This document shows, in pieces, positions 1-64,000 of a stretch of 64,000 nucleotides of DNA. The stretch spans positions 5,863 to 69,862 of the forward strand of contig CAZGOG010000005.1 in assembly GCA_964527555.1 (NCBI GenBank), written 5' to 3'. The DNA comes from an uncultured Planctomycetia bacterium (GTDB lineage Bacteria > Omnitrophota > Gorgyraeia > Tantalellales > Tantalellaceae). Numbering within the stretch: the stretch's first letter is position 1; every line of letters starts with the position of its first letter. The position numbers and the translations under genes are program-made. Under the pieces are notes generated by a model, which did not search any database, was not told where the DNA came from, and worked only from the letters and a program-made list of their open reading frames with translations.

Positions 1-551
1 AATATTACGACGGGGTGAAAAGCATTCTTAAAAAGATGGGGATTACCTTCCGCGAAAAGGGTGATCTTGTAAGAGGGCTGGATTATTATACTGGCACTAT
101 ATTCGAGGTGATCCACCCGCAGCTTGGCGCGCAGGACGCGATAGCCGCCGGCGGAAGGTACGATGAACTTACCAAAGATATGGGCGGACCCAGCGTAGGA
201 GCTACGGGCTACGCTATAGGGATAGAGCGGCTTCTTCTGGCCGTGGATAAAAAAGATATACCGCGGGAGGGACCGCTTACTTTAGTAATACCTGTCGGTG
301 CCGGAGCGCGCGCGGAATCGTTTAAGGCGGCGGATACGTTGCGGCGTCTGGGAGTGCCGTGCGAGATGGATTATTCCGGTCGCTCGCTTAAAGGCGGGAT
401 GCGAAAAGCCCATAAGGAGGGAAGAAAGTTTATCGTTATTCTGGGAGAAGACGAGATAAAAAGCGGCAAGCTCTCAGTGAAAGACATGGAAACCGGAGAA
501 GAGAAAGCGCTTTCCCCGGAAGAAGCGGCTTCTTATATCAAAGGGACTTAA
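1..551 (+). CDS. hisS: Histidyl-tRNA synthetase, C-terminal part (5' end lies outside the window)
   Basis: Class II aaRS motif 3 'AAGGRYDEL' followed by an anticodon-binding domain. The ORF is open to the window start. Confidence 0.8.
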   Translation, partial: YYDGVKSILKKMGITFREKGDLVRGLDYYTGTIFEVIHPQLGAQDAIAAGGRYDELTKDMGGPSVGATGYAIGIERLLLAVDKKDIPREGPLTLVIPVGAGARAESFKAADTLRRLGVPCEMDYSGRSLKGGMRKAHKEGRKFIVILGEDEIKSGKLSVKDMETGEEKALSPEEAASYIKGT

Positions 552-552
552 G

Positions 553-2331
553 ATGACAAGGACTCATAATTGCGGGGAACTGACGGCGAAAGACAACTCA
601 AAGGAAGTCTGTCTTTCCGGATGGATCGCTTCAAGAAGAGACCATGGAGAGATAATTTTCATGGACTTAAGGGATAAGCACGGTATAACGCAGATAGTAT
701 TTGACCCCGAGAAGAATAAAGACGCTCATGAAGGGGCGCACCTTCTAAGAAGCGAGTATTGCGTGCAGGTCACGGGAAAAGTATCTATGCGCCCGGAAGG
801 CACCATCAACAAGAAGATCCCTACGGGCGAGATCGAAGTGGAAGTTAAGGGGATTGAGGTGCTCTCTGAGTCCGAAACGCCTCCTTTTGAGATCAAGGAT
901 GGTGTGGTCGTAGCGGAAGACCTGCGTCTTAAGTACCGTTATCTTGACTTGAGGCGGCCGGAGATGCAGGAGAAGATCCGCATAAAACACAAAGTATACA
1001 AGTTCATAACGGATTTCATGGATGAGGAAGCCTTCCTGTTTGTGGAAACGCCCGTTCTTACAAAGTCGACCCCGGAAGGGGCGCGTGATTACCTTGTGCC
1101 ATCCAGGGTCCAGCAGGGCAGTTTCTACGCGCTGCCGCAATCGCCTCAGATATTCAAGCAGCTTCTTATGGTGGCGGGAATAGAGAAGTATTACCAGATC
1201 GTCCGCTGCTTTCGTGATGAGGACCTGCGTGCCGACAGGCAGCCGGAGTTCACGCAGCTGGATATGGAGATGTCATTCGTCGATCAGGATGACGTCTTAA
1301 GCGTGTGCGAAAGGCTTTTTAAAGGCATGTTCAAAGAGGTCATGGGGCTTGAACTAGAGATCCCGTTTGCAAGAATGGATTACGAAGAAGCCATGATGCG
1401 GTACGGAAGTGATAAACCGGATACAAGGTTTGACCTCTTTTTGCATGACCTGACGCATCTGGCCGATAAATGCGACTTTAAGATATTGAAGGAAGTCGCC
1501 AAATCGGGCGGTAAGGTCATGGCCCTGGCCGCGCCAGGATATGGAGACATAAGCCGCAAGGAGATAGATACTCTTACGTTTTTCGCAGGTGAGTACGGGG
1601 CAAAGGGGCTTGCATATTTCAAAGTCGGAGAGAAGGAGCTTACCTCGCCGATAGCAAAATTTTTCTCAGACGAAGTGCTCCAAAGTATCCGCGAGGAAGT
1701 GTCGGCAAAAACGGGCGACATGATCTTTATGGTCGCCGACACCAAAGAAGTCGCTCAGGAAGCACTGGGGGCTATTCGCTTGCGGATCGCCCAGGAGAAG
1801 AACCTCATAGACAAGAACAAATTTAATTTTTCATGGATAGTGAATTTCCCGCTGTTTAGATTTAACAAGGATGAGAAGAGGTGGGTTTCCGAGCATCATC
1901 CGTTTACATCTTTCAGGGAAGAAGATATGGAGTTTCTGGATAAAAAAGAGCTATCCAAGGTAAGGTCCAGGTCCTATGATCTGGTTCTAAACGGAAGCGA
2001 AATAGGTTCCGGGAGTATAAGGATACATAAAAAGGACATCCAGCAGAGGATATTCGATGTTCTGGGACTCAGCAAGGAGGACTGCCAGCGGAAATTCGGA
2101 TTTTTGCTGGAAGCATTTTGCTACGGGCCTCCCCCTCACGGGGGGATAGCTTTCGGGCTGGATAGACTCCTCACGCTTTTTACAAAAGACTCGTCTATAC
2201 GCGAAGTCATACCGTTTCCGAAAACCCAGAAAGGCGTTTGTCCGCTAACGGGCGCGCCTTCTTTTGTCGATGAAAAACAGCTCAGAGAACTCGGGCTAAA
2301 ACTCACTAACGTTAAAAGGGAGGAAAAATGA
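553..2331 (+). CDS. aspS: Aspartyl-tRNA synthetase
   Basis: 592 aa with an N-terminal OB fold, class II core and GAD insertion. The start codon overlaps the hisS stop (ATGA). Confidence 0.9.
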   Translation: MTRTHNCGELTAKDNSKEVCLSGWIASRRDHGEIIFMDLRDKHGITQIVFDPEKNKDAHEGAHLLRSEYCVQVTGKVSMRPEGTINKKIPTGEIEVEVKGIEVLSESETPPFEIKDGVVVAEDLRLKYRYLDLRRPEMQEKIRIKHKVYKFITDFMDEEAFLFVETPVLTKSTPEGARDYLVPSRVQQGSFYALPQSPQIFKQLLMVAGIEKYYQIVRCFRDEDLRADRQPEFTQLDMEMSFVDQDDVLSVCERLFKGMFKEVMGLELEIPFARMDYEEAMMRYGSDKPDTRFDLFLHDLTHLADKCDFKILKEVAKSGGKVMALAAPGYGDISRKEIDTLTFFAGEYGAKGLAYFKVGEKELTSPIAKFFSDEVLQSIREEVSAKTGDMIFMVADTKEVAQEALGAIRLRIAQEKNLIDKNKFNFSWIVNFPLFRFNKDEKRWVSEHHPFTSFREEDMEFLDKKELSKVRSRSYDLVLNGSEIGSGSIRIHKKDIQQRIFDVLGLSKEDCQRKFGFLLEAFCYGPPPHGGIAFGLDRLLTLFTKDSSIREVIPFPKTQKGVCPLTGAPSFVDEKQLRELGLKLTNVKREEK

Positions 2332-2642
2332 ATAAGATATTGGTTTTAGTGCTTATCGCGACTTTTATGCTGACCGGATGCGCCGGAGTGGAGGTTTATA
2401 CTTTCAAGAAAGACCGCGTTGATCAGAGCGAGACGGGTAACCAGGGCTACCTGATGGGGGATGCTCCTCAGGCGCAAGCCAAGGAAGCGCCTAGCAAGAG
2501 GACGCTTATTGGCGTGGATATCGAAATAGCGCAAAGTCCGTCAAAAAGTTCCGGCACGCAAGCTTCTTCTGATACACCCCCGGCAAAGACTTCCGGCTGT
2601 GCGGTCGAACCTAAAGCAAAAGAAAGCGTATATATAAAATAG
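2328..2642 (+). CDS. Small lipoprotein, function unknown
   Basis: Signal peptide with lipobox 'LTGCAG'. The C-terminal half is low-complexity and Ser/Pro/Ala-rich. Confidence 0.45.
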   Translation: MNKILVLVLIATFMLTGCAGVEVYTFKKDRVDQSETGNQGYLMGDAPQAQAKEAPSKRTLIGVDIEIAQSPSKSSGTQASSDTPPAKTSGCAVEPKAKESVYIK

Positions 2643-2679
2643 ACAAAGCGCCAGAAAACAAACTATTAAAGCGTGAGAG

Positions 2680-3639
2680 ATGGAAGAGATAATAATCAGA
2701 ATAAGCGATGATTCCGAAGCCAGGGCTTTATTCGGCAAGCACGACAGTAACTTGAGAAAAATCGAAAAAGTTTTTGGGATCACGACAGCGTACCGGGGCG
2801 GCGACCTTAAGGTGATGGCGGAAGGAAAAGATCAGCTGGAAAAAGCAAAAAGAATTCTGGACGAGTTTCTTATTATCATCAGGAAGGGCGGGCATGTTTC
2901 ACCCAGGGACATAGATTATGCACTGAAGAACACCGATATCTTGACGCATCTTAATGATATTTTTCTGGATAAGATAGAGGTAAGCTCTAAACGCGTCTTT
3001 GTTACCCCCCGAAGTGAAGGGCAGAAGGAGTATATTGATGCCATACGCAAGTATGATATTGTTTTTGGAATAGGTCCTGCCGGAACGGGTAAGACTTACC
3101 TGGCGATGGCCATGGCGGTCAATGCCCTCAGGAAGAATCTCGTCTCAAGGATAATACTTACCAGGCCCGCTGTCGAGGCAGGTGAAAGCCTGGGGTATCT
3201 TCCGGGAGACATGTATGAGAAGGTCAACCCGTACCTGCGTCCCTTGTACGACGCTCTTTATGATATGGTTGAGCCGCACCGCATCAAGGAATATCTTGAT
3301 GAGGGGATAATAGAAGTGGCTCCTCTTGCTTTCATGAGGGGAAGGACGCTTAATGATTCCTTTATAATCATGGATGAGGCGCAGAACTCTACCGCCGAAC
3401 AGATGAAGATGTTTCTGACGCGTTTGGGTTTCGATTCTAAAACTGTTATAACGGGAGACATCACGCAGAGTGATCTTCCAAAGGGAAGACCTTCAGGGCT
3501 TATACACGCCAAAGAGCTTCTCTCAGGAGTTGAGGGCATTAAATTCGTTGTTCTTAAAGGTGAAGACGTTGTCAGACACGAACTTGTCCAGGAAATAATC
3601 AAAGTCTACAAGGAAGAAGCCGAGTCAAAAGATGAATAA
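2680..3639 (+). CDS. ybeZ: PhoH-like ATPase (YbeZ family)
   Basis: Walker A 'GPAGTGKTYLAMA'. Sits in the conserved phoH-pgpH-ybeY-dgkA gene order. Confidence 0.85.
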   Translation: MEEIIIRISDDSEARALFGKHDSNLRKIEKVFGITTAYRGGDLKVMAEGKDQLEKAKRILDEFLIIIRKGGHVSPRDIDYALKNTDILTHLNDIFLDKIEVSSKRVFVTPRSEGQKEYIDAIRKYDIVFGIGPAGTGKTYLAMAMAVNALRKNLVSRIILTRPAVEAGESLGYLPGDMYEKVNPYLRPLYDALYDMVEPHRIKEYLDEGIIEVAPLAFMRGRTLNDSFIIMDEAQNSTAEQMKMFLTRLGFDSKTVITGDITQSDLPKGRPSGLIHAKELLSGVEGIKFVVLKGEDVVRHELVQEIIKVYKEEAESKDE

Positions 3640-5887
3640 AAACCAGAAGCTTAAACAGTTTAAAGAGTGGATTATTCTTAAAGAGACCATTTCCATACTT
3701 ATAATCGTCGCATTTTTGATAGCGGCTCTTGCCAGTATATTTATAGGGCCGAGTCTCTATCTGGGCAAGACCCAGGAAGGGGATATAGCGCTTAAGAACA
3801 TATACGCGCCGTATGATTTTACTTATTTCTGGGAAATAGATGGGGAGAAGACAAGCGAGGCCAAAGACGCGGCAAAAGAAAAAGTCCCTTATGTGCTCAA
3901 ACGCGATTCTGCCGCTGAAAAGAAAGCTATAGAAAAAGTCAGTTCCTTTTTTGATGCATTCGGCAAAGAGAGTGCACCTGAAGCATCCCTGGCCGAAAAA
4001 GCCTCGGACATAAAAAGAAGAACTCGGGCAGACCTTTCAGAAAGAAATATCGAGTATCTTCTGGAATATCCAGATATATCGCTGCTTAAGAAAAAGGCTC
4101 TGGACGTTCTTGGAAAAGTCTTCCTTGCCGGTTATATAGACGATGGGACGCTGAAGCAGCTTAAAGAAAAAGGCGTAAGTAAAGTAGTCATTTTCAATAG
4201 TGAGACAAATGCCGAGACGGAAAGAACCATCGATAGTATTGTGACAGCGAAAAAGATCCAGGAAACCGCGATAGAGTATGCTTCGGCCGAATTTAAAGAC
4301 GACCGCAAGGTGCGCCAGCCGGCAGCTAGCCTGATCTCTGAATATGTCAGCCCCAACCTCATAGCGGATGAAAAAGAGACGGAAGCCAAAAGGGGAGCTG
4401 CTATAGAGAAAGTTAAACCCATCTACCACAGCTGGACGGTCGAGAAGAACGAACTTATCATTGAAAAAGGTACAAGGGTAACCGACCGTAATGTCGCCCA
4501 GATATCGCAAATCAGAAGAGTTTTCCGTCCGGGTGTGACGCCTACTTTGTTCTTAGGGGTCCTGCTTCTCTTCCTTCTTCTGGGACTGGTCGCCGTTATT
4601 TATATTTCGTTTATACAGGGGGTGAATTTCCTGCAAGACACCAAAGGTGTGGCTATAGTTTTGATAAACATGCTTTTTATGATTATCGCGGCTGATTTTA
4701 TCGTGCACCTTCCGCAGCCCAGTTATTTTATACCCGTTTCAGGGATGGCGATGCTTATCGCGCTTCTTGTAGGATCTAATATCGCCTTTATAGCCGCGGT
4801 ACTGATGAGTTTATGTATATCTTTACTCATAGGCGGAGGCATAGAAGTCGCGCTTGTCTTAATAGTAGGCAGCATCGTGGGGATATTCGTCGTCAGAGAC
4901 GCAAGACGGCGCACGAGGATACTCTGGGCGGGTTTTCTGGTGGGACTTACAAAGTTCCTGACTATTGCCTGTATAGGTCTAATCAATGAGATGGACGTGA
5001 ATTTTTATATAACTGACGGTGCCTGGGGTATAGCAGGCGGCATTCTTTCCGGATTCATAGTGATGGGGCTTTTGCCGGTTTTTGAGCATCTGTTTAAGAT
5101 CCCGACGAATATCAGCCTGCTGGAACTTTCGGATCTTAACCACCCGCTTTTGAAAAAACTTGCCATGGAAGCGCCCGGTACTTACCATCACAGCATAATG
5201 GTAGGCAATCTCGCGGAAGCGGCGTGCGATGCAATAGGCGCCAACAGCCTCTTGGCAAGAGTCGGGGCGTATTATCATGATATCGGCAAGATTCCCAAGG
5301 CTGAATATTTCAGCGAGAACGAGATGGGTTCCGGGTCCAAACACGCAAAGCTTGCCCCTTCCATGAGCGCTCTTATTATAGCCAAGCATGTTAAAGAAGG
5401 CGAGCAGATCGCCAGAAAGTACAAGCTTAATAGCGCAATAACCGATTTTATCAGACAGCACCATGGCGACAGCATGATATCTTATTTCTATCAGAAGGCG
5501 ATGGAAAAGGCGGAGGAAGGCACGATGCCGAAAGAGGAGAACTTCCGTTATCCCGGCCCCCGGCCCCAGACCAAGGAGAGCGCGATTATTCTCCTGGCCG
5601 ATGCGGTCGAGGCATCAAGCCGCGCGCTTGATGAGCCTACAGCCTCCAGCATAAGGCACCTTGTTAAAAAGATCATAAACAACAAGTTTATCGATGGCCA
5701 GCTCGATGAATGCGCTCTGACGTTAAAAGACATGCACATCATTGCGGAAAGTTTTCTCAGGGTGCTTATGGGTGTTTTTCATACAAGATTGAATTATCCG
5801 GAAGAAAGCAAAAAACAATCAGAAGAGAAGCCTGCTAATGGCAATAAAAATAAACAGCGAAAATTTAAACAAAAAAAGAAAGATTGA
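3632..5887 (+). CDS. pgpH: 7TM-receptor HD-domain phosphohydrolase (PgpH/YqfF family, c-di-AMP phosphodiesterase-like)
   Basis: 751 aa with an N-terminal extracytoplasmic region, about 7 TM helices and an HD motif 'YYHDIGK'. Overlaps the phoH stop by 8 nt. Confidence 0.8.
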   Translation: MNKNQKLKQFKEWIILKETISILIIVAFLIAALASIFIGPSLYLGKTQEGDIALKNIYAPYDFTYFWEIDGEKTSEAKDAAKEKVPYVLKRDSAAEKKAIEKVSSFFDAFGKESAPEASLAEKASDIKRRTRADLSERNIEYLLEYPDISLLKKKALDVLGKVFLAGYIDDGTLKQLKEKGVSKVVIFNSETNAETERTIDSIVTAKKIQETAIEYASAEFKDDRKVRQPAASLISEYVSPNLIADEKETEAKRGAAIEKVKPIYHSWTVEKNELIIEKGTRVTDRNVAQISQIRRVFRPGVTPTLFLGVLLLFLLLGLVAVIYISFIQGVNFLQDTKGVAIVLINMLFMIIAADFIVHLPQPSYFIPVSGMAMLIALLVGSNIAFIAAVLMSLCISLLIGGGIEVALVLIVGSIVGIFVVRDARRRTRILWAGFLVGLTKFLTIACIGLINEMDVNFYITDGAWGIAGGILSGFIVMGLLPVFEHLFKIPTNISLLELSDLNHPLLKKLAMEAPGTYHHSIMVGNLAEAACDAIGANSLLARVGAYYHDIGKIPKAEYFSENEMGSGSKHAKLAPSMSALIIAKHVKEGEQIARKYKLNSAITDFIRQHHGDSMISYFYQKAMEKAEEGTMPKEENFRYPGPRPQTKESAIILLADAVEASSRALDEPTASSIRHLVKKIINNKFIDGQLDECALTLKDMHIIAESFLRVLMGVFHTRLNYPEESKKQSEEKPANGNKNKQRKFKQKKKD

Positions 5888-6308
5888 TCTTTCAAAAGTC
5901 GAGCGGGTGGCAAAGACAGTTTTAAAGGCTCTTAAGAAGAAACACGCCGAGATCAACATAGTGTTTTTAAGCAGCCAGAAAATACGGGTGATTAACCGGC
6001 TCTATTTGAAGAGGGACAGGGCAACAGACGTGATAGCCTTCCCGGGGAGCGGCCGCCATATACCGTCGTTCGGAGAAGAACATCACTCCGGGAATTTTAT
6101 GGGAGACATTGCGATATGCTCGGATAAGGCGCATGCCAACGCTAAGGTTTATGGGATGACATTCGCCGAGGAGATAGCGCTTTACACCATACACGGGATA
6201 CTTCACTTGCTCGGATATGAGGATGTAACGAAAAAAGGCCGTGATAGATTGCGGAGGAAAGAAGATGAACTCTTCAGACAAATCAAAACAAAAAAAATCT
6301 CGAGGTAA
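5838..6308 (+). CDS. ybeY: rRNA maturation endoribonuclease YbeY
   Basis: 156 aa with the conserved 'HGILHLLGYED' metal-binding H-x3-H-x5-H motif. Overlaps the pgpH 3' end; an alternative GTG start exists at 5907. Confidence 0.8.
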   Translation: MAIKINSENLNKKRKIDLSKVERVAKTVLKALKKKHAEINIVFLSSQKIRVINRLYLKRDRATDVIAFPGSGRHIPSFGEEHHSGNFMGDIAICSDKAHANAKVYGMTFAEEIALYTIHGILHLLGYEDVTKKGRDRLRRKEDELFRQIKTKKISR

Positions 6309-6996
6309 AGGCTTTACCCGCAGCGTAAATACTGCCCTAGAGGGTATTATACACACGCTTAAATCGGAAAGGAACATGCGCCTGCATTTCTTCGTGGGGT
6401 TCCTTGTTCTTATCGCGGGTCTTTATTTCGATCTCAGCGCTGTCGAGTTCATGATACTGTGTTTTGCGGTCACCTTTGTTTTGATGGCGGAGATGATCAA
6501 TACAGCTGTCGAATACTCCATTGACCTTATAAGCGATGAGTACCATCCTCTCGCGAAAGTGATCAAGGATATTTGCGCGGGCGCTGTGTTTGTAAGCGCA
6601 GTCAATGCAGCTGTCGTGGGATACTTTCTGATTGTCCGGCGCATAGGAGCGTTTATGGGCGGTGCGTTTATCAAAGTAAAAGAATCCCCCTGGCATATGA
6701 CCCTTATAGCGCTTTTAGTCGTTATTGGTATTGTACTGCTTATAAAAGTACTCCGCGGCGAAAAATCTCTTTTACGCGGCGGTATGCCCAGCGGGCACTC
6801 CGCCGTAGCGTTTGCGGTATGGGTCCTCGTCTCGCTTATCACGGAAAACGCTCTTGTAAGTTTTCTTGTGTTCATCTTGGCGTTTCTTGTCGCGAAAAGC
6901 CGCAGGTCCGACGGGGTGCATACGCTCGGGCAGGTGGTAGCCGGAAGCGTCTTGGGAGCGCTTGTGGCTTTACTCGTATTTCAATTTATGTCGTAG
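6265..6996 (+). CDS. dgkA: Diacylglycerol/undecaprenol kinase (DgkA) fused to a PAP2 phosphatase domain
   Basis: N-terminal DgkA homology ('GFTRS...EMINTAVE'). The C-terminal half has PAP2 motifs 'PSGH' and 'SR..GVH...DV'. Confidence 0.7.
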   Translation: MNSSDKSKQKKSRGKGFTRSVNTALEGIIHTLKSERNMRLHFFVGFLVLIAGLYFDLSAVEFMILCFAVTFVLMAEMINTAVEYSIDLISDEYHPLAKVIKDICAGAVFVSAVNAAVVGYFLIVRRIGAFMGGAFIKVKESPWHMTLIALLVVIGIVLLIKVLRGEKSLLRGGMPSGHSAVAFAVWVLVSLITENALVSFLVFILAFLVAKSRRSDGVHTLGQVVAGSVLGALVALLVFQFMS

Positions 6997-7038
6997 AGGA
7001 CTTTTTGTCGCAGGTTTTGAAAGGGAGAAGAAACAGTC

Positions 7039-7683
7039 ATGAGAAGATTATGGAACAGGTTCTTCGTTAATTTTTTTAACGGTATAGTTATACTTCTGCC
7101 GATAGCTGTTACTATAGCTCTTATAAGGTTTCTTGTGGTATGGGTAAATAATATCGTGCTCAATCCCCTCATGAAATTTTTTGCACCTATTGCCAAGGGC
7201 CCGGAACATGTCTACCTGGCCAAGACGATAATTTTTCTTGTAGTCATATTCGCGGTGGCCTTGATAGGATGGGGGGCGAAGATACTGGTCATTAACCGTG
7301 TTTTTTCTCTGGGTGAACAGCTGCTTTTAAAAGTCCCTATCATGGGGCGGATATATAATGCGGCTAAACAGATATTTTCGTCGGTGTTAGGACAGGGAAA
7401 AACTATCTTTAAGCAGGTGGTTCTTGTGGAATATCCCCGGAAGGGACTTTATTCCGTAGGCTTTACCACGGGCACCACAAAAGGCGAGCTTAAGGATTCC
7501 ATAGGCACCAGCGGAGTTAACGTCTTTATCCCGACAACACCGAACCCGACAAGCGGTATATTCCTGATTATCCCCAAAGAAAGCATATTTTTTCTGAAGA
7601 TGAGCGTGGAAGAAGGCATGAAGCTTGTTGTCTCGGGAGGCGCGGTGTCTCCGACACCTGACAGACTAGAGGGAAGCGTATAG
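7039..7683 (+). CDS. DUF502 family membrane protein
   Basis: Two N-terminal TM helices and the DUF502 signature 'TPNPTSG'. Confidence 0.6.
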   Translation: MRRLWNRFFVNFFNGIVILLPIAVTIALIRFLVVWVNNIVLNPLMKFFAPIAKGPEHVYLAKTIIFLVVIFAVALIGWGAKILVINRVFSLGEQLLLKVPIMGRIYNAAKQIFSSVLGQGKTIFKQVVLVEYPRKGLYSVGFTTGTTKGELKDSIGTSGVNVFIPTTPNPTSGIFLIIPKESIFFLKMSVEEGMKLVVSGGAVSPTPDRLEGSV

Positions 7684-7687
7684 TTAA

Positions 7688-8449
7688 ATGGCAGCAGAGA
7701 ACGCAGAGGGAGTGATACTCAGAAAATATTTATTGCGGGAAACCAGCTACATACTTGTTGTTTTCACAAAAGAATTCGGCAAAATAAAAGCAGTTATAAA
7801 AGGCGTGAGAAATCCGTACCCTCAATTCGGCGGGGTTTTCGAGATCTTTAACAAGTGTCAGCTCTTTTTTTACAGAAAGAGGAAAAGTCCTCTGGACCTT
7901 ATTACGCAGTGCGAAGCAGTGGACTCGTTTCTTCCGGTAAGAAAAGACATAGAAAGGTTGACATACGCTAATTATTTTATAGAATTAGTAGACATAGTCA
8001 CCAGTGACTATGACGTGAATGAGGAACTTTACCGCACTCTGGTAGAGGGCCTTCGTATGCTGGCAGTTGAATCCAGCGCCAGACGGGTGAGCAGGATATT
8101 CGAACTCAGGTTATTAGGGGCTTTGGGCCTCAGTCCTCAGCTTAAGGAATGCGTTGAATGCGGCCTTCCGATAGAAGGGGCGGGTTCATTCAGCGTGAAA
8201 GGCGGTGGACTTCTATGCCCGAAGTGCAGGCATAAAGACAGGAGCGCACTTACGGTATCTTGCGGGACGATAAACTTCATGCATAAGATAAAAACATGCG
8301 ATCTGGAAAAGACTTCCCGCATAAAAGTCTCTAAAGAGGTGGGAAGAGAACTGGAAGAAGTCTTAAAAAGATTCATGCAGTATCATATCGCGAGGCCCGT
8401 AAAATCACTTACGTTTCTGAAAGAACTTCAAAAAATCGGCGTGGGATAA
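7688..8449 (+). CDS. recO: DNA repair protein RecO
   Basis: N-terminal OB fold ('GVILRK...') and zinc-finger motif 'CVECG...CPKC'. Confidence 0.75.
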   Translation: MAAENAEGVILRKYLLRETSYILVVFTKEFGKIKAVIKGVRNPYPQFGGVFEIFNKCQLFFYRKRKSPLDLITQCEAVDSFLPVRKDIERLTYANYFIELVDIVTSDYDVNEELYRTLVEGLRMLAVESSARRVSRIFELRLLGALGLSPQLKECVECGLPIEGAGSFSVKGGGLLCPKCRHKDRSALTVSCGTINFMHKIKTCDLEKTSRIKVSKEVGRELEEVLKRFMQYHIARPVKSLTFLKELQKIGVG

Positions 8450-8483
8450 ATGCTGTAATAAAAGGGTAAGGATAAAAACCAGT

Positions 8484-9839
8484 ATGGCTGAAAAGAAAAA
8501 AGAAAAAGCGGCAAAAGATCCTCAGGTAGAGAAGGCTCCGGCGGTGGAGCTGAAAGACATCGCAAACCTCTGCAAAAGGCGCGGGTTTATATTCCAGGAC
8601 AGCGAGATCTATGGCGGGATGGGAAGCGTGTGGGATTATGGGCCGCTGGGGGTGGAGCTCAAAAATAACGTAAAGGACTGCTGGTGGAGGAGCATGGTCT
8701 ATGACCGTGGCGACGTCGAGGGTCTTGACGCAGCTATCCTGATGAACCCGGAGACGTGGAAGGCATCCGGGCATGTCGGCTCCTTCGCGGATATGCTGGT
8801 TGACTGTATGGACTGCAAGAAGCGGTTCCGCATAGATCATCTAAAGGGAAACAAGTGTCCGGAATGCGGCGGAGCCCTTACGGAACCCAAAAGTTTCAAT
8901 CTTATGTTTAAAACGCAGGTCGGTTCGGTGGAAGGCCAGACGCAGGATGCGTACTTAAGACCAGAGACGGCACAGGGCATATTCGTTAATTTTGAAAATA
9001 TACTCAACTCAAGCCGCAAGAAACTTCCCTTCGGTGTGGCGCAGATCGGTAAAGCATTCCGCAACGAGATAACTACGGGGAACTTTACTTTCAGGAGCCG
9101 TGAGTTCGAACAGATGGAGCTGGAATACTTTGTCAAGCCCGGGGAGGACGAGAAGTGGTACGAATACTGGCTCGCCGAACGCATGAGGTGGTACACTTCC
9201 CTTGGCATAAGAGAGGAGAGCCTCCGGCTCCGGCAGCATGAAGAGGAGGAACTCGCCCACTACGCTAAAAAATGCCACGATATAGAATTTTTGTTTCCCA
9301 TGGGATGGTCGGAACTTGAAGGCGTCGCCAACAGGACCGATTTTGACCTCAAACAGCATTCAAAGATAAGCGGAAAGGACTTACAATATTTTGACGATAC
9401 GACAGGCGAGCGTTATTTCCCTTATGTTATAGAACCTTCGGGCGGTGTCGACCGCGCTGTGCTTGCTTTCTTGGTGGATGCTTATAGATCGGAAGTAGTG
9501 AGAGAGAGAAAAAGAGTTTACCTTTCGCTTGATAAACGTCTTGCTCCGATTAAAGTGGCGGTTCTGCCGCTTCTTAAGAATAACGGTGAGATAGTGGAGA
9601 TGGCCGAGAAGATACTGGATGATGTAAGGGGCAATTATCGTGCGGTATACGACGATACTGCTGCTATAGGCCGGCTGTACCGCAGGCAGGATGAGATAGG
9701 CACGCCCTATTGCGTGACCGTGGACGTGGAGTCCCTGACTGACAAGAAAGTCACCGTAAGGGACAGGGACAGCATGCAGCAGGACAGGATCGACCTTTCA
9801 AAGCTTAAGGGATTACTGACAGAGAGACTTGGACTTTAA
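8484..9839 (+). CDS. glyQS: Glycyl-tRNA synthetase (alpha2 dimeric type)
   Basis: 451 aa; conserved GlyRS N-terminus 'FQDSEIYGGMGSVWDYGPLG' and class II motifs. Confidence 0.85.
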   Translation: MAEKKKEKAAKDPQVEKAPAVELKDIANLCKRRGFIFQDSEIYGGMGSVWDYGPLGVELKNNVKDCWWRSMVYDRGDVEGLDAAILMNPETWKASGHVGSFADMLVDCMDCKKRFRIDHLKGNKCPECGGALTEPKSFNLMFKTQVGSVEGQTQDAYLRPETAQGIFVNFENILNSSRKKLPFGVAQIGKAFRNEITTGNFTFRSREFEQMELEYFVKPGEDEKWYEYWLAERMRWYTSLGIREESLRLRQHEEEELAHYAKKCHDIEFLFPMGWSELEGVANRTDFDLKQHSKISGKDLQYFDDTTGERYFPYVIEPSGGVDRAVLAFLVDAYRSEVVRERKRVYLSLDKRLAPIKVAVLPLLKNNGEIVEMAEKILDDVRGNYRAVYDDTAAIGRLYRRQDEIGTPYCVTVDVESLTDKKVTVRDRDSMQQDRIDLSKLKGLLTERLGL

Positions 9840-9895
9840 AAAATAGGGGTTAAAGTAACCCGTATCTTTAACAAAAGAAGGAGTGTGAGGAGAGG

Positions 9896-12661
9896 ATGAC
9901 AACTAAGACTGCAAGAAAAAAAGCTGTTAAGACGAAAAAGGACGTGTATTTTTTTGGCGGCGGTAAAGCCGATGGTGAAACTGAGATGAAAAATCTATTG
10001 GGAGGCAAAGGCGCTAACCTGGCAGAGATGGCGGGACACGCGAAACTCAGGCTTCCGGTTCCTGCCGGTTTTACTATAACGACAGATGTCTGCACTCATT
10101 ATTATAAAAGCAAAGGTAAGTATCCCGCCGGGCTCAAAGAAGAAGTGGCTGGTGCTTTAAAGAAAGTCGAGAAAGTCATGGGCAAGAAGTTCGGAGACCC
10201 CCACAATCCGCTTCTTGTATCCGTCCGTTCCGGGGCGCGCCGTTCCATGCCCGGGATGATGGAGACAGTGCTCAACATAGGCCTTACAACCAAGACGATA
10301 AAAGGGATTATCGCAAAAACGGACAACGAAAGGTTTGTCTACGACGCGTACAGGAGGCTTATAACCATGTATTCTGATGTGGTTATGGAAAAGTCCTGCG
10401 GCATAGAGCCCGGGGAAGGCAAGGGGATACGTGTCCAGCTTGAGAGAATAATGGCGGAGATGAAAAAAGAAAAAAATATCAAGCTTGATACGGAACTTGA
10501 CGCAGCGGATCTAAAACTTCTTTGCGAGAAATACAAGAAAAAAGTGAAACAGGTTCTGGGCAAGGAGTTCCCGGATGATGCCATGGAGCAGCTCTGGGGC
10601 GGCATAGGAGCGGTTTTCGCCTCATGGAACGGTAAGAGAGCTGTTTCGTACAGGCGTATTGAAAATATTCCCGATGAATGGGGCACGGCCGTAAATGTCC
10701 AGGCCATGGTGTTCGGTAATATGGGCAAGACTTCCGCGACCGGTGTTGCTTTCACGCGTAACCCGGGTAACGGTGACAACAAGTTCTACGGTGAGTATCT
10801 TATCAACGCTCAGGGTGAAGACGTTGTAGCCGGGACCAGGACACCCGCGCCGATAAACAAGAACTCGCAGAGCGAGCATAATAAACATGAGCTGATGCTT
10901 ACGGATTTTCTGCCTGGCGTGTATAAGCAGCTCGACTCTATCCAGAACAGGCTCGAGAAGCATTACCATGATATGCAGGATATAGAGTTCACCATTGAAG
11001 ACGGCAAACTCTATATACTTCAGACCCGTATAGGAAAACGTAACGGGCCTGCGGCTATCAAGATGGCTGTAGATATGGTCAAGGAGGGGCTTATCACGGA
11101 CAAAGAAGCTGTTATGCGCGTCAAACCCGAACAGCTTGATGAACTGCTGCATCCCATAATCGATCCTGATGCGGAGAAGAAAACCAAGGCATTGGCAAAA
11201 GGTCTTCCCGCCGGACCCGGTGCGGCAAACGGCATGATAGTCTTTGATTCGGATACTTCCGTTGAATGGGCTAAAAAAGGCAAGAAATCCATACTTGTCC
11301 GAGAAGAGACGAACCCGGAGGATGTCGAAGGTATGAGAGCGGCGCAGGCTATTCTCACTGCACGGGGAGGGATGACTTCACACGCGGCACTGGTCGCACG
11401 CGGCTGGGGTAAATGCTGCATAGTCGGCTGTTCAGACCTTGACATCGATCATGTCAACAAGACTGTAAGTATCGGGGGGACCGTTCTTAAAGAAGGCGAC
11501 TGGATAACCCTGAACGGGACGAAGGGACTTGTGTACAAAGATGTGCTTCCCATGATGGACGCGACAAAGGAAAACAAAGTTCTCAACAGTTTCTTGAAGA
11601 TTTGTGATTCTATACGCAAGCTTAAGATACGAACCAACGCTGATACTCCCGAGGATGCCAGAAAGGCGCGTGATTTCGGAGCTGAAGGGATAGGCCTCTT
11701 CAGAACGGAGCACATGTTTTACGGCGAAGGTTCTGAAGAACCGCTTTTCAAACTGCGCAAGATGATCCTTTCAGATTCAGTCGAGGAAAGGAGAGCGGCG
11801 CTGGATGAGCTGTACCCCTATGTGAAAGCGGATGTAAAGGGTACGCTTGAGGCCATGGCGGGCCTGCCGGTGACCATAAGGCTGCTTGATCCGCCGCTTC
11901 ATGAATTCGTTCCTCATCAGGAAGAAGGGCTTAAGAAACTTGCAAAAAGTCTGAATATCGGCATGGATGAGCTTGAGAAACGCATCTCGCTTCTTAAGGA
12001 GAGTAATCCCATGATGGGGCATCGCGGTGTCCGCCTCGGGGTGACATATCCCGAGATTACCGAGATGCAGGCAAGAGCCGTTTTGGAAGCTACGGCGGAA
12101 CTGATAAAGGCAAATAAGAAGGTAATGCCTGAGATCATGGTGCCTGTTGTAGGTACGGACAAGGAGATAAGCGACCAGGAAGAGATCATTAAACGGGTGC
12201 GGGAGGAAGTGCTCAAGAAGTATAAGCTTAAAAGTATTCCTCTTTTAGTCGGTACGATGATAGAGATACCTCGCGCAGCGCTTACGGCTGATAAGATAGC
12301 CAATGTGGCGGAATTCTTCTCGTTCGGCACCAATGACCTTACACAGATGAGCTACGGGTTTTCGCGCGATGATATGGGGGGATTTCTTATACCGTACCTG
12401 GAGAAACACATACTTCCGCAGGATCCTTTCCAGTCACTTGACACCGAAGGTGTAGGCCAGCTTATTAAAGTCGGTATCGAACGCGGGAGAAAAACGCGGC
12501 CGCATCTGAAGGTCGGTATATGCGGTGAGCATGGAGGGGACCCGGCGTCCATAGAGTTCTGTTACAAGGCAGGCATGGATTATGTGAGCTGCTCTCCGTT
12601 TCGCGTACCGATAGCTAGGCTTGCTGCAGCTCAAGCGGCGATTGCTAGTAGCAAGGCATAA
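9896..12661 (+). CDS. ppdK: Pyruvate, phosphate dikinase
   Basis: 921 aa with an ATP-grasp N-terminus 'LLGGKGANLAEM', a central phospho-His domain and a C-terminal PEP-utilizing TIM barrel. Confidence 0.9.
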   Translation: MTTKTARKKAVKTKKDVYFFGGGKADGETEMKNLLGGKGANLAEMAGHAKLRLPVPAGFTITTDVCTHYYKSKGKYPAGLKEEVAGALKKVEKVMGKKFGDPHNPLLVSVRSGARRSMPGMMETVLNIGLTTKTIKGIIAKTDNERFVYDAYRRLITMYSDVVMEKSCGIEPGEGKGIRVQLERIMAEMKKEKNIKLDTELDAADLKLLCEKYKKKVKQVLGKEFPDDAMEQLWGGIGAVFASWNGKRAVSYRRIENIPDEWGTAVNVQAMVFGNMGKTSATGVAFTRNPGNGDNKFYGEYLINAQGEDVVAGTRTPAPINKNSQSEHNKHELMLTDFLPGVYKQLDSIQNRLEKHYHDMQDIEFTIEDGKLYILQTRIGKRNGPAAIKMAVDMVKEGLITDKEAVMRVKPEQLDELLHPIIDPDAEKKTKALAKGLPAGPGAANGMIVFDSDTSVEWAKKGKKSILVREETNPEDVEGMRAAQAILTARGGMTSHAALVARGWGKCCIVGCSDLDIDHVNKTVSIGGTVLKEGDWITLNGTKGLVYKDVLPMMDATKENKVLNSFLKICDSIRKLKIRTNADTPEDARKARDFGAEGIGLFRTEHMFYGEGSEEPLFKLRKMILSDSVEERRAALDELYPYVKADVKGTLEAMAGLPVTIRLLDPPLHEFVPHQEEGLKKLAKSLNIGMDELEKRISLLKESNPMMGHRGVRLGVTYPEITEMQARAVLEATAELIKANKKVMPEIMVPVVGTDKEISDQEEIIKRVREEVLKKYKLKSIPLLVGTMIEIPRAALTADKIANVAEFFSFGTNDLTQMSYGFSRDDMGGFLIPYLEKHILPQDPFQSLDTEGVGQLIKVGIERGRKTRPHLKVGICGEHGGDPASIEFCYKAGMDYVSCSPFRVPIARLAAAQAAIASSKA

Positions 12662-12768
12662 GCCTTTCGGGTTGTGTTTTTGTTCTTCCGGGTGCGACAA
12701 GTGCCTCCAAAGTAGGGGGCGGCAAGTTGTATCCGGCGGATGAGAAAAATGCAGAAGGAAACTAAATA

Positions 12769-13653
12769 ATGGATGCGATAAAACTTTATCTAAAGGACAT
12801 AAGGGACCTGCCGCTTCTTACGGCTGAGGAAGAGAAGGAGCTGGCACAAAAGGTGAAAAAAGGCGACAAGAAGGCGCGCCAGAAAATGATAAAAAGCAAC
12901 CTGCGCCTTGTGATTAACATCGCAAAAAAATACAGTTACCTTGGCGTTCCCATGCTGGATCTCATAGAGGAAGGTAACTTGGGCCTGATGAAAGCGGTTA
13001 CCAAATACGATCCGGACAAGGGGTACCGTTTCAGCACCTACGCGGCATGGTGGATAAAACAGTTCATCACCAGAGCCGTTGCCAATCAGGGAAAGACCGT
13101 CCGCATACCCGTTTACGTGATGGAAATGCTTATGAGGTTCCGGAAGGTAAAGAAGCATCTTTTGCAGAAGATGAAAAAGACTCCGCAGTTAAGCGATATC
13201 GCCAAGAAGATGAAACTGCCTGTGGGCCGCGTTCGGCAACTTAATCATATGGCTTCAAGCATCGCCAGTTTAAATGCGCCCATAGGTGAGACCGGTGATT
13301 CAGAGTTCATGGATCTGATCGAGGATGAGAATATCGTCAACTCCGTGGATGAACTTTCCAAATTCCTTCTTCATGAAAGGATCGAAGGACTTTTAGAGAA
13401 GATGACGGAGCGGGAAAAAAAGATACTTACGCTGAGGTTTGGTCTCGGTGAAGACGGCGTCTCGCATACGCTCAGAGACACCGCTAAACATTTCGGTATT
13501 ACGCGGGAAAGAGTAAGACAGATCGAAGCGGCATGCATGCAGAAACTGCGCAAGATGATGGAAGAGCAGGAAAAAGAATCCGAAGAGCTCTTTGCTAGAA
13601 GAACGAAGAAAAGAAAAAAAAGCGCTGTTAGAAGCACAAAACACAGAATATAA
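12769..13653 (+). CDS. RNA polymerase sigma factor, sigma-70 family (regions 1.2-4)
   Basis: Region 1.2 'DPxxLYLKDIxxLPLLTAEEE', region 2 'YAAWWIKQ' and region 4 helix-turn-helix. Ends in a basic Lys/Arg-rich tail. Confidence 0.85.
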   Translation: MDAIKLYLKDIRDLPLLTAEEEKELAQKVKKGDKKARQKMIKSNLRLVINIAKKYSYLGVPMLDLIEEGNLGLMKAVTKYDPDKGYRFSTYAAWWIKQFITRAVANQGKTVRIPVYVMEMLMRFRKVKKHLLQKMKKTPQLSDIAKKMKLPVGRVRQLNHMASSIASLNAPIGETGDSEFMDLIEDENIVNSVDELSKFLLHERIEGLLEKMTEREKKILTLRFGLGEDGVSHTLRDTAKHFGITRERVRQIEAACMQKLRKMMEEQEKESEELFARRTKKRKKSAVRSTKHRI

Positions 13654-13703
13654 AAGCGTTTTAATCCTCTGTTTTTGCGCCTCTTATATTTTTGATTATT
13701 CAT

Positions 13704-13780
<77 letters not shown>

Positions 13781-13883
13781 CCTTTTGAAGGTGAACGTAT
13801 TATATGAAAAATGGATGTAATTCGGCAAAGAATAAGAACTAAAGAAGCCCGTGACTTGGCAGAGTATTGAGGGGGTGAGAGGC

Positions 13884-14291
13884 ATGAATCAGGATGCGGG
13901 ATCGGTTTATCCGGGCGGGGAAAGAAGACTTTACAAGAGAATAGCGAAACCGTTCATGACGAAGTTCCGTATTTTAAAAGACGAGCCTAGCCAGGAAGAT
14001 TCGGCCAGCTGGGATATGGTGGTTGTGAAAAATTTAGGGGCCGGAGGCATCCTTTTTAACTATGATAAAAAGATGGATATGGGATCGCTTCTTGATTTAA
14101 AAATAAATTTTCCGGCATCGGAACAGCCCATTAAGTGTACCGGCAAAGTCATACGCATCGAAGACACTCCGCATCCTTCGGTGGTCCGCATCGCTGCGGT
14201 TTTTACGGAAATCAGCGAGGAAGAAAAAGCGATGATAAATAATCTTGCAGAGGGTTTTTATTCTAATAGACCCGGACGGATAGCGCCATAG
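13884..14291 (+). CDS. PilZ domain protein (putative c-di-GMP effector)
   Basis: Motifs 'RRLYKR' and 'NLGAGGILF' match the PilZ RxxxR / DxSxGG signatures. Start placed at the ATG preceded by 'GAGAGG'. Confidence 0.6.
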   Translation: MNQDAGSVYPGGERRLYKRIAKPFMTKFRILKDEPSQEDSASWDMVVVKNLGAGGILFNYDKKMDMGSLLDLKINFPASEQPIKCTGKVIRIEDTPHPSVVRIAAVFTEISEEEKAMINNLAEGFYSNRPGRIAP

Positions 14292-14311
14292 GAAATCCAA
14301 ACGTATTAGCG

Positions 14312-14644
14312 GTGAAGAGCATATTTTTATTTTTTTTGATTAGCGGGTTTTTGGTTTGTCAGAATGTATGTGCGGACGATCTTCCGCTTAAAGACGGCAT
14401 TTACCAGGGCAGTTACTCCTTCATAAAAGTTTCACTTACCGTCAAAGACGGCAGGATTGATGCGATTGTAATGACGGAGCATGGCGGAGGCGGCGAAGAG
14501 TACGCCAGCATGGCAAGAGAGCTTATTCCCGCAATCATAGAGAGGCAGTCAACGGAAGTTGACGCTGTCAGCGGCGCCACGGTAAGCAGTCGCAATCTGA
14601 AAGAAGCCGTTAAAGATGCCCTGCGAAAGGCTTCCGGCGAGTAA
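14312..14644 (+). CDS. Secreted FMN-binding domain protein
   Basis: Signal peptide and a C-terminal 'SGATVSS' FMN_bind-type motif. GTG start. Confidence 0.55.
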   Translation: MKSIFLFFLISGFLVCQNVCADDLPLKDGIYQGSYSFIKVSLTVKDGRIDAIVMTEHGGGGEEYASMARELIPAIIERQSTEVDAVSGATVSSRNLKEAVKDALRKASGE

Positions 14645-14659
14645 AAAGAAAGGAACCAG

Positions 14660-15025
14660 ATGCTTTCCAAAATATTGGGAATAATATGGATTATTTTCGG
14701 CGCACTTTGGTTCTTTAGACCCGAGGGGCTTAAGAACCGTTTAAAAAGAAAGATGAGCCGCAGGATGAGGCGGACCGTTTATGTTTTTATCTTGATATTC
14801 GGGTTTCTTCTGATGGGAAGCGTGTTTAAGGCTCACGGAGTCCTTCCCAAGGTCGTAGGCATAATAGGGATAATCATCACGATAAAAGCCATACTTTTGA
14901 TCACCTCAAAGACCAGCGAAAAGATATTCGGGTGGTGGGCGGAAAGACCCCTCACATTTTTCAGGATATGGGCACTATTTGTCTTTGCAACGGGTCTAAT
15001 GCTGATGTTTGTCACAAAGAGTTAA
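14660..15025 (+). CDS. Small integral membrane protein, function unknown
   Basis: Four predicted TM helices; no recognisable motif. Confidence 0.4.
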   Translation: MLSKILGIIWIIFGALWFFRPEGLKNRLKRKMSRRMRRTVYVFILIFGFLLMGSVFKAHGVLPKVVGIIGIIITIKAILLITSKTSEKIFGWWAERPLTFFRIWALFVFATGLMLMFVTKS

Positions 15026-15049
15026 TCTACAGCTATAAGAAAGGGGGAG

Positions 15050-15547
15050 TTGATGGAATCTATGATTAGGGGAGGCAAACTCGCGCTGGTGCTGGTAATA
15101 ATCCTTCTTCCGCTTATCTTTTTCGGCGGTATAGATCTGGCTGAAGCCGATAATACTGTGGGCGGCGATGATGCCACACAAGAGGAGGCGTGGACTAAGG
15201 ATTTAGATAAAAAGATTGATAAGACAATAGCGATTTTAAATGTGATAAAGGAAGAGATGCAGAAGGCGGAGGAGCCCTTACCTTCGGATAAAAAAGTACA
15301 GGCGAAAACCGGGGAAGAAGAAGCGGAAGAACTGGGAGAAAAAGCAGGACGAGCAGCCGGGACGATGGCCAGGATCTGGAGAAAGATCAGGGACATTATA
15401 GGGGTCAAAGAAGGCGAAGGCACTACTGAAGACAAAGACGAGTGGAGTCAAGATTTGAGTGTGAAACTTGATAAAACCATTGCAGCCATGCAGGGCATGA
15501 AAGAGGAGCTGGATAAGATTAAAGAAGAAGATGCCAGGTCCGAATAG
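15050..15547 (+). CDS. Secreted acidic protein with an internal duplicated coiled-coil segment
   Basis: Signal peptide. The segment 'W(T/S)KDL..K.DKTIA..' is duplicated. Confidence 0.45.
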   Translation: MMESMIRGGKLALVLVIILLPLIFFGGIDLAEADNTVGGDDATQEEAWTKDLDKKIDKTIAILNVIKEEMQKAEEPLPSDKKVQAKTGEEEAEELGEKAGRAAGTMARIWRKIRDIIGVKEGEGTTEDKDEWSQDLSVKLDKTIAAMQGMKEELDKIKEEDARSE

Positions 15548-15607
15548 TTTAAAAAGCACAAAATATTCGTAAGCACTTGTAATATTTTATCTAAAGATGT
15601 AAACTTT

Positions 15608-15738
15608 ACCTGTGAAGCTCCATGGGCTAACGCCCATGGAATCCACAGTTTCAGTCGTTCCGTCAAGCGGAAAGACTGCACCGAAGGGCGTTCATCCATG
15701 CCCTTACGGGCGTGGTTTTCTGGTGCGTGGGTAAAAGC
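15608..15738 (-). repeat. Family-1 structured intergenic repeat, copy A (inverted, degenerate)
   Basis: Reverse complement aligns to copies B-D at about 90%. The outer helix is disrupted by substitutions. Confidence 0.8.
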
Positions 15739-15770
15739 ATAAAACGCATATTTGTAGCATAAGGATCTTT

Positions 15771-16139
15771 ATGGGGCAAAAAAATATTCTTATTGCCGAT
15801 GACGAGCAGGAATTCTGCTCGATGGCAGCCAATTTTTTTGAGGAAAGAGGGTATAAGGCCAGCTGCGTCAATAAGGGGGAAGACGCCATAAAAAAAGTCA
15901 AGGAAGAGAAGTTCGATATTGTTTTACTTGACTTAAGAATGCCATATTTTAGCGGGGGGTTTGGCATCTTTAGGGAGATCAAACAGGTTGACCCGAATAT
16001 CCCCATTATATTAATTACCGGCTGCACGCCGGCAGAAATCCAAAAGCCATTGGAAGACATTAATGCCGATGATGTCTTATATAAACCGTTTAAGATGGAC
16101 AAACTCCTTAAAAGCATAGAGAAAATACTTGTAAAATAG
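15771..16139 (+). CDS. Single-domain response regulator (CheY-like REC domain)
   Basis: 'ILIADDE...LLDLRMP...KP' receiver motifs; no output domain. Confidence 0.75.
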   Translation: MGQKNILIADDEQEFCSMAANFFEERGYKASCVNKGEDAIKKVKEEKFDIVLLDLRMPYFSGGFGIFREIKQVDPNIPIILITGCTPAEIQKPLEDINADDVLYKPFKMDKLLKSIEKILVK

Positions 16140-16273
16140 TAAAAAATAATCGTCCCTTTCTTAAATATAGCAAATTATCCGCTTCTCTTAAATTTACCCG
16201 AAGATTCAGTTAGGCCTTAGGTTTTTTCTTATAATTACAATATAGCAGCTGCTATATCATTAATAAATTAAGT

Positions 16274-17491
16274 ATGAAAAACAATCTTAAACCGGAACTG
16301 GTAGCTCCTGCAGGGGACTGGTCTTCACTTTCCAGTGCCGTATCTTCTGGCGCTGATGCTGTCTATTTCGGCATCAAAGGAATAAACATGCGTCACGGAG
16401 CCAGTAATTTCGATGTCCTTGAACTTAAGAAAGTAATGGCCCTCCTGCATAAAATGGGCAGGAAGGGATACCTGGCTTTAAATGTGCTTGTTTATAATAA
16501 TGAAATCAGTAAGATACGGGGGATACTTGAAGAAGCAAGTAGAAGCGGGGTTGATGCAGTTATCCTCTGGGACATGGCTGTTTTATCTCCGGCAAGAGAG
16601 CTGGGTCTTAAAACACATCTATCCACACAGGCAAGTGTCTCGAATCTCGAGGCGTTAAAATTCTACTCTGACCTGGGAGTGGAAAGAATAGTGTTAGCCA
16701 GGGAATGCAGTCTCGATGATATACGGCAAATAATCTCCGGGATAGAGAGGGAGGGTATCTCTTGCGGCGTGGAGACCTTTATCCATGGCGCCATGTGCCT
16801 GAGTATATCCGGAAGGTGCCTTCTTTCGTATGATTCTTTTTCAAAATCTGCTAACAGGGGAGAATGCATCCAGCCGTGCAGGAGGGAATTTATGGTTACG
16901 GATTCCCAGGAAGAATGCCGGTATATACTCGGAGAGGACTACGTATTAAGCCCGAAAGACCTTTGCACCATTAGTTTTATTGATAAACTTATACTTTCGG
17001 GGGTAAATGCGTTTAAGATAGAGGGACGCATGCGTTCTCCGGAGTACGCCAAGATAACTACTTCTGTGTACAGGGAAGCGATTGATGCTTTTAGCGAGGG
17101 GAAGCTGGATGAAAAACTGAAAGGGGAGCTTTTGAATACACTCAAGAAGTCTTTTAACAGGGGTTTTTCAGACGGCTTTTATTTTAAGAAAGCGAAGGAT
17201 CTCGGGGGAAAACTTCAGAACAATTATGAAAAGGTTTATCTGGGCGAAGTCGTGAAATTTTATAAAAGAATAAGAGTTGCCGAAATTGCGATAACAAACG
17301 AATCTTTAAAAAAAGGGCAAAAGATTCTAGTGACCGGCAAGAACACTCCTGCCGCCTTTTCTATGGTGGAAGAGATGCAGATAGACCATAGAGAGGTCGA
17401 CTTTGTCCCACGGGGCAAAGCAGTAGGCATCAAATTACCTTTTAAAGTAAGGCCAAAGGATAAAGTGTTTCTTTGGCATGAGAAAGCGTAG
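16274..17491 (+). CDS. Peptidase U32 family protein (collagenase-like)
   Basis: Conserved U32 N-terminus 'ELVAPAGDW...AGADAVYFG' and C-terminal beta-barrel domain. Confidence 0.8.
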   Translation: MKNNLKPELVAPAGDWSSLSSAVSSGADAVYFGIKGINMRHGASNFDVLELKKVMALLHKMGRKGYLALNVLVYNNEISKIRGILEEASRSGVDAVILWDMAVLSPARELGLKTHLSTQASVSNLEALKFYSDLGVERIVLARECSLDDIRQIISGIEREGISCGVETFIHGAMCLSISGRCLLSYDSFSKSANRGECIQPCRREFMVTDSQEECRYILGEDYVLSPKDLCTISFIDKLILSGVNAFKIEGRMRSPEYAKITTSVYREAIDAFSEGKLDEKLKGELLNTLKKSFNRGFSDGFYFKKAKDLGGKLQNNYEKVYLGEVVKFYKRIRVAEIAITNESLKKGQKILVTGKNTPAAFSMVEEMQIDHREVDFVPRGKAVGIKLPFKVRPKDKVFLWHEKA

Positions 17492-17500
17492 AGCTAAGAA

Positions 17501-18103
17501 GTGCCTGATATTATCGAGGAAAAATTCAATAAATGGACCGGGGGATGTTCCCCGGAAAAAGCCCGGATAAAGATATTCGAGGAAATACGGGATATTCCTT
17601 TCAGCGTAGTGCCGGAACTTTTCAGTCTTGATAAAGGACCAAGGGGGATGCTTGAGGAAAACAGGGGATTCTGCGTGCCTAAGCATTATCTATTGGGTAT
17701 GATGTATCAGAAGCTGGGGGTGCCTGTCAGATATCATACTTATTCATTCAGATGGAGTGAGATAGATGTAGATTACCCGCAAGATTTAAAAAAACTTGCC
17801 AAGAGAGCGTCTGTAACCTACCACTTGGCGTGTAAAGCTTTTATCGAAAAGAGGTGGGTTTTGATAGATGCCACATGGGACAGCCCCTTAAAGAAAACGG
17901 GATTTTTGGTAAATGAAGATTGGGACGGGAGAAGCCCGATGAAAAATGCCGTTAAACCGCTGGAGGAGTTTATTCACGAGGATGCCCGCCAGAGGGATAT
18001 TGTATTTCAGGAAAAACTGGCTTTATATACATTGGAAGAGAAACTGGAGCTTTCAAGGTTTTCTCTCGGGCTCAATCAGTGGCTTGAAGAGCTGAGGAAG
18101 TGA
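17501..18103 (+). CDS. Transglutaminase-like (papain-fold) domain protein
   Basis: Candidate Cys-His-Asp triad ('GFCVPKHY', 'TYHLAC', 'LIDATWD'). Confidence 0.45.
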   Translation: MPDIIEEKFNKWTGGCSPEKARIKIFEEIRDIPFSVVPELFSLDKGPRGMLEENRGFCVPKHYLLGMMYQKLGVPVRYHTYSFRWSEIDVDYPQDLKKLAKRASVTYHLACKAFIEKRWVLIDATWDSPLKKTGFLVNEDWDGRSPMKNAVKPLEEFIHEDARQRDIVFQEKLALYTLEEKLELSRFSLGLNQWLEELRK

Positions 18104-18161
18104 CGCGTTAACGGAGAAAGCTCTTGGCATTTATTTGTTTTATTCAAGTTTTTGTGATACC

Positions 18162-18290
18162 TTTTACCCATGCACCAGAAGGCCACGCCCGTAAGGGCGT
18201 GGATGAATGGCCTTCGGTGCAGGGTTCCGCTTGACGGAAAGACTGAAACTGTGGATTCCATGGGCGTTAGCCCATGGAGCTTCACAAGGT
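18162..18290 (+). repeat. Family-1 structured intergenic repeat, copy B
   Basis: About 97% identical to copies C and D. Contains three hairpins and ends 40 nt before the ATG at 18331. Confidence 0.85.
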
Positions 18291-18330
18291 GTTGTTTTGT
18301 GGAGAGGTGAGGCAAAAAAAGGAGGGTAAG

Positions 18331-18573
18331 ATGAAGCTGAGTGTAAAGGCGTTTGCTCTGGCAGGTGGAATCTTGTGGGGATTAGCCGTATTTATTCTTA
18401 CGTGGCTAAAAATAATGGGGTACGGGGGAGAACTTACCCTCATCAAGTCGTATTATATCGGATATTCAGTTACCCCGTTAGGAAGCGTGATAGGCGCAGT
18501 TTATGGATTTTTCGATGCCGGCATCGGTTGCGCTATCTTTGTACTGCTGTATAACAAACTTGCAGAGAAATAA
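18331..18573 (+). CDS. Small membrane protein (80 aa)
   Basis: RBS 'AGGAGG' and two TM helices. The upstream part of the tracked ORF (18274) is a read-through of the repeat. Confidence 0.45.
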   Translation: MKLSVKAFALAGGILWGLAVFILTWLKIMGYGGELTLIKSYYIGYSVTPLGSVIGAVYGFFDAGIGCAIFVLLYNKLAEK

Positions 18574-18603
18574 ATAATCCCTTAATATCGGCATTTGCTA
18601 TCA

Positions 18604-18654
18604 ACAAGCATCCGGAACTTAAAATTTCCGGATGCTTGTTTTATAAGTAAAGCT
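18604..18654 (+). terminator. Rho-independent terminator
   Basis: Stem 'ACAAGCATCCGGAA' / 'TTCCGGATGCTTGT' followed by TTTT. Confidence 0.7.
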
Positions 18655-18822
18655 TTTAAAATGATCATAGTATCTTAGCGGCTAAGCTAAGTTTAATAAC
18701 TACAATAATACCCGCTCCAATATTAAAATGAAGTTTAAAGTTGCATTGACGTGCAGCATTGTTTTTTTAGCCGCTTCGTGGTAAACTCTCACTATTATTC
18801 ATCAAAAAAACGGAGGCATGTT

Positions 18823-19470
18823 ATGATAGACCTGCATACTCATACCATATTAAGTGACGGTGATCTTATCGCCAGTGAGCTTGTAAGGCGCGCAGAGGTC
18901 GCCGGATGTAATGTAATAGCAATTACCGACCATGTAGATCATTCAAATATTGATGTAGTCCTGCCCGGGATTGTAAAAGCATCTAAAATACTTAACAAAT
19001 TTTGGGATATTTTTGTTGTTCCGGGAGTTGAAATAACACATGTGCCGCTTGAGGTGTTTAGTGAGCTTACTAAATATGCCCGGGTAAATGGCGCTAAAAT
19101 AGTTGTCGGTCACGGTGAGTCTTCCGTAGAGCCAGTAATACCGGGGACCAACGCCGCCGCTATAAATGCCGGTGTAGATATCCTGGCGCATCCGGGTTTT
19201 ATCAGCGAGAAAGATGCCCGTCTTGCCGAGGAGAAGGGTGTTTATCTTGAGATTACATCCCGCAATGGTCATTCCGAGACAAACAAACACGTTTTTGCCA
19301 TGGCATCTAAGGCCGGGGCCAAACTGGTCTTAAATACAGACACGCATTCTCCGGAAGATATTCTCACTCCGGAAAAAAGAGACGAGATCCTGGGATTTTT
19401 GACTGACTCCGATGAGATTAAGTCTGGCATTATCCGTAACTCGGAAGAGATAGTTGATAAACTTCGGTGA
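18823..19470 (+). CDS. PHP-domain phosphoesterase (histidinol-phosphatase family)
   Basis: 'IDLHTHT' and 'ITDHVDH' metal-binding motifs. RBS 'GGAGG' lies 6 nt upstream of the ATG. Confidence 0.75.
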   Translation: MIDLHTHTILSDGDLIASELVRRAEVAGCNVIAITDHVDHSNIDVVLPGIVKASKILNKFWDIFVVPGVEITHVPLEVFSELTKYARVNGAKIVVGHGESSVEPVIPGTNAAAINAGVDILAHPGFISEKDARLAEEKGVYLEITSRNGHSETNKHVFAMASKAGAKLVLNTDTHSPEDILTPEKRDEILGFLTDSDEIKSGIIRNSEEIVDKLR

Positions 19471-19540
19471 AACGGTTTATTCCAAAGTATTGATCTAAAG
19501 ATTTAGTTCTCTTAACAGCAATTTTTTATTGTTCTTATTC

Positions 19541-19568
19541 TTGACAGGCAGAGATTTCATGATATACT
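19541..19568 (+). promoter_or_regulatory. Sigma-70-type promoter (TTGACA-N16-TATACT)
   Basis: Near-consensus hexamers about 260 nt upstream of the outer-membrane protein gene start. Confidence 0.5.
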
Positions 19569-19825
19569 TTCAATCAAAGTTACGCATATTTTAAAACGTT
19601 TTTCCGGACGTTTTAAAATAATGCTGTTTTGTTCTTTGCAACTTGCATGTACCGCCGAGACGATTTCGATTCTGGCAAAGAAAGGGGGGAGGAAATAAGA
19701 GAATTTTTTCACATGCCGGAAGTTGTCAATTATTTGAGGCGATACTTATATAGACAAATAAGGGCAGAAAAAACTGCTCGTTTAAATAACGATTTACAAG
19801 CAATAGTTACCTTTAAGGAGGTAAA

Positions 19826-21337
19826 ATGAAGTTGTTAAAAGTATTGTGCGTTGTGGCGCTGGTATTCGCAGTTTCTGCGATAGCATACGCCGAAACGCAG
19901 AGCGTGAAGGTAAGCGGTGATATCACAATGCGCGCCTTCGCAAGACAGAACTATGATTTGGTGGATCAGGACGTTGAGTTCGATCCATTGGGAATTGGCG
20001 GACTTGGCGAGCGTTCAACTGACTGGGCGACTTTTCTGCAGAGTACAGCAGAAGTCCAGGTTGACGCAGACCTTACCGACAATGTCTCTGGTGTTATCAG
20101 ACTCGTAAACCAGAGAGTTTGGGGCGATGACCTGTATACGAACGAAGTTACCGGTGAGATACAGCAGATGACCCCGAACGGGATGATGTACTTTGACGGT
20201 GCCGGTCTAACTGGTGGAGTACCCTTTAAGACCACCAACCCGATCACTGAGAACGCTTTCAGTGTTCAGCTTGACCTGGCATATATCGAACTGAAAGAGT
20301 TCCTGTATTCTCCTTTGACACTCAGGATAGGTCGTCAGGACCTTTGGTTTGGTAGAGGATTCATCATCGGCGCCAACATGCAGGATCCGGGTTGGAACCT
20401 GTATGCAATGGAATACACAGCGATCAGATCTTTTGATGCCGTTCGCGCAACATTGGATTATGATCCCTGGACGATCGATGCAGTATTCGCAAAGATCAGT
20501 GAAAACGCGATGGAAGCCGACGATGATATAAACCTCTGGGGTGTTAACGTAGGTTACGTTTTCGATTCTTACAACGGTGAAGTGGAAGCTTACTGGTGGT
20601 TCAAGCAGTCCAGGAACCCGGGCCCGGCAACACTGCTCGGCATACTGGGTACAGATATGACCAGCTTTACGAACTCAAACGTTCTTGACAACAGCGTTCA
20701 TGTACTTGGTGGTCGCGGTAGCTTCGATCCGATCGAAGACGTTACAGTCGCTCTTGAAGGTGCCTATCAGACAGGTGCGTACATGATACCGAACCAGACG
20801 AACAAAAGAACCAGGAATGCATGGGCATTGGATGCTATGATCGAATTTCGTACTTTCCAGGACAGTATGGCTTGGAGGCCTGTTTTAGGTTTTGAGTATA
20901 TTTTCTACTCAGGCGAAAAGGATCTTGGCAATCAGACTGTTGCTTCAACTGGTGATTACGAAGGTTGGGACCCGATGTTCAGAGGCAAGTTTGACACTGC
21001 CATCAGAGAGTTCCAGAACGTATATTACACAACAGCTCAGGCATCTACACCGTCCTTCACTAACCAGCATCAGGTGCTGGTAAGAGGTACTGTAGAGCCG
21101 ACAGACAGCCTTACATTCGATGCAGTATATGCACATTTCTGGCTTGCTGAAGATTTCATCACGACTAACACCAAGAGAAACATTGGTGACGAAGTTGATC
21201 TTCAGCTGACATGGGATTACACGGAAGACGTATCATTTGGTCTTTTGGCCGCATGGTTCATTCCGGGTACTTTCTTCCAGAACCAGCAGGACGATGTCGC
21301 TACCGATATCGTTGCTACTGCAAAACTTAGCTTCTAA
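19826..21337 (+). CDS. Outer-membrane beta-barrel protein (porin/alginate-export-like)
   Basis: Signal peptide 'AIAYA|ET', alternating amphipathic strands and a C-terminal '...KLSF' Phe typical of outer-membrane proteins. Confidence 0.6.
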   Translation: MKLLKVLCVVALVFAVSAIAYAETQSVKVSGDITMRAFARQNYDLVDQDVEFDPLGIGGLGERSTDWATFLQSTAEVQVDADLTDNVSGVIRLVNQRVWGDDLYTNEVTGEIQQMTPNGMMYFDGAGLTGGVPFKTTNPITENAFSVQLDLAYIELKEFLYSPLTLRIGRQDLWFGRGFIIGANMQDPGWNLYAMEYTAIRSFDAVRATLDYDPWTIDAVFAKISENAMEADDDINLWGVNVGYVFDSYNGEVEAYWWFKQSRNPGPATLLGILGTDMTSFTNSNVLDNSVHVLGGRGSFDPIEDVTVALEGAYQTGAYMIPNQTNKRTRNAWALDAMIEFRTFQDSMAWRPVLGFEYIFYSGEKDLGNQTVASTGDYEGWDPMFRGKFDTAIREFQNVYYTTAQASTPSFTNQHQVLVRGTVEPTDSLTFDAVYAHFWLAEDFITTNTKRNIGDEVDLQLTWDYTEDVSFGLLAAWFIPGTFFQNQQDDVATDIVATAKLSF

Positions 21338-21357
21338 GTTTATTTAAACTTGGAAAG

Positions 21358-21398
21358 CAAAAAACCCCGGTTTGCTTTAAAGCGAACCGGGGTTTTTA
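21358..21398 (+). terminator. Rho-independent terminator
   Basis: 'AAAACCCCGGTT...AACCGGGGTTTTT' GC-rich stem with a T tract. Confidence 0.8.
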
Positions 21399-21511
21399 TA
21401 TCCCCCCGAGAATAAAGCCCACAGTAAGTCTTTTGTTGACTTTCAGCGCATAAAGATTAGAATATAATCTAATAATAGTGATATTTATACACTACCACTA
21501 AAAAGGAGGGT

Positions 21512-21871
21512 ATGATGCAGCAGGATGCTCAAAAAAAATCACCCGAGAAAAAGAAGGCGCCCGGCGCCTCAGATTCCGGAGAAATGGTATACGCGGTGCT
21601 TGCATATCTATGGATTCTCTGCCTTGTTCCGATCCTCATGAAAAAAGAGGACGAATTTGTAAAATTCCATACACGTCAGGGGCTTATGCTTTTTATTGTT
21701 GAAGTGGCGTTCGGGATAATAGCCATCGTGCCGATACTCGGAGCGGTTACCTATATACTCGGGATTCTTATCTGCGGGATTCTTTCCCTTATAGGCATTG
21801 TTCAGGTGTTGATGGGCAATAAGTGGAAGATGCCCCTTATCGGTGAATGGGCCGAGAAAATAAAGATATAG
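21512..21871 (+). CDS. Small membrane protein (DUF4870-like)
   Basis: 'FVKFHTRQG' motif and TM helices. Confidence 0.45.
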   Translation: MMQQDAQKKSPEKKKAPGASDSGEMVYAVLAYLWILCLVPILMKKEDEFVKFHTRQGLMLFIVEVAFGIIAIVPILGAVTYILGILICGILSLIGIVQVLMGNKWKMPLIGEWAEKIKI

Positions 21872-21886
21872 TGAAAGGCTGTTTGC

Positions 21887-22897
21887 GTGAGGCGACAGAG
21901 ACAGATAAAAAAAATTACAATTATTTTTCTGGTCGCCGCTATTTGTATAATCAGCTTTAAAGTTTGTGTTTTTTACAAACAGCGGAGAGTGCCGCCGGCC
22001 GTTGAGGGTGGAGGAGCTCTCGAAGTAGTAAAAAGCTTTTCATTTTCTTCCGGTCAAGATTTGAAAGAATGGGATGAAAAGGTGCTTTCACGCAACGGTA
22101 CCGATTATCAAATAGCAGCGCTTGAGGGAGAAAACAAGGTAAGGGCCGTGAGCGAAGATTCAGCCTCGGCACTTTATTATAAACAGAGGCTTTTTTATAA
22201 GAAAAGTCCGTTTCTCAGCTGGGACTGGAAAGCGGAGAAGTTTCCTCTGCGCAGAGAGAAAGAAGTTCTGGATAAAAAAAGCGAATTTGATTTTGTCGCA
22301 CAGGTATATGTGGTGTTTCATTCGCAGTTTATTCTTCATGCTAAAGCTATCCAGTATGTCTGGACAGAAAGTATACCTAAAGGAACTATTGCGGCGAGCC
22401 CCTACACGAAAAACGTGAAGGTCATGGTGCTGGAATCCGGAGAGTCAGCAGAGTGGAGGCATGAACTGAGAAATATAAGGGAAGACTTTCTGCATCTTTT
22501 CGGAGAGGAACTGACAAGGGATATTGATGCCATAGCGTTTATGACGGATTCAGATAGCACCAATTCTAGCGCTATAGCGTACTACGATAATATCGAAATA
22601 GGGTACATAGAAAAACCCCAAGAGTACTTGCCTGAAAAAGTTCCAGAGAAAGAAGGGGAAGAGCCGGCGAAACCCGTAGAAGAGGTCAAAGAAGAACCAG
22701 CGCCGGGGCCTGAACCAGAAAGACCCGTAGAAGCCAAGGAAGCGGCAGCTTCGGCGGAACCAGTAGAAGAAGTGACAGAAGCGGTAGAGCCGGAGAAACC
22801 CGTAGAAGAAGCGATACCAGAGCCGGAGAAACCCGTAGAAGAGAATAAGACTGAAGTTGTAGAGGAAGAAAAGGCCGAGGCTGTGCAAGTCGAATAA
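21887..22897 (+). CDS. Membrane-anchored hypothetical protein with a C-terminal Pro/Glu-rich repeat tail
   Basis: N-terminal TM helix, globular domain, then repeats '(P)EKPVEE(x)'. Confidence 0.5.
   Translation: MRRQRQIKKITIIFLVAAICIISFKVCVFYKQRRVPPAVEGGGALEVVKSFSFSSGQDLKEWDEKVLSRNGTDYQIAALEGENKVRAVSEDSASALYYKQRLFYKKSPFLSWDWKAEKFPLRREKEVLDKKSEFDFVAQVYVVFHSQFILHAKAIQYVWTESIPKGTIAASPYTKNVKVMVLESGESAEWRHELRNIREDFLHLFGEELTRDIDAIAFMTDSDSTNSSAIAYYDNIEIGYIEKPQEYLPEKVPEKEGEEPAKPVEEVKEEPAPGPEPERPVEAKEAAASAEPVEEVTEAVEPEKPVEEAIPEPEKPVEENKTEVVEEEKAEAVQVE
22650..22880 (+). repeat. Imperfect tandem nucleotide repeats encoding a PEKPVEE low-complexity tail
   Basis: Units such as 'GAGCCGGAGAAACCCGTAGAAGA' recur at 22789 and 22821. 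Confidence 0.6.
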
Positions 22898-22997
22898 AGA
22901 CTTAGATTAAAGCTAAAGACTGTAATGAAAGGAGGCCGTCATTAAATATTTAAACAGGTCACTACAATCACGATATCTCGTTATTCTTATTCTTTCG

Positions 22998-23357
22998 ATG
23001 ATAATACCAACGGTGGTTGTCGGAGGTTGTTTATATTATCTTGTTATTACTATTATGGCGGAGCAGATCGCTCTTCCGGATGTCATAGCAAGAGATCTGT
23101 TGCCGGTTATACAGAGGATAAATGTTATCCTTATAATAGCGCTACCGGCTGTATTTATTATTCTTTTGACATGGGCTATTATACTGTCTTACAGGTTTAT
23201 CGGGCCCCTGGAACGGCTGGAAGAAGATATAAAAAGCATCGATGACGGGGATTACAGTGTGAGGCTCCAGATCAATAAAGATCACGACCTTAGCCCGATC
23301 GCGGATGTAATAAATGATCTGGTCGAGAAGCTCGAGAAAGTGGATAAACGGGTATAA
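22998..23357 (+). CDS. Small membrane protein with a HAMP-like domain
   Basis: Two TM helices followed by 'FIGPLERLEEDIKSI...' HAMP-like helices. Confidence 0.4.
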   Translation: MIIPTVVVGGCLYYLVITIMAEQIALPDVIARDLLPVIQRINVILIIALPAVFIILLTWAIILSYRFIGPLERLEEDIKSIDDGDYSVRLQINKDHDLSPIADVINDLVEKLEKVDKRV

Positions 23358-23360
23358 ACA

Positions 23361-24152
23361 ATGATACACAAAACGGCTATAATTGATAAATCTGCCGAAA
23401 TAGACCCCTCTGTCGATATAGGCCCCGGAGTTATTATTGAAAAAGATGTCCGCATCCACTCTAACGTGAGGGTAATGGCCAATGTCTATATTTACAAAGA
23501 TACCGAGATCGGAGAGGGAACCTGTATTCATCCGGGAACTGTCATAGGCGATGCGCCGCAGGATTATGCGTATAAAGGCGAAAAGACTTTTACTAAGATC
23601 GGAAAAAATAATATTGTACGGGAGTACGTTACCATTCATCGCGGCACGAAAGAAGGGTCAGCGACCGTTATAGGGGACAGTAATTTTCTGATGGTCCAGT
23701 CCCATCTGGGGCACAACTGCGTGACTGAAGACAATGTTATTATAGCAAACGGTGCGCTGTTGGCCGGGTATGTGCATGTTGAAAAAGGCGCTTTTATCTC
23801 CGGGAATGTGGTTTTTCACCAGTTTTGTCGCGTGGGACGGCATGCGATGATAGGCGGCTTTACAGGGGTCAATAAAGATGTCCCCCCGTATATGGTGGTA
23901 AGGGGGCCGTCGGTGATCAGAGGGATCAACCTTGTGGGCTTGAGGAGAGCGGGCTTTAGCCGGGACGTGATAAGAGAGGTAAAAGAGGTATATAAGATAA
24001 TGTTTCTGTCGGGTGCAACCAGCAGGGAAGCGCTTGAGAAAATAAAAGGTTCTTTTAAGTCGGAGGAGATCGGTCATTTTGTTTCATTTGTAGAGGGGTC
24101 TAAACGGGGGATATGCAAGATCCGTTTTAATAAAGAAGAGTATTTTGATTGA
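23361..24152 (+). CDS. lpxA: UDP-N-acetylglucosamine acyltransferase
   Basis: 263 aa with left-handed beta-helix hexapeptide repeats and an LpxA C-terminal helical domain. Confidence 0.8.
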   Translation: MIHKTAIIDKSAEIDPSVDIGPGVIIEKDVRIHSNVRVMANVYIYKDTEIGEGTCIHPGTVIGDAPQDYAYKGEKTFTKIGKNNIVREYVTIHRGTKEGSATVIGDSNFLMVQSHLGHNCVTEDNVIIANGALLAGYVHVEKGAFISGNVVFHQFCRVGRHAMIGGFTGVNKDVPPYMVVRGPSVIRGINLVGLRRAGFSRDVIREVKEVYKIMFLSGATSREALEKIKGSFKSEEIGHFVSFVEGSKRGICKIRFNKEEYFD

Positions 24153-24186
24153 TCCGGGGTTTAAAACAGAAAAGGGGGTACGGGTA

Positions 24187-24519
24187 ATGAAGAAGGGTGA
24201 TTTGAACAAGCTGTTTAAAAAATATGAGCCTGTTGTGAAAAAAACCGGCGAACAACTGGCGAAAGCGGTAAAAACCGCCGAAAAAGATATAGCCAAGATG
24301 TACAAGGTGGCGCAGACTCATGTAGAGATACAGATGAAGAATCTGCAGAGGGAAAAGATTTATCACCAGATCGGCAAAGACGTCGCTAAAAAACTTCTCA
24401 AAGGAGAAATTGACCTGCCGGTCTTTGAGAAACATAAAAAACAATTAACGAAAATCGAGATGGAAGAGACTAAGATGAAAAAGCGTCTTTCAAGGGGAAA
24501 GAGATCAAAGAAGAAGTAA
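24187..24519 (+). CDS. Lys-rich hypothetical protein
   Basis: ORF only; predicted charged and helical. Confidence 0.35.
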   Translation: MKKGDLNKLFKKYEPVVKKTGEQLAKAVKTAEKDIAKMYKVAQTHVEIQMKNLQREKIYHQIGKDVAKKLLKGEIDLPVFEKHKKQLTKIEMEETKMKKRLSRGKRSKKK

Positions 24520-24564
24520 CGTTAACGAAACGGAATGTTTAAACGAATACTAAAGGAGGATGAA

Positions 24565-25572
24565 ATGTTGAAGAAAACAGTCTTATTATTGCTTGCGGTT
24601 ATATTGTTTATTGCCAGCCAGGCGGCATATGCGGAGAACACCAAGGCAAAAAGCCTGGTTTCGGATCTTTATGACCGAAGAAAAATGATGGATGCGCAAA
24701 GAAGGCTTTCAAATTACGGCCCGGAAGTCGCGGAATACTTGGCGCCTGTTCTTCAAGACAGCAGCCATGATACGGTACGAGTTGCAGCGTTGCGTATTAT
24801 AGCTGACGTAAACGGTACCTCGGCGGAAAACGAGGTCATTGCGGTTTTAAACGATAAAAACCACAGGGTAAGGCAGGAAGCAGCCAGGACGCTGAGTATA
24901 ATAGGCACTAGCCAGGCCGCCGTGGAACCATTGAAAGGTCTTTTAAACGATTATTATCCGAATGTCAGGTATAATGCGATAAAGGCCCTGGCAAAATTGG
25001 CTCCTAAAGATGAGACGGACCTGTTCATAAAAGCTCTTGGTGACTATGACGCAAGAGTACGTAAATTTGCGGTTATTGGCCTTGGTGAGTTAAAAAATCC
25101 AAAAGCTGTGCCCGCTCTTGCTCAACTTGCCAGAGATCCTGACGGAGGCGTCCGCTATGAACTTGCTAAAACCCTGGCAAGTATCGGTACGCCTGATTGT
25201 GTCGGGCCCATGACAATGCTTCTCGGGGATCCGGAGCAGAAGATCAGGTTACTGGCGGCCCAGGAACTTGGTAAGATCAAAGCAAGCTCTGCCGACGATT
25301 CCTTAGCTATGGCAGCGGACAGCCCGGATGCAAAACTTGCCAGCCAGGCCATTACCGCGCTTGGGGACAGGAAAAGCCCCAAAGCACTTGAGGTTGCCAG
25401 AAATCACCTCTCCAGCGAATACATGGCTGTTAAAATCGCATCTATAGAAGTCATAGGTAAAATGGGGTCCAGTAGCGATAAAGCTCTTTTAGAGCCGCTT
25501 ATGGAAGCAGAGTCTACCAGCGTCAGAATGGAAGCTAGAAAAGCATTGTCGGCATTAGAAAGCAGGTCATGA
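24565..25572 (+). CDS. Secreted HEAT-repeat (PBS-lyase-like) protein
   Basis: Signal peptide and repeated 'VR..A...LG.IG' HEAT-like units. Confidence 0.55.
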   Translation: MLKKTVLLLLAVILFIASQAAYAENTKAKSLVSDLYDRRKMMDAQRRLSNYGPEVAEYLAPVLQDSSHDTVRVAALRIIADVNGTSAENEVIAVLNDKNHRVRQEAARTLSIIGTSQAAVEPLKGLLNDYYPNVRYNAIKALAKLAPKDETDLFIKALGDYDARVRKFAVIGLGELKNPKAVPALAQLARDPDGGVRYELAKTLASIGTPDCVGPMTMLLGDPEQKIRLLAAQELGKIKASSADDSLAMAADSPDAKLASQAITALGDRKSPKALEVARNHLSSEYMAVKIASIEVIGKMGSSSDKALLEPLMEAESTSVRMEARKALSALESRS

Positions 25573-26687
25573 GCTCGGGATACACTCCGGCAAGGGCAAA
25601 AAAGTATTCTGCGATAAAGACGCGAATTTTCATAATAGACATCATTTTGACGGTTCTGGCGATTATGGTGTTTCAGGTGTTTTTCGCGCGGCCTCTTTCG
25701 CATCTTACCGGGAACATTCACGCTAATTTCTATATCGGGTGTTTTCTTTTCGCTTCTTTATTTCTATTTTTCATGTATGCGGTGGCCTTCCCGCTTCACT
25801 TCGCAAGTTCTTTTGTCTTGGAGAGGCGTTTTGCTTTATCGAGGCAGTCACTGGCAGCCTGGCTGGGAGATGAAGCTAAATCTTTGCTGCTGTCGTTTAT
25901 CCTCTCTACGGCAGCCATTCTTCTCTTTTATCTTGTCTTGCGGAATTTTCCCGCCGTATGGTGGGTGATTACAGCGGCAATATGGATATTTTTCTCGATT
26001 GTACTGGCACGCTTTTTACCGGTTCTTATTATCCCCCTCTTTTATAAGTATCTTCCCATAGAAGACGATACCCTTAAAGAACGGATAATGCTTTTGGCTG
26101 AAAAAACAAAAATTCATCTTATGGATGTATGCCAGATTGATTTCAGCCGGAAAACCGCCAAGGCGAATGCCGCACTTGTAGGTCTGGGGAAAACCCGTAA
26201 AGTCATTCTGGCTGATACTCTGGTTAAGGGGTTTAGCCCGGATGAGGTTGAAGCGGTTGTGGCCCATGAATTTGCGCATTTCAAATATAAGCACATGTGG
26301 CAGCTTTTGGCTTTTTCAGCCGCTATAACTTTAACGGGATTTTTCATTCTTTCTTTAGCGGCGGGCAAAATCGTAGATTTAAGCGGGGCAAAGGGCCTTA
26401 CTGATATGTACCTTCTCCCGGCATTGGTGCTGCTTATGGTTTTTTTCGGAATCGCGCTATTGCCTCTGCAAAATTTCTTTTCACGCGTTCTGGAGCGCCA
26501 GGCGGATAGATCCGCCGTAACGCTCACGGCTAAAAAAGAGGCTTTTATCTCCGTGATGCGGAAATTGGCGGAGATGAATCTGGCGGATGTTTCGCCCTCA
26601 CCCCTGAAGAAGATCTTTCTCTATGACCATCCTCCTGTCGAAGAGAGGATAAATATGGCGGAGAACATGAAGCGTGGTACTGGGTGA
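25569..26687 (+). CDS. M48 family zinc metalloprotease (Ste24/HtpX-like)
   Basis: Multi-TM N-terminus and 'HEFAHFKYKH' HExxH motif. Confidence 0.75.
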   Translation: MSSGYTPARAKKYSAIKTRIFIIDIILTVLAIMVFQVFFARPLSHLTGNIHANFYIGCFLFASLFLFFMYAVAFPLHFASSFVLERRFALSRQSLAAWLGDEAKSLLLSFILSTAAILLFYLVLRNFPAVWWVITAAIWIFFSIVLARFLPVLIIPLFYKYLPIEDDTLKERIMLLAEKTKIHLMDVCQIDFSRKTAKANAALVGLGKTRKVILADTLVKGFSPDEVEAVVAHEFAHFKYKHMWQLLAFSAAITLTGFFILSLAAGKIVDLSGAKGLTDMYLLPALVLLMVFFGIALLPLQNFFSRVLERQADRSAVTLTAKKEAFISVMRKLAEMNLADVSPSPLKKIFLYDHPPVEERINMAENMKRGTG

Positions 26688-27343
26688 TGGGAATGACGGA
26701 TAAAAAGAAAAAGATCAAGAAGATATACGTTCTCCTGGAGAAATATTTTGGGGATCTTAAATGGTGGCCGGCAGAGTCAAGTTTCGAAGTGATAGTCGGG
26801 GCCATACTTACGCAAAATACTGCCTGGGGGAATGTTGAGAAGGCGATAGCGAACTTAAGACAGAAAAAAGTTCTAGCCCCCGGCAGGATAGCGACCATGA
26901 AACCGGCGAAACTGTCGCAGCTCATAAGGTCTTCCGGGTATCACCGCGTTAAGGCGCAGAGATTACGAGAGGTAAGTCGGTTTATCTTGAGGGAGTGTAA
27001 AGGAAAACTGTCCAGGTTGAAGAAGCAAGATGCCGCAGGTCTTCGGGGAAAACTTCTTCAAGTCAAGGGAATCGGGCCGGAGACGGCAGATTCTATTCTT
27101 ATTTATGCGCTGGATAAGCCGACATTTGTGGTAGATGCTTATACCAAGCGCATATTCGCCCGTCACACTCTAGTGGGGGAAGATGCGTCTTATGATGAGA
27201 TCCAGTCACTCGTCCACAGCTTTTTTACCATGGACAAAAAGGCATTAAATCAGTATCATGCGCTTTTAGTCGAGGCAGGAAAACATTTCTGCAAAAAACG
27301 CACTCCGCTGTGCGAAGACTGTCCGCTTAAAGTGTTGTTATAA
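26684..27343 (+). CDS. HhH-GPD base-excision DNA glycosylase (endonuclease III-like)
   Basis: 'ILTQNTAW' and HhH 'GIGPETAD' motifs, with a C-terminal Cys cluster. Confidence 0.7.
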   Translation: MMGMTDKKKKIKKIYVLLEKYFGDLKWWPAESSFEVIVGAILTQNTAWGNVEKAIANLRQKKVLAPGRIATMKPAKLSQLIRSSGYHRVKAQRLREVSRFILRECKGKLSRLKKQDAAGLRGKLLQVKGIGPETADSILIYALDKPTFVVDAYTKRIFARHTLVGEDASYDEIQSLVHSFFTMDKKALNQYHALLVEAGKHFCKKRTPLCEDCPLKVLL

Positions 27344-27354
27344 GAGGAGGATAG

Positions 27355-28131
27355 ATGGAAGATTTGGATAAAATAAAGAAAGTCGCCGAGGAAATGGCGA
27401 GGGAAGCCGGAGAGTACGCTATAAAACACATAGATAAAGTAGCTCAAGTTTCCCACAAGGGAGGATACAATAATCTCGTCACGGATGTCGACAAAAAATG
27501 TGAAAGCGTAATCATAAACCGGATAAACAAGGAATTTCCAAGTCACTCGATACTCGCCGAAGAGAGCGGAGATCATGCCTCTAAAAGCAGCGTTAAGTGG
27601 TTTGTCGATCCGCTTGACGGGACGACAAACTATGCGCACGCCTTTCCGGTTTTTTGTACTTCAATAGGCGTGGCTTTTGATTCCATCGTTAAAGTGGGAA
27701 TTGTATATGATCCATCCCGAGACGAACTTTTTGCCGCCGAAGATGGGAAAGGGGCTTTTTTAAACGGCAAGAGAATTAGTGTTTCCGGTATAAAGACGGT
27801 TAATGACTCACTTATGGCAACGGGATTTGCTTATGATCTTAAGGGGAAAGTCGCAAATATTGATGCTTTTAAAGTAATGCTCGAAAATGCCCAGGCTGTC
27901 AGGCGGGCGGGCTCGGCTGCAATTGACCTTTGTTATGTGGCATGTGGCCGTTTTGACGGATTCTGGGAATTAGGGCTTAATCCCTGGGACACCGCCGCAG
28001 GTCAACTGATAGTGAAGGAATCAGGAGGGGTTGTAACCACAATCGAGAACGGGCCTTTTGATGTGTATAAAAAAGACATTCTGGCCACAAATGGCAAGAT
28101 ACATGAACAAATATTGCGCCTGATGAAATAG
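27355..28131 (+). CDS. suhB: Inositol monophosphatase family protein
   Basis: 'WFVDPLDGTTNY' metal-binding motif. Confidence 0.8.
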   Translation: MEDLDKIKKVAEEMAREAGEYAIKHIDKVAQVSHKGGYNNLVTDVDKKCESVIINRINKEFPSHSILAEESGDHASKSSVKWFVDPLDGTTNYAHAFPVFCTSIGVAFDSIVKVGIVYDPSRDELFAAEDGKGAFLNGKRISVSGIKTVNDSLMATGFAYDLKGKVANIDAFKVMLENAQAVRRAGSAAIDLCYVACGRFDGFWELGLNPWDTAAGQLIVKESGGVVTTIENGPFDVYKKDILATNGKIHEQILRLMK

Positions 28132-28270
28132 CATTTATCCGCGTTAACTCCGCAGCTTGCAAAAAATCTCACTTATTTTCAAAATAAAACCCATATTTTC
28201 TGAATTTTGTTAAAAAATTAAAATCTAGAAATCATACTGTGAATTAAATGTTAGTATATAAAAAAGCTAG

Positions 28271-28299
28271 TTGACATATGTAAGATAATGCGGTATACT
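28271..28299 (+). promoter_or_regulatory. Consensus sigma-70 promoter (TTGACA-N17-TATACT)
   Basis: Read directly from the sequence; about 50 nt upstream of the ATG at 28351. Confidence 0.6.
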
Positions 28300-28350
28300 C
28301 TATATTGTAAAATAATAAAAAGCAAGATATTTAATTTTAGGAGGGGAGAA

Positions 28351-28722
28351 ATGAAATATAGAACAATAATAGAACTCATATGCGAAGCATCGAGTAAAGA
28401 CGATGCGATAAACATCGCTGGCGACTATCTCAGCGGCGACGTTGAATTTGGTGTCCAGATGAAATGCCGCTCGGTGTCTCTCTGGGCGCACAAGATGAAA
28501 AAATACGCCGCATCCTGTGCCATTCTGTTTTTAGTTGTTTCCACGCTTTTTTTGAAAATTTCATCAATGGACGACACTGGCAAGATTTGCGTTTTGGCAA
28601 GCGGTAATTCTCATGGTGCCTATACGGTCGTACCTGCTTTAAAGACAAAGCATGAAGTTGATTTCAAAAAAGAGTGGGATGAGAAGACAGACGAAGTGGT
28701 GATGGATTTCCTTAAAGATTGA
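28351..28722 (+). CDS. Small single-TM protein, paralog 1 of a tandem pair
   Basis: RBS 'AGGAGGGG'. About 65% identical to the ORF at 28914. Confidence 0.55.
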   Translation: MKYRTIIELICEASSKDDAINIAGDYLSGDVEFGVQMKCRSVSLWAHKMKKYAASCAILFLVVSTLFLKISSMDDTGKICVLASGNSHGAYTVVPALKTKHEVDFKKEWDEKTDEVVMDFLKD

Positions 28723-28830
28723 CCGCGAACCGTGCGTTAAAACAGTCCTTTTGTTTTATGTACAGCCATCTGATATTCCCAAAACTTTCAACTGCAATCC
28801 AATATCAATGTTAGGGTTTCAAAAAGTTTG

Positions 28831-28859
28831 TTGACAGAATAAAAAGTTTAATGTAGAAT
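28831..28859 (+). promoter_or_regulatory. Sigma-70 promoter (TTGACA-N17-TAGAAT)
   Basis: Read directly from the sequence, upstream of paralog 2. Confidence 0.55.
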
Positions 28860-28913
28860 CAGACTTAATCGTAAAATATTTAAAAGGAAGAATGTATATC
28901 AGACGGAGGAAAT

Positions 28914-29285
28914 ATGAAATACCGAACAGTGATAGAACTAATATGTGAAGCATCGGACAGAGAAGAAGCGACTAACATCTCCGGTGAGTATCTAAGGGGA
29001 AACATTGACTTTGGTGTCGAGATGAGATGCCAGGCTGTGACTCTCCGGGCTCACAGGATGAAAAAGTATACGGCTTCCTGTGCCATTTTGCTCTTGGCTT
29101 TTTCCGCGCTTTTTCTGAAGATCCAGTCTGCTACTAGCGATGCGAAGATCCCTGCTTTGGCATCTGGCGATTATCAGGGTACATATACGGTGGTGCCCGC
29201 GCTAAAGACAAAGCACAAAGCGGACTTCAAAGAAGAGTGGGACGAGAAGAAAGACGAGACGGTGCTGAAATTTCTGAAAGATTAA
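28914..29285 (+). CDS. Small single-TM protein, paralog 2
   Basis: RBS 'GGAGG'. 'MKYRT(I/V)IELICEAS...' is conserved with paralog 1. Confidence 0.55.
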   Translation: MKYRTVIELICEASDREEATNISGEYLRGNIDFGVEMRCQAVTLRAHRMKKYTASCAILLLAFSALFLKIQSATSDAKIPALASGDYQGTYTVVPALKTKHKADFKEEWDEKKDETVLKFLKD

Positions 29286-29311
29286 AATCACAAAGATAAG
29301 AAGAATATGAA

Positions 29312-29345
29312 CGGGAGGAGAGAAGATCTCCTTCCGTTTTTTATT
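29312..29345 (+). terminator. Rho-independent terminator
   Basis: Stem 'GGAGGAGAGAAGATCTCCTTCC' followed by 'GTTTTTT'. Confidence 0.65.
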
Positions 29346-29391
29346 TCCGCCTTAAAGATTCGCAATTTTCAATGCAATAATACAAGGTTTT

Positions 29392-29420
29392 ATTTGGAAT
29401 TTCTTATTTAGTTATGTATA
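29392..29420 (+). promoter_or_regulatory. Putative promoter (TTGGAA-N17-TATACT)
   Basis: Hexamers read directly from the sequence, upstream of the REC-domain gene. Confidence 0.4.
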
Positions 29421-29474
29421 CTCGTATTAAATATAATTTAATAAGGAAAACTATAACGAATGGAGAGACGTGAT

Positions 29475-29900
29475 ATGAAGGCGGAGAAAAATATCACCTC
29501 GCATAAGATTCTTGTCGTCGACGATCAGGTAGGCATCGTATCTTTTCTTTATGATTTTTTTACACATAAGGGGTATGATGTCATACAGGCTACTAACGGC
29601 AAAGAAGCGATAAACCTTGTTAAAGAAGAGTCTCCCGAGATCGTTCTTCTGGATATAAAGCTGGGATGGGGAAAAGACGGGATCGAAGTCCTTAAGGAGA
29701 TTAAGCAAGACGCCCCTAAAGTAAGAGTTTTGATGATGACGAGCGTCGATGAAGAAGACGTTATCAACGAGGCATTTGAGCTCGGGGCGGATGATTATAT
29801 AATAAAACCCTTTAGTCTAAGCTATCTTGAGAAGGTCGTGATGCTCAAGATATTGAATCTGGAAATAAAACGTCTAGGGGAAAAGGACGATGAAAACTAG
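29475..29900 (+). CDS. Single-domain response regulator (REC)
   Basis: 'ILVVDD...LLDIKL...KP' receiver motifs. Confidence 0.7.
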   Translation: MKAEKNITSHKILVVDDQVGIVSFLYDFFTHKGYDVIQATNGKEAINLVKEESPEIVLLDIKLGWGKDGIEVLKEIKQDAPKVRVLMMTSVDEEDVINEAFELGADDYIIKPFSLSYLEKVVMLKILNLEIKRLGEKDDEN

Positions 29901-30399
29901 ACGCAAGAGTGTATTTAAAGGGCGTCTTTTCAATATCTTTAAAGGCGAAAAAATCCTGCCAGGCGGCAGGAAAGCATATTTCGAAGAAGTCGATCATCCG
30001 GGAGCGGCTCTCGTAATCCCTTTTATAAAAGGTAAGGTTGTTTTCATACGCCAGTACAGGGGCGTTATAGGCAAATACATCTGGGAGTTACCCGCCGGCA
30101 CGCTCGAGGCGGGGGAGACGTCCTATGCCTGCGCGAAGAGGGAAGTTTTGGAAGAGACCGGATACAGTGTAGCGAATCTCAAAAGAATAGGGCTTATATA
30201 TACGACGCCCGGTTTTTGTAACGAGAGGATACATATCTTCAAGGCTGAATGCAAAGAAAGACAAATCCCTAAAAAAGAGCATGATGAGATGATAAGGGTT
30301 GAGAGATTCACCCGGAACCGGATTCTTAAGCTTTTTAGAGCTGGCAAGATTATAGATTCAAAAACTATTGCCGCTCTTGCTTTTAGCGGTATTTTATGA
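29890..30399 (+). CDS. NUDIX hydrolase (ADP-ribose pyrophosphatase-like)
   Basis: Nudix box 'GETSYACAKREVLEETGY'. Confidence 0.75.
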   Translation: MKTRRKSVFKGRLFNIFKGEKILPGGRKAYFEEVDHPGAALVIPFIKGKVVFIRQYRGVIGKYIWELPAGTLEAGETSYACAKREVLEETGYSVANLKRIGLIYTTPGFCNERIHIFKAECKERQIPKKEHDEMIRVERFTRNRILKLFRAGKIIDSKTIAALAFSGIL

Positions 30400-30433
30400 T
30401 AAATTTAATTTGTTTTTAGTAGGGTTTCAATGC

Positions 30434-30462
30434 TTGACAATTTGCTTTATATGGGATATACT
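30434..30462 (+). promoter_or_regulatory. Consensus sigma-70 promoter (TTGACA-N17-TATACT)
   Basis: Read directly from the sequence, upstream of the ORF at 30492. Confidence 0.55.
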
Positions 30463-30491
30463 TCTGGCTAACAAAGTCAAAAGGGGGGTGA

Positions 30492-30820
30492 AGATGAAAA
30501 AGCTTTTAACACTTTTGGTTGTATTTGCAATTATTTTTAATGTAAGTGCATTTGCATCCACAAACAAACCATTAAAAAATCTTGGCGGTGGTTTAGACGA
30601 TATGGCGTACGGGGATCTTGAGATTCCTGATAACGCGAATGAGACCCAGACCAAGGGCACGCCGGCTTACCCGGATTGCACTACAAAGACAAACGATGGT
30701 ACGGGCAGGGGTATCGCTCGATTTGTCGGTGGTCTTTGGAAAGTGGCTACCTTCTGGTACCCGGAAAGCACCAGCACTACTAGCTCCACTGCTAGCAAAA
30801 CGACTAAAAAGAGCAGATAA
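30492..30820 (+). CDS. Small secreted protein
   Basis: RBS 'GGGGGG' and a signal peptide; Thr/Ser-rich C-terminus. Confidence 0.4.
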
Positions 30821-30842
30821 AACATAAATTTATATCAATAAC

Positions 30843-30878
30843 AAAAAGCCCGTCTTATCCGGTAAGGCGGGCTTTTTT
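30843..30878. terminator. Bidirectional rho-independent terminator between convergent genes
   Basis: 'AAAAAGCCCGTCTTATCCGGTAAGGCGGGCTTTTTT'. The stem is flanked by an A tract and a T tract. Confidence 0.75.
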
Positions 30879-30902
30879 CATCTAGGTCTTGCAAAAACTT
30901 CC

Positions 30903-31448
30903 TCAATATTTATTAAACGACACAGTTTCTTTTTTGTCCTTTAATGCTTTTTCATGAAGTTGCGCATCTTTCGGGTAACCGAGGGCTATAACCAGTTCAA
31001 TCTTTTTTAAGGGATGGACGGAAAGTATTTTTTTAAATTTTTTTTCATTAAACCAGCCGAGTACGCATGTTCCGATGCCGAGCTCCTGTGCCTGCAAGAC
31101 GATATGCGCACATGCTATTCCTATGTCTATATGCCTAAAATCCGTGCTTCTGAATTTTCCGGCCAACCAGGCGGGAAATTTTGTTCTTTCAGAAACCACT
31201 GCCACAAAAGCAGCGGCTTCCTTAGCGAATGAATTCATGTTATAAAAGCCGGAAAATACATGTTTTGACATTGCTGTCTTTGTATTTGCGTCATCCACGG
31301 CTATGAATTTCCAGGGCTGTGCGTTACAGGTCGATGGCGCGTAGCGCGCAGCCTCAACACATAGTTCCAGGTCTTCTCGCGCAATAGGACGCGCCTCATA
31401 TGCACGGATGCTTCTTCTTTGTTTTATCAGATCGAGAAAGGTCTGCAT
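30903..31448 (-). CDS. Nitroreductase family protein
   Basis: N-terminal 'RRSIRAY' FMN-binding motif; 181 aa. Confidence 0.8.
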   Translation of the reverse strand: MQTFLDLIKQRRSIRAYEARPIAREDLELCVEAARYAPSTCNAQPWKFIAVDDANTKTAMSKHVFSGFYNMNSFAKEAAAFVAVVSERTKFPAWLAGKFRSTDFRHIDIGIACAHIVLQAQELGIGTCVLGWFNEKKFKKILSVHPLKKIELVIALGYPKDAQLHEKALKDKKETVSFNKY

Positions 31449-31521
31449 TTTTCCTCCTTTGTCTTGGAGACAGCGTTAATAGCTGTGGCAGTTTTTCCTG
31501 CTTTTGATTATAATATAAAAT

Positions 31522-32355
31522 ATGAAAAAGTTACAGGTTATTATAATAGGCATCTTTCTTGCGTGTAATCTCCTGGGATGCGCCGGTACTGCCCACATCA
31601 AGAAGATCGAAACCGTCAAAGGTGTGTCAATAGAAAAGGTTGAAGAGTCTCTCAAGGAGAGGCCGCGTTTCCAGTCGGGCAAACGATTTATATATTTAAT
31701 AGCATGGAACAGGATTCCGGTGGGAAGGATAATTGCCGAGGCGAGTGATATAAGAACTTACCGGGACCGCGAAGCGTATGTCGTAAAGGTCGTTACCGAG
31801 TCAAATAGATTTCTTTCGAAGATATACAGGGTGGAGGACACGTACACCTCTTATATAGATGCGGAGACAATGACCAGTCTCCATTATGAAGCCGACCGCA
31901 AGGAGGGTAATTATCGCAAGCATCTCGTTGTAGAATATGATTTTGAAAAGATGGAAGCGATATACACAAATCTTACGGACGGCTCTGTAAAAAAATGCGC
32001 AATCGAGAAAAATGTCCAGGATCCGGTTAGCGGGCTGTGTAACTTTATGACGCTGCCGGCAAAACCCGGTGAAGAAGTTACGATGACGGTGAACCTCAAT
32101 ATGAATAATTACGTTCTATCCGGAAAGATTGAGGAGATAGAGGTGATCGCGCTTCCGGAGCTTGGGGCTTTTCCGGCGTTTAAAATAAGACCTTATGTTA
32201 AGCTCAAAGGAGAGAAAGTTGACAAGGGAAAAGCATGGATGTATTTCACTGCGGATGAAAAACGTTTCCCTCTCTACGGGGTGGTTATAATTCCCTTCGG
32301 CAGGGTGACGGCCACATTAAGATCAGTCGAAGAGATAGATTATGAAATCCATTAA
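31522..32355 (+). CDS. Lipoprotein, function unknown (DUF3108-like)
   Basis: Lipobox 'LLGCAG'; predicted beta-rich. Confidence 0.4.
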   Translation: MKKLQVIIIGIFLACNLLGCAGTAHIKKIETVKGVSIEKVEESLKERPRFQSGKRFIYLIAWNRIPVGRIIAEASDIRTYRDREAYVVKVVTESNRFLSKIYRVEDTYTSYIDAETMTSLHYEADRKEGNYRKHLVVEYDFEKMEAIYTNLTDGSVKKCAIEKNVQDPVSGLCNFMTLPAKPGEEVTMTVNLNMNNYVLSGKIEEIEVIALPELGAFPAFKIRPYVKLKGEKVDKGKAWMYFTADEKRFPLYGVVIIPFGRVTATLRSVEEIDYEIH

Positions 32356-33118
32356 CAAGACGGAATATTTTATCGCAAAAAAGGTTGGGCGGGCCATCAA
32401 TCAGTACAATATGATTGAACGCGGCGATAAAGTGCTTGTAGCCGTCTCGGGAGGCAAGGACAGCTTGACGCTTCTCAGGGTTCTCCAGACGCGCAAGAAG
32501 TGGCTGCCGATAGATTATACGGTCAAAGCAGTGCATGTTATTACCGATTATGACCAGAAGCCCGCGGTGAACAAAGAAAAGCTTGCAGGGTATTTTGAAA
32601 GTCTTGGTTGTGATTATGTTTTTAAAGAAATAGCGATCGCCGAAAAAAACAAACTCACCCGTCAAGACTGTTTCTGGTGTTCATGGAACAGGCGTAAAGC
32701 GATATTTGAAACAGCAGAAAGTGAAGCATGCAATAAAGTCGCGTTCGGACATCATAAGGACGATATAGTAGAGACGATACTTATGAACATGATCTTCAAC
32801 GGGGAGCTATCCAGTATCAATCCTGTTCAACCCCTTTTTAAGGGAAAGATAGTTATAATAAGGCCACTGGTCTTTCTGGAAGAAAAGGAGATTGACGGGT
32901 ACGTAAAGGATTTATCCATACCATTGGTAAAATCGGCTTGCCCCAGAGAGGCCGGTTCTAAACGAGCGCTTATAAAAGACATCGTCAGGCGCCTGGCAAA
33001 GGAAGGGCAGGACATAAAGAGCAACATTATAAGGGCGCCTCACAGGGTGAAAGAAGAGTATCTGACGGAAACATTGGATGCGAGCGGCGATGATTCTCTG
33101 GAAGTAACGATTTTCTAA
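32342..33118 (+). CDS. ttcA: tRNA 2-thiocytidine biosynthesis protein TtcA-like PP-loop ATPase
   Basis: 'SGGKDS' PP-loop and Cys motifs 'CFWCSW' and 'ACNK'. Confidence 0.7.
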   Translation: MKSINKTEYFIAKKVGRAINQYNMIERGDKVLVAVSGGKDSLTLLRVLQTRKKWLPIDYTVKAVHVITDYDQKPAVNKEKLAGYFESLGCDYVFKEIAIAEKNKLTRQDCFWCSWNRRKAIFETAESEACNKVAFGHHKDDIVETILMNMIFNGELSSINPVQPLFKGKIVIIRPLVFLEEKEIDGYVKDLSIPLVKSACPREAGSKRALIKDIVRRLAKEGQDIKSNIIRAPHRVKEEYLTETLDASGDDSLEVTIF

Positions 33119-33135
33119 CAAGATCATACGGGAAA

Positions 33136-33942
33136 ATGAGAGAGAAGAGATTATTTTTGTTTATCATGATGCTGATCTTTTTGCCTTTTCTTACGGCTAG
33201 CGTTATGACAGTCAACCCTGCCACCGATGAGCAGGAACTCATCTTTATACCGGCTGCTAAAGAAAGGAGCATGGGAAAAAAAATAAACGAAAAGGTCTGC
33301 GAACATTTTGACCTTCCGGTAGACCCCCTTATGCAGAAACGCATAGAAGAAATAGGCCAGAGGCTCGCCCGCGGAGCGGACAGGACTGAGGTGGTCTACC
33401 GTTTTAAAGTGCTCGATTATGAAAAAGATGATTTTTACAACGCGTTTGCCGCACCCGGAGGGTATATTTATATCTTTACGGATCTTGTGGATGCTTTAAA
33501 GCGAGACGATGAAATTGCCGCGGTTCTTGCGCATGAAATGGCTCATGTGGAGGCCAAACATTCCATTAAAAGGCTTCAGGGTGATATCGGGGCGACTATA
33601 CTTATGATACTCGGTTCACAGATGGGAGGCGATCGGCGTTCGCATGCCGAGGCCAACATGGCGATTAATCAGCTCATGGCCGCGTATTCGCGCCACGATG
33701 AGACTCAGGCTGATGAGCTTTCTGTAAAGTATTTAAAACGGGCTGACTTTGACCCGGAAGGCGCCGTCAATGCTCTTAAGACTTTAAAAAAACTGCGCAA
33801 GAAAGGGCCCAGGATGAAATATTCGTTTTACAAGAGTCACCCGTATCTCTCTGAACGCATTGCTGATCTTAAGAATTTCATTAAAGGGCATGCGGATTTC
33901 GATTCATATATAAATTTGGTCACAGATAATGATGAATTGTGA
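33136..33942 (+). CDS. Secreted M48 family metalloprotease (BepA/YfgC-like)
   Basis: Signal peptide and 'HEMAHVEAKH' motif. Confidence 0.7.
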   Translation: MREKRLFLFIMMLIFLPFLTASVMTVNPATDEQELIFIPAAKERSMGKKINEKVCEHFDLPVDPLMQKRIEEIGQRLARGADRTEVVYRFKVLDYEKDDFYNAFAAPGGYIYIFTDLVDALKRDDEIAAVLAHEMAHVEAKHSIKRLQGDIGATILMILGSQMGGDRRSHAEANMAINQLMAAYSRHDETQADELSVKYLKRADFDPEGAVNALKTLKKLRKKGPRMKYSFYKSHPYLSERIADLKNFIKGHADFDSYINLVTDNDEL

Positions 33943-33987
33943 TATCATAATAGAAATATAAATATGTGAAAAGGGGAGGCTGCGGCG

Positions 33988-34476
33988 ATGAAAAAAATAG
34001 CGGTAATCTATTATTCAAGGTCGGGTAATACCGAAGCTATGGCTCATCTCGTTGCAGAAGGCGCGCGGGAGGAATCCGGCGTCCAGGTCGACGTGAAACG
34101 CGTCGAGGATTTCCCGGCTGAAAAGGCTTTGGAATATGACGGCCTGATTATAGGCTCTCCCACTTACTACGGCTCAATGGCGTACCAGGTAAAGAAATTT
34201 TTCGATGATTCTGTGACTTTTCATGGGAAACTTTCAGGGAGGGTCGGCGGTGCTTTTTCTTCGGCCGCTAATATCGGCGGCGGGAACGAAACGACCATAA
34301 CCGGTATTTTAAATGCGATGATGATCCACGGCATGATAGTCCAGGGTATTGAAACAGGAGACCATTTCGGGCCCGTTTCAATCGGCAGCCCCGACAAGAG
34401 GGTTACAAAACAGTGTCATGCTTACGGCAAGAGGATAGCCGCTTTAGTGAAAAAAGCGGCTATAAGCCGCTTATAA
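33988..34476 (+). CDS. Flavodoxin-like / NADPH-dependent FMN reductase family protein
   Basis: 'IAVIYYSRSGNTE' flavodoxin-fold N-terminus. Confidence 0.7.
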   Translation: MKKIAVIYYSRSGNTEAMAHLVAEGAREESGVQVDVKRVEDFPAEKALEYDGLIIGSPTYYGSMAYQVKKFFDDSVTFHGKLSGRVGGAFSSAANIGGGNETTITGILNAMMIHGMIVQGIETGDHFGPVSIGSPDKRVTKQCHAYGKRIAALVKKAAISRL

Positions 34477-34488
34477 GGTTTTTTTACA

Positions 34489-34666
34489 GGTTATGGTTCG
34501 ACTCACTTCGTTCGCTCACCATGAATCTGCGAGGAAAGATATTTTGAACTTAGAACGAAGGAACACCAGGGTGTGAAGGCGTGGACGCGGAAGTTGTGAC
34601 GCCAACAGGCGAAAAAGATGAAAGGGCGGACGTAAGTCCGTGGAGATTCATGAAAGGAGCACGGTC
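34489..34666 (+). ncRNA. Family-2 conserved leader element, copy 1 (candidate cis-regulatory RNA)
   Basis: About 94% identical over 80 nt to 48574-48653, with patchy similarity through to the RBS. Directly upstream of PIN-PhoH. Confidence 0.55.
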
Positions 34667-35989
34667 TTGAAAAAAATATTTGTACTGGACACTAACGTTA
34701 TATTGCACAACCCGAATTCACTTGTTTCGTTTGCTGATAATATTGTAGTTTTGCCCATAGAGGTGCTGGAGGAGCTGGATAATTTCAAAAAAAATCACGA
34801 TGAAAAAGGGCGCAACGCGAGAATAGCTATACGTCTTTTGGATAAGTTACGTAAGAAGGGGGAGCCCGGCAAGGGCTTTCCACTTGATAACGGCGGTCTT
34901 TTGAGGATTATAACAGGTATAGATTATGACAAGACCGTCGAGGTGAGGCTTTCCAGGGGGATAGTTGACAACAGGATATTACTTACCGCCTATATGCTCA
35001 AAAAAGAGGGGGAACGCGTGATATTCGTATCTAAGGATATTAACGCGAGGATCAAGGCTGACGCCATCGGGATTCCCAGTGTTGATTTTGAAAAACAGAA
35101 AGTCGATTTTGAGAGACTGTACACAGGGTGGCACCCCCTTAATGTGAAAAGAAGCGAAATAGACTCTTTTTACAAGAAAAAAGAGTATAAAGTCCCCGCA
35201 GGCGAATTCTTCCCGAACGAATTCGGGCTGCTGACAGATGCGGAAGACCCGAAACACACGGCGATAGGCAGGTACAAGGAAGATTTCGGGATACTTATGC
35301 CGCTCATCTTCAACAAGATGTTTGTGATGTCGCTGAGGCCCCGGAACAAAGAGCAGGTCATGGCGCTGGAACTCTTGCTCAATGATGATATAAATCTGGT
35401 AACCCTTGTCGGCCCGGCAGGTACAGGTAAGACGCTTTTGGCCATGGCGGCGGGACTTCAGAAAGTTATAAAAGATAAATCGTATGAAGGGCTTCTCATC
35501 GCGCGCCCCGTTATGCCGCTAGGCAACGATATCGGGTTTCTTCCGGGAACGAAGGAGGAAAAACTGGAGAGCTGGATGGGGCCTATATTTGACAATCTTG
35601 AGTATATTTTGAATGCGGAGAGGAAAGACAAAAACGTTAAGGTTAAGCCGAAAATTCAGATTGAAAAATATATTAAAGAAGAGATAATAGAACTTGAGGC
35701 TATGACATTTATGAGGGGCAGGAGCATCCCTGATCGTTTTATCATTATAGACGAGGCTCAGAACATGACCCCTCATGAAGTAAAGACCGTAATCAGCCGT
35801 GCGGGTAATCACACAAAAATGGTTCTTACGGGAGACCCGTACCAGATAGATAACCCTTATCTCGACGCCTCCAGTAACGGCCTGGCGTATTGTGTGGAAA
35901 GGATGAAAGGGCAACAGATGTTCGGCCACATGATACTAACGAAAAGCGAAAGAAGTTCTTTGGCTTCGCTTGCGGCGGAACGGTTATAA
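34640..35989 (+). CDS. PIN-domain + PhoH-like ATPase (PhoH2/YlaK family)
   Basis: N-terminal PIN ('VLDTNVILH') and C-terminal Walker A 'GPAGTGKT'. The true start may be the TTG at 34667, preceded by 'AAAGGAG'. Confidence 0.8.
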   Translation: MEIHERSTVLKKIFVLDTNVILHNPNSLVSFADNIVVLPIEVLEELDNFKKNHDEKGRNARIAIRLLDKLRKKGEPGKGFPLDNGGLLRIITGIDYDKTVEVRLSRGIVDNRILLTAYMLKKEGERVIFVSKDINARIKADAIGIPSVDFEKQKVDFERLYTGWHPLNVKRSEIDSFYKKKEYKVPAGEFFPNEFGLLTDAEDPKHTAIGRYKEDFGILMPLIFNKMFVMSLRPRNKEQVMALELLLNDDINLVTLVGPAGTGKTLLAMAAGLQKVIKDKSYEGLLIARPVMPLGNDIGFLPGTKEEKLESWMGPIFDNLEYILNAERKDKNVKVKPKIQIEKYIKEEIIELEAMTFMRGRSIPDRFIIIDEAQNMTPHEVKTVISRAGNHTKMVLTGDPYQIDNPYLDASSNGLAYCVERMKGQQMFGHMILTKSERSSLASLAAERL

Positions 35990-36030
35990 TAATAAGATCG
36001 GAAAAGACGGATTAAACAAAGGAGAAAAGG

Positions 36031-36732
36031 ATGAAAAGACTCACTTGGAGGAAATGGAGAGCGATAGTTCCCGTGTTTTTGTGTATTGCTTTAGTAAGCG
36101 GGAACTGTTTTGCAAAAAGCGATATTGAAAAATTAGACACAAGGATAAGAGAAGCGAGGCTGGTCATCGGGGAGATGCACGAGATGCCGGACACGTCAAT
36201 CCCGAAAGACCTCTTAAAGCAATGCTCGGGAGTCGCCATATTTCCCTCAACAATAAAAGGAGGTTTTGTTTTCGGGGGACAGTACGGGCAGGGAGTACTT
36301 TTAAACAGGGATAAAAAGACAGGCAAGTGGAGTGCGCCGGTTTTTATATCTATTGGCGGCGCAAGTTTTGGTTTCCAGATAGGCGGGCAGGCCACGGATA
36401 TGATACTTGTTATAATGAATGAAAGAGGGATGGACAGCCTCTCCCACGGCAATGTCGCTCTGGGCGGAGATGTATCGGCAGCGGCGGGACCCATTGGCAG
36501 AGACGCGGCACTTGAGACGGACGCTCTTTTGAAGGCGAGCATCTTTACTTATTCCAGAAGCAAGGGTCTTTTTGCGGGTGTTTCACTTAAAGGATCGATC
36601 GTGGGCCCGATGAAGAACCTTAACGAGGAATATTACGGAGAGGGCGTGACCGCCAGCGATATACTTTTTTCAGATAAGATCCAGCCGACCGCAGAGGGCG
36701 AGAAGCTTATCGAAGTTCTGGAACAATATTGA
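36031..36732 (+). CDS. SYLF (Ysc84/DUF500) lipid-binding domain protein, secreted
   Basis: Signal peptide and Gly-rich 'GGFVFGGQYG...GGASFGFQIGG' motifs. Confidence 0.65.
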   Translation: MKRLTWRKWRAIVPVFLCIALVSGNCFAKSDIEKLDTRIREARLVIGEMHEMPDTSIPKDLLKQCSGVAIFPSTIKGGFVFGGQYGQGVLLNRDKKTGKWSAPVFISIGGASFGFQIGGQATDMILVIMNERGMDSLSHGNVALGGDVSAAAGPIGRDAALETDALLKASIFTYSRSKGLFAGVSLKGSIVGPMKNLNEEYYGEGVTASDILFSDKIQPTAEGEKLIEVLEQY

Positions 36733-36794
36733 TTGCATATAAAAAATAAAGAGTTAAAATGATAAAGACTGGCAGTTTGTGATTTAAGGAGACT

Positions 36795-36959
36795 ATGAGG
36801 ATAAATATCCGTTATATAAAGAAAAACGATATTTTTGAGATCCAGGCTGTTGAGAAGAAAGTGCGAGCGCATTTTCTTCTTTCAAGAGCAGAGCTTAATA
36901 ACTTAAGGACGATACTGGAAAAAGTTCTTCTAGAAAGCAAAAGCAAACAAAAAGAGTAG
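36795..36959 (+). CDS. Possible small protein (54 aa, Lys-rich)
   Basis: 'AAGGAG' precedes the ATG. Not in the ORF track because it is under 60 aa. Confidence 0.2.
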   Translation: MRINIRYIKKNDIFEIQAVEKKVRAHFLLSRAELNNLRTILEKVLLESKSKQKE

Positions 36960-36999
36960 GGTTCTGGCAAAAGCGCCCTAACTGGTATTAAGAGGGTCT

Positions 37000-37461
37000 A
37001 TGCGGTGTTTACACGGGAAAAATAAAGCGGCTGTTTTTATCGCGGGGTTGTTTTTTGCAGGCTGCATTTTAGGCGGAGCCTCCGGCCTGAAAGCAGACGA
37101 GGTCGAGTACGAAAAATTCAAGGGCGGTCTTGGATCGCTTATAGCGTTTGGTAGAACGAGGGCCGAGATGGTCCGTCAGTACAACGCGGAAACTAAAAGT
37201 TACAACAGCATTAAAAAAGCGGTTGACAGCGGACAGCTGAGGGAAGGCGATGCGGCGTCGACGGTTAAAAGAAGGTATGGAGACCCCGTAATTACGCTGA
37301 CCGATGACAGAGATTCTACGACGAAATGGATTTATAAACCTGCTGAAGCTTCATTTTCATCTAACCAGAAGATATATCTTACATTCGATGAGAATGATAA
37401 ACTGGTGGAATGGATTTCATTGCAGCCGGTGGAAGAAAACCTCCCCGCTTCGGGAAATTAA
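37000..37461 (+). CDS. Lipoprotein, function unknown
   Basis: Lipobox 'FFAGC'. Confidence 0.4.
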   Translation: MRCLHGKNKAAVFIAGLFFAGCILGGASGLKADEVEYEKFKGGLGSLIAFGRTRAEMVRQYNAETKSYNSIKKAVDSGQLREGDAASTVKRRYGDPVITLTDDRDSTTKWIYKPAEASFSSNQKIYLTFDENDKLVEWISLQPVEENLPASGN

Positions 37462-37485
37462 CAGTATTTTTTCTCCCTTCTTTTT

Positions 37486-38577
37486 TTATTTAGCCATCGC
37501 GTAAGTTGAGCACTTTTTGTATCCCTTGTAATTTGCTTGTATGACCTCTTGAGCCGGTTTATTTTGCGGCGTAAACTGTCTGTTGTACTCTCCCCCGGCA
37601 TTTATGTTTGTATCCCATTTCCACCAGTATACCCCCGCAAGCCAAGGTTCGTTCCATATGGTCTGGAAAAACGCTTCGTAGCACCTGGCCTGTATTTCCG
37701 GGTCGGCATTTCCGCATGTGCCCCCTTTCCAGGGAGTGTAAGGAGCATGCGGAGTGCTTGCATAACCTATTTCAGTGAAGATGATGGGTTTATTGACCTG
37801 GACTTGCCAGGTTTCGATTTCGTATTTCCACTTTTCCCATCCCTTCTTAAGGTCTTCGATCGTCGGGGCAGATTCATATGTAAGCGGAAAGTAAGCATCT
37901 ATACCCACGTAATCCAGTATATCCCAGAACTTAATGTTCTTGAAATTGTCCCAGTTAGCGGCATAGACGAGTTCTCCCGAGTAGATCTTTTTTACCTCTT
38001 CGATTATTGTACGCCACTCGGAATCTTTCTGTGTGGTAAAGGAGAGCTCCGTTCCCACGCAGAAGAGTTCCACTTTTTCCTTTTCAGCCATCTTCGCATA
38101 GTGAGTTATGTTTTTCTTATATTCCAGGAACCACTTCTTCCAATCATCTTCAGTGTTGAATCCGATATCAGCACGCCAGTAAGTGCCGTCATATTTATCG
38201 AGAAGATCAATGTGGGGTTTGAGCATGACTTTAAGTCCCAGCGTATGGGCGCGTTTGATTGTATGGACTATGCTTCTATCGCTGGGAGTTTGGTCTGTAG
38301 GTTTTATTTCCGTGGAATTATATTGTTCCTGGTATAGCGTCACGCATATTGAGAGGTATTCTACTCCCAGGGACGCGAGTTTCTCCAGGGATTCGTCAGA
38401 GTATTGGGAAGCAAATCTTTCTTTTTCCCAGGTCACGTAACACATACCTTTTTGTGGCAGGAATAGTGTCGTTTCGGAAAATACCGGAAGCACGGGAGAG
38501 AATTGGTATATCGCAAAAACCATTGCGACGAGAACATATAGCGCATTTGTTTTCTTTTTAAGTCGTTGGATCTTCAT
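37486..38577 (-). CDS. Secreted clan GH-A glycoside hydrolase (GH113/GH26/GH5-like TIM barrel)
   Basis: Signal peptide and candidate catalytic motifs 'GTEL' and 'FTEIGY'. Confidence 0.55.
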   Translation of the reverse strand: MKIQRLKKKTNALYVLVAMVFAIYQFSPVLPVFSETTLFLPQKGMCYVTWEKERFASQYSDESLEKLASLGVEYLSICVTLYQEQYNSTEIKPTDQTPSDRSIVHTIKRAHTLGLKVMLKPHIDLLDKYDGTYWRADIGFNTEDDWKKWFLEYKKNITHYAKMAEKEKVELFCVGTELSFTTQKDSEWRTIIEEVKKIYSGELVYAANWDNFKNIKFWDILDYVGIDAYFPLTYESAPTIEDLKKGWEKWKYEIETWQVQVNKPIIFTEIGYASTPHAPYTPWKGGTCGNADPEIQARCYEAFFQTIWNEPWLAGVYWWKWDTNINAGGEYNRQFTPQNKPAQEVIQANYKGYKKCSTYAMAK

Positions 38578-39014
38578 TTTCTTGCCTTCCTTTCCGCAAA
38601 ACCCGTTTTGACAAAGGCAAGACCCTGTGGATAGGCTTACAAAAAGTTAGCAGAAAATGATGATCCAAGAGTTTCAGTTTCGGCAGTCTGACGACCATGT
38701 CCCCAAAAGGGGAGTTAGGCTCATGACTTTGCGTCCTATCCTTTAGGATAGTTTGCCTTTATCGTCTATAAACAAGTTTTTTAAAGAGCTTTTGCGATCT
38801 CAATTATAAGCTTAATGATAAAAAAACAAAAAGCAAGATGGAAAAACAAACTTTTTAATATTTAACTTTGATCGAGATTTTAGTATAATTTAAACGCAAA
38901 ATCAAAGAGATTTCCATAGTTGTAAAATTTCATTTGTCTTTCAGGTACTATTTTTATATAATCTATTGCACCAAAAGTGCAAAAGGTCTTGTATAAAATA
39001 CGCAAGGAGAAAAA

Positions 39015-39494
39015 ATGCATACGAAAAAGCGCGTGACATTAACGCGGGAAGGCCGTGAGAAGATATGTAAGGAACTGGAGTTTCTTAAAGGTGAGAGGCG
39101 CCGTGAAATAGCAAAAGCTCTTGCCGAAGCCAGAGCACACGGGGATTTGAGCGAAAATGCCGAATATGATGCCGCAAAGGAAGCCCAGGCCATGAACGAA
39201 AAGAAGATCGCGCAGCTGGAACATACTTTGATGAATGCGCAGCTCATTGATAATGATGCTATGCCCAAAGACATAGCGCTTTTAGGGGCAACAGTAAAAG
39301 TGGGGGACAAAGACACCCTGGAAGAATTTGATTATATGCTTGTCTCTGAAGAGGAATCGGATCTTGATAGAAACAAAATATCCGTTTCCTCACCGGTCGG
39401 TAAAGCCCTCCTGGGGCACAGGGTAGGGGACATCGTTGAAATAGAAGTTCCGGCTGGGGCCATCAAATATGAAATTTTAAAAATCAGCCGGTAA
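39015..39494 (+). CDS. greA: Transcription elongation factor GreA
   Basis: 159 aa with an N-terminal coiled coil carrying 'DLSENAEY' and a C-terminal FKBP-like domain. Confidence 0.85.
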   Translation: MHTKKRVTLTREGREKICKELEFLKGERRREIAKALAEARAHGDLSENAEYDAAKEAQAMNEKKIAQLEHTLMNAQLIDNDAMPKDIALLGATVKVGDKDTLEEFDYMLVSEEESDLDRNKISVSSPVGKALLGHRVGDIVEIEVPAGAIKYEILKISR

Positions 39495-39620
39495 TTTACC
39501 CATGCACCAGAAGGCCACGCCCGTAAGGGCGTGGATGAATGGCCTTCGGTGCAGTCTTTCCGCTTGACGGAAAGACTGAAACTGTGGACGCCATGGGCGT
39601 TAGCCCATGGAGCTTCACAA
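39494..39620 (+). repeat. Family-1 structured intergenic repeat, copy C
   Basis: Starts at the greA stop codon and ends 25 nt before the phosphoesterase ATG. Confidence 0.85.
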
Positions 39621-39645
39621 AAAAACGGAAAGAAGGACCGTAGCA

Positions 39646-40658
39646 TGAATCTCAAGAATATAAGATGGAAGAAGCTTACTGCAATCATCCTTATCGGTAT
39701 GGTTGTCTATTCCTTTCTGCCGCTTGTTTACCTGTGGCTGATGAAAGGATCCGGTCCGGATGAGAATAATTCAAGCGCCGTAAAGAAACTCGAAAACAAT
39801 GAAGGCAGTTATTTTTCCTTTATCGTTTTTGGCGATAATCATTCCGGGCTTATCTTTAATGATGCCGCCTGTATCAAAGAGGTATGGCACATGAACAGGG
39901 AAGATCGCTTCCGGAAAGTCCCGATAGACTTTGTCCTCAGCGCGGGAGACGTCACTCTCGACGGCAAGCGTTCGCATTTTTTGACTTATAAGAAAATACA
40001 GCGCCTTATAAAATATCCGGTTATTGCGGCTATCGGCAACCATGATGACCGCGAACTTTTTGAGGAATTTTGCGGCAAGAGTGAATTCACCTTTAAAAAT
40101 CGGAATTCGTATTTTATAATTTTGGATAATGAGGCAGGCGCGCTCAGCCAAGGTCAGTTTGATTGGCTGGAGGCTGAGCTCGAAGAAGGCACAAAGTACG
40201 ATCATATTTTTATCGTTATGCACAAACCGCCTTTTGATCCTTATCAGCAGGATTGGTATAACGAGGATAATAGTCCCTGGGCGTACAGGTTCCGTAAGCT
40301 TTGCGGAAAGTACGGTGTGGATATGGTTTTTGCCGGACACAAGCATATGTTTAAACGCGAGGATTTTGACGGCGTAGATTATATCGTTACCGGTGGCGGC
40401 GGCATGCTCATTGAAATCCCTGAAGCAGATGGCGGGTACTTACATTATGTAAGGGTCATGGTAAATAATGATTACGTGACATATGAAGTAAGAAAAGTCT
40501 CGCCGCCGGTATGGGAGTATGTGACGTATTATTTCTGGAAAGAGCTCATGTACTGGATCAGGAATTTTTACGGATCCGGCTATATATTAGGAAAAAACAC
40601 GAAGATAGAACCCCTTCGAGTGCCCGGACTCAACGAACGCAAGTACTGGATAGAATAA
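39646..40658 (+). CDS. Calcineurin-like metallophosphoesterase
   Basis: 'GDNH', 'GDV', 'GNHD' and 'GHKH' motifs. The N-terminal extension in the ORF track (39531) is repeat read-through. Confidence 0.75.
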
Positions 40659-40719
40659 CTGTCTTTTTTACAAAAGACTTCTTTTCTCGGAATCAATATT
40701 GCCAATCATAAATTTTTTG

Positions 40720-40748
40720 TTGACAAAAACAACCTGTCATGATATTCT
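40720..40748 (+). promoter_or_regulatory. Sigma-70 promoter (TTGACA-N17-TATTCT)
   Basis: Read directly from the sequence, upstream of the Rrf2 regulator gene. Confidence 0.5.
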
Positions 40749-40779
40749 ACCAATTGTCTATCGAGAAATAGGAGAATAT

Positions 40780-41214
40780 ATGCTTATCGGGAAGAAAGGC
40801 TATTATTATTTGAAGGTTATACTCTTTTTTGCGTTTAGCAGGAAAGAGTCTTTTCCGATCAAGGAATTGGCGAGGAGGCTTGCGATTTCAGGAAAGGTTC
40901 TTGAACAGGTGCTGCTTTCATTGAAAAACAAGGGGCTTCTTGCGAGTAAGAGAGGGCCGCAGGGCGGATACAGGCTTTCGCGAGATATCTCGCATCTTAC
41001 CGTTATGGATATAGTGGAGATGACCGACAGAAAATTGGATATTCTTCCGATAGAGCCTTCCGGCAAGAAGAATGTCCTGGAGGATGTTCTTATGGCCCTG
41101 GAGGAAGATGTGAAGGTGCAGTTAGTGTTAAAATTCAAGGACCTTAAGATCAAAGATCTGGTAACGAGCATGAAGGAGAAAATAGCGGAAGCCGAATTAA
41201 GCTACATGATTTAA
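40780..41214 (+). CDS. Rrf2 family transcriptional regulator (CymR/IscR-like)
   Basis: Winged helix 'ELARRLAISGKVLEQVL...GPQGGYRL'. Precedes the Cys/Met biosynthesis genes. Confidence 0.7.
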   Translation: MLIGKKGYYYLKVILFFAFSRKESFPIKELARRLAISGKVLEQVLLSLKNKGLLASKRGPQGGYRLSRDISHLTVMDIVEMTDRKLDILPIEPSGKKNVLEDVLMALEEDVKVQLVLKFKDLKIKDLVTSMKEKIAEAELSYMI

Positions 41215-41238
41215 CCTTAATTGCGCTTCTAACCTTAG

Positions 41239-42570
<1,332 letters not shown>

Positions 42571-42632
42571 GATTGCCGATTTTTTCTCAAGCGGGAAGAA
42601 TCATTCCCTTCGCATGAAAAAGGAGCTTTAAG

Positions 42633-43565
42633 ATGAAGATATATGATGATATTACGCAGACCGCTGGCAATACGCCTCTAGTCAGGCTGCGCAAGATTGG
42701 TAAAGATCTGCCGGGTAGGATACTCGCCAAATTGGAGTTCTTTAATCCTTTGGCCAGTGTTAAGGATCGTATAGGAGTGGCTATGATCGAGGCAGCCGAA
42801 AGGGAAGGCAAGCTGAAAAAAAACTCAGTGATCATCGAGCCGACAAGCGGCAATACCGGGATAGCGCTTGCTTTCGTGAGTGCCGCAAAGGGATATAAGC
42901 TTGTGCTTACGATGCCTGATACGATGAGCGTTGAAAGGCGCGCTCTTTTGAAGATACTGGGAGCAGAGCTTGTTCTTACTCCGGGTGAAAAAGGCATGAA
43001 GGGCGCAGTTGAAAAAGCGGAAGAGCTGGCCAAAAAGATGCCGGACTCTTTTATGCCCCAACAGTTTGAAAATGAGGCGAATCCCGAAGCACACAGAAGG
43101 ACCACCGCAAAAGAAATATGGGACGACACCGACGGGGAAGTGGATATTTTCGTGGCCGGGATCGGCACGGGGGGAACCATTACCGGTGTGGGGGAGGCAC
43201 TTAAGAAGAACAAGCCTCGAGTGAAGCTTATAGGCGTTGAACCCGAAGCTTCGGCGGTTCTTTCCGGGGGAGAACCCGGTCCGCACAAGATACAGGGTAT
43301 TGGAGCGGGGTTTATTCCTAAGGTCTTGAAAAAAGAGCTGATAGATGAGATAATAACCATTTCCGATGATGATGCGGGAAAATACGCCAGGCTCCTCGCA
43401 AGAGAAGAAGGGCTCCTGGTGGGGATATCCGCCGGAGCGAACGTGGCGGCTGCTGTAAAAGTGGCTTCCAGGGAAGAAAACAAGGATAAAAATATAGTCG
43501 TGATTCTTCCGGATTCCGGCGAAAGGTATTTAAGTACGTGGTTGTTTAAAGATTATTTGGACTAA
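42633..43565 (+). CDS. cysK: Cysteine synthase A
   Basis: 'SVKDR' PLP lysine motif and 'TSGNTG'. Confidence 0.9.
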
Positions 43566-43590
43566 ACAGAGTTTTTTAAAAGGTGGGAAC

Positions 43591-44745
43591 ATGCCCCAAA
43601 GAGCTAAAAAAGAAAAAGAAGGACTAGGGATAGTCCAGACACAATACTACAATGCACCCAAGGATGAGAAGTTCCTCATGGAGAGCGGAGCTTCTTTTTC
43701 GGAGCTAAAAATCGCCTATGAGACTTACGGGAAGTTAAACAGCCGTAAGAACAATGCCGTCCTTATATGTCATGCGCTTTCGGGGGATGCCCATGCGGCG
43801 GGATATCACGCGGGCGAAAAGAAGCCCGGATGGTGGGATGATATGATCGGTCCGGAAAAGGCTTTCGACACAAACAAATATTTTGTCGTCTCCTCCAACA
43901 TAATCGGCGGCTGTAAGGGCTCAAGCGGCCCCAATTCGATTAATCCCTCGACGGGCAAACCTTACGCCTTGAGTTTTCCGATCGTCTCCGTCGTGGACAT
44001 GGTGAATGCACAGAAAAAGTTATTGGATTTTTTGGGGGTCAAGAAATTGCTTTCTGTCTGCGGCGGGTCTATGGGGGGGATGCAGGCCCTGCAATGGGCA
44101 GTATCGTATCCGGAGGAAGTCGTCTCCTGTATCCCGATAGCTACCACGTATAAACATTCTGCCCAGCAGATAGCCTTTGATGAAGTGGGGCGCCAGGCGA
44201 TAATGGCGGATCCTGCATGGAACGGCGGCGATTATTACGAAAAACAATGTCCTTCGGCGGGGCTGGCTGTTGCAAGGATGATAGGACATATTACGTATAT
44301 GAGCAATGAGTCTATGGAGAAAAAATTCGGCAGGGTGCTTAAAAAGAAGGAACTGGGATATGAGTTTTCCACGGAATTTGAAGTGGAGGGTTACCTCCGC
44401 TACAGGGGGGATAACTTTGTAAAAAGGTTCGATGCCAACAGTTACCTTTATATAACTAAAGCTATGGACTATTTTGACCTTCAGAAGGACCAGAAATTAT
44501 ACCATGCTTTTAAAGATATAAAGACGAGGTTTTTAGTCATTGCTTTTAGCTCGGACTGGCTTTATCCGCCGGCGCAGTCGAAAGAAATCGTCAGGGCTCT
44601 TAAGATGAACGGTATAGATGTCACATATTGCGAAATAAGCTCCGATTACGGGCATGACGCGTTTCTTCTTGAGTTTCAAGAAGAAACGAAGTTGATTAAA
44701 CACTTCCTGGATAATACCCACAAGAAACTGGAAAGGAAGAAATGA
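43591..44745 (+). CDS. metX: Homoserine O-acetyltransferase
   Basis: Alpha/beta hydrolase with the MetX-conserved N-terminus; followed by metW. Confidence 0.85.
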
Positions 44746-45344
44746 TAAGTAAGAGCAAGGAAGAGTTGAGACTCGATCATAAGGTTATCGGGGACATGAT
44801 AGAAAATGGTTCCACGGTGCTTGATTTGGGCTGCGGTAGCGGTGAGCTTCTGGAGTATCTTGCGAGTAGTAAAGATGTAAAGGGCAGCGGCGTGGAGATA
44901 AGCGAAGAAGCCATCTACAGATGCGTGGAAAAAGGGCTCAGCGTATCCCACGGCGATATAGATTCGGGACTTAAAGAATATCCTGATCACCTTTTTGATT
45001 ATGTGATTTTTAATCAGACAATGCAGCAGGTACACAGGCCCAAGGAAGCTATAAGAGAAGCCTTGAGGGTAGGCAAGAAGGTCATAATAGGGTTTCCGAA
45101 TTTCTGTTATATAAAAGCGAGGTTGCAGCTCTTTTTCGGGGGGCATGTCCCGGTGACCCCTTCGTTGCCGTACACCTGGTATGATACCCCTAACCTTCAC
45201 TTTTTAAGTATCAAGGATTTTACGAATTTTTGCGCTCAAGAGAAAATAAAAACCGAGAAAAAAGTGTTTCTTGCTGAAAAAAGTATTGTAAAGTTCATGC
45301 CGAATATTTTTGCTCTTAATGCCGTTTTTCAGATCTCCCGATAG
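44742..45344 (+). CDS. metW: Methionine biosynthesis protein MetW
   Basis: Methyltransferase-like 'VLDLGCGSG'. Overlaps the metX stop. Confidence 0.75.
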
Positions 45345-45395
45345 TAGAAGTGAACAAATAGTGTTATTTGGACCCGAAAACCCGTATTCATCTAC

Positions 45396-48300
45396 ATGGA
45401 TGCCTTCCAAAAGTATTACAAGAGTTTAAACAGTCAGCAGAGAAAAGCCGCCGGTACCACCGATGGCGCGGTCCTGGTGCTTGCCGGTCCCGGTACCGGC
45501 AAGACGCAGCTACTTTCTATCCGAACCGCCAACATTATCAGGCAAAATAAAGCTAAGGCGGAGAATATCCTCATCCTTACATTTACAAACGCAGCCGCTA
45601 GAGCCATGCGGCAAAGGCTTGCCTCAGTCATAGGACATGACGGATACAACGTGGAAGTTGAGACATTTCACAGTTTTGCCAACTCTATAGTCCTGGAATC
45701 GGAAGGCGCCATCAAATACGTCAAGGACAGGATAGAGATGAGCGAGGTCGAAAAAGTCAGAGCCATAGAATATATCCTGGATAACGTTAAAGGCGCCGAA
45801 GTCCTAAGGCCTTTCGGCTCGCCCTATATCCACCGCAAGGAGATCGAGAAAAGGATCAGCGAACTTAAGAATGAAGGGATAACACCGGAAGACTTTAACA
45901 GCAGCCTGAAAGATCTAAAAGCGGACGGCATAAATCTGGAAGAGAGGCATATCACGCGCCTCAACGCGCTTAGCATTATTTACGAAAATTATGAGAAGTT
46001 AAAGGACGAAAAGTCTCTCGTTCTTTTTGATGAAAGAGGCCGGATAGATTATGACGACATGATACTTATCGCTTTAGACGCCTTAAAAAAGGATGAGGAG
46101 CTCCGGAAGCTTTTCAGGAAAGAGTACAAGTACGTAATGGTCGATGAATACCAGGACACCAACGGCGCGCAGCTGGAACTGCTTTTTGCTATTTTGGACC
46201 CGGTCTCCTGCAATGTCTGTTGCGTTGGTGACGATGACCAGGCGATTTACCGTTTCCAGGGCGCTACTTTAGCGAATTTCCGCGAACTTAAGAAGAGGCT
46301 TCCCGCTCTTGAGACGATCAAGCTTACGGATAATTATCGGTCGACCGGCCGCTTAATAGAACTGACGGACAAGATAATCCGGCAGCTTCCCGAGAAAGAA
46401 CGCATAGCCGTAAAAAATCTTACGTCTTGCGCGCATTATAATAACGACGGCATCCGTTTTCTGGAATTTTTGACCGAAGAAGAAGAACTTGCCTTCCTGG
46501 TGGAAGAGGTGAAGAAGCAGGCGGACATTATCAAAAAGGACAAATCGCTTTCGGCCGAAGAGAGAGAAAAACCTTTTAATAATATTGCCGTATTGGTACG
46601 CAAAAGAGAACAAATATTACGCGTTATAGATGCGTTTTTGAAAGCCGGAGTGCCTTATGCCACGGATGGAGAGGAAGACATAAGACAGGAGAGGCGCGTA
46701 AGACAGATGCTTGATGTGCTCGAACTTGCCAGAGCGAGTGCCGCAACTAACGAGAGAAAGTCTCTTGTGCTTTATAAGGTTCTTACATCCGATTATATTG
46801 ATGCCTCACAGACGGACATATTAAAATTTATCAGTTTCATCGAGGGCCTCAGGCGTTCTCGGAAGGCAAACGGTATCGATGATTACCGCTCATGTAATTT
46901 TTTCGAGATATTCGTTGAACGTTTCGCCAGGTTTGAAAAAAACGCCGACGGTGGGAATCTTATGCCTTCCGGCAGTGAATCAAGCGCCCTTGGGATTGCC
47001 CGCGAACTGAAACTTGAAAACCCCTGCGCTTTGCATAAGGCAGCATGGGCGATAAACAGGCTTCTCGCCGATAGCGGCAGTCGCCCCGTTCACGATGTGC
47101 TTATGAGGTACATAAGCGACGTGAATCTATACAGATTTATTTTGAAGAGGTACGAAAAAGACCAAGTCATCCGCATAAGGGATTTAAGGGCTTTAGTCTC
47201 TTTTATCAACATGGTCAAAGAGGCGGATATGGCTAACCCGGCTTTGGGACTTGATGAATTTATGGAAGAGCTGAGCTTGAGAGAAATGCACGGTATGCCC
47301 GTTAAAGGGGAGCTTGCCACCCTCAGCCAGGATGGGGTGCGTCTTTATACCGCGCATAAGTCAAAGGGGCTTGAGTTCTATACCGTATTTATGCCGTTCT
47401 GTCTTGAACAGAAAAGCTGGCCGGTCCGCAAAAAAGCGGAGACGGTGCCGCTCCCTCCGGAGATATGCAGGAGCAAAGAGAGGGCGACTGAAAAAGAGAC
47501 GCTGAAGCTTCTTAATAGATATGATGAACTGCGCCTTTTCTATGTAGCGTCTACCAGAGCTAAAGCATATCTTATCTATACGGCCACCCCACGCGAAAAA
47601 GTCGTAATAAGCCAGTTTTTAAGCTACATAGGCATGGAGCCTGTCTCTGGGGCGCCGCCGGAGGAAGAGGAGTTTCTCGGTGAGTACCTGCAAAGAACGA
47701 AGGATAGAGACCCGCTTGAGAATATCTCGGATGCAGTGCAAGATATTGTTACGAATCTTTCATTAAACCCCACCAGCCTTAATAATTACATAACCTGCAG
47801 GAGAAAGTTCCTCTACGATAACGTACTGCGTCTTCCGGGCAGGAAGAACCAGCACCTAGTTTTTGGTAACTGCGCACACAAGGCCCTTGAAGAGGTGTAC
47901 ACATCTTTCATGGATAATGGGAAATTTCCTTCCTTTGTGTTTTTTAAGGATGCATTCAAGAAAGAACTGGAGTACCAGGGCTCAACTAGCGAGATAAAGA
48001 CCTGGTGTCTGGACAGGCTGGAGACCTTGAGCAAGTGGTACGCCGTTTCTGCAAAATCCCCGGTAATGCCCATGGACCTTGAAAATAAACTGGAAATTCA
48101 TATTCCGGAGGGGCCTCTATTCAAGGGTACGTTTGATAAGATAGAGGCGGATGCCGCGGGAGGCATCCGCGTGATAGATTATAAGACCGGCAAGCCCGAT
48201 AAGCATATAAAGGCTATAGCCAATTGCAAGGATCTTTCGAAGTATGCGTGTGACGATTATTACCGGCAGCTCGTAGCGTACAAGATGCTGTATGAAGCTT

Positions 48301-48572
48301 CCCGTTCGGTAAGGGAACAGAAGTCTGTCACCAAAGGCGTAATCCAGTTTTTGGAACCGGTATCAGAGACCGTAAAAAAATACAGCATGGAAAAAGGCAC
48401 ATACAGCGATATCACCGTCGATCTTACGGATGAGATGGTTAAGGAGCTTAAAAATGTTATAATGGATTGCTGGAATAATATACAGGCGCTTAAGTTCGAG
48501 AAGTTGCCGGAAAGAGACGATAAAGACAGGTGCGCCCGGTGTGAATATGACTCTATTTGCTGGCAGAGGTAA
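45396..48572 (+). CDS. UvrD/PcrA-type helicase fused to a C-terminal PD-(D/E)XK Fe-S nuclease (AddA/Cas4-like)
   Basis: Walker A 'AGPGTGKTQ' and UvrD motifs. The C-terminus carries 'C...CARCEYDSIC' (C-x2-C-x5-C). Confidence 0.75.
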   Translation: MDAFQKYYKSLNSQQRKAAGTTDGAVLVLAGPGTGKTQLLSIRTANIIRQNKAKAENILILTFTNAAARAMRQRLASVIGHDGYNVEVETFHSFANSIVLESEGAIKYVKDRIEMSEVEKVRAIEYILDNVKGAEVLRPFGSPYIHRKEIEKRISELKNEGITPEDFNSSLKDLKADGINLEERHITRLNALSIIYENYEKLKDEKSLVLFDERGRIDYDDMILIALDALKKDEELRKLFRKEYKYVMVDEYQDTNGAQLELLFAILDPVSCNVCCVGDDDQAIYRFQGATLANFRELKKRLPALETIKLTDNYRSTGRLIELTDKIIRQLPEKERIAVKNLTSCAHYNNDGIRFLEFLTEEEELAFLVEEVKKQADIIKKDKSLSAEEREKPFNNIAVLVRKREQILRVIDAFLKAGVPYATDGEEDIRQERRVRQMLDVLELARASAATNERKSLVLYKVLTSDYIDASQTDILKFISFIEGLRRSRKANGIDDYRSCNFFEIFVERFARFEKNADGGNLMPSGSESSALGIARELKLENPCALHKAAWAINRLLADSGSRPVHDVLMRYISDVNLYRFILKRYEKDQVIRIRDLRALVSFINMVKEADMANPALGLDEFMEELSLREMHGMPVKGELATLSQDGVRLYTAHKSKGLEFYTVFMPFCLEQKSWPVRKKAETVPLPPEICRSKERATEKETLKLLNRYDELRLFYVASTRAKAYLIYTATPREKVVISQFLSYIGMEPVSGAPPEEEEFLGEYLQRTKDRDPLENISDAVQDIVTNLSLNPTSLNNYITCRRKFLYDNVLRLPGRKNQHLVFGNCAHKALEEVYTSFMDNGKFPSFVFFKDAFKKELEYQGSTSEIKTWCLDRLETLSKWYAVSAKSPVMPMDLENKLEIHIPEGPLFKGTFDKIEADAAGGIRVIDYKTGKPDKHIKAIANCKDLSKYACDDYYRQLVAYKMLYEASRSVREQKSVTKGVIQFLEPVSETVKKYSMEKGTYSDITVDLTDEMVKELKNVIMDCWNNIQALKFEKLPERDDKDRCARCEYDSICWQR

Positions 48573-48573
48573 A

Positions 48574-48751
48574 GCTTATGGTTCGACTCACTTCGTTCGC
48601 TCACCATTAATCTGCGGGGAAAGATATTTTGGACTTAGAACGAAGGAACACCACGGATGTTAATTCGTGGATGCAGAACTATATCGACCGAAGGTCGCAA
48701 AGGGATGAACCACGGACGTGAATCCGTAGAGATTCATAAGGAGAGATGACC
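48574..48751 (+). ncRNA. Family-2 conserved leader element, copy 2 (candidate cis-regulatory RNA)
   Basis: Begins 2 nt after the helicase stop and ends at the yhaM start. Confidence 0.55.
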
Positions 48752-49765
48752 ATGGAAAAGAGATTTATTTCCGATCTAAAAGTTAATGAGAAAATAGACA
48801 CGATTTTTATATTGAGAAAAAAGAACCTCAAGCTTACCAAATACGATAAGCCGTACCTGGAGATGTCTTTCCAGGATAAGACGGGGAAGATCGAGGGGCG
48901 CCTCTGGGATGATGCCGATAAGTTCAACGAGGCGGCTGAAACCGGCGAGGCCGTGAGGGTGAAAGGGGTAGTCGATAAGTACCGTGACGAAAAACAGCTT
49001 AAAGTCGATTCCATAGCCAAGGCCGATGAACGCAGTTTCAAGTATGAGGATATGGTCCGCGTTGCGGAGAATAGAGACGGGATCTACCGGGACATCATCA
49101 AGTATTTAGAGGAAACAAAAAATCCCTGGCTGCGCAAATTGGCGGAGGAGTTTACCGGAGACGGAAGTCTCATGGCTCTCTTTAAAGACGGGTTGGGGGG
49201 CAAGGCATGGCATAATGCTTATATAGGCGGGCTTATGGAGCACACATATGAAGTCATGTATATAGTGAGAGAGATGTGCAAACTTTACCCTATGGCGGAT
49301 AAGGATATTGCCGTTATGGGCGCATTTATACATGATATAGGCAAGGTGTTCGAGTTGGATCCGAAGAAGCTGGAATATACAATCGATGGGGGCTTGCTCG
49401 GCCATATCGCTATAGGGCACAAGATCTTCATGAAGAAAATCGACAGCATACCGGACTTTCCCGGGGATCTCAGCCTGCGGCTTGAACACATTGTTCTTAG
49501 CCATCACGGCGAGTATGAGCAGCAATCCCCGGTTCTTCCCAAGACACTTGAAGCTACTATCGTGTACCAGGTTGATGAACTGGTCTCCCAGGCGAATGCG
49601 ATCAAAGAGATTCAGATATCGCAGAGGGAAGAGGGTAAAATCTGGAGTGATTTCGTCTCGATCAAGAACAGAAAATATTATATTAAAAGCGCTGAGGATG
49701 AAGACTGGATGCGTGAAGTTTCCGGTGATGAGGAGAAGACTAAAAAGGACGATTTATTCGCCTGA
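48752..49765 (+). CDS. yhaM: 3'-5' exoribonuclease YhaM-like (OB fold + HD domain)
   Basis: N-terminal OB fold and HD motifs 'HNAYIGG' and 'HDIGK'. Confidence 0.75.
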   Translation: MEKRFISDLKVNEKIDTIFILRKKNLKLTKYDKPYLEMSFQDKTGKIEGRLWDDADKFNEAAETGEAVRVKGVVDKYRDEKQLKVDSIAKADERSFKYEDMVRVAENRDGIYRDIIKYLEETKNPWLRKLAEEFTGDGSLMALFKDGLGGKAWHNAYIGGLMEHTYEVMYIVREMCKLYPMADKDIAVMGAFIHDIGKVFELDPKKLEYTIDGGLLGHIAIGHKIFMKKIDSIPDFPGDLSLRLEHIVLSHHGEYEQQSPVLPKTLEATIVYQVDELVSQANAIKEIQISQREEGKIWSDFVSIKNRKYYIKSAEDEDWMREVSGDEEKTKKDDLFA

Positions 49766-50133
49766 TGAGACGGGAAGAATTTGAAAAACTTGTTACAGAA
49801 GCTCTCGAAAACCTGCCCCGCCTTTTCAAGGACAGCCTTGAAAACGTGGACGTCGTCATAGAGGATGAACCCTCGCCGGAATACCGGAAGTCTCTTGATG
49901 TAAGTCACAGGCAGCTGGTGCTGGGACTTTACCAGGGTGTGCCCCTGGCCAGAAGAAGCCATTATTACGGCATGGTGCTACCCGACAAGATCTCTATCTT
50001 TCAGAAAAACATTGAAAGGATATGCAGGACGGATGAGGAAATCATCCGCCTTGTTACACATACCATCCAGCATGAACTTGCGCATCATTTTGGGATCTCG
50101 GATAAAAGATTAAGGGATCTGGGGATATACTAA
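49765..50133 (+). CDS. Minimal zincin-like metallopeptidase (DUF1025-like)
   Basis: 'HELAHHFG' motif. Confidence 0.5.
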   Translation: MRREEFEKLVTEALENLPRLFKDSLENVDVVIEDEPSPEYRKSLDVSHRQLVLGLYQGVPLARRSHYYGMVLPDKISIFQKNIERICRTDEEIIRLVTHTIQHELAHHFGISDKRLRDLGIY

Positions 50134-50140
50134 AAGCGTA

Positions 50141-51019
50141 TTAGCTTCGCGTATTCTCGGGGGGATAGACAGTCACATTGTCGATATAGACAGGTCCTGA
50201 GTAGATCATGTTTTTTTCCGCTTCGATCCTTACCGCTATCTTACGCACGTCCGACTTGAATTTTTTATCTACTTTAGTTTTCTTCCAGTCGATACTACCC
50301 TCAGAGATGTTTGCTATTATGGTTGTCCATTCTCCCGGTTTTAGACGGATACTGCGTGACATCTCGACAAACTCCCAGCTATCGCCTGTAGAAAGTATAA
50401 TTTTGCCCCTGAGGCCTTCCGGGCATCCGGGGGGAAGGTAGACGTCTACGGTTATTGCAGCGTATTCATTGAGGTCCAGGTACTGCTGGATCTCGATAAG
50501 TGCCGCTTTCCAGTTTTCTCCCGAAAAATCCGTGTAAAGTTCCAGGCTTCCGCTACCCTTGCTGGCGAAATTACCGCACTTTTGCAGGGAACTGGCCGCA
50601 TAATCTTTTTCGTCAAATTCCCATGCCGGTATCTCCCAGCCCTCGGTGCCATTTTCAAAATCGTAAAGGTTTTTCCCGCTGGAAAGATCGGGCTGCTGCG
50701 GGGTTATATCAAGGTCGTACTTTCCGGTGGCAGCTATTTCCTTAGGAGCGGTTTCTTTGGGGCTTTTGAGCTGGGTTTGAGTACGGCTTTCCTTCCCGCG
50801 GGGTTCTACGTCGACATTTATAGAAAAAGTCACGCGGTTGCGGGTGAAGAAATACACCCCAAGGCAAATCAGGCAGACAAGAACGGCAAGGGATATGAGG
50901 ATAAGCCTGATCCGCGCGGCTTTGAGGCTTGAACTAGGGCGCTTTTTTCTCTTGCCGGAAGCAAAATACGTTTTTGAAAGTTCAAGATCTATCCTGTCGG
51001 GTGTTCTGTTTTTATCCAT
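50141..51019 (-). CDS. Membrane-anchored protein with a putative carbohydrate-binding beta-sandwich domain
   Basis: N-terminal TM helix and a 'DFENGTEGW' CBM-like motif. Confidence 0.4.
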   Translation of the reverse strand: MDKNRTPDRIDLELSKTYFASGKRKKRPSSSLKAARIRLILISLAVLVCLICLGVYFFTRNRVTFSINVDVEPRGKESRTQTQLKSPKETAPKEIAATGKYDLDITPQQPDLSSGKNLYDFENGTEGWEIPAWEFDEKDYAASSLQKCGNFASKGSGSLELYTDFSGENWKAALIEIQQYLDLNEYAAITVDVYLPPGCPEGLRGKIILSTGDSWEFVEMSRSIRLKPGEWTTIIANISEGSIDWKKTKVDKKFKSDVRKIAVRIEAEKNMIYSGPVYIDNVTVYPPENTRS

Positions 51020-51258
51020 AATATGCAGAAATGAAGGTGACCTCGTCTATACATGACCGGATGCAGCTTGATTGGCGAAACGGGATCATTCTATCACAAT
51101 TGCTATTTTATATGCATAAAAAAATGATGATTATGGGAAAAGATATTTTCGCTTTATCTATTTACAGATAATATCCGATATGCTATACTTCTAACCAAAT
51201 AGCACAACATGTATGTATTATTAGTTTTACAACCACAAAATACATGGGGGAGTGAGAG

Positions 51259-52302
51259 ATGAAAATCATTTCGATTTCGAACCAAAAAGGCGGTTGCGGG
51301 AAAACGACACTAGCGGTAAATGTTGCGGCAGCACTTGCAAAAATGGGAGGCCAGACGCTTCTCATCGACATGGATCCTCAGGCGCATGCGACCTTCGCTC
51401 TGGGGTATAATAAAAAGCCCTCCGGTATAAAAACCTCATATGATATTTTTCGCGCTCACTTCGATAATACTAAAATACCTTTTGACGATATACTAATTTC
51501 TGACAGAGAAAAACTTTCTTTTATACCCGCCAATATGATGCTTTCGGCGGCGGAGATAAACCTGGGCGGAGTTAATGGCGCGGCGTCGATACTTTCCCGT
51601 ACTTTATCCGACACTTTTTTTGATAAATTCGAATATGTGATCATTGACTCTCCCCCGAGTTTCGGGTTTCTCACGCTGAATTCCATGTATGCCGCCACTA
51701 TGATTCTTGTGCCTATGGATTTGAGTTATTTTTCGTTTAACGGCATAAACAGCGTATATAGGGTGGCCAGCCTTCTAAACGCGGAGGCGGGCAGAAACCC
51801 CTCGATCTACTTTACCATGAACATATATGATCAGCGGTCGAATTTCGCAAAGCAGCTTAACATCGACGCGAAGACTAAACTGGGCCCGTATCTGCTTCCT
51901 ACTGTGATACGTTCAAGCGTGCGTTTAAGGGAAGCTGCCAAAGTAGGCAAAACCATATTTGAATATGACCCCAAATGTTCAGCCGCTTTGGATTTTTATA
52001 ATCTTACCAGTGAGATTCTTACGGTTGACAGCAAAGAGGTAGACGCATCTATTAAAGAGTTTGTACTTCATGCTCCCGAAGCCGGGTCTGTATACATCCT
52101 TGGGGATTTCAATAACTGGAAGAAATCAGAGGCCAACCGGCTCACTAAACTCGAAAATGGGCACTGGTCAGCGCACTTCACCCTCGATAAGGGAAACTAC
52201 CGTTATAAATTTTTAGTCGATGACGAGTGGATCCCCGATCCGGAAAACCCCGAGACCCAGGTAAACGATTTCGGCACGATCGATTCCATCCTGAAGATAT
52301 AA
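51259..52302 (+). CDS. ParA/MinD-type ATPase fused to a C-terminal CBM48 (AMPK-beta glycogen-binding) domain
   Basis: Deviant Walker A 'NQKGGCGKTT'. The C-terminus 'YILGDFNNW...YKFLVDDEWIPDPENP' matches the CBM48 consensus. Confidence 0.7.
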   Translation: MKIISISNQKGGCGKTTLAVNVAAALAKMGGQTLLIDMDPQAHATFALGYNKKPSGIKTSYDIFRAHFDNTKIPFDDILISDREKLSFIPANMMLSAAEINLGGVNGAASILSRTLSDTFFDKFEYVIIDSPPSFGFLTLNSMYAATMILVPMDLSYFSFNGINSVYRVASLLNAEAGRNPSIYFTMNIYDQRSNFAKQLNIDAKTKLGPYLLPTVIRSSVRLREAAKVGKTIFEYDPKCSAALDFYNLTSEILTVDSKEVDASIKEFVLHAPEAGSVYILGDFNNWKKSEANRLTKLENGHWSAHFTLDKGNYRYKFLVDDEWIPDPENPETQVNDFGTIDSILKI

Positions 52303-52490
52303 TCATGCTTTGGTAGGACTCTTGGCGAGGGGGAAGAAGGGTTTATTTCGTCTTCAGAGAGCCGGCTCTCCTTACGGAACATCCTTTTACAAAAAATTCT
52401 TGAACTAATTATTAAAATATTGTTTAATACCATTTCAGTGTAGATATATATATAACGCAGAAAACAATCAAGCGAAGAAAGGGAAAAGTC

Positions 52491-53438
52491 ATGTCACAGC
52501 CCATCGTTTACCCGAAGAAGAAAGAAAATATCGCGGTGCGTTATCCCAAAAACCCCATCCTTACGAAGGACGATGTACCCGCCGCAGCAAAAGGCGTGTA
52601 TAACTCGGGTTGCATAAAAATTGCTGACGGCCAGTATGTAATGCTCTGCCGCGTCGAGACGCCGTCGATGAAACAGCTGATATGGCCGGCAGACTCGAAA
52701 GACGGCATAAAGTTTGTCCTGCGCCCCGAGCCCATAAGGATGCCGGATGACGATAATTTTAAAGAGTATACGACCGGCATGTACTATGATCCGCGCGTAA
52801 CCGAGATAGAAGGGAAGTATTATACGGTATTCGCCTGCCATAGCGGTCATTCATGCCGTCTGGGGCTCCTGGAGTCGGCGGACATGAAAGAGTTCAAATG
52901 GCGGGGATTTATTTCCGAGACGGATAACCGTAACGGCGTTCTTTTTCCCGAGAAAATAGGGGGTTTCTATTGCCGCCTGGATAGACCCAATACCGGAGAC
53001 GGTAAAGCGTACATGTGGGTTTCTTATTCGCCTGATCTTATCCACTGGGGGCAGGCCAAAGCCGTGGCGCATGCACAGGATGAATGGGGATGGAAAAAGA
53101 ACGGATCCGGGGCGGTCCCCATAAAGACAGATAAAGGGTGGCTGGTTATTTATCATGCCGTTAATGTCCAGTGTGCCGCGCAGTATGTATACCACATAGG
53201 CGTCATGCTTCTTGACCTCAGGGATCCGTCCAGGATAGTCGCAAGGTCAAAGGCCCCGATACTTTCCCCGGTCATGGATTATGAACTTATGGGACTTACG
53301 TATGCTGTTGTTTTTACCTGCGGCGCTGTTTTGGAGGATAACGGCGAAGTGAAGATATATTACGGCGGGGCCGACACCGTCCAGTGCCTGGCGACCGCAA
53401 AACTTGAAGACCTTGTTGATGCGTGTTTTAACCGGTAG
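52491..53438 (+). CDS. Glycoside hydrolase family 130-like glycoside phosphorylase
   Basis: N-terminal 'KNPILTKDD...YNSG' and 5-bladed beta-propeller features. Confidence 0.6.
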   Translation: MSQPIVYPKKKENIAVRYPKNPILTKDDVPAAAKGVYNSGCIKIADGQYVMLCRVETPSMKQLIWPADSKDGIKFVLRPEPIRMPDDDNFKEYTTGMYYDPRVTEIEGKYYTVFACHSGHSCRLGLLESADMKEFKWRGFISETDNRNGVLFPEKIGGFYCRLDRPNTGDGKAYMWVSYSPDLIHWGQAKAVAHAQDEWGWKKNGSGAVPIKTDKGWLVIYHAVNVQCAAQYVYHIGVMLLDLRDPSRIVARSKAPILSPVMDYELMGLTYAVVFTCGAVLEDNGEVKIYYGGADTVQCLATAKLEDLVDACFNR

Positions 53439-53466
53439 AGACGATAAAATTTAATTTTCCGAAAAT

Positions 53467-53886
53467 ATGGCGATTTTTAAGGTAACAGCTCTTAAAGAGA
53501 AAGCGCTTAAGGAGCGAATGCGCCGTTTCGGCGTGAAAGAGAAGGATTTAAAAGAGCGTTTCATAAGGTCGAGCGGCCGGGGCGGGCAGAACGTCAACAA
53601 GGTTTCCACGTGCGTGTATTTAAAACATATCCCCAGCGGGATAGAGGTCAAATGCGCCAGAGAGCGTTCCCAGGCCATGAACCGGTTCCTGGCAAGGCGC
53701 ATACTGGTCGGTAAAATAGAAGAGGCGATACTCGGCCGGGCCTCGGAGGAAAGAAAGCGGATAGAGAAGATCCGCCGCCAGAAACGCAAAAGATCGAAAC
53801 GCGCGAAAGAAAAGATGCTGGCTGATAAGAAGAAGAAATCGGAGAAGAAAAAACTGCGCAAGACGCCTTGGGACGGAAATCATTAA
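53467..53886 (+). CDS. arfB: Peptidyl-tRNA hydrolase ArfB (alternative ribosome rescue factor B)
   Basis: 'SSGRGGQNVNKVST' GGQ motif and a basic C-terminal tail. Confidence 0.75.
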   Translation: MAIFKVTALKEKALKERMRRFGVKEKDLKERFIRSSGRGGQNVNKVSTCVYLKHIPSGIEVKCARERSQAMNRFLARRILVGKIEEAILGRASEERKRIEKIRRQKRKRSKRAKEKMLADKKKKSEKKKLRKTPWDGNH

Positions 53887-53896
53887 TACCTGAAAG

Positions 53897-54142
53897 ATGA
53901 AGAAACTAAAACTGGACCTTCACGATATATATAACAAACACGGCAAGATCGAAAACGCTCTTAGGGATATACTCAGCGAGGCACGCGCCAAACGCGTCAA
54001 GATAGTCGAGATCATTCCTGGCAAGGGTTCCGGAGCGCTTAAAAAAAAGGTGCTAAAATTCCTGGAGAGGAACCGGGACCTGTATGACAGGGTCGATAAG
54101 GATTCAAAAAACTGGGGAAGACTTTTTGTGCGTTTCAAATAG
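53897..54142 (+). CDS. Smr domain protein
   Basis: 'LDLH...IIPGKGSG' Smr motifs; 81 aa. Confidence 0.6.
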   Translation: MKKLKLDLHDIYNKHGKIENALRDILSEARAKRVKIVEIIPGKGSGALKKKVLKFLERNRDLYDRVDKDSKNWGRLFVRFK

Positions 54143-54155
54143 GGCATGGTGATTC

Positions 54156-55718
54156 ATGGCCAGGAAAATAAGAGACACATGGGGTTCGCGTCTTGGTGTT
54201 ATCATGGCGGTTGCGGGTTCAGCTGTAGGACTGGGGAACTTCCTGCGCTTTCCCGTGCAAGCCGCTAAAAACGGCGGCGGCGCGTTCATGATACCGTACT
54301 TTATCGCGCTCCTTTTGGTCGGTGTGCCCCTTATGTGGGTCGAATGGGCCATAGGCCGTTACGGCGGAGGGTTCGAGCATTCTACAGCCCCCGGGGTTTT
54401 TCATAGCTTGTGGGAGAAGAACCGTTTTATAAAATATTTCGGTGTGATAGGCATATTCGGTCCGATGGTCATCATGATCTATTACACCTATATCGAATCG
54501 TGGACGCTGGCCTATAGTTTTTTCGCTTTGGTCCAGAAATATTCCGGTATCCTTGACCAGGCATCGATGCAGGCTTTTTTAAGGGGTTTTCAGGGGCTTG
54601 AAAGAAACGCGTATTTCTCGAGCATGGCCCCGGCGTATATCTTTTTCCTGATAACTTTTATCATCAACATGGTAGTGCTCCATTACGGGATAAGGGGAGG
54701 CATAGAACGATTCTGCCGGATCGCGATACCCACGCTGTTCGTTTTTGCTGTTATCTTGGCCGTCAGGGTGCTTACGCTGGGGGTACCCGATGCCGCAAAG
54801 CCGGATTGGAACGTCTTGAACGGACTCGGCTACCTCTGGAACCCGGACTTTTCGTTTCTTAAAAGCGCAAAAGTATGGCTGGCGGCTACCGGCCAGATAT
54901 TCTTCACCCTAAGTGTAGGCATCGGTGTGATACTGACGTATGCCAGTTACCTTAAGAAAGGTGATGACGTAGCGCTTTCCGGGCTTACCGCGGTAAGCAT
55001 GAACGAACTGGCGGAGGTAGTCCTGGGCGCCAGCATCATAATACCCGCAGCGTTTGTTTTCTTCGGCCCCGTGGCGATAAGCGGCATTGCCAATTCCGGG
55101 GCGTTCAATCTGGGTTTTGTCACAATGCCACTTATTCTCGGACGCATGCCCATGCCTGAGGTCTTCGGATTTCTATGGTTCGCTCTTCTATTCCTTGCCG
55201 GCGTAACATCTTCGGTGTCGCTGGCGCAGCCGGCGATTGCCTTTCTGGAAGACGAGTTTAACATCTCTCGCAAGAAGTCAGTCATGATATTCGGGGCTAT
55301 TACTTTCGTTCTTTGTAATGCGGCGATATTCTTCCTTGGCAAGGGGGTCGTTGACGAACTTGATTTTTGGGGAGGCACGTTTTGTCTCGTGCTTTTCGCG
55401 ACGGTGGAAGTGATCCTTTTCGGCTGGATCTTCGGGATAAATAAAGCCTGGGAAGAAGTGCATCACGGAGCGGATATGCGCCTGCCCGGTGTTTATAAAT
55501 ACATAATAAAATACGTGACACCGATATTTCTTCTCGTAGTGCTTACCGCGTGGTTTTTCCAGGAGTGGCTTCCGATTATACGGATGGATAATGTGACAGA
55601 TGCCAACCGGCCCTATATACTTGCGACAAGAGTAGGGCTCTGGCTTCTTTTTATCGCGTTGGCGGTTCTTGTGAGACTTGCCTGGAGGAAAAGCGAGAGG
55701 GGAGGCGGAGGAAAATGA
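54156..55718 (+). CDS. Neurotransmitter:sodium symporter (NSS/SNF) family transporter
   Basis: N-terminal 'AVAGSAVGLGNFLRFP' motif and about 12 TM helices. Confidence 0.85.
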   Translation: MARKIRDTWGSRLGVIMAVAGSAVGLGNFLRFPVQAAKNGGGAFMIPYFIALLLVGVPLMWVEWAIGRYGGGFEHSTAPGVFHSLWEKNRFIKYFGVIGIFGPMVIMIYYTYIESWTLAYSFFALVQKYSGILDQASMQAFLRGFQGLERNAYFSSMAPAYIFFLITFIINMVVLHYGIRGGIERFCRIAIPTLFVFAVILAVRVLTLGVPDAAKPDWNVLNGLGYLWNPDFSFLKSAKVWLAATGQIFFTLSVGIGVILTYASYLKKGDDVALSGLTAVSMNELAEVVLGASIIIPAAFVFFGPVAISGIANSGAFNLGFVTMPLILGRMPMPEVFGFLWFALLFLAGVTSSVSLAQPAIAFLEDEFNISRKKSVMIFGAITFVLCNAAIFFLGKGVVDELDFWGGTFCLVLFATVEVILFGWIFGINKAWEEVHHGADMRLPGVYKYIIKYVTPIFLLVVLTAWFFQEWLPIIRMDNVTDANRPYILATRVGLWLLFIALAVLVRLAWRKSERGGGGK

Positions 55719-55980
55719 CATTGCTGGGGTGGCTCTTTATTTCCGTTTCCTGGGCGCTTATACTGGGGCTTGTAATTTTCTGTTTTAGAAAAATTTTCGG
55801 GAAAAAAGAACTTGATTAGATTCTGCCCCCTCCAGACGCATCTTTTTATCGCCGCAAAAAACCGGGAAACAGATATATTTTGCATTTTATCCCGATTTGA
55901 TATATATTAGCATAGTATAGTTATAAATATAATACCCTGCACTTTGTAATTGAGTATTCGCGCAAAACAAGGAGGCGCAA

Positions 55981-56214
55981 ATGGAAAAAGACGTAGCTGT
56001 ATTTGCAAAGAACAAGTATCAGGACGTGAAAATACGCTTGTCCGAATACCAGGGGAATGATGTAATTGACATCAGGATCTGGACGCAGCCGCCGCAGGGT
56101 GACGAAAAAGTTCCTACGGGAAAGGGAGTCAATATAAATGTGAGGCTCTTCCCGGAACTTAAGGCGGCGATTGAAAAACTTGAGCGTGAGCTTAAAGAAG
56201 CGAATATGCTCTAG
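55981..56214 (+). CDS. Hypothetical protein (possible PC4/YdbC-like ssDNA-binding fold)
   Basis: Weak motif similarity only. Confidence 0.3.
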   Translation: MEKDVAVFAKNKYQDVKIRLSEYQGNDVIDIRIWTQPPQGDEKVPTGKGVNINVRLFPELKAAIEKLERELKEANML

Positions 56215-56292
56215 TTTTGAGGCAAACGTATTCTTATCAAAGAATACCAGGAAGACATAAATCCTGAGATATATTTTAACCAGAGGGATCAA

Positions 56293-56730
56293 ATGCCGCA
56301 TCACGAAAGACGACGTTATATCCGACATCTCTTAGTTAACCCGCTTGAGTTTCAGATCGCCGATAAAGAAGATTTTGAGAAGACCGAGACGGTTGATGTA
56401 AGTGAAGGGGGCCTCATGTTCATGTCTAAGCGGCGCGTCTCACCCGGGACAGTTATAAGGCTTCAGATGCCGCTATATGACAAGATCTTCAAGATAAAAG
56501 CAGCAGTCGTACATGCCACAAAAGATGCAGCAACGGGTCTATATAAAATAGGCGTTTCATTTTTAAGTTACGCCGATGCCTTCAAGGTAAAGCTTATCGA
56601 ACAGATATATCTAATAGAAGAATACCGCGTTTTACGTTCCCTCCAGCTGGGCAAGGAAATGTCGCTTCAGGAAGCCTCCAAGGAATGGATAAAGAGATAT
56701 TCCGAAAGATTCCACAAACTCTACTGGTAA
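56293..56730 (+). CDS. PilZ domain protein
   Basis: 'RRRYIRH' and 'DVSEGGLMF' motifs. Confidence 0.6.
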   Translation: MPHHERRRYIRHLLVNPLEFQIADKEDFEKTETVDVSEGGLMFMSKRRVSPGTVIRLQMPLYDKIFKIKAAVVHATKDAATGLYKIGVSFLSYADAFKVKLIEQIYLIEEYRVLRSLQLGKEMSLQEASKEWIKRYSERFHKLYW

Positions 56731-56863
56731 ATTGGCCTTTCCAAGCGTTTTTCTGTAAAAATTTAATTTTTTTCAATCCACAACATTATGTGCAGGTGTT
56801 TTTCCGGCAACCTATATAGTGTGTACTTTCTAAAAAGTTTTATAATGTCAAAAAACTCTTTAT

Positions 56864-56892
56864 TTGACAAAATATATATACTTGTGTATACT
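56864..56892 (+). promoter_or_regulatory. Consensus sigma-70 promoter (TTGACA-N17-TATACT) for the dcw cluster
   Basis: Read directly from the sequence, about 40 nt upstream of the mraZ start. Confidence 0.55.
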
Positions 56893-56929
56893 CTCTTGAT
56901 GTGAGTGGTATAAAGTGGAGGAAAGTGGA

Positions 56930-57367
56930 GTGTTTTACGGAGAATACTTACATAGCTTAGATAAGAAGAACCGTTTGATCATACCGTCGCGGTTCCGCGA
57001 TGCCATAAAGGAGATGGCAATAGAAAAACTTTATGTCACACGCGGGCTGGATGAGTGTCTTTTTATATTTGCTGAAGCCGAATGGAAGGCTCAGGAGAAC
57101 AAATTTAAAGCCATGCCTTTCACAAAGAGGGAAGTAAGGAAGTTTAAACGTATGTTCTTTTCCGGTGCCGCTGAAGCTGTTCCCGATAAGCAGTGGAGGA
57201 TACTCATCCCGGATTACCTCAAGGAATACGCCTCTCTTACAAAGAGCGTGATGATAATCGGTGTATCCAACCGTATAGAGGTCTGGGACAGGAAAAAATG
57301 GGAAGAGTTTTATAAGATCTCTAAAGAGAATTACGAAGAGATCGCCGAAGGATTGATGGAAGCCTAA
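56930..57367 (+). CDS. mraZ: Transcriptional regulator MraZ
   Basis: Duplicated 'DxKxRxxIP' motifs. The GTG at 56930 gives the canonical 'MFYGEY' N-terminus. Confidence 0.8.
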   Translation: MFYGEYLHSLDKKNRLIIPSRFRDAIKEMAIEKLYVTRGLDECLFIFAEAEWKAQENKFKAMPFTKREVRKFKRMFFSGAAEAVPDKQWRILIPDYLKEYASLTKSVMIIGVSNRIEVWDRKKWEEFYKISKENYEEIAEGLMEA

Positions 57368-57390
57368 ATAGCTGGACGGAGGGACTTAAG

Positions 57391-57582
57391 ATGTATAGAC
57401 GATATGCCGTTAAATTCCATAAGAAGCAGGCAGAGTTCATTAATTGCGTCAACATGGTTGAGAGGATAAAAAAAGCCAGGGCCTTACCTGCGGGCATCTC
57501 CCATCTTGGGGTTAAACGGTATACCATCTCTTCATTCGGGTTCGGTAAGGCTACTCATATAACGGTCAAAGATTGTGCGTAG
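57391..57582 (+). CDS. Hypothetical small protein (63 aa)
   Basis: ORF only. Confidence 0.3.
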   Translation: MYRRYAVKFHKKQAEFINCVNMVERIKKARALPAGISHLGVKRYTISSFGFGKATHITVKDCA

Positions 57583-57629
57583 TGTTTGTGTGGTTTGCGC
57601 ATTTAGCGTTCTTTCATTCGGCCTTTAAG

Positions 57630-57753
57630 TTTTACCCATGCACCAGAAGGCCACGCCCGTAAGGGCGTGGATGAATGGCCTTCGGTGCAGGGTTCCGCTT
57701 GACGGAAAGACTGAAACTGTGGATGCCATGGGCGTTAGCCCATGGAGCTTCAC
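57630..57753 (+). repeat. Family-1 structured intergenic repeat, copy D
   Basis: About 97% identical to copy B. Lies inside the dcw cluster, 12 nt upstream of the ATG at 57766. Confidence 0.85.
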
Positions 57754-57765
57754 TTAGGGGGACCT

Positions 57766-57951
57766 ATGAAGAAAAAGAAATACCTCCAGGCATGTGAAAT
57801 CGGCGGATCGCTTTACGGGAAGACACAGACGGCTGTCAGAGTCGGTTTTGACAAAAAAGGCGCGGACAAGAAAAGCCTTATGAGGGATTACACCCAGCTT
57901 TATAGACGTCAGATCGCCGTCCTGGATAAAGTCTTCCGCCGGGACAAGTGA
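57766..57951 (+). CDS. Hypothetical small basic protein (61 aa)
   Basis: RBS 'AGGGGGA'. The track ORF start (57742) is repeat read-through. Confidence 0.35.
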   Translation: MKKKKYLQACEIGGSLYGKTQTAVRVGFDKKGADKKSLMRDYTQLYRRQIAVLDKVFRRDK

Positions 57952-57967
57952 GGGAAAGGATCCTTTA

Positions 57968-58852
57968 GTGCATCTTCCGGTGCTTTTGCATGAAGTGATA
58001 GATCATCTTGATCTTGAGGACGGTGATGTCATCCTTGACGCAACCCTGGGCGGAGGCGGGCACGCCGTAGAAATCCTCAAGAAGATCGTTCCCACCGGGA
58101 CTCTTATAGCGGTAGAAAAAGACCCGGAAGCCATCGAGATAAGCAAGAAGCGTCTTAAAGATTTTGCAAAGAACATCATCTATGTAAATGACGATTTTCG
58201 CAATATAGATAAGATACTGAAAAAAGTAAATATAGAGAAACTTGCCGGCGCGGTATTTGATCTCGGAGTCTCTTCTTTTCAGCTGGATGAGGGGAGAAAA
58301 GGTTTTAGTTTCCTGAGGGACGGCCCCCTTGACATGAGGTTTAATGCCGGGAGGGGCCTCTCAGCCAGGGACATAGTAAACAGCTTCAAGAGAGAGGAAC
58401 TTGCTTCTATCATCAAGGAGTATGGCGAGGAAAGATACGCGCGGCGCGTAGCCGAGGCGATCTGTAAGGCTCGGGAAGAAAAGGCGATCACGACGACCGG
58501 AGAGCTTGCCGATATTATTGTTAAAGCAGTCGGGAATAAGTACCGCAGCCAGAAGCTTCATCCTGCGGTAAGGACTTTTCAGGCGATAAGGATCTTTGTC
58601 AATGACGAGCTTACCTCTATCGAAGAGGCCGCCGGTAAGACGATCGACCATTTAATGGCGGGGGCAAGGATCTGTGTAATCTCGTTTCATTCGCTTGAAG
58701 ACAGGATCGTTAAGAATGCTTTCCGCAGGGAAGCGGTATCCGGAAGGGTCAGGCTCCTGAGGAAAAAACCGATTACGCCGTCCCGGGAGGAACTTGAGCA
58801 TAACGCGCGTTCAAGGAGCGCGAAACTTCGCGTTGCAGAAAGGCTGGCATGA
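57968..58852 (+). CDS. rsmH: 16S rRNA (cytosine1402-N4)-methyltransferase
   Basis: 'LDATLGGGGH' SAM-binding motif. Confidence 0.9.
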   Translation: MHLPVLLHEVIDHLDLEDGDVILDATLGGGGHAVEILKKIVPTGTLIAVEKDPEAIEISKKRLKDFAKNIIYVNDDFRNIDKILKKVNIEKLAGAVFDLGVSSFQLDEGRKGFSFLRDGPLDMRFNAGRGLSARDIVNSFKREELASIIKEYGEERYARRVAEAICKAREEKAITTTGELADIIVKAVGNKYRSQKLHPAVRTFQAIRIFVNDELTSIEEAAGKTIDHLMAGARICVISFHSLEDRIVKNAFRREAVSGRVRLLRKKPITPSREELEHNARSRSAKLRVAERLA

Positions 58853-59208
58853 AACTTTATAAGTCTATTATAATAGGATTAGTACTTACGCTGGTCGCGC
58901 TCGGTTATGTGCATCAACGTGTCGAGATCATTAAAACCGGATATATCCTTCAGGAGAGGAGGAAGTATCTTTCCTACCTCGTTGACCAGAATTCGAACTT
59001 AATGTATAATCTATCCAAACTGGAATCCCCCAGATATTTGCTTGCCTCGCTGAATGAAGAAGAGATAGAATTTGCGAATCATAGGACTAAAAATACGGAT
59101 GACTACCAGCTCGCTTATGTTGCTTCAAGTAATAGTGAGACGGGCACCAGTTTAATCAGCAAGTTTCTTGATCTTTTCACTCCGAGTGCCGAAGCAAGAC
59201 CCCGCTAA
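58849..59208 (+). CDS. ftsL: Cell division protein FtsL-like
   Basis: Position between rsmH and ftsI; single TM helix plus coiled coil. Confidence 0.5.
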   Translation: MKLYKSIIIGLVLTLVALGYVHQRVEIIKTGYILQERRKYLSYLVDQNSNLMYNLSKLESPRYLLASLNEEEIEFANHRTKNTDDYQLAYVASSNSETGTSLISKFLDLFTPSAEARPR

Positions 59209-59256
59209 TAATCATGATATAGTCTTATTTCTCTGGCGGCACTAAAGGTAGCCGGA

Positions 59257-60969
59257 GTGGAGGAGGAGGCAATGTTTAGGGCGCGCCAATATTTGGTATT
59301 TTTCTTCTTGGTATCACTTCTTTCGGCCCTGTTTACAAGACTGTTTTACCTGCAGGTCTTGAGCTACGATAGGTTCTCGGAGATGGCCGCTCTTCAGCAT
59401 ACGAGTGTCCTCAAGGTGGAACCCCGTCGCGGCACCATATTTGACAGGTACATGGAACCTCTGGCCATAAACCTGGATGCCCCGAGTATATATTGTGACC
59501 CCCGCAGTATCACGGATAAGGAACACCTCTCTCGTGTGCTTTCGCAAATCCTTGAGGTAGACCAGCCGGCTCTTTCAGCGAAGCTTTCAAGGGACAAAGC
59601 CTTTGTATGGGTCCAGCGCAAGGTCGACAAGCGCCTGGCAAAAACTATAGAGCAAGAGTCTCTGGAAGGCGTGCACTTTATTCCTGAAAGCGAAAGGAAC
59701 TATTCGAATGATAACATGGCTTCGCATGTTTTGGGATTTGCGGGGATGGATAACGAAGGATTAGAAGGGCTTGAGCTTCTCTTTGATGAAAAACTTAAAG
59801 GCGAAGCCGGATGGCGGCACCTTATAAAAGATGCCAGGAGAAAGACGGTTCTATTTAACGAAAGAGAATCAATCCCGCCGAAGAACGGGTATAACCTGGT
59901 GTTAACTATTGACAGCATAATACAATACATAGTCGAAGAGGAACTTGAAGCTATGGCGCAGAAGTTTCATGCTTCCAGCGCATCGGTCGTAGTAATGGAT
60001 CCTTTCTCCGGTGAGATCCTGGCGATGGCTAACTGGCCGAATTACGATCTTAATGCTTTTTCGGAGACCCCGAGGTATCTTATGAAAAATAGCGCCGTAG
60101 CCAGTATATATGAACCGGGAAGCGTCTTTAAAATAGTCACAGCCAGCGCAGCTTTGAACGAGAAGAGGATCAGCCCCACTGATAGGATTTACTGCGAGAA
60201 CGGCGAGTATAAAGTCGGCGGCCGTATCTTGCACGATTTTCATAGATACGGGGATCTTTCTTTTAGCGAGGTGATATCGAAGTCCAGTAATATCGGTACG
60301 GTCAAAGTGGCCGAGAAACTCGGGAAAGATAAAGTATACGAATATATAAAGAAATTCGGGTTTGGCGAAAAGACAGAAATAGATCTTCCCGGAGAGGTCG
60401 CAGGCATAAGCCGTCCGCCGTCGGTGTGGTCCAAGAGCGATATAACTACCATACCCATAGGCCAAGGGATAGCCGTTACGCCCCTGCAGCTGGCATGTGC
60501 GATAAGTACCATAGCTAACGGCGGATATCTCATGAAACCTTATATCGTGGACAGGATAACGACATGGGAGGGGGGAGTATACAAAAAGTTCGAACCGGAG
60601 ACAAAACGGAGGGTCTTAAGTGAAGAAGCTTCCAGGGAGATGCAAGATATCCTGCACGAAGTGGTAACCAGTGGCACCGGCAAACGTGCCGCGTCCAAGC
60701 TTTACGATGTGTGCGGTAAGACGGGCACCGCTCAGATGGTGAACCCCGCCGGGGGTTATTATCCCGACAAATATTATGCGACGTTTATCGGGTTTGCGCC
60801 TAAGGATTTTCCCCGCATAAGTATCGTTGTTACGGCTGGTGATCCGCATCCCAATCACTTCGGCGGAACTGTTGCAGGCCCCGCTTTTAAGAATATAGCG
60901 GAACGCACCCTAAAGTATTTGGATTCTAATAAAACGGTTCTGGTATATAAAACCGAAGAATGCACATGA
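59257..60969 (+). CDS. ftsI: Peptidoglycan D,D-transpeptidase FtsI (PBP3)
   Basis: 'SVFK', 'SSN' and 'KTGT' motifs. Confidence 0.85.
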   Translation: MEEEAMFRARQYLVFFFLVSLLSALFTRLFYLQVLSYDRFSEMAALQHTSVLKVEPRRGTIFDRYMEPLAINLDAPSIYCDPRSITDKEHLSRVLSQILEVDQPALSAKLSRDKAFVWVQRKVDKRLAKTIEQESLEGVHFIPESERNYSNDNMASHVLGFAGMDNEGLEGLELLFDEKLKGEAGWRHLIKDARRKTVLFNERESIPPKNGYNLVLTIDSIIQYIVEEELEAMAQKFHASSASVVVMDPFSGEILAMANWPNYDLNAFSETPRYLMKNSAVASIYEPGSVFKIVTASAALNEKRISPTDRIYCENGEYKVGGRILHDFHRYGDLSFSEVISKSSNIGTVKVAEKLGKDKVYEYIKKFGFGEKTEIDLPGEVAGISRPPSVWSKSDITTIPIGQGIAVTPLQLACAISTIANGGYLMKPYIVDRITTWEGGVYKKFEPETKRRVLSEEASREMQDILHEVVTSGTGKRAASKLYDVCGKTGTAQMVNPAGGYYPDKYYATFIGFAPKDFPRISIVVTAGDPHPNHFGGTVAGPAFKNIAERTLKYLDSNKTVLVYKTEECT

Positions 60970-60982
60970 TCTAAGAGAAGAC

Positions 60983-62437
60983 ATGGATAAAGCCCTTAAA
61001 ACCATACTCGGAGGAATATCTTTAACTAAAGATAATATCAAAGTGGACTCCCGGCGCGTAAAAGCCGGAGATATCTTTTTTGCCATTAAAGGCACCGTTT
61101 ACGATGGCCATGATTATGTCAAAGAGGTTCTTGAAAAGGGGGCTTCCCGCGTATTGTGTGAACGCGCCTGTCCGGATCTGGCTAAAGAAGCCCGCAAGAA
61201 AGTCATAATAGTCAAGGACAGCCGGGAGGCTCTTGCGGATGCGGCACGCCACCTCTTTAATGATCCTGCCAAGAACCTTTCCGTTTACGGTGTTACCGGA
61301 ACAAACGGAAAGACGACCACGGTATTTCTTATTGATAGCATCTTGAATCATGCTTCGAGATCAAGCGGCTTGGTAAGCACGGTCTTTACAAAAAGCTCGG
61401 GGGATGAACTTAAGCGTTCCTCTATGACCACGCCCGATGCGATCAGCCTTAACCGTCTTCTGCGAGAGATGGTCACATGCGGCAAAAAAGCGGCGGTTAT
61501 CGAAATTTCAAGCCACGCACTCAGCCAAAAAAGGGTCTGGTCCATAGCGCTTGACAGCGCCGTATTTACCAATATAACGCCGGAACACCTGGATTATCAT
61601 AAGGATATGGAAGCGTACCTGCGTGATAAATCAAAGATCTTCCGGAATTTAAAAAGCGGCGGCGTAGCTGCGCTTAACGTGGATGATCCTATGGTAATAG
61701 GGCTGGCGCACTCTATGGATTTCTCGCACCTTGTTACTTTCGGGATGGAAAGCAGCGCCGATGTCCGGGCAAAGGACGTAGAACTCTCAGCCGGGGGGAC
61801 AAGTTTTGAGCTTAGCATGAAAGGCCTCGGTTCCGCGCGTGTGGATTCTCCCTTGATCGGTATGCATAACGTCTATAATATGCTGGCTGCATCGGCTGCG
61901 CTTTTAAAGAGCGGACTTGGTTTAGCCGAGATAAAAGAAGGTCTGGAGAAAGCGCCTCTGGTTAAAGGGCGCCTTGAGGCTGTCGGTGAAGACGCGCCTT
62001 TTGGGGTTTTCGTAGATTATGCGCATACGCCGAACGCGCTGGAAAATGTTCTTAAGTGCCTGAAGCCCCTCGCAAAAGGACGGCTTATCTGCGTCTTCGG
62101 ATGCGGCGGGGACCGTGACAAGACAAAGAGGCCCCTTATGGGCAAAATAGCTGCCCAGATCTCTGATAGTGTGATAATAACAAGCGATAATCCCAGGACA
62201 GAGAACTCTATGGATATCCTTAAGGATATCGAAAAGGGGGTGCTTAATAAAAACAACTATAGTATAATAGACAAGCGCCAGGATGCCATCCAGAAGGCTT
62301 TACGGGAGGCCGAGTCCGGTGACATCGTGATTATTGCCGGCAAAGGTCACGAGGATTACCAGATCATAGGCAGAGAAGTCATACATTTCGATGACAAAGA
62401 AGTAGCATCACAGGTTCTTAAAAGTTTAGGGTATTAA
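60983..62437 (+). CDS. murE: UDP-MurNAc-L-Ala-D-Glu:meso-DAP ligase
   Basis: 'GVTGTNGKTTT' motif; position in the dcw cluster. Confidence 0.9.
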   Translation: MDKALKTILGGISLTKDNIKVDSRRVKAGDIFFAIKGTVYDGHDYVKEVLEKGASRVLCERACPDLAKEARKKVIIVKDSREALADAARHLFNDPAKNLSVYGVTGTNGKTTTVFLIDSILNHASRSSGLVSTVFTKSSGDELKRSSMTTPDAISLNRLLREMVTCGKKAAVIEISSHALSQKRVWSIALDSAVFTNITPEHLDYHKDMEAYLRDKSKIFRNLKSGGVAALNVDDPMVIGLAHSMDFSHLVTFGMESSADVRAKDVELSAGGTSFELSMKGLGSARVDSPLIGMHNVYNMLAASAALLKSGLGLAEIKEGLEKAPLVKGRLEAVGEDAPFGVFVDYAHTPNALENVLKCLKPLAKGRLICVFGCGGDRDKTKRPLMGKIAAQISDSVIITSDNPRTENSMDILKDIEKGVLNKNNYSIIDKRQDAIQKALREAESGDIVIIAGKGHEDYQIIGREVIHFDDKEVASQVLKSLGY

Positions 62438-62444
62438 TATTACG

Positions 62445-63818
62445 ATGTTAAAATTCACTCAGGAAGAAATCGCGGAAATCACCGGAGGGAAACTCCTCTC
62501 GGATAAAAACGGAATAGAGATTAGAAATTTTTCGATTGATTCCCGCACGGTTAAAGATAAAGATTTTTTTATTGCTGTTAAAGGCAGTAACTTTGACGGA
62601 CACGATTTTGTGCTGGATGCGATAAAAAAAGGCGCATCGGGCCTCATGGTCGAGCGTTTTACCTGGGAGCATCTGCCGCAGGGAGTAGACTGCGTCATTA
62701 TCGTGGATGACGCGCGGCGTGCCATGGGGCGGATAGCGGGCGAGATAAGAAAACGCTCAAGTGCCAAAATCGTAGCCATTACAGGCACCAACGGCAAGAC
62801 TACGGTCAAGGACATACTGTCGTATATTCTTTCTTTCGGGTACAAGGTCCTTAGAAGCAAAAAATCGTACAATAATATCATAGGTCTCAGCCTTACACTG
62901 TTCGACCTTGAAGAAGAAGACGATATAGCGGTGCTGGAGCTTGGGACTAATCATCCCGGGGAGATTGCAGCTTTGGCGAAGATAGCAAATCCCGACATTG
63001 CGCTGATAACCAATATAGGTTCCGGACACCTGGAACACTTTGGCTCGAGAGAAGGCGTTCTCACTGAAAAGGTGAGTCTTCTTGACTTTTTACCGGAAGG
63101 GGGACTGGCCTTATTGAACAGGGACGATAGTCTCCTTGCCGCTACGGGCGGACGAAGCGGGACGGGTAAGTTCTACGGGACCCATCCGGGCTGCGATTTC
63201 AGGATCAGCAGTATCATGAAAAAAGAGCGGGGATATGAGTTTTTGTTCAACGGGGAGAGATTCTTCCTTCCGTTGGAAGGCATCCATAACGTTTATAACG
63301 CATCTAGTGCCTTGGCGGTGGCCATGTGTCTGGGCATGGAGACGGGCATTATGAGGGAAGCATTACGGGGGGTAACGCTGCCTGAAATGCGTCTTGAGAG
63401 GATAAACATGAACGGCATTACCTTCATCAACGATTCATATAACGCAAACCCCGATTCTTTTGAATGTGCGCTTGAGGTCTTGAAAGAGACGATCAGCCCC
63501 CGAAGGGGTGTAATAGCCGGAGAGATGATGGAGCTGGGGGGCGCGACTGATGAATTACACAGAACAGTCGGAAGAAGCATAGCCGTAAAAGGCATTGATT
63601 TTGTTATCTCTCTGGGAGAGATGTCGAGAGGCATCTTGCGCGGAGCGCTTGAGTACGGAATGGATGAGAGAAACACCTACTTTGCTAAAGATCATGAAGA
63701 TGCCGCCAGGATGCTCCAGCGTTTAGCGGGGGCAAAAGCGGCAGTTTTATTAAAAGGCTCCCGCAAGACAAAAATGGAGGAAGTGCTTAAGTGTTTTACC
63801 ACTTGTTGTACCCATTAA
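62445..63818 (+). CDS. murF: UDP-MurNAc-tripeptide:D-Ala-D-Ala ligase
   Basis: 'ITGTNGKTTVKD' motif; follows murE. Confidence 0.85.
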   Translation: MLKFTQEEIAEITGGKLLSDKNGIEIRNFSIDSRTVKDKDFFIAVKGSNFDGHDFVLDAIKKGASGLMVERFTWEHLPQGVDCVIIVDDARRAMGRIAGEIRKRSSAKIVAITGTNGKTTVKDILSYILSFGYKVLRSKKSYNNIIGLSLTLFDLEEEDDIAVLELGTNHPGEIAALAKIANPDIALITNIGSGHLEHFGSREGVLTEKVSLLDFLPEGGLALLNRDDSLLAATGGRSGTGKFYGTHPGCDFRISSIMKKERGYEFLFNGERFFLPLEGIHNVYNASSALAVAMCLGMETGIMREALRGVTLPEMRLERINMNGITFINDSYNANPDSFECALEVLKETISPRRGVIAGEMMELGGATDELHRTVGRSIAVKGIDFVISLGEMSRGILRGALEYGMDERNTYFAKDHEDAARMLQRLAGAKAAVLLKGSRKTKMEEVLKCFTTCCTH

Positions 63819-64000
63819 AAGAATTCTGGTTCGCCTTCAATGTTTTCCGGTATATAACATTCCGTGCCAGCATGGCTGCGGTCACGTCGTTTCTCGTGTG
63901 TATAGTGTTCGGACCTGCCATCATAAGGTGGCTTAAGGAACTTAACATAGGCCAGTATGTACGCAAGGAACACGTGGAGAGCATATACGATCTCCACAAA
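63803..64000 (+). CDS. mraY: Phospho-MurNAc-pentapeptide transferase, N-terminal part (truncated at the window end)
   Basis: 'LYPLKEFWFAFNVFRYITFRA' is the canonical MraY N-terminus. TTG start overlapping the murF stop. Confidence 0.8.
   Translation, partial: MLYPLKEFWFAFNVFRYITFRASMAAVTSFLVCIVFGPAIIRWLKELNIGQYVRKEHVESIYDLHK

Follow-up and report, generated by a model that had tools for sequence, protein, structure and literature searches.

A 118-nt hairpin repeat of an Omnitrophota population as a probable non-autonomous IS200/IS605-type element

Described elements and their likeness to the repeat

The 'peel-and-paste' elements of the IS200/IS605 family, such as IS608 of Helicobacter pylori and ISDra2, transpose as single strands, have neither terminal inverted repeats nor target-site duplications, and carry similar subterminal hairpins at both ends. 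In IS608, the left guide (GL) AAAG is matched with the left cleavage site (CL) TTAC and the right guide (GR) GAAT with the right cleavage site (CR) TCAA, including the pairs A16:T-3 and A17:T-4 (PMC5934647). Palindrome-associated elements (PATEs) are defined by near-terminal palindromes, by the absence of inverted terminal repeats and of target duplication, by a length too short for a transposase, and by 'homogeneous' families of >90% identity (PMC3119063). They are known from Haloquadratum walsbyi, Halanaerobium hydrogeniformans and Geobacillus stearothermophilus, and several have been tied to a parent IS605-type transposon. Published PATEs 'often encode omega-RNAs' that are usable in trans (PMC10055086). 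REP, BIME and REPIN repeats are likewise high-copy intergenic hairpin repeats, probably processed by Y1 HUH enzymes (RAYTs) via a hairpin and an adjacent tetranucleotide.

The repeat analyzed here (family 1) was found in a 64-kb stretch of DNA, called the window below. As in IS608, insertion is 3' of TTAC, the identical tetranucleotide, and the guides lie 5' of the hairpins, where their pairing with the cleavage sites follows one shared positional rule. The distances between cleavage sites and hairpins are asymmetric in both (15 and 8 nt in family 1, 19 and 10 nt in IS608). Family 1 differs from IS608 in being only 118 nt long without tnpA or tnpB, in having perfect 8-bp stems with GTAA or GTTA loops instead of imperfect palindromes, in its right cleavage site (TCAC rather than TCAA), and in an additional outer helix around the left hairpin. 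It shares every descriptive feature of the PATEs, including a 5' end-to-palindrome distance that exceeds the 3' one; in contrast to the published families, it comes from another phylum, is unrelated in sequence, and no parent transposon with matching ends was found. REPs are single palindromes of 20-40 nt with a GTAG head, often in inverted pairs and with a flanking RAYT gene, whereas family 1 is an asymmetric, two-ended 118-nt element with a target tetranucleotide. Like the omega-RNAs (reRNAs) of TnpB, which come from IS605 right ends, family 1 has a structured right half that reaches the transposon boundary. This portion is, however, only ~60 nt long (~115 nt in L020:4898-5074, the only long variant), no omega-RNA or Rfam match was obtained, and tnpB was absent from the sequence examined.

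Family 1 is placed as a new family of a well-known type and not as a new regulatory RNA, and none of the findings overturns current understanding. A full-text search of the open-access literature found no report of IS200/IS605 derivatives in the candidate phylum Omnitrophota.

Copies and predicted folds in the window

The original prediction had described four copies of a three-hairpin repeat. All four are present, with refined boundaries, and a covariance model of family 1 returned exactly these four from the window. The focal copy occupies 18168-18285 on the plus strand (118 nt, CCATGCACC...GAGCTTCAC, 162.8 bits) and follows a TTAC at 18164-18167, its left cleavage and target tetranucleotide, which is formally outside the element. 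A second plus-strand copy (TTAC 39496-39499, element 39500-39618, 119 nt) lies between greA, with its stop codon at 39492-39494, and a metallophosphoesterase gene starting at 39645. The third, also on the plus strand (TTAC 57632-57635, element 57636-57753, 118 nt), lies between mraZ and a 61-aa ORF followed by rsmH, and its sequence equals the family consensus. The fourth is on the minus strand (element 15612-15730, 119 nt; TTAC 15731-15734, GTAA on the plus strand), antisense to plus-strand genes on both sides. This copy is decaying, with AAAA as its left guide and with mismatches in the left palindrome and the outer helix. Identity to the focal copy is 99, 96 and 92% for the copies at 57630, 39495 and 15608, respectively, and the three plus-strand copies are 96-99% identical. 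A 38-nt core occurs three times in the window, compared to zero occurrences expected in shuffles. The unit is 118-119 nt long, with a core of 117-119 nt in all copies.

Measured from the true right end, the next start codon follows the plus-strand copies after 45, 26 and 12 nt; of the previously proposed distances (40, 25 and 12 nt), the last is retained and the other two had been counted from slightly later ends. The downstream genes are unrelated, as had been proposed: an 80-94 aa protein without Pfam match, the metallophosphoesterase, and the 61-aa ORF between mraZ and rsmH. The three plus-strand copies do point the same way as these genes, but this is weakly informative because almost all genes of the window are on the plus strand; its GC skew is uniformly positive. 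A Firmicutes origin, suggested by gene order and strand bias, was rejected after homologues proved to be assigned to Omnitrophota.

The predicted folds contain the three hairpins as first described. The left subterminal palindrome IPL (CCACGCCC-GTAA-GGGCGTGG, 18183-18202, plus strand) extends the previously noted inner hairpin by 2 bp, and the right one, IPR, is CCATGGGC-GTTA-GCCCATGG (18258-18277, plus strand). Both have perfect 8-bp stems of the common form CCAYGNNN-GTWA-NNNCRTGG and are predicted in RNA as well as in single-stranded DNA folds. In the minimum-energy folds, an outer helix TGCACC-A-GAAGGCC / GGCCTTC-GGTGCA (18171-18221, plus strand) encloses IPL, sequesters the left guide, and forms in competition with the outermost two base pairs of IPL. 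Six of its 13 pairs are broken in some copies, none of them with compensation. The remaining hairpin, TTCCG-CTTGA-CGGAA (18225-18239, plus strand), is internal; together with the outer helix, it is probably leftover internal IS sequence.

The RNA fold has a minimum free energy of -69.9 kcal/mol (z = -7.7), with similar z-scores for the opposite strand (-7.2) and for single-stranded DNA (-7.6). Across copies, there were 0 compensatory pairs and 20 broken pair-cells, and the covariation score was not above shuffles, a comparison with power limited by the low divergence. Rfam 15 gave no match for the window at gathering score and, for the element at E <= 10, nothing beyond chance level (best E = 4.4-4.7). 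A similarity to RAGATH-26 over GACUGAAA-UGUGG was rejected as a chance match (E = 4.7). No promoter or terminator match was found.

Spread, ends and guides in two repeat families

In a census of family 1, we found ~27 distinct insertion sites and one long variant, every one of them in a single Omnitrophota population sampled by hypersaline-sediment metagenomes. Identity between copies is 92-100%. A subfamily marked by three diagnostic substitutions is shared by four loci, a sign of recent copying from a mutated master. Contigs frequently break inside the repeat, which explains the fragmentation of assemblies of this population at these points. Among the ~23 scorable copies, 11 stop 3-60 nt short of a start codon in the same orientation and leave the RBS intact, 4 are farther away, and 7-8 run antisense or convergent to adjacent genes. 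The top strand lies on the G-rich strand in 16 of 23 copies, a modest bias that is confounded with gene orientation. [quoted passage not shown]

A scan of 185,579 species-representative genomes with a 19-base linker motif yielded no copies and only two chance matches inside coding DNA. Searches of viral contigs for either palindrome or for linker plus IPR were empty, as were those of plasmid and phage collections, where similarity to known IS was not detectable either. A protein search with the ORF across the element returned only six near-identical spurious ORFs and no homologues beyond the copies, and BLAST found no solo left or right halves. One locus (L037) has three copies within 3.8 kb; readings as integron attC sites or CRISPR, prompted by this cluster, were rejected, as R'/R'' core sites and regular spacing are both missing.

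TTAC lies directly 5' of the element in 22 of 23 readable copies (the remaining one has TTAT), extended to TTTAC in 19 of 21. In 22 of 23 copies, the element ends in TCAC (CR, 18282-18285 on the plus strand in the focal copy, ending 8 nt 3' of the IPR foot), and the base that follows varies. The terminal sequences, CCATGCACCAGAAGG... and ...CCATGGAGCTTCAC, are not inverted copies of each other, so that terminal inverted repeats are absent, and the flanks of 24 sites contain no duplicated bases. TTAC and TCAC themselves do not represent a target duplication because left and right consistently differ within every copy. Flanks of different copies are unrelated to each other.

Guide tetranucleotides were assigned with a rule reconstructed from the IS608 guide/cleavage pairs and contacts (PMC5934647), in which N1:C-3, N2:C-4 and N4:C-1 are canonical pairs and N3 is non-canonical. 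Immediately 5' of the left hairpin foot, GL (18179-18182, plus strand) reads AAGG in 21 of 24 copies and pairs with TTAC as A:T, A:T, G.A and G:C. On the right side (GR, 18254-18257, plus strand), the family consensus is GATG, found in 19 of 23 copies, which pairs with TCAC as G:C, A:T, T.A and G:C. All six canonical pairs over both ends are therefore present, with a chance expectation of ~(1/64)^2. Hairpin and cleavage point are 15 nt apart on the left and 8 nt apart on the right. The reverse orientation was rejected as the active strand, since it would leave just 4 nt between hairpin and cleavage site and break the guide rule. Not every copy conforms: in the focal copy and the one at 15608, a G-to-T change affects the right-guide position that pairs with C-1, and the resulting mismatched guide of the focal copy (GATT) counts against a PATE. 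GACG, the single tolerated right-guide variant in a window copy, alters only the non-canonical N3.

The window also holds two copies of a second family (family 2, the 'D5' repeat), ~81% identical to each other. The first (34491-34651, plus strand) reads TTAT, AACA, a degenerate palindrome, GAAA, a palindrome and AGAT TCAT; in the second (48576-48737, plus strand), the internal palindrome CCACGGAT-GTTA-ATTCGTGG is intact. The right end of family 2 is homologous to that of family 1, as the family-1 covariance model matched at E = 5e-05 in a multi-locus search and at E = 5e-08 over a 221-nt stretch. It matched two family-2 copies of locus L020 (E = 5e-05 and 0.009), scored the 48576 copy weakly (E = 0.078), and left the 34491 copy unscored. 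The guide/cleavage combinations of family 2, AACA/TTAT and GAAA/TCAT, follow the same rule with different letters: at both ends, the N4:C-1 pair is G:C in family 1 and A:T in family 2, and all 12 rule positions of the two families are canonical. Judged from the sequence, this co-change of guides and cleavage sites in two co-resident families is apparently a natural confirmation of the DNA-guided site selection described for IS608.

A site without the element was found in a relative (L053), with a metallophosphoesterase in the same 90%-identity protein cluster as that of the window and greA 3' DNA that is ~80% identical. Its spacer between the two genes is 37 nt long and lacks the element, compared to 31 nt for the spacer of the window after subtraction of the element. 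The two spacer lengths are compatible, but the empty site is ~20% diverged, too far to show TTAC, and has TTTAA where the window has TTTAC. The element is absent upstream of the metallophosphoesterase orthologues in L053 and in the more distant relatives L044, L045 and L046. With the exception of L053, 90%-identity cluster members of the flanking proteins belonged to the same strain, and look-ups with these proteins gave occupied or contig-end copies, with no exact empty site or excision junction in the same population.

Motif scans for Y1 HUH and for TnpB zinc-ribbon and RuvC signatures, run over the window and ~428 kb of retrieved loci, detected no tnpA, no tnpB and no full-length IS with these ends. 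Pfam searches of 20 window ORFs and JGI Pfam calls likewise contained no transposase, no RAYT-like or other Y1 gene was seen beside any copy, and a metagenome scan with the right-end linker recovered short copies only.

Explanations for the repeat

We consider it likely, with a probability of about 80%, that the repeat is a non-autonomous miniature IS200/IS605 element (PATE) that is moved in trans by a Y1 TnpA. The original prediction had suggested recent mobility of the MITE or REP-like kind. Mobility is supported by ~27 near-identical copies with unrelated flanks, the TTAC target, the IS608-like arrangement of hairpins and guides, and the empty orthologous site in a relative; the label is refined to a palindrome-associated element of the IS200/IS605 type, and the TIR-type MITE is dropped. 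Against this reading stand the missing transposase and the missing exact empty site, the perfect rather than imperfect stems, the left guide sequestered in the minimum-energy fold, the mismatched right guide of the focal copy, and an orientation bias of only 16:7 that is confounded with gene orientation. The sequence shows the copy number, the boundaries, the predicted hairpins, the complementarity of guides and cleavage sites, the lack of terminal inverted repeats and target duplications, and the empty site of the relative; we infer by analogy with IS608 which enzyme acts, that the intermediate is single-stranded, and that family 1 is currently active. The element would consist of a left IS end fused to a right IS end, without a gene. 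When its top strand becomes single-stranded, for example as lagging-strand template, IPL and IPR would form and be bound by a dimeric Y1 HUH transposase TnpA supplied from elsewhere. The 4 nt 5' of each hairpin would serve as DNA guides: AAGG would pair with the flanking TTAC and GATG would pair with the terminal TCAC, and cleavage would thereby be directed to the 3' side of TTAC and of TCAC. The element would then leave as a single-stranded circle, with resealing of the donor, and the circle would reinsert 3' of another TTAC without target duplication. Effects on neighbouring mRNAs, if any, would be a by-product.

A transcribed leader, terminator or stability module had been offered as another reason for the element. 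Indeed, a cis-acting RNA module (5'-UTR leader, attenuator or mRNA stabiliser) kept by selection upstream of genes could account for the very stable predicted structure, the GNRA-type loops and the 11 of ~23 scorable copies placed 3-60 nt ahead of a start codon in the same orientation with an intact RBS, and copies inside operon-like strings (greA-metallophosphoesterase, mraZ-rsmH) are probably transcribed. We nevertheless regard it as highly improbable, given the 7-8 antisense or convergent copies, the opposite strand that folds equally well, the broken and never compensated pairs, the lack of Rfam, promoter and terminator matches, the unrelated downstream genes, the four relatives with orthologous sites that lack the element, the absence of the linker motif from 185,579 species-representative genomes, and the confinement of protein-level matches to near-identical sequences. 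Random orientation and position together with missing compensatory changes had been named beforehand as the mark of a selfish element. Across the ~23 scorable copies, this is largely what we observed, in that orientation and position are mixed and compensatory changes are absent.

The other explanations concern the type of mobile element. A REP/REPIN-like repeat kept by a single-copy domesticated Y1 enzyme (RAYT) would share the HUH Y1 chemistry and the logic of hairpin plus tetranucleotide, and many intergenic copies in a single lineage without an IS-borne tnpA would suit it. It is very unlikely in view of the 118-nt asymmetric unit, which differs both from a GTAG-headed palindrome of 20-40 nt and from an inverted doublet and has distinct ends with distinct guides that match distinct cleavage sites, and no RAYT-like gene adjoins any copy. 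A non-autonomous rolling-circle element (IS91/ISCR/Helitron-like, Y2 HUH), which would sit beside a tetranucleotide and carry a subterminal hairpin on its 3' side, is barely plausible: similar hairpins at the two ends, each with a guide on its 5' side that complements the cleavage site of that end, are the signature of IS200/IS605, this complementarity covaries in family 2, and the IS91 targets GTTC/CTTG do not fit, even though the conserved flanking tetranucleotide, the lack of target-site duplications and terminal inverted repeats, and the hairpin 8 nt from the 3' end would all be expected. The absence of terminal inverted repeats (CCATGCACC... versus ...GAGCTTCAC) and of target-site duplications, with a left TTAC and a right TCAC that differ consistently within each copy, leaves next to no room for a classical TIR-type MITE moved by a DDE transposase (of the Correia, ERIC or RUP kind), which would agree with the size of ~120 nt, the intergenic location and the high similarity between copies.

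For annotation, the IS200/IS605-type reading means that these repeats should be treated as mobile DNA and masked rather than catalogued as a new regulatory RNA. If a partner TnpA or TnpB were found, the result would be a compact system that targets TTAC and has a perfectly paired hairpin.

We assign a small chance to a further set of possibilities: an omega-RNA-like trans guide for a TnpB/IscB-type nuclease, a co-opted intercistronic RNA module, or proliferation without an intact TnpA. In the omega-RNA variant, the right half and its flank would be transcribed and the nuclease would target the resealed TTAC donor site, so that the element is retained. Under co-option, copies just upstream of an RBS would be used as intercistronic RNA stability or translation modules. 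Proliferation without TnpA would imply another mobilising activity, the same puzzle that has been raised for Haloquadratum.

A further observation concerns variation in length within family 2. Relative to longer copies of that family, the copy L020:2052-2155 has a core deletion from palindrome to palindrome, which resembles the core deletion of HqIRS46 among the published PATEs.

Ends of the element and the IS608 guide rule

The hairpin repeat encodes no protein, has two IS608-type ends and has multiplied recently. The four window copies of the original prediction (18162, 39495 and 57630 on the plus strand, 15608 on the minus strand) were confirmed by direct reading and alignment, and a repeat finder gave the same direct and inverted relations among them. 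A 38-nt core occurs exactly three times in the window (none expected in shuffles), and identity to the 18162 copy is 99% for 57630, 96% for 39495 and 92% for 15608. The flanks of the copies are unrelated on both sides, and the core measures 117-119 nt. TTAC directly precedes the conserved block in 22 of 23 readable copies (TTAT in the remaining one), as part of a longer TTTAC in 19 of 21, and TCAC forms the right end in 22 of 23, with any base following. Terminal inverted repeats are absent, and there is no target duplication at the insertion sites, since the left TTAC and the right TCAC are unlike in every copy.

Near each end lies an 8-bp palindrome, and the two have the same form. The left one, CCACGCCC-GTAA-GGGCGTGG, begins 15 nt past TTAC and was described earlier as an inner hairpin; the right one, CCATGGGC-GTTA-GCCCATGG, stops 8 nt short of the right boundary and corresponds to the previously described hairpin iii. 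The outer helix and hairpin ii of the earlier description are additional to the palindromes.

In IS608, TnpA binds subterminal hairpins, and the cleavage sites (TTAC, 19 nt 5' of the left hairpin, and TCAA, 10 nt 3' of the right hairpin) are read by pairing with the 4 nt directly 5' of the hairpin foot, AAAG on the left and GAAT on the right (PMC3201880; PMC5934647). The positional rule N1:C-3, N2:C-4, N4:C-1, with N3 non-canonical, was reconstructed from the IS608 sequences (A16:T-3, A17:T-4) and applied to our element unadjusted. As in IS608, both ends pair with their own guides by this rule: AAGG with TTAC (A:T, A:T, (G.A), G:C) on the left, and GATG with TCAC (G:C, A:T, (T.A), G:C) on the right. 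All 6 of 6 pairs are canonical, against a chance of about (1/64)^2. Of 24 copies, 21 carry AAGG, and 19 of 23 carry GATG. In the 39495 copy the right guide is GACG, which changes the non-canonical position only; in the 18162 and 15608 copies it is GATT, which breaks one pair, so that these two may be crippled.

By analogy, the element would work like IS608. Once its top strand is single-stranded, a Y1 HUH TnpA dimer, provided in trans, would bind both palindromes; pairing of AAGG with TTAC and of GATG with TCAC would set the cleavage points, the element would exit as a single-stranded circle with resealing of the donor, and it would reinsert 3' of a TTAC chosen by AAGG. In the lowest-energy fold AAGG is hidden inside the outer helix, which also takes up the two outermost pairs of the left palindrome; we therefore speculate that the active conformation might be protein-induced, or that this helix might damp activity. 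Neither the window nor ~428 kb of fetched DNA yielded tnpA, tnpB or a full-length IS with these ends, a sample uninformative about the whole genome, and BLAST detected no solo half-elements.

Palindrome-associated transposable elements (PATEs) lack inverted terminal repeats and target duplications, carry near-terminal palindromes, are non-coding and form homogeneous families (PMC3119063). The element shares every one of these descriptive features, and its architecture argues that it belongs to the IS200/IS605 superfamily. Within Omnitrophota it forms a new family of an already known kind of element; a full-text literature search found no paper linking Omnitrophota to IS605-type or MITE repeats.

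Copies, variants and insertion in one population

Scanned with a 19-base motif of the unpaired linker, 185,579 species-representative genomes yielded only two chance matches, both inside coding sequence, and viral contigs, plasmids and phages yielded none. In JGI metagenomes the motif occurred at 30 loci, 21 of them with true copies, all from one hypersaline-sediment project (Ga0180431-438) that is also the source of the window contig. Named homologues of one neighbouring gene are overwhelmingly from Candidatus Omnitrophota. The family thus has a high copy number but keeps to one species-level population. A protein-level search with an open frame crossing the element returned only six near-identical spurious ORFs.

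The copy census (BLAST plus a covariance model built on 19 distinct copies) totals ~27 distinct insertion sites and one long variant. In JGI, ENA and Logan assemblies, contigs often break off within the repeat (L004, L006, L007, L016, L018, L019, L029, L036, L037, L041 and L043), as expected of a multi-copy element; the repeat is one of the main reasons why assemblies of this organism are fragmented. The densest cluster, L037:1281-3785, packs three co-oriented copies into 3.8 kb with a single small gene between neighbouring copies; spacing is not regular, and attC-like cores are absent.

The junction between left and right halves varies among short copies (GGG or TCT). In the sole long variant (177 nt, L020:4898-5074), 54 extra bases forming two more GC-rich hairpins are placed exactly at this junction, after GGTGCAG, and the right tail is diverged (GGCGCTCTAC); the insert is absent elsewhere among the sequences searched. 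This copy may be closer to the parent, or resemble a parent IS end. Four loci (L016:1-123, L018:13959-14082, L019:7680-7801 and L029:5781-5902) carry one and the same subfamily sequence, marked by three diagnostic substitutions: two G.T-compatible ones in the palindromes and one that breaks the outer helix. The shared changes point to recent copying from a mutated master, and they hint that the outer helix may be dispensable for copying.

The gene order GH113-greA-metallophosphoesterase is kept in relatives. The site lacks the element in three species with 76-78% protein identity, and in L053, a closer relative whose metallophosphoesterase falls in the 90%-identity cluster of the window protein, the spacer is 37 nt and likewise empty; the window spacer reads TAA-TTTAC-[119 nt]-26 nt. 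Given these empty orthologous spacers, the element is an insertion and not an ancestral part of the metallophosphoesterase 5' region. The L053 site reads TTTAA, divergence being too great for an exact TTAC. The window also holds a c-di-GMP-I riboswitch aptamer (38679-38767, minus strand; Rfam RF01051, 77.7 bits), upstream of a GH113 glycoside hydrolase gene on the same strand (37486-38577).

Mobile element or regulatory RNA

The original prediction weighed a MITE or REP-like mobile element against a transcribed structured RNA. Mobility is supported by the dispersed copies and by the insertion relative to relatives. A TIR-type MITE was rejected for lack of terminal inverted repeats and target duplication, and a REP/RAYT unit was also rejected as the identity of the element. 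The proposed BLASTN and covariance-model searches, with their ~27 sites, favour a dispersed multi-copy element; mixed orientation and position and the lack of covariation speak against a functional RNA.

As RNA, the hairpins fold as predicted (-69.9 kcal/mol for the unit, z = -7.7); the opposite strand folds almost equally well (z = -7.2), as does the unit as single-stranded DNA (z = -7.6). Rfam has no match, in line with the earlier impression of no known family. Measured from the actual right boundary (...GAGCTTCAC), 45, 26 and 12 nt separate the three plus-strand copies from the following start codons; this corrects the first two of the earlier values (40, 25 and 12 nt). These copies do share the orientation of the gene that follows, yet this is near the null expectation, because virtually all window genes lie on the plus strand; GC skew is positive throughout. 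Consistent 5'-UTR placement did not hold up across ~25 sites with readable flanks: 11 stop no more than 60 nt before a co-oriented start, four lie 77-300 nt upstream, seven or eight (the 15608 copy included) are antisense or convergent, and two are at contig ends. [quoted passage not shown]

Among 32 pairs of the described structure in 19 distinct sequences, zero pairs changed on both sides, 6 cells were wobble and 20 broken, and covariation did not exceed that of shuffles. The anticipated compensatory changes are thus missing, which is weak evidence against structure because divergence is low; the pattern is the look of young selfish copies. No promoter-like or terminator-like site was found in or adjoining the focal 18162 copy. 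The element shows none of the tested hallmarks of a conserved regulatory RNA; effects of its -70 kcal/mol structure on neighbouring transcripts are plausible but would be secondary.

A second repeat family and other window features

The covariance model weakly matches a second dispersed repeat of 100-160 nt (window 34491-34651 and 48576-48737; L020:8468-8626 and L020:2052-2155), with the alignment at the right end. This homologous end reads GAAA, CCACGGAC-GTAA-GTCCGTGG, AGAT TCAT. An internal palindrome, CCACGGAT-GTTA-ATCCGTGG, has an invariant AACA directly 5', and in three of the four copies TTAT precedes the conserved block. The IS608 rule holds for both AACA/TTAT and GAAA/TCAT, the N4:C-1 pair being G:C in the first family and A:T in the second at both ends. 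That guide and cleavage tetranucleotides change together between the two families is the best feature of the finding; it is taken as supporting, not independent, evidence, and the second family's features were chosen with more freedom, with a left cleavage site that would be ~90 nt from the hairpin. Rfam has no match for this family. In L020:2052-2155 everything between the two palindromes is gone, the same repeat-mediated 'core deletion' as described for haloarchaeal PATEs (PMC3119063).

Magnetosome-type genes (MamF_MmsF (Pfam) at window 21515-21871, MamI at L047:19787-19972) suggest that the population is a magnetotactic lineage. Degenerate 33-87 nt tandem repeats at 22645-22857 encode an acidic Glu/Pro-rich segment inside a DUF3047 ORF (21887-22897). 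Two tandem paralogous small genes (28288-28722 and 28914-29285; ~123-144 aa, MKYRT[IV]IELICEAS...) lie in a low-GC (39%) stretch and account for 563-nt-spaced direct repeats. A single tRNA-Arg(CCT) gene (13704-13780) lies just downstream of a sigma-70 gene.

Follow-up and report, generated by a model that had tools for sequence, protein, structure and literature searches.

The segment described here fills a short spacer between two genes read from the + strand of an Omnitrophota contig; the window, i.e., the whole stretch of DNA that was analyzed, is 64,000 nt long. The upstream gene encodes a helicase-nuclease and closes with the stop codon TAA (48570-48572), and the downstream gene, which opens with an ATG at 48752, encodes a YhaM-like protein whose homologs are named 3'-5' exoribonuclease YhaM family and come from Candidatus Omnitrophota. 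The spacer holds the second copy (A2) of a repeat element, termed A, the 3' end of which is shared with a second repeat family, termed B. The features of this locus are as follows (hairpins are predicted):

45396-48572, + strand: UvrD-type helicase fused to a PD-(D/E)XK nuclease, 1058 aa (Pfam UvrD-helicase, UvrD_C, and PDDEXK_1)
48576-48737, + strand: repeat element A, copy 2 (A2), 162 nt, (TTAT)GGTTCG...GAGATTCAT
48579-48653, + strand: 5' hairpin module of A2 (UGGU...ACCA), from predicted folds, 95% identical to the A1 module
48580-48606, + strand: 27-nt motif GGTTCGACTCACTTCGTTCGCTCACCA, also present, with 1 nt inserted, in four unrelated metagenome contigs of low GC content
48651-48670, + strand: hairpin hpA (CCACG-GATGTTAATT-CGTGG), which the last hairpin (48710-48729) nearly repeats in direct orientation
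48685-48697, + strand: hairpin H2 (CGACC-GAA-GGTCG), from folds of the last 60 nt of each copy
48705-48737, + strand: terminal hairpin H3 (AUGAA..ACGGA-CGUGAA-UCCGU..UUCAU), the part common to A and B, which holds the 3' end of A
48738-48751, + strand: native Shine-Dalgarno (SD) sequence and spacer of yhaM (AAGGAGAGATGACC), outside the repeat; ATAAGGAGAGATG also occurs in the element-free locus L081
48752-49765, + strand: yhaM-like gene, OB fold and HD domain, 337 aa (Pfam HD and tRNA_anti-codon)

The preliminary description had drawn the segment from the helicase-nuclease stop codon up to the yhaM start. Its left end holds, as A2 starts 3-6 nt past the TAA, and the segment as a whole does reach the yhaM start; the repeat proper, on the other hand, ends at 48737, with the yhaM start codon 14 nt past the end of A2, and the last 14 nt of the segment (AAGGAGAGATGACC) are native SD and spacer. 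Because TTAT and TCAT are similar, the limits of A2 are uncertain by up to 4 nt, and the same range applies to the first copy, A1. A JGI contig from the same strain (L082) carries A2 with a single nucleotide polymorphism, G to C at 48632, and two Logan contigs (L083 and L084) have their start inside A2. The predicted fold of A2 is better than that of shuffled sequences (z = -3.0). Plasmids and phages gave no match to A2 by blastn.

The first copy of the element is flanked by a flavodoxin gene and a PIN-PhoH gene:

34491-34651, + strand: repeat element A, copy 1 (A1), 161 nt, found by the repeat finder, blastn, and nhmmer
34667-35989, + strand: PIN-PhoH (YlaK-like) gene with a probable TTG start at 34667 (Pfam PIN_4 and PhoH)

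That two copies exist in the window, as the preliminary description had stated, was borne out: the first 40 nt of the segment occur twice with at most 2 mismatches (at 34489 and 48574), where 100 shuffles gave an expectation of 0. The repeat finder matches 34485-34571 to 48570-48656 at 93% identity, and with blastn and nhmmer the copies are alignable over their full roughly 175-180 nt (E-value 5e-38). The observation that the 5' part is nearly unchanged and the 3' part has drifted also stands, as 75 of 79 columns (95%) are identical in the former vs. 63 of 89 (71%) in the latter (Fisher p = 3.4e-5), a disparity between the halves that is not predicted by simple neutral repeat copying. It may reflect constraint on the 5' module, a mosaic origin, or gene conversion. 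A JGI contig (L103) carries A1 unchanged. The predicted fold of A1 is no better than shuffles (z = -0.26), and a separate terminator-like hairpin followed by T7 lies upstream of it, at 34454-34486. Both copies read in the sense direction and stop 0-1 nt short of an SD, and the genes 3' of them (PIN-PhoH and YhaM) are nucleic-acid-processing genes whose homologs are nearly all from Candidatus Omnitrophota. Most PIN-PhoH homologs are 440 aa in length. The PIN-PhoH protein called by JGI has 449 aa and a GTG start that falls within A1; an exact-protein look-up found no record of the 440-aa form. Only these two A copies are known in about 84 kb of this genome, which comprises the window and 10 kb on each side (L094 and L097; ENA ERZ27256783, contig k141_1090046, 379,746 bp).

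The 5' module of A is predicted to form a self-contained imperfect hairpin of 75 nt. Its core stem in A2 is an exact 8-bp inverted repeat, CTTCGTTC (48591-48598) and GAACGAAG (48638-48645), and the three differences between the A1 and A2 modules, as well as the polymorphism in L082, all lie outside this stem as read from the alignment. A tRNA-like reading of GGTTCGA...CACCA was discarded, since on reading the sequence the would-be T-stem is unpaired and the CCA spacing is wrong. A leader peptide (ATG GTT CGA ...) within the module was likewise rejected, as it has no SD, its stop differs between the copies (10 vs. 27 codons), and related motifs carry a 1-nt indel that changes its frame. Six-frame translations of the repeats yielded no conserved ORF.

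The 27-nt motif at the start of the module is found beyond this genome. A metagenome scan with the pattern GGTTCGACTCAC-N8-GCTCACC, which does not reach the source genome's own copies because the window has N7, matched four contigs (L085, L089, L090, and L092; GC 37-46%) in which GGTTCGACTCAC-n-nnCGTTCGCTCACCA is invariant. Aligned with the two window copies, these give 26 invariant columns, 5 of which are positions left free in the search pattern. Among 103 loci, the N7 pattern, GGTTCGACTCAC-N7-GCTCACC, had no match beyond the copies of this strain, and in IMG/VR it had none at all. The four contexts of the motif elsewhere are a secE-nusG spacer; a site directly 5' of rmuC in a low-GC genome that, judging from its gene content, we infer to be CPR-like; a site with a radical-SAM-like gene on one side and a small ORF on the other, where the motif provides one arm of an 85-nt hairpin; and a site beside a tRNA gene. 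These contexts are unrelated, and the first 27 nt of A are therefore a repeat motif of wide distribution, not a signal specific to yhaM. The occurrence of the motif in the secE-nusG spacer, after the radical-SAM-like gene, and beside the tRNA gene also led to the rejection of an SOS/LexA-type box serving DNA/RNA repair genes as a regulon signal. Either constraint on the motif or its horizontal spread is likely. Its wide spread may explain why the 5' module is the better kept part of A, and a mosaic origin or gene conversion is equally possible.

The 3' part of A leads to family B, which has at least 7 copies of 93-99% identity in the same 84 kb, 4 in + and 3 in - orientation. They include:

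15612-15735, - strand: B copy antisense to both of its + strand flanking genes (an unknown 165-aa ORF and a response regulator), from the repeat finder and nhmmer
18162-18285, + strand: B copy flanked by a transglutaminase-like gene and an 80-aa ORF, from the repeat finder and nhmmer
39495-39618, + strand: B copy, 124 nt, between greA and a metallophosphoesterase gene, with three hairpins, starting directly past the greA stop codon
57630-57753, + strand: B copy that separates mraZ from rsmH in the dcw cluster and contains the start of JGI contig L099
right-hand 10-kb flank, - strand: B copy in the murD/ftsW spacer
right-hand 10-kb flank, - strand: B copy after ftsA

The neighbors of B (response regulator, transglutaminase-like, greA/metallophosphoesterase, mraZ/rsmH, murD/ftsW, and ftsA) are functionally unrelated, and the copies of A and B occupy intergenic spacers only; the B copies at mraZ/rsmH, murD/ftsW, and greA lie within housekeeping operons. 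JGI contig L099 both starts and ends within B copies; assembly breaks inside A and B copies are typical of repeats. A further B-like nhmmer match (27575-27634) was dismissed as chance, as an inositol-monophosphatase-like coding sequence spans it. No candidate for a further copy came from a protein search that used the 41-aa peptide encoded in a reverse frame of B.

The predicted fold of B has three strong hairpins, with an energy of -72.5 kcal/mol and z = -8.1. The relationship of A to B is seen in weak but consistent nhmmer matches of the A profile to B copies (E-values of 6e-4 to 0.02) and in a local alignment of the 3' part of A with B, whose score is reached in 2-7 of 1000 dinucleotide shuffles and on the same strand only; the 5' part of A and, separately, the reverse strand stay at background level in the shuffle test. 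In all copies of A and B, the final 60 nt adopt the same predicted fold, i.e., H2, a linker, and then terminal H3. The place of H2 is taken by CGCC-AACA-GGCG in A1 and by TCCG-CTTGA-CGGA in B, and H3 is closed by AUGAA/UUCAU in A and by GUGGA/CUUCAC in B. Covariation is confined to this terminal hairpin: 93.8% of the cells in its alignment are paired and 3 A/B pairs are compensatory, one of them involving the element's last nucleotide, although these pairs represent few independent events and are support rather than proof. Within A2, 48650-48671 matches 48709-48730 at 82% over 22 nt. The counterpart of hpA in B is CCACGCCC-GTAA-GGGCGTGG (39515-39534), which forms a pair with the similar hairpin CCATGGGC-GTTA-GCCCATGG (39591-39610); the two lie on one strand, close to the ends of B. 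These data suggest that A is composite, with a 5' hairpin module joined to a 3' part whose last roughly 50 nt appear homologous to the 3' end of B.

The B- or A-type ends are written here as TTTAC/CCATGCACC ... GGAGCTTCAC/, where slashes mark the limits. An invariant TTTAC precedes each of the 6 B copies that have a left flank (the copy that ends L097 is cut off), TTAT stands 5' of both A copies, and an empty B site in locus L100 of the closest relative reads CTTTA/A. The 3' terminal tetranucleotides are TCAC in B and TCAT in A, as against left flanks of TTAC and TTAT, respectively. A regular-expression screen combined with folding, which sought the common 3' end (RGAGNTTCAY preceded by a hairpin) across about 330 kb of Omnitrophota loci, returned only this genome's copies.

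The closest relative, from sample ERZ27256772 (loci L081 and L100), has a YhaM that is 82% and a PIN-PhoH that is 91% identical to those of the window. At the A2 site, it has a 22-nt spacer, TAAaagtatATAAGGAGAGATGgatATG, without the element; the L081 spacer reads ggTAAaagtatATAAGGAGAGATGgatATG, against ggTAAagc[TTATGGTTCG ... GAGATTC]ATAAGGAGAGATGaccATG in the window. At the A1 site, its L100 locus has a 38-nt spacer that ends in ...caattaATGAAAGGAGaagttTTG and keeps the same ATGAAAGGAG, and the window reads ...acagg[TTATGGTTCG ... GGAGATTC]ATGAAAGGAGcacggtcTTG. The site of the B copy at 39495 (greA) is also empty in L100, with a spacer of 37 nt, and A1 is missing from a more distant relative as well (L101/L102, 83% identical). 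From the empty sites in the closest relative, it follows that A1 and A2 are insertions of about 160 nt relative to the nearest genome, with limits at 34491-34651 and 48576-48737, and that the SDs of yhaM and the PIN-PhoH gene are native and outside A.

The gene order persists without the element well beyond this relative. The C-terminus of the helicase-nuclease is kept upstream of yhaM in 15 Omnitrophota loci (14 GTDB representatives and L081), with spacers of 9-187 nt that are unrelated to A2; one further helicase-nuclease/yhaM spacer, of 280 nt, includes a masked run. A profile built from the two A copies had no nhmmer match in the orthologous spacers, and neither A nor B was found by nhmmer in about 48 kb of close relatives or in 80 GTDB loci. 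The preliminary description had called the segment a conserved leader and had held that it is unlikely to be required if orthologous loci lack it and retain the same gene order and expression; these 15 loci, among them that of the closest relative with its 22-nt spacer, do retain the gene order without the element, and the notion of a conserved leader is not supported. Its suggestion that helicase, leader, and yhaM could form one transcript is plausible, given the adjacency of the two genes in 15 relatives and the lack of a terminator or sigma-70-like promoter in the element. Several of the relatives' spacers contain palindromic sequences of their own, namely heptamer-type GTTCGTG arrays (L004 and L006), hairpins with arms of 60-70 nt (L007 and L009), and a GTCATTCCCGC-type repeat (L008); therefore, the helicase-nuclease/yhaM spacer appears to be a recurrent landing site of unrelated palindromic inserts across the phylum.

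Searches for known classes of element were negative. Rfam produced nothing credible, either for the whole window at gathering thresholds or for A1, A2, and one B copy at E ≤ 10, and only chance-level sRNA and miRNA matches occurred near A1. Terminator-like sites on the + strand numbered 0 in 48400-48850 and in A1, and neither A copy has a sigma-70-like promoter on this strand. No SD-sequestering helix is common to A1 and A2, since the pairing of the start region in the minimum free energy fold of A2 is not seen in A1. Terminal inverted repeats are lacking in A1, A2, and B, in which all inverted repeats found are internal hairpins, and no target duplication is common to the flanks of the six B copies that have both; a 2-nt AT at the flank of A2 may be a duplication or may belong to the element. 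No transposase, RAYT, or integrase is present among the Pfam-assigned genes of the window, of its 10-kb flank on either side, and of the same genome's other loci. Readings of B as an integron attC site, a terminator, or an sRNA gene were rejected, as it has no core sites, U-tract, or promoter. A literature search returned no paper on Omnitrophota repeats or on peptide strings from the A and B repeats.

A and B can nonetheless be compared with several known families of small repeats. The BOX elements of Streptococcus pneumoniae are modular (boxA-boxB-boxC), non-coding, intergenic near gene starts, and not known to carry a transposase of their own. A and B resemble them in length (about 100-200 nt), in a composite build with unequally kept modules, in their stable predicted hairpins, in their intergenic position near gene starts, and in the lack of a transposase of their own; in contrast, they share no sequence similarity with BOX, belong to another phylum, and are seen here as 2 A copies and one B architecture. 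The Correia/NEMIS elements of Neisseria are operon MITEs that are co-transcribed, differ in presence between strains, and can alter expression of their neighbors; they are bounded by terminal inverted repeats of 26 bp and duplicate a TA. A and B are like these in size (about 100-160 nt), in lying near gene starts, and in varying in presence and absence, and co-transcription is likewise plausible here; they have neither terminal inverted repeats nor a TA duplication.

REP, BIME, and REPIN sequences are high-copy extragenic hairpin repeats that occur in operons and in both orientations, with an effect on mRNA stability that is secondary. The REPs are single palindromes of 20-40 nt with a conserved GTAG-type head, typically arranged as inverted pairs. 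They are mobilized by RAYT transposases (on these elements, see PMC3337134). B is similarly an extragenic hairpin repeat inside operons and in both orientations; however, A and B units are 124-162 nt long with 3-4 different hairpins in direct order, and no RAYT was seen in 84 kb. ERIC/IRU and other RU-type units (about 127 nt) are transcribed intergenic sequences within operons in either orientation, and they are imperfect palindromes whose presence or absence varies between related genomes, as outlined in the sources cited (Delihas, 2011, PMC3184786; PMC2759123). B agrees with ERIC in size (124 nt), intergenic operon sites, use of either orientation, and variable presence. On the other hand, ERIC is one long imperfect palindrome, whereas B has three serial hairpins and A is a module with a B-like tail, and sequence similarity between ERIC and A or B is lacking.

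The elements also bear some likeness to PATEs, which are MITE-like and derived from IS200/IS605 insertion sequences. B has no terminal inverted repeats and no consistent target duplication and has two similar same-strand subterminal hairpins, A2 has an internal direct hairpin repeat, and the left-flank tetranucleotide (TTAC in B and TTAT in A) resembles the 3' end (TCAC in B and TCAT in A). For IS608, the left-flank sequence is TTAC; in the present comparison, TTTAC may be target or element sequence. The differences are that no TnpA/TnpB gene with matching ends was found, that orientation is mixed in one replichore, and that the 3' end of A and B lies within a stem, not a few nucleotides beyond a hairpin.

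A and B are small, non-coding, and multi-copy, and their presence or absence differs between relatives, as in this general class of repeats. A2 is most probably a lineage-specific, composite, non-autonomous, non-coding interspersed repeat that was inserted in the very short gap separating the helicase-nuclease gene from yhaM. An A element of about 160 nt would have entered a gap of formerly about 22 nt in one Omnitrophota lineage. It would then be carried passively on the helicase-yhaM operon transcript and have at most a side effect on mRNA stability or processing, like REP, BOX, ERIC, and Correia elements. The median gene spacing is 25.5 nt (38 gene pairs in the two flanks), and in such a compact genome the tolerated insertion sites would be the few bases from a stop codon to the next SD. 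With genes about 25 nt apart, an inserted repeat would therefore abut both the stop codon and the SD, which would give it the look of a leader.

We infer the mobility of A and B from presence and absence only, and their spread would need a trans-acting enzyme. An IS200/IS605-type single-strand (HUH/Y1) mechanism is a low-confidence candidate because of the lack of terminal inverted repeats and of a consistent target duplication, the same-strand hairpins of B, and the invariant TTTAC. The whole window has a uniformly positive GC skew, which places the region in one replichore; within it, 5 repeat elements are in + and 3 in - orientation, and this mixture argues against a strictly strand-specific IS200/IS605-type mechanism. 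The fuller proposal, that A and B form a new PATE-like family of Omnitrophota mobilized as single strands by a HUH/Y1 enzyme, with the nearly invariant 27-nt motif (GGTTCGACTCAC-TTCG-TTCGCTCACCA), which also occurs in contigs resembling candidate phyla, as a protein-recognition site, is unlikely. A selected regulatory role for A specifically is possible.

A different account would make A a cis-regulatory leader RNA, riboswitch-like or protein-binding, common to the PIN-PhoH gene and yhaM, with the 5' module as its sensor. Both A copies are in sense 0-1 nt from an SD, both downstream genes encode nucleic-acid enzymes, A2 folds better than shuffles (z = -3.0), and the 5' module is far better kept than the rest of A, its first 27 nt being kept even in distant bacteria. 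However, A is missing 5' of yhaM at the 15 orthologous loci and 5' of both genes in the closest relative, no Rfam family matches at E ≤ 10, and there is no terminator or conserved SD-sequestering helix, with the fold of A1 at z = -0.26. In addition, the 3' part of A belongs to B, which itself also occurs in antisense and in unrelated operons, and the 27-nt motif is found elsewhere in unrelated contexts (secE-nusG, 5' of rmuC, beside a tRNA). Such a leader is thus very unlikely.

Less probable still is that A is not mobile at all, being the product of a one-off segmental duplication or gene conversion, or an ancestral element deleted in relatives. The clean vacancy of the A1, A2, and B-39495 sites in one relative with SDs intact, the lack of the element in more distant relatives, the at least 7 dispersed copies of the related B in both orientations, and the breaking of assemblies at the repeats all weigh against this account, despite the fact that there are two A copies only, that searches for terminal inverted repeats, a target duplication, or a transposase were negative, and that a near-identical 5' module is expected after gene conversion. 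The preliminary description had also raised an intrinsic terminator or RNA-processing site of the helicase-nuclease gene doubling as the yhaM 5' UTR, which is the least probable reading of all. While A2 starts directly past the stop codon and contains several stable predicted hairpins, and structured intergenic repeats such as REP and Correia can be RNase targets or 3'-end stabilizers, no hairpin followed by a T-run (U-tract) exists on the + strand of either A copy, relatives' spacers of 9-57 nt suffice, and A1, lying downstream of a separate terminator-like hairpin, is not needed there as a terminator. The evidence thus favors the interspersed repeat.

A and B are two previously undescribed, related, structured interspersed repeat families of Candidatus Omnitrophota. 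In kind, A is ordinary, i.e., a small intergenic interspersed repeat from an understudied phylum, and it holds no surprise for specialists on bacterial repeats. It does call for caution, as a repeated, structured, 5' UTR-like sequence in the compact genomes of uncultured phyla is not automatically a riboswitch-like leader. Public annotation is already affected, since the 449-aa PIN-PhoH model begins within the repeat, and A and B break metagenome assemblies. If the PATE-like reading were true, A could bring regulatory input to the genes 3' of its landing site. If a mobilizing enzyme is found, A and B would be useful for the study of repeat dynamics in ultra-small, host-dependent bacteria.

Repeat B, a family of 124-nt three-hairpin elements whose 3' end is related to the 3' part of repeat A, is present in at least seven copies in 84 kb, with 93-99% identity. 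Copies in the window and in L097, the locus that extends it by 10 kb on the right, are as follows:

Window 15612-15735, - strand, B copy
Window 18162-18285, + strand, B copy
Window 39495-39618, + strand, B copy
Window 57630-57753, + strand, B copy
L097 13851-13974, - strand, B copy
L097 21341-21374, - strand, B copy

Copies of B lie within housekeeping operons, including the dcw cluster, and TTTAC is found directly 5' of the element in all six copies with a readable left flank. There are two subtypes, whose middle hairpins differ in the lower stem.

In many Omnitrophota genomes (L001-L014), the spacer between the helicase-nuclease gene and yhaM, which in this genome holds copy A2, contains long palindromes or arrays of tandem heptamers that differ from one another and are specific to the lineage; CCCGTTAGAAAT...ATTTCTAACGGG is common to the L001 and L002 spacers. 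Examples include:

L004 3892-4000, spacer 5' of yhaM
L006 2443-2614, spacer 5' of yhaM
L007 3831-4000, spacer 5' of yhaM
L009 3320-3506, spacer 5' of yhaM

The other copy, A1, probably caused a mis-called start in the public PIN-PhoH gene model, as the JGI model (449 aa, P0121) begins at a GTG inside A1 (window 34640-34666), while homologues mostly have 440 aa, with a start that corresponds to the TTG at 34667. Upstream, a terminator-like hairpin (window 34454-34486; AAGCGGCTATAAGCCGCTT) shares sequence with the final codons of the flavodoxin gene; T7 comes after it, just 5' of A1. This hairpin is absent from the corresponding locus of the closest relative (L100), in which the flavodoxin C-terminus is shorter.

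A 27-28-nt motif, GGTTCGACTCAC(n)TTCGTTCGCTCACCA, which matches the start of A except for a 1-nt insertion, was found in unrelated low-GC metagenome contigs:

L085 4784-4835, - strand, motif site
L089 1021-1071, + strand, motif site
L090 8726-8777, - strand, motif site
L092 2596-2647, - strand, motif site

The motif translates as FDSLRSLT and its reverse as VSERSESN, which resembles peptides from spurious ORFs that cover repeats in numerous environmental genomes; a literature search on these peptide strings found nothing. In L085 (~4640-4850, - strand), the motif-bearing insert of ~95 nt is flanked by an intact tRNA gene and, on its far side, a duplicated 15-nt tRNA 5' fragment (CGGGGAGTAGCGCAG), and looks like an insertion into, or beside, the tRNA 5' end.

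Elsewhere in the window, a c-di-GMP-I riboswitch (38679-38767, - strand; 77.7 bits) lies ~100 nt 5' of a gene for a GH113 glycoside hydrolase (37486-38577, - strand). Adjacent small ORFs of 144 and 123 aa (28345-28720 and 28908-29283; period 563 nt) are tandem paralogues with 75-77% DNA identity and no Pfam match. Degenerate direct repeats (22645-22857; spacing 33-87 nt; 65-78% identity to the reference copy) specify a low-complexity E/P/K/V-rich stretch in the C-terminal portion of a gene for a DUF3047 protein.

Independent assemblies of the same population break at the repeats: Logan contigs L083 and L084 begin 72 nt 5' of yhaM (window 48680), inside A2, and both ends of the JGI contig L099 fall within B copies. 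These breaks are consistent with further copies of A and B elsewhere in the genome.

What the first reader, a model, noticed from the sequence alone, without database searches (positions are those of the whole stretch)
51259..52302. ParA/MinD-type ATPase fused to a CBM48 glycogen-binding domain: possible positioning system for a polysaccharide granule
The N-terminal ~250 aa form a ParA-type partition ATPase with the deviant Walker A 'KGGCGKTT'. The last ~85 aa match the AMPK-beta/CBM48 glycogen-binding consensus ('YILGDFNNW', 'YKFLVDDEWIPDPENP', 'GTIDSIL'). ParA-like ATPases are established as positioning systems for cargos such as plasmids, carboxysomes (McdA) and PHB granules. A glucan-binding module fused directly to the ATPase would provide the cargo adaptor itself. 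I am not aware of this architecture having been described. The flanking genes are a GH130 glycoside phosphorylase (52491-53438) and, on the opposite strand, a membrane-anchored CBM-like protein (50141-51019).
Basis: partly seen in the sequence, partly recalled or inferred. Interest (0 to 1): 0.7.

Follow-up and report, generated by a model that had tools for sequence, protein, structure and literature searches.

The report
Glycogen-binding ParA ATPase with dedicated partner
This gene encodes a ParA-type positioning ATPase permanently fused to a glycogen-binding module and paired with a neighbouring protein carrying a ParB-like activating peptide; this widespread, apparently undescribed two-gene system probably organises glycogen inside bacterial cells.

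Summary
Window 51259-52302(+) is an intact 347-aa ORF: a Soj/ParA-like deviant-Walker-A ATPase (aa 1-258) joined by about 4 residues to an AMPKβ-type CBM48 (aa 263-347). Both halves pass Pfam's curated cut-offs. The fusion is not an artefact: the identical protein lies on 21 contigs, and 203 distinct full-length homologues keep the catalytic, DNA-contact and sugar-stacking residues.

It is not rare. At least 588 stretches in GTDB species genomes matched the search patterns and encode a relative of the query, and nearly all of the best 80 are full-length fusions. Their record titles name Omnitrophota, Myxococcota, Desulfobacterota and others.

New here: the fusion almost always sits beside a partner whose N-terminus carries a ParB-like peptide. 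In non-Omnitrophota clades it reads LGRGLEDIS-FFLS; in the window's partner (50141-51019, minus strand) it reads RIDLELSKTYF. That partner is a single-pass membrane protein with an extracytoplasmic CBM27-like domain. Partner type tracks ATPase clade. A sister clade places a GH57 amylopullulanase-like gene in the same cassette.

GH130 is only a facultative neighbour. The best reading is a two-component ParA system acting on cytoplasmic α-glucan. The mechanism is inferred, not shown. No paper describing it was found.

The parts
51259..52302 (+). ParA-CBM48 fusion gene (347 aa plus stop codon)
   Evidence: ORF; Pfam domains; 203 distinct full-length homologues; identical protein on 21 contigs
51259..52032 (+). 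Soj/ParA-type ATPase domain (aa 1-258). It has the deviant Walker A N8-Q-K10-G-G-C13-G-K15-T-T, D37/D39, and Walker B D130. DNA-contact equivalents are R193, K198, R222, R224 and K239.
   Evidence: alignments to BsSoj-type, TtSoj and HpSoj sequences; HpSoj K199/K227/K230/K247; CcParA R195/R224; conservation counts
52045..52299 (+). AMPKβ-type CBM48 (aa 263-347), joined directly to the last ATPase helix. Sugar-platform residues are W287, K317 and W324, plus W303, Y316, D327 and S343.
   Evidence: aligned to AMPK β1/β2 CBM; secondary structure; W287 203/203, W324 202/203, K317 K/R 191/203; β2 W99 is a key glycogen-binding residue
50141..51019 (-). Partner gene: 292-aa bitopic membrane protein, transcribed divergently from the fusion
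   Evidence: present next to the fusion in 14 of 19 clade-A loci (the rest lack upstream sequence); distantly related to the c15 and c1 partner families of other clades; 82 homologues, those that carry a source name almost all Omnitrophota
50963..50995 (-). Partner N-terminal cytoplasmic helix R9-IDLELSKTYF-19. This is the proposed ParA-interacting, ParB-like peptide. It is followed by the basic stretch GKRKKRP.
   Evidence: I10/E13/L14/T17/Y18/F19 are the only conserved residues in the first 120 aa of 20 partners. The model predicts a helix at aa 9-19. The motif is shared with the c1 and c15 partners and with the downstream LGRGL-type partners. HpParB N-terminal MAKNKVLGRG binds HpParA.
50840..50926 (-). 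Partner transmembrane helix (aa 32-60), with predicted N-in topology
   Evidence: AF2 helix 32-60; hydrophobicity scan; basic residues cluster on the N-terminal side
50165..50674 (-). Partner extracytoplasmic β-sandwich CBM-like domain (aa 116-285)
   Evidence: Pfam Mann_GBD_bact 31.6 bits and CBM27 22.8 bits. pLDDT above 90. Foldseek top hits are a mannanase CBM (1wky, 5.9e-10) and CBM27 (1pmj/1pmh, 1e-8), then CBM11 and CBM28. Paralogues of about 196 aa carry signal peptides.
51020..51258 (.). Divergent intergenic region shared by partner and fusion, with a promoter-like site at 51161-51189 (+) and an SD sequence at 51247-51253
   Evidence: The promoter count is not above the shuffled expectation, so this is only suggestive.
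52491..53438 (+). GH130 glycoside phosphorylase. It is a facultative downstream neighbour and probably not a core part.
   Evidence: Pfam 6e-50; below every NCBIfam equivalog cut-off. Present in 13 of 19 clade-A loci and absent from other clades.

Best explanation
This is a two-gene ParA-type system dedicated to cytoplasmic α-glucan (glycogen).

Shown at sequence or structure-prediction level: the ATPase is a Soj/ParA-like deviant-Walker-A enzyme with all residues needed for ATP binding, sandwich-dimer formation and hydrolysis. It retains most basic residues that Soj/ParA use to bind non-specific DNA. Its C-terminal helix runs straight into an AMPKβ-type CBM48 whose sugar-stacking residues are invariant. 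The neighbouring gene encodes a partner whose cytoplasmic N-terminus carries a short conserved peptide related to the ParB N-terminal peptide.

Inferred mechanism: each ATPase monomer is bound to glycogen through its CBM48. With ATP, the ATPase dimerises and binds the nucleoid. This tethers and spreads glycogen particles over the chromosome, so they do not pile up at a pole and are shared between daughter cells. The partner's N-terminal peptide binds the ATP dimer and triggers hydrolysis and release, giving turnover and directionality as ParB, McdB and MinE do.

In the window's lineage (Omnitrophota) the partner is an inner-membrane protein with an extracytoplasmic CBM27-like domain, so release or docking would happen at the membrane. 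In other phyla the same peptide heads soluble proteins.
For: Architecture and fold.

Conservation in 203 distinct fusions:
- K10, G11, K15 and D37 are 100% conserved; D39 and D130 are 202/203.
- R193 (= BsSoj R189 / CcParA R195) is 201/203. R222 (= HpSoj K230 / CcParA R224) is basic in 185/203. R224 is basic in 201/203.
- W287 is 203/203, W324 is 202/203, and K317 is K/R in 191/203.

Link to α-glucan:
- A GH57 gene (Pfam 2e-61; closest PDB match is the GH57 amylopullulanase 8ZYI, E 1e-88) lies in the locus in 29 of 106 loci. In one clade it lies in 27 of 40 loci, in the order GH57, partner, fusion.
- Phosphoglucomutase lies within 5 kb in 5-6 deltaproteobacterial-type loci.
- Omnitrophota MAGs, including Tantalella remota (76% identical orthologue), encode glycogen synthesis.

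Partner:
- 66 of 97 loci have a single-TM partner immediately upstream or divergent.
- The three TM-partner families are distantly related: hhalign 97.6% for c1-c15, 79% for c15-c24, but only 54% for c1-c24.
- In loci without a TM partner, the ORF starting -52 to +50 nt after the fusion begins with K-x-LGRGL[ED][DE][IV]S-x-FFLS or a variant. This matches HpParB 1-MAKNKVLGRG-10, whose L7 and R9 contact ParA.
- A 7-mer core motif occurs in 59/164 adjacent ORFs against 20/1439 background ORFs.
- Partner type tracks ATPase clade: 40/40 in the c1 clade, 14/17 in the window's clade, 8/12 in the c15 clade.
- The cassette is relocatable. The window keeps the PHP, porin and c5 backbone without the cassette.

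Biological rationale: unpositioned glycogen accumulates at old poles in E. coli and excludes the chromosome.
Against: - No biochemical or localisation data exist; every functional step is inferred.
- The activator sits in the membrane in Omnitrophota rather than on the cargo. This does not fit the textbook Brownian-ratchet geometry.
- Two HpSoj DNA-contact positions are not kept. HpSoj K227 aligns with S219, with an Arg shifted one residue earlier. K239 is conserved only in the window's clade.
- The CBM follows the C-terminal helix that lies near the DNA-binding face in Soj, so it could interfere with DNA binding. I could not inspect the model coordinates.
- Candidatus Aadella gelida carries an orthologue (P0052, 73% identity), but its 91%-complete MAG was annotated with trehalose synthesis and not glycogen synthesis.
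- No glycogen gene lies in the 64-kb window, among all long ORFs checked.
- The motif regex was derived after seeing the sequences, so its P value is inflated.
- The residue equivalent to HpSoj F52 does not co-vary with partner class.
Confidence: 0.5

Rival explanations
1. Glycogen is the matrix rather than the cargo (MinD-like logic). ATP-driven dimerisation brings two CBM48 modules together, much as MinD dimerisation pairs two membrane-targeting helices. This gives avid, switchable binding to the glycogen surface. The ATP dimer then recruits the partner through its N-terminal peptide. In Omnitrophota that would dock granules to the inner membrane beneath an extracytoplasmic glycan-binding domain. 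Hydrolysis releases them.
For: The CBM replaces the position where MinD carries its C-terminal membrane-targeting helix, directly after the last ATPase helix. The partner is membrane-anchored in 66 of 97 loci. Some HpSoj DNA-contact residues are not conserved (K227 equivalent is S219; K239 is clade-specific). Partner bodies are very diverse (TM-CBM, soluble, HTH-containing), as expected if the partner is the thing being recruited.
Against: R193, R222 and R224, the equivalents of the best-validated ParA DNA-binding arginines, are almost invariant. That would be unexpected if DNA binding had been abandoned. There is no direct evidence for avidity-driven glycogen binding.
Confidence: 0.22
2. It is a glycogen-sensing regulatory switch rather than a positioning motor. 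The CBM48 reports glycogen status, as in AMPK, to a ParA/MipZ-like ATPase. The ATPase then controls another process, for example access of GH57 or other enzymes to the granule, or cell division.
For: In AMPK, carbohydrate binding to the homologous CBM modulates the enzyme. In the window's clade the gene lies about 4.6 kb upstream of mraZ and the dcw cluster in conserved synteny. GH57 lies in the same cassette in another clade.
Against: Proximity to the dcw cluster is confined to one closely related clade and is interrupted by variable genes. Other clades show no division genes nearby. A dedicated partner with a ParB-like peptide is the hallmark of ParA positioning and partition systems.
Confidence: 0.13
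3. It is simply the organism's chromosome-partitioning ParA (Soj), which happens to carry an extra domain.
For: The closest solved structures are chromosomal Soj/ParA. Some databases name relatives 'chromosome partitioning protein ParA'. Non-Omnitrophota partners start with the LGRGL motif typical of ParB.
Against: NCBIfam ParA_partition scores 97 bits against a cut-off of 180. No parB or any other ParA-like gene lies in the 64-kb window. The partners lack Pfam ParB domains. The fusion occurs in Myxococcota. From my own knowledge, not tested here, members of that phylum have a canonical ParABS. The Walker A Cys (KGGCGKT) is invariant in fusions (99/99) but is V in 18 of 24 non-fusion ParA hits.
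Confidence: 0.05
4. It is an assembly or frameshift artefact that joins two genes.
For: None found.
Against: The identical protein is on 21 independently assembled contigs. There are 203 distinct full-length homologues with a constant short junction.
Confidence: 0.01

Closest known systems
Chromosomal ParA/Soj with ParB/Spo0J (ParABS)
   Same: Same ATPase fold and motifs: signature Lys, Walker A, A' and B. The closest PDB relatives are 8ray, 1wcv and 6iub. The key DNA-binding arginines are conserved. The partner carries an N-terminal peptide, and in several clades it is literally K-x-LGRGL as in ParB.
   Different: A CBM48 is fused to the C-terminus. The partner is not a ParB: it has no ParB or HTH-CTPase domains and in Omnitrophota is a membrane protein with an extracytoplasmic CBM. 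The gene is not next to parB. It scores below the NCBIfam ParA_partition cut-off. It has an invariant Cys in Walker A.
McdA/McdB carboxysome positioning system
   Same: An orphan ParA-type ATPase that distributes a non-DNA cytoplasmic cargo over the nucleoid, with a small dedicated partner encoded next to it.
   Different: McdA reaches its cargo only through McdB. Here the cargo-binding module is covalently part of the ATPase and the partner is not obviously on the cargo. McdA is a more distant match (E 1e-14, against 1e-33 for Soj).
MinD/MinE
   Same: A deviant-Walker-A ATPase whose C-terminal appendage gives ATP-dimer-dependent binding to a surface. A partner peptide triggers release.
   Different: The C-terminal amphipathic membrane helix is replaced by a glucan-binding domain. 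There are no MinC or MinE genes. The sequence is closer to Soj than to MinD.
AMPK β-subunit CBM and other CBM48/CBM20 glycogen tethers (plant PTST proteins, STBD1)
   Same: The CBM is closest in sequence to the AMPK β1/β2 CBM (E 1e-9), with the Trp/Lys/Trp sugar platform conserved. The logic is the same: a CBM brings a non-glycolytic machine to glycogen or starch.
   Different: Here it is fused to a bacterial P-loop positioning ATPase rather than to a kinase scaffold, a coiled coil or an autophagy receptor.
PhaM/PhaF-type nucleoid tethers of PHB granules (from my own knowledge, not tested here)
   Same: The proposed outcome is the same: storage granules attached to the nucleoid so that they are distributed to daughter cells.
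   Different: Those proteins are passive DNA- and granule-binding proteins without an ATPase cycle.

Membership tests
ParA/MinD (deviant Walker A) ATPase superfamily | Deviant Walker A KGGxxK[ST] with the N-terminal signature lysine | tested here: met
   N8-Q-K10-G-G-C-G-K15-T-T. K10, G11 and K15 are 203/203.
ParA/MinD (deviant Walker A) ATPase superfamily | Walker A' catalytic Asp and Walker B Asp | tested here: met
   D37 is 203/203, D39 (= Soj D40) is 202/203, and D130 is 202/203.
ParA/MinD (deviant Walker A) ATPase superfamily | Characteristic α/β fold | tested here: met
   AF2 pLDDT 87.8. Foldseek against 8ray, 1wcv and 2bej gives TM 0.88-0.92 (target-normalised) and rmsd 2.0-2.4 Å.
ParA/MinD (deviant Walker A) ATPase superfamily | ATP-dependent dimerisation, and ATPase stimulated by a partner peptide | not testable with these tools
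   A candidate partner peptide was found. The activity itself needs biochemistry.
Chromosome-partition ParA (Soj) of ParABS | Scores above the curated equivalog threshold | tested here: not met
   NCBIfam NF041546 ParA_partition scores 97.2 bits against a cut-off of 180.
Chromosome-partition ParA (Soj) of ParABS | Encoded next to a parB/spo0J gene | tested here: not met
   Neighbours are the TM-CBM partner and GH130. No ParB domain was found in the window ORFs scanned. No second ParA lies in the window.
Chromosome-partition ParA (Soj) of ParABS | Basic residues for non-specific DNA binding | tested here: inconclusive
   R193, R222 and R224 are conserved. K198 is basic in 143/203. The HpSoj K227 equivalent is Ser. 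K239 is conserved only in the window's clade. Binding itself was not tested.
CBM48 / AMPK1_CBM glycogen-binding module | Scores above the Pfam gathering thresholds | tested here: met
   PF16561 scores 47.9 against 26.8. PF02922 scores 30.5 against 22.4.
CBM48 / AMPK1_CBM glycogen-binding module | Aromatic and Lys sugar platform (AMPK β1 W100/K126/W133; β2 W99) | tested here: met
   W287, K317 and W324 align to these residues and are 203/203, 191/203 (K/R) and 202/203. The role of W99 is documented. The roles of K126 and W133 come from my own knowledge of Polekhina et al. 2005.
CBM48 / AMPK1_CBM glycogen-binding module | Actual binding to α-1,4/α-1,6 glucans | not testable with these tools
   Needs pull-down or ITC with glycogen or β-cyclodextrin.
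MinD | C-terminal amphipathic membrane-targeting helix, with minC/minE neighbours | tested here: not met
   The C-terminus is a β-sandwich CBM. NCBIfam minD_bact scores 42.6 bits against a cut-off of 212.9. There are no min genes nearby.
McdA (carboxysome) | Encoded with mcdB and carboxysome genes | tested here: not met
   No such neighbours. McdA structures are a weaker match (E 1e-14).
BcsQ (cellulose synthase localisation) | Scores above the equivalog cut-off and lies in a bcs operon | tested here: not met
   TIGR03371 scores 74.5 bits against a cut-off of 157.85. There are no bcs genes nearby.

The most novel reading that the evidence does not exclude
The module is a trans-envelope coupling device, and it would be the first ParA-type system whose matrix or cargo is a polysaccharide. 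The partner's extracytoplasmic CBM27-like domain binds or senses an envelope or environmental glycan (mannan-type in the window's clade). Its cytoplasmic ParB-like tail switches the ParA-CBM48 ATPase. In this way glycogen granules are docked, released or nucleated at defined membrane sites, or glycogen itself replaces DNA as the surface on which the ATPase cycles.
Probability: 0.2. Interest if true: 0.85.

Novelty: new variant of a known kind. Interest (0 to 1): 0.72.

Why it matters
It is essentially unknown how bacteria place and inherit glycogen, their most common carbon store. In E. coli glycogen simply collects at old poles and can crowd out the chromosome.

A dedicated ATPase-plus-partner module with a built-in glycogen-binding domain, found across several phyla, would be the first candidate active system for organising a polysaccharide store. 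It would extend the ParA/MinD cargo list (DNA, carboxysomes, chemoreceptor arrays, flagella) to carbohydrates.

The module gives directly testable reagents:
- a 347-aa soluble ATPase;
- a roughly 30-residue partner peptide;
- point mutants predicted from conservation.

The finding also defines a new family of partner proteins marked only by a short N-terminal ParB-like peptide. This marker could be used to find ParA partners elsewhere.

Tried and rejected
- GH130 as a functional partner: rejected as core. It is present in only 13 of 19 loci of the window's own clade, absent from all other clades, and sits within a block of conserved synteny that explains its presence.
- Alginate_exp porin (c3) and small membrane protein (c5) as parts of the system: rejected. 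In the window they sit next to each other at 19826-21871 without the cassette, so in the sister clade the cassette lies inside a pre-existing backbone.
- Family size from the representative library, using aa 200-347 as query: confounded. The 1044 hits at E<=1e-10 are dominated by proteins with 3-18 tandem AMPKβ-type CBMs, so no clean count of fusions was obtained.
- AFDB50 fold search for named or cultured carriers: the library was unavailable.
- Co-variation between partner class and the ATPase residue equivalent to HpSoj F52, which contacts ParB R9: no clear pattern. It is Y in the window's clade and I/V elsewhere, including the LGRGL class.
- Promoter and terminator scan around the gene pair: counts are not above the shuffled expectation. 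There is one good promoter-like site upstream of the fusion and no plus-strand terminator before GH130.
- Intergenic repeats: only short AT-rich matches, not convincing operators.
- Source names for the window protein and distant fusions: none recorded.
- BY-kinase (Wzc/CapB-like) reading: rejected. The match is weak (TIGR01007, 36.9 bits against a cut-off of 108), and I saw no Tyr cluster in the C-terminal sequence.
- Whether the same genome also has a canonical ParAB pair or glg genes could not be checked.
Full report
**1. The observation.**
Window 51259-52302 (+) is a single 347-aa ORF with an ATG start and a GGAG ribosome-binding site. Pfam assigns aa 1-175 to AAA_31 (E 1.9e-42) and aa 4-232 to CbiA. 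The C-terminus goes to AMPK1_CBM (aa 275-346, 47.9 bits against a cut-off of 26.8) and CBM_48 (aa 265-324, 30.5 against 22.4).

By sequence, the N-terminal domain is closest to solved chromosomal ParA/Soj proteins: 8ray at 2.4e-33, Thermus Soj 1wcv at 3.4e-32, and Helicobacter Soj 6iub at 7e-29. McdA is far weaker, at 1e-14. The C-terminal 89 aa are closest to the AMPK β1/β2 carbohydrate-binding module (1.2e-9).

An AlphaFold2 model built on 13 homologues is confident (pLDDT 87.8, pTM 0.83). It shows the last ATPase helix (aa 241-258) running after about 4 residues into a β-sandwich (aa 263-346). Foldseek places the ATPase part on Soj/ParA structures with target-normalised TM of 0.88-0.92.

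**2. The fusion is real and widespread.**
The identical protein is encoded on 21 contigs from several JGI and SRA samples. About 100 clusters of 60-85% identity, those with a source name all labelled Omnitrophota, have the same length and domains. A second tier at about 40% identity does too.

Almost all of the best 80 cover residues 1-341 of the query. Their record titles name Omnitrophota, 'Planctomycetia' MAGs, Myxococcota, Desulfobacterota/Deltaproteobacteria, Eisenbacteria, Margulisiibacteriota, Spirochaetaceae and Rokubacteria. A JGI metagenome scan added further full-length copies. Intact full-length ORFs were recovered in 108 loci.

**3. Conservation says both halves are functional.**
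I examined 203 distinct full-length fusions.
- Nucleotide-binding and catalytic residues: the signature Lys K10, G11, the Walker A Lys K15 and D37 are invariant. D39 (= Soj D40) and the Walker B residue D130 are 202/203.
- ParA DNA-contact positions, mapped through the alignments and the residues reported for HpSoj and CcParA: R193 (= BsSoj R189 / CcParA R195) is 201/203. R222 (= HpSoj K230 / CcParA R224) is basic in 185/203. R224 is basic in 201/203. K198 (= HpSoj K199) is basic in 143/203. The HpSoj K227 equivalent is Ser, with an Arg one residue earlier. K239 (= HpSoj K247) is kept only in the window's clade.
- CBM residues: W287, which aligns with AMPK β1 W100 / β2 W99 (a key glycogen-binding residue), is 203/203. 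W324 is 202/203. K317 is K/R in 191/203.

The Walker A Cys (KGGCGKT) is invariant in fusions. This includes 18 of 18 found with search patterns that did not contain it. Non-fusion ParA hits mostly have Val at that position.

**4. A conserved partner.**
I clustered neighbour ORFs over all loci.

In one large clade, mostly labelled Omnitrophota, the fusion lies in the gene order Alginate_exp porin, GH57, c1, fusion, c5, c2. The c1 protein is about 190 aa and ends about 22 bp before the fusion starts. In a second clade the upstream gene is c15, of about 260 aa. In the window's clade it is the divergently transcribed 50141-51019 gene, here called c24.

All three have the same layout: a short cytoplasmic N-terminus, one TM helix, a variable linker and a β-sandwich. 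They are distantly related. hhalign gives 97.6% for c1-c15 and 79% for c15-c24, but only 54% for c1-c24, and the HMMs cross-hit. Of 97 loci with enough upstream sequence, 66 have such a partner.

Their N-termini share a short motif ahead of a Lys/Arg-rich stretch:
- c1: DIYEHLAKIYLDASSKKKK
- c15: EQLADIYFS
- the window protein: RIDLELSKTYFASGKRKKRP

In an alignment of 20 window-type partners, I10, E13, L14, T17, Y18 and F19 are the only conserved positions in the first 120 residues.

The loci without a TM partner are mainly Myxococcota, Desulfobacterota and other phyla. There, the ORF that starts -52 to +50 nt after the fusion begins with one of these peptides:
- KLGRGLSDVSRFFLS
- SLGRGLEDISQIFLS
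- PLGRGLEDVSHLFLS
- PRSLEDISHFFLS
- M-P-R-D-L-A-D-V-L-H-Y-F

The protein bodies that follow are unrelated to one another. Some have no Pfam match and two carry an HTH.

K-x-LGRGL is the ParB N-terminal signature. In the HpParA-DNA-ParB(1-10) structure the peptide MAKNKVLGRG binds ParA through L7 and R9. A simple 7-mer core, [ILV][SAC]x[ITVF][FYW][LFI][SDAGTNP], occurs in the first 110 aa of 59 of 164 adjacent ORFs against 20 of 1439 other ORFs. I derived this pattern after seeing the sequences, so the P value is optimistic. With obvious variants, about 84 of 99 loci carry such a neighbour.

Partner type follows the ATPase clade: 40/40 for c1, 14/17 for c24, 8/12 for c15, and downstream-peptide types in the remaining clades. 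Together this is the signature of a co-evolving ParA-partner pair.

**5. The window's partner.**
AlphaFold2 predicts a helix at aa 9-19 (the motif), a disordered basic segment, a TM helix at aa 32-60, a disordered linker, and a confident β-sandwich at aa 116-285.

The top structural matches of the sandwich are the CBM of an alkaline mannanase (1wky, 5.9e-10) and mannan-binding CBM27 (1pmj/1pmh, 1e-8), followed by CBM11 and CBM28. This agrees with the Pfam hits Mann_GBD_bact and CBM27.

Paralogues of about 196 aa, found mainly in Omnitrophota, carry this domain behind a signal peptide. NCBI names some of them 'glycan-binding surface protein'. This, together with the basic residues clustered N-terminal to the TM helix, indicates an N-in, C-out topology. 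The CBM-like domain is therefore extracytoplasmic and the ParB-like peptide is cytoplasmic.

**6. Link to α-glucan.**
The c4 gene is a GH57 enzyme (Pfam 2.3e-61). Its closest solved relative is a GH57 amylopullulanase that cleaves α-1,4 and α-1,6 bonds (8ZYI, E 1e-88). It lies in the locus in 29 of 106 loci, and in 27 of 40 in the c1 clade. Phosphoglucomutase recurs within 5 kb in the deltaproteobacterial-type loci, together with an upstream MerR-type regulator. Published Omnitrophota MAGs, including Tantalella remota, which has a 76% identical orthologue, encode glycogen synthesis.

Caveats:
- The Aadella gelida MAG has an orthologue but was annotated only with trehalose synthesis.
- The window itself contains no glycogen gene.

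**7. What is not part of it.**
GH130 follows the fusion in 13 of 19 loci of the window's clade. It is missing in 6 and absent from all other clades. The whole region (AddA-like helicase, HD-OB, partner, fusion, ±GH130, ArfB-like, Smr, SNF, PC4, PilZ, mraZ-dcw) is syntenic among close relatives, so the adjacency carries little weight.

The porin (c3) and the small membrane protein (c5) of the sister-clade operon have homologues in the window at 19826-21871. These sit adjacent to each other, preceded by the same PHP gene, without the cassette. The relocatable unit is therefore partner plus ATPase, with or without GH57.

**8. Mechanism.**
Shown at the level of sequence or predicted structure: an ATPase-competent Soj-like enzyme, a CBM48 with an intact sugar platform, and a co-evolving neighbour with a ParB-like N-terminal peptide.

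Inferred: the CBM keeps the ATPase on glycogen. The ATP dimer binds nucleoid DNA through the conserved arginines. The partner peptide triggers hydrolysis and release. The net effect would be to distribute glycogen particles and ensure their inheritance. E. coli shows the cost of unpositioned glycogen: it piles up at the old pole and excludes the chromosome.

The main rival keeps all parts but swaps the roles. Glycogen would be the surface on which the ATP dimer binds avidly through two CBMs, as MinD does on membrane. The membrane partner would be what gets recruited, docking granules to the envelope. The near-invariance of R193, R222 and R224 favours retained DNA binding. The position of the CBM and the membrane location of the partner favour the rival. 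I put the two at about 0.5 and 0.2. A purely regulatory role and a plain chromosomal ParA are less likely. An artefact is excluded.

**9. Novelty.**
Five full-text searches combining ParA, ParA-like, McdA, CBM48, AMPK1_CBM, glycogen and carbohydrate-binding module found no description of this architecture or of the partner family. Databases label the proteins 'AAA family ATPase' or 'chromosome partitioning protein'.

It is a new variant of a known kind, the ParA/MinD positioning ATPases. The cargo- or matrix-binding module is built into the ATPase, and it comes with a new class of partners recognisable only by a short ParB-like peptide.

Noticed in passing
window 38679-38767 (-), upstream of 37486-38577 (-): A c-di-GMP-I riboswitch (Rfam RF01051, 77.7 bits against a gathering score of 35) sits directly upstream of a GH113 (β-mannanase family) gene. 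Together with GH130, the CBM27-like partner domain and a PilZ gene at 56293-56730, this suggests c-di-GMP-controlled mannan handling in this organism.
   Followed up: no
protein representative library, e.g. P0203, P0204, P0209-P0214: The AMPKβ-type CBM48 of this protein has many bacterial relatives in which it occurs as tandem arrays: typically 4 copies in proteins of about 480 aa, and up to 18 copies in an 1812-aa protein. 1044 representatives have E<=1e-10. These multi-CBM48 proteins look like another uncharacterised class of glycogen-binding proteins.
   Followed up: no
P0144, P0151, P0157, P0193: Proteins of about 196 aa, mainly from Omnitrophota, consist of a signal peptide plus the same CBM27-like domain as the partner (about 50% identity). 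NCBI names some of them 'glycan-binding surface protein'. So the partner's ectodomain has free secreted paralogues.
   Followed up: partly
window 17501-21871; compare L044, L047 and L054: The window keeps the backbone PHP (18751-19470), Alginate_exp porin (19826-21337) and c5 small membrane protein (21512-21871). In the sister clade this backbone is interrupted by the GH57, partner and ParA-CBM48 cassette between the porin and c5. The cassette therefore occupies different genomic positions in different lineages.
   Followed up: partly
L029:4286-4705 and 33 other loci (cluster c2): A protein of about 140 aa is conserved about 350 bp downstream of the fusion in the c1 clade. It has a histone-H1-like poly-Lys/Ala/Pro N-terminus and a C-terminal domain resembling the C-terminus of U32 peptidases (it hits window 16274-17491, E 2.6e-14). 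It could be a nucleoid-associated component of the system.
   Followed up: no
L062, L072, L084, L108, L111, L121, L124, L128, L131: In the Myxococcota and deltaproteobacterial-type clade a MerR-family HTH gene lies immediately upstream of the fusion. Phosphoglucomutase, an ECF sigma factor, a CysZ/EI24-like protein and an ATP-cone P-loop protein recur within 5 kb.
   Followed up: partly
L080:6024-6875, L084:1979-2842, L129, L131 (clusters n6 and n1): The soluble downstream partners of about 280 aa have, after the ParB-like peptide, a region that looks like a degenerate P-loop/ParA-like fold (for example 'ILSPASPSMQAFFTANLVLEMARRRL'). They have no Pfam match. They may be pseudo-ATPase adaptors.
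   Followed up: no
L001:1561-7809: In one Omnitrophota relative a 2082-aa ORF with no Pfam hit is inserted between the partner gene and the fusion gene. L095 and L096 also show insertions at this spot.
   Followed up: no
L086 / L168 (Ga0180433_10022273): A contig carrying a 100% identical fusion gene has the downstream GH130 split into two ORFs (210 and about 140 aa). This is a frameshift or an assembly variant relative to the window.
   Followed up: no
window 53467-54142: An RF-1-domain protein of 139 aa (ArfB-like peptidyl-tRNA hydrolase) and a stand-alone 81-aa Smr-domain protein lie side by side downstream of GH130. They are syntenic across the clade.
   Followed up: no
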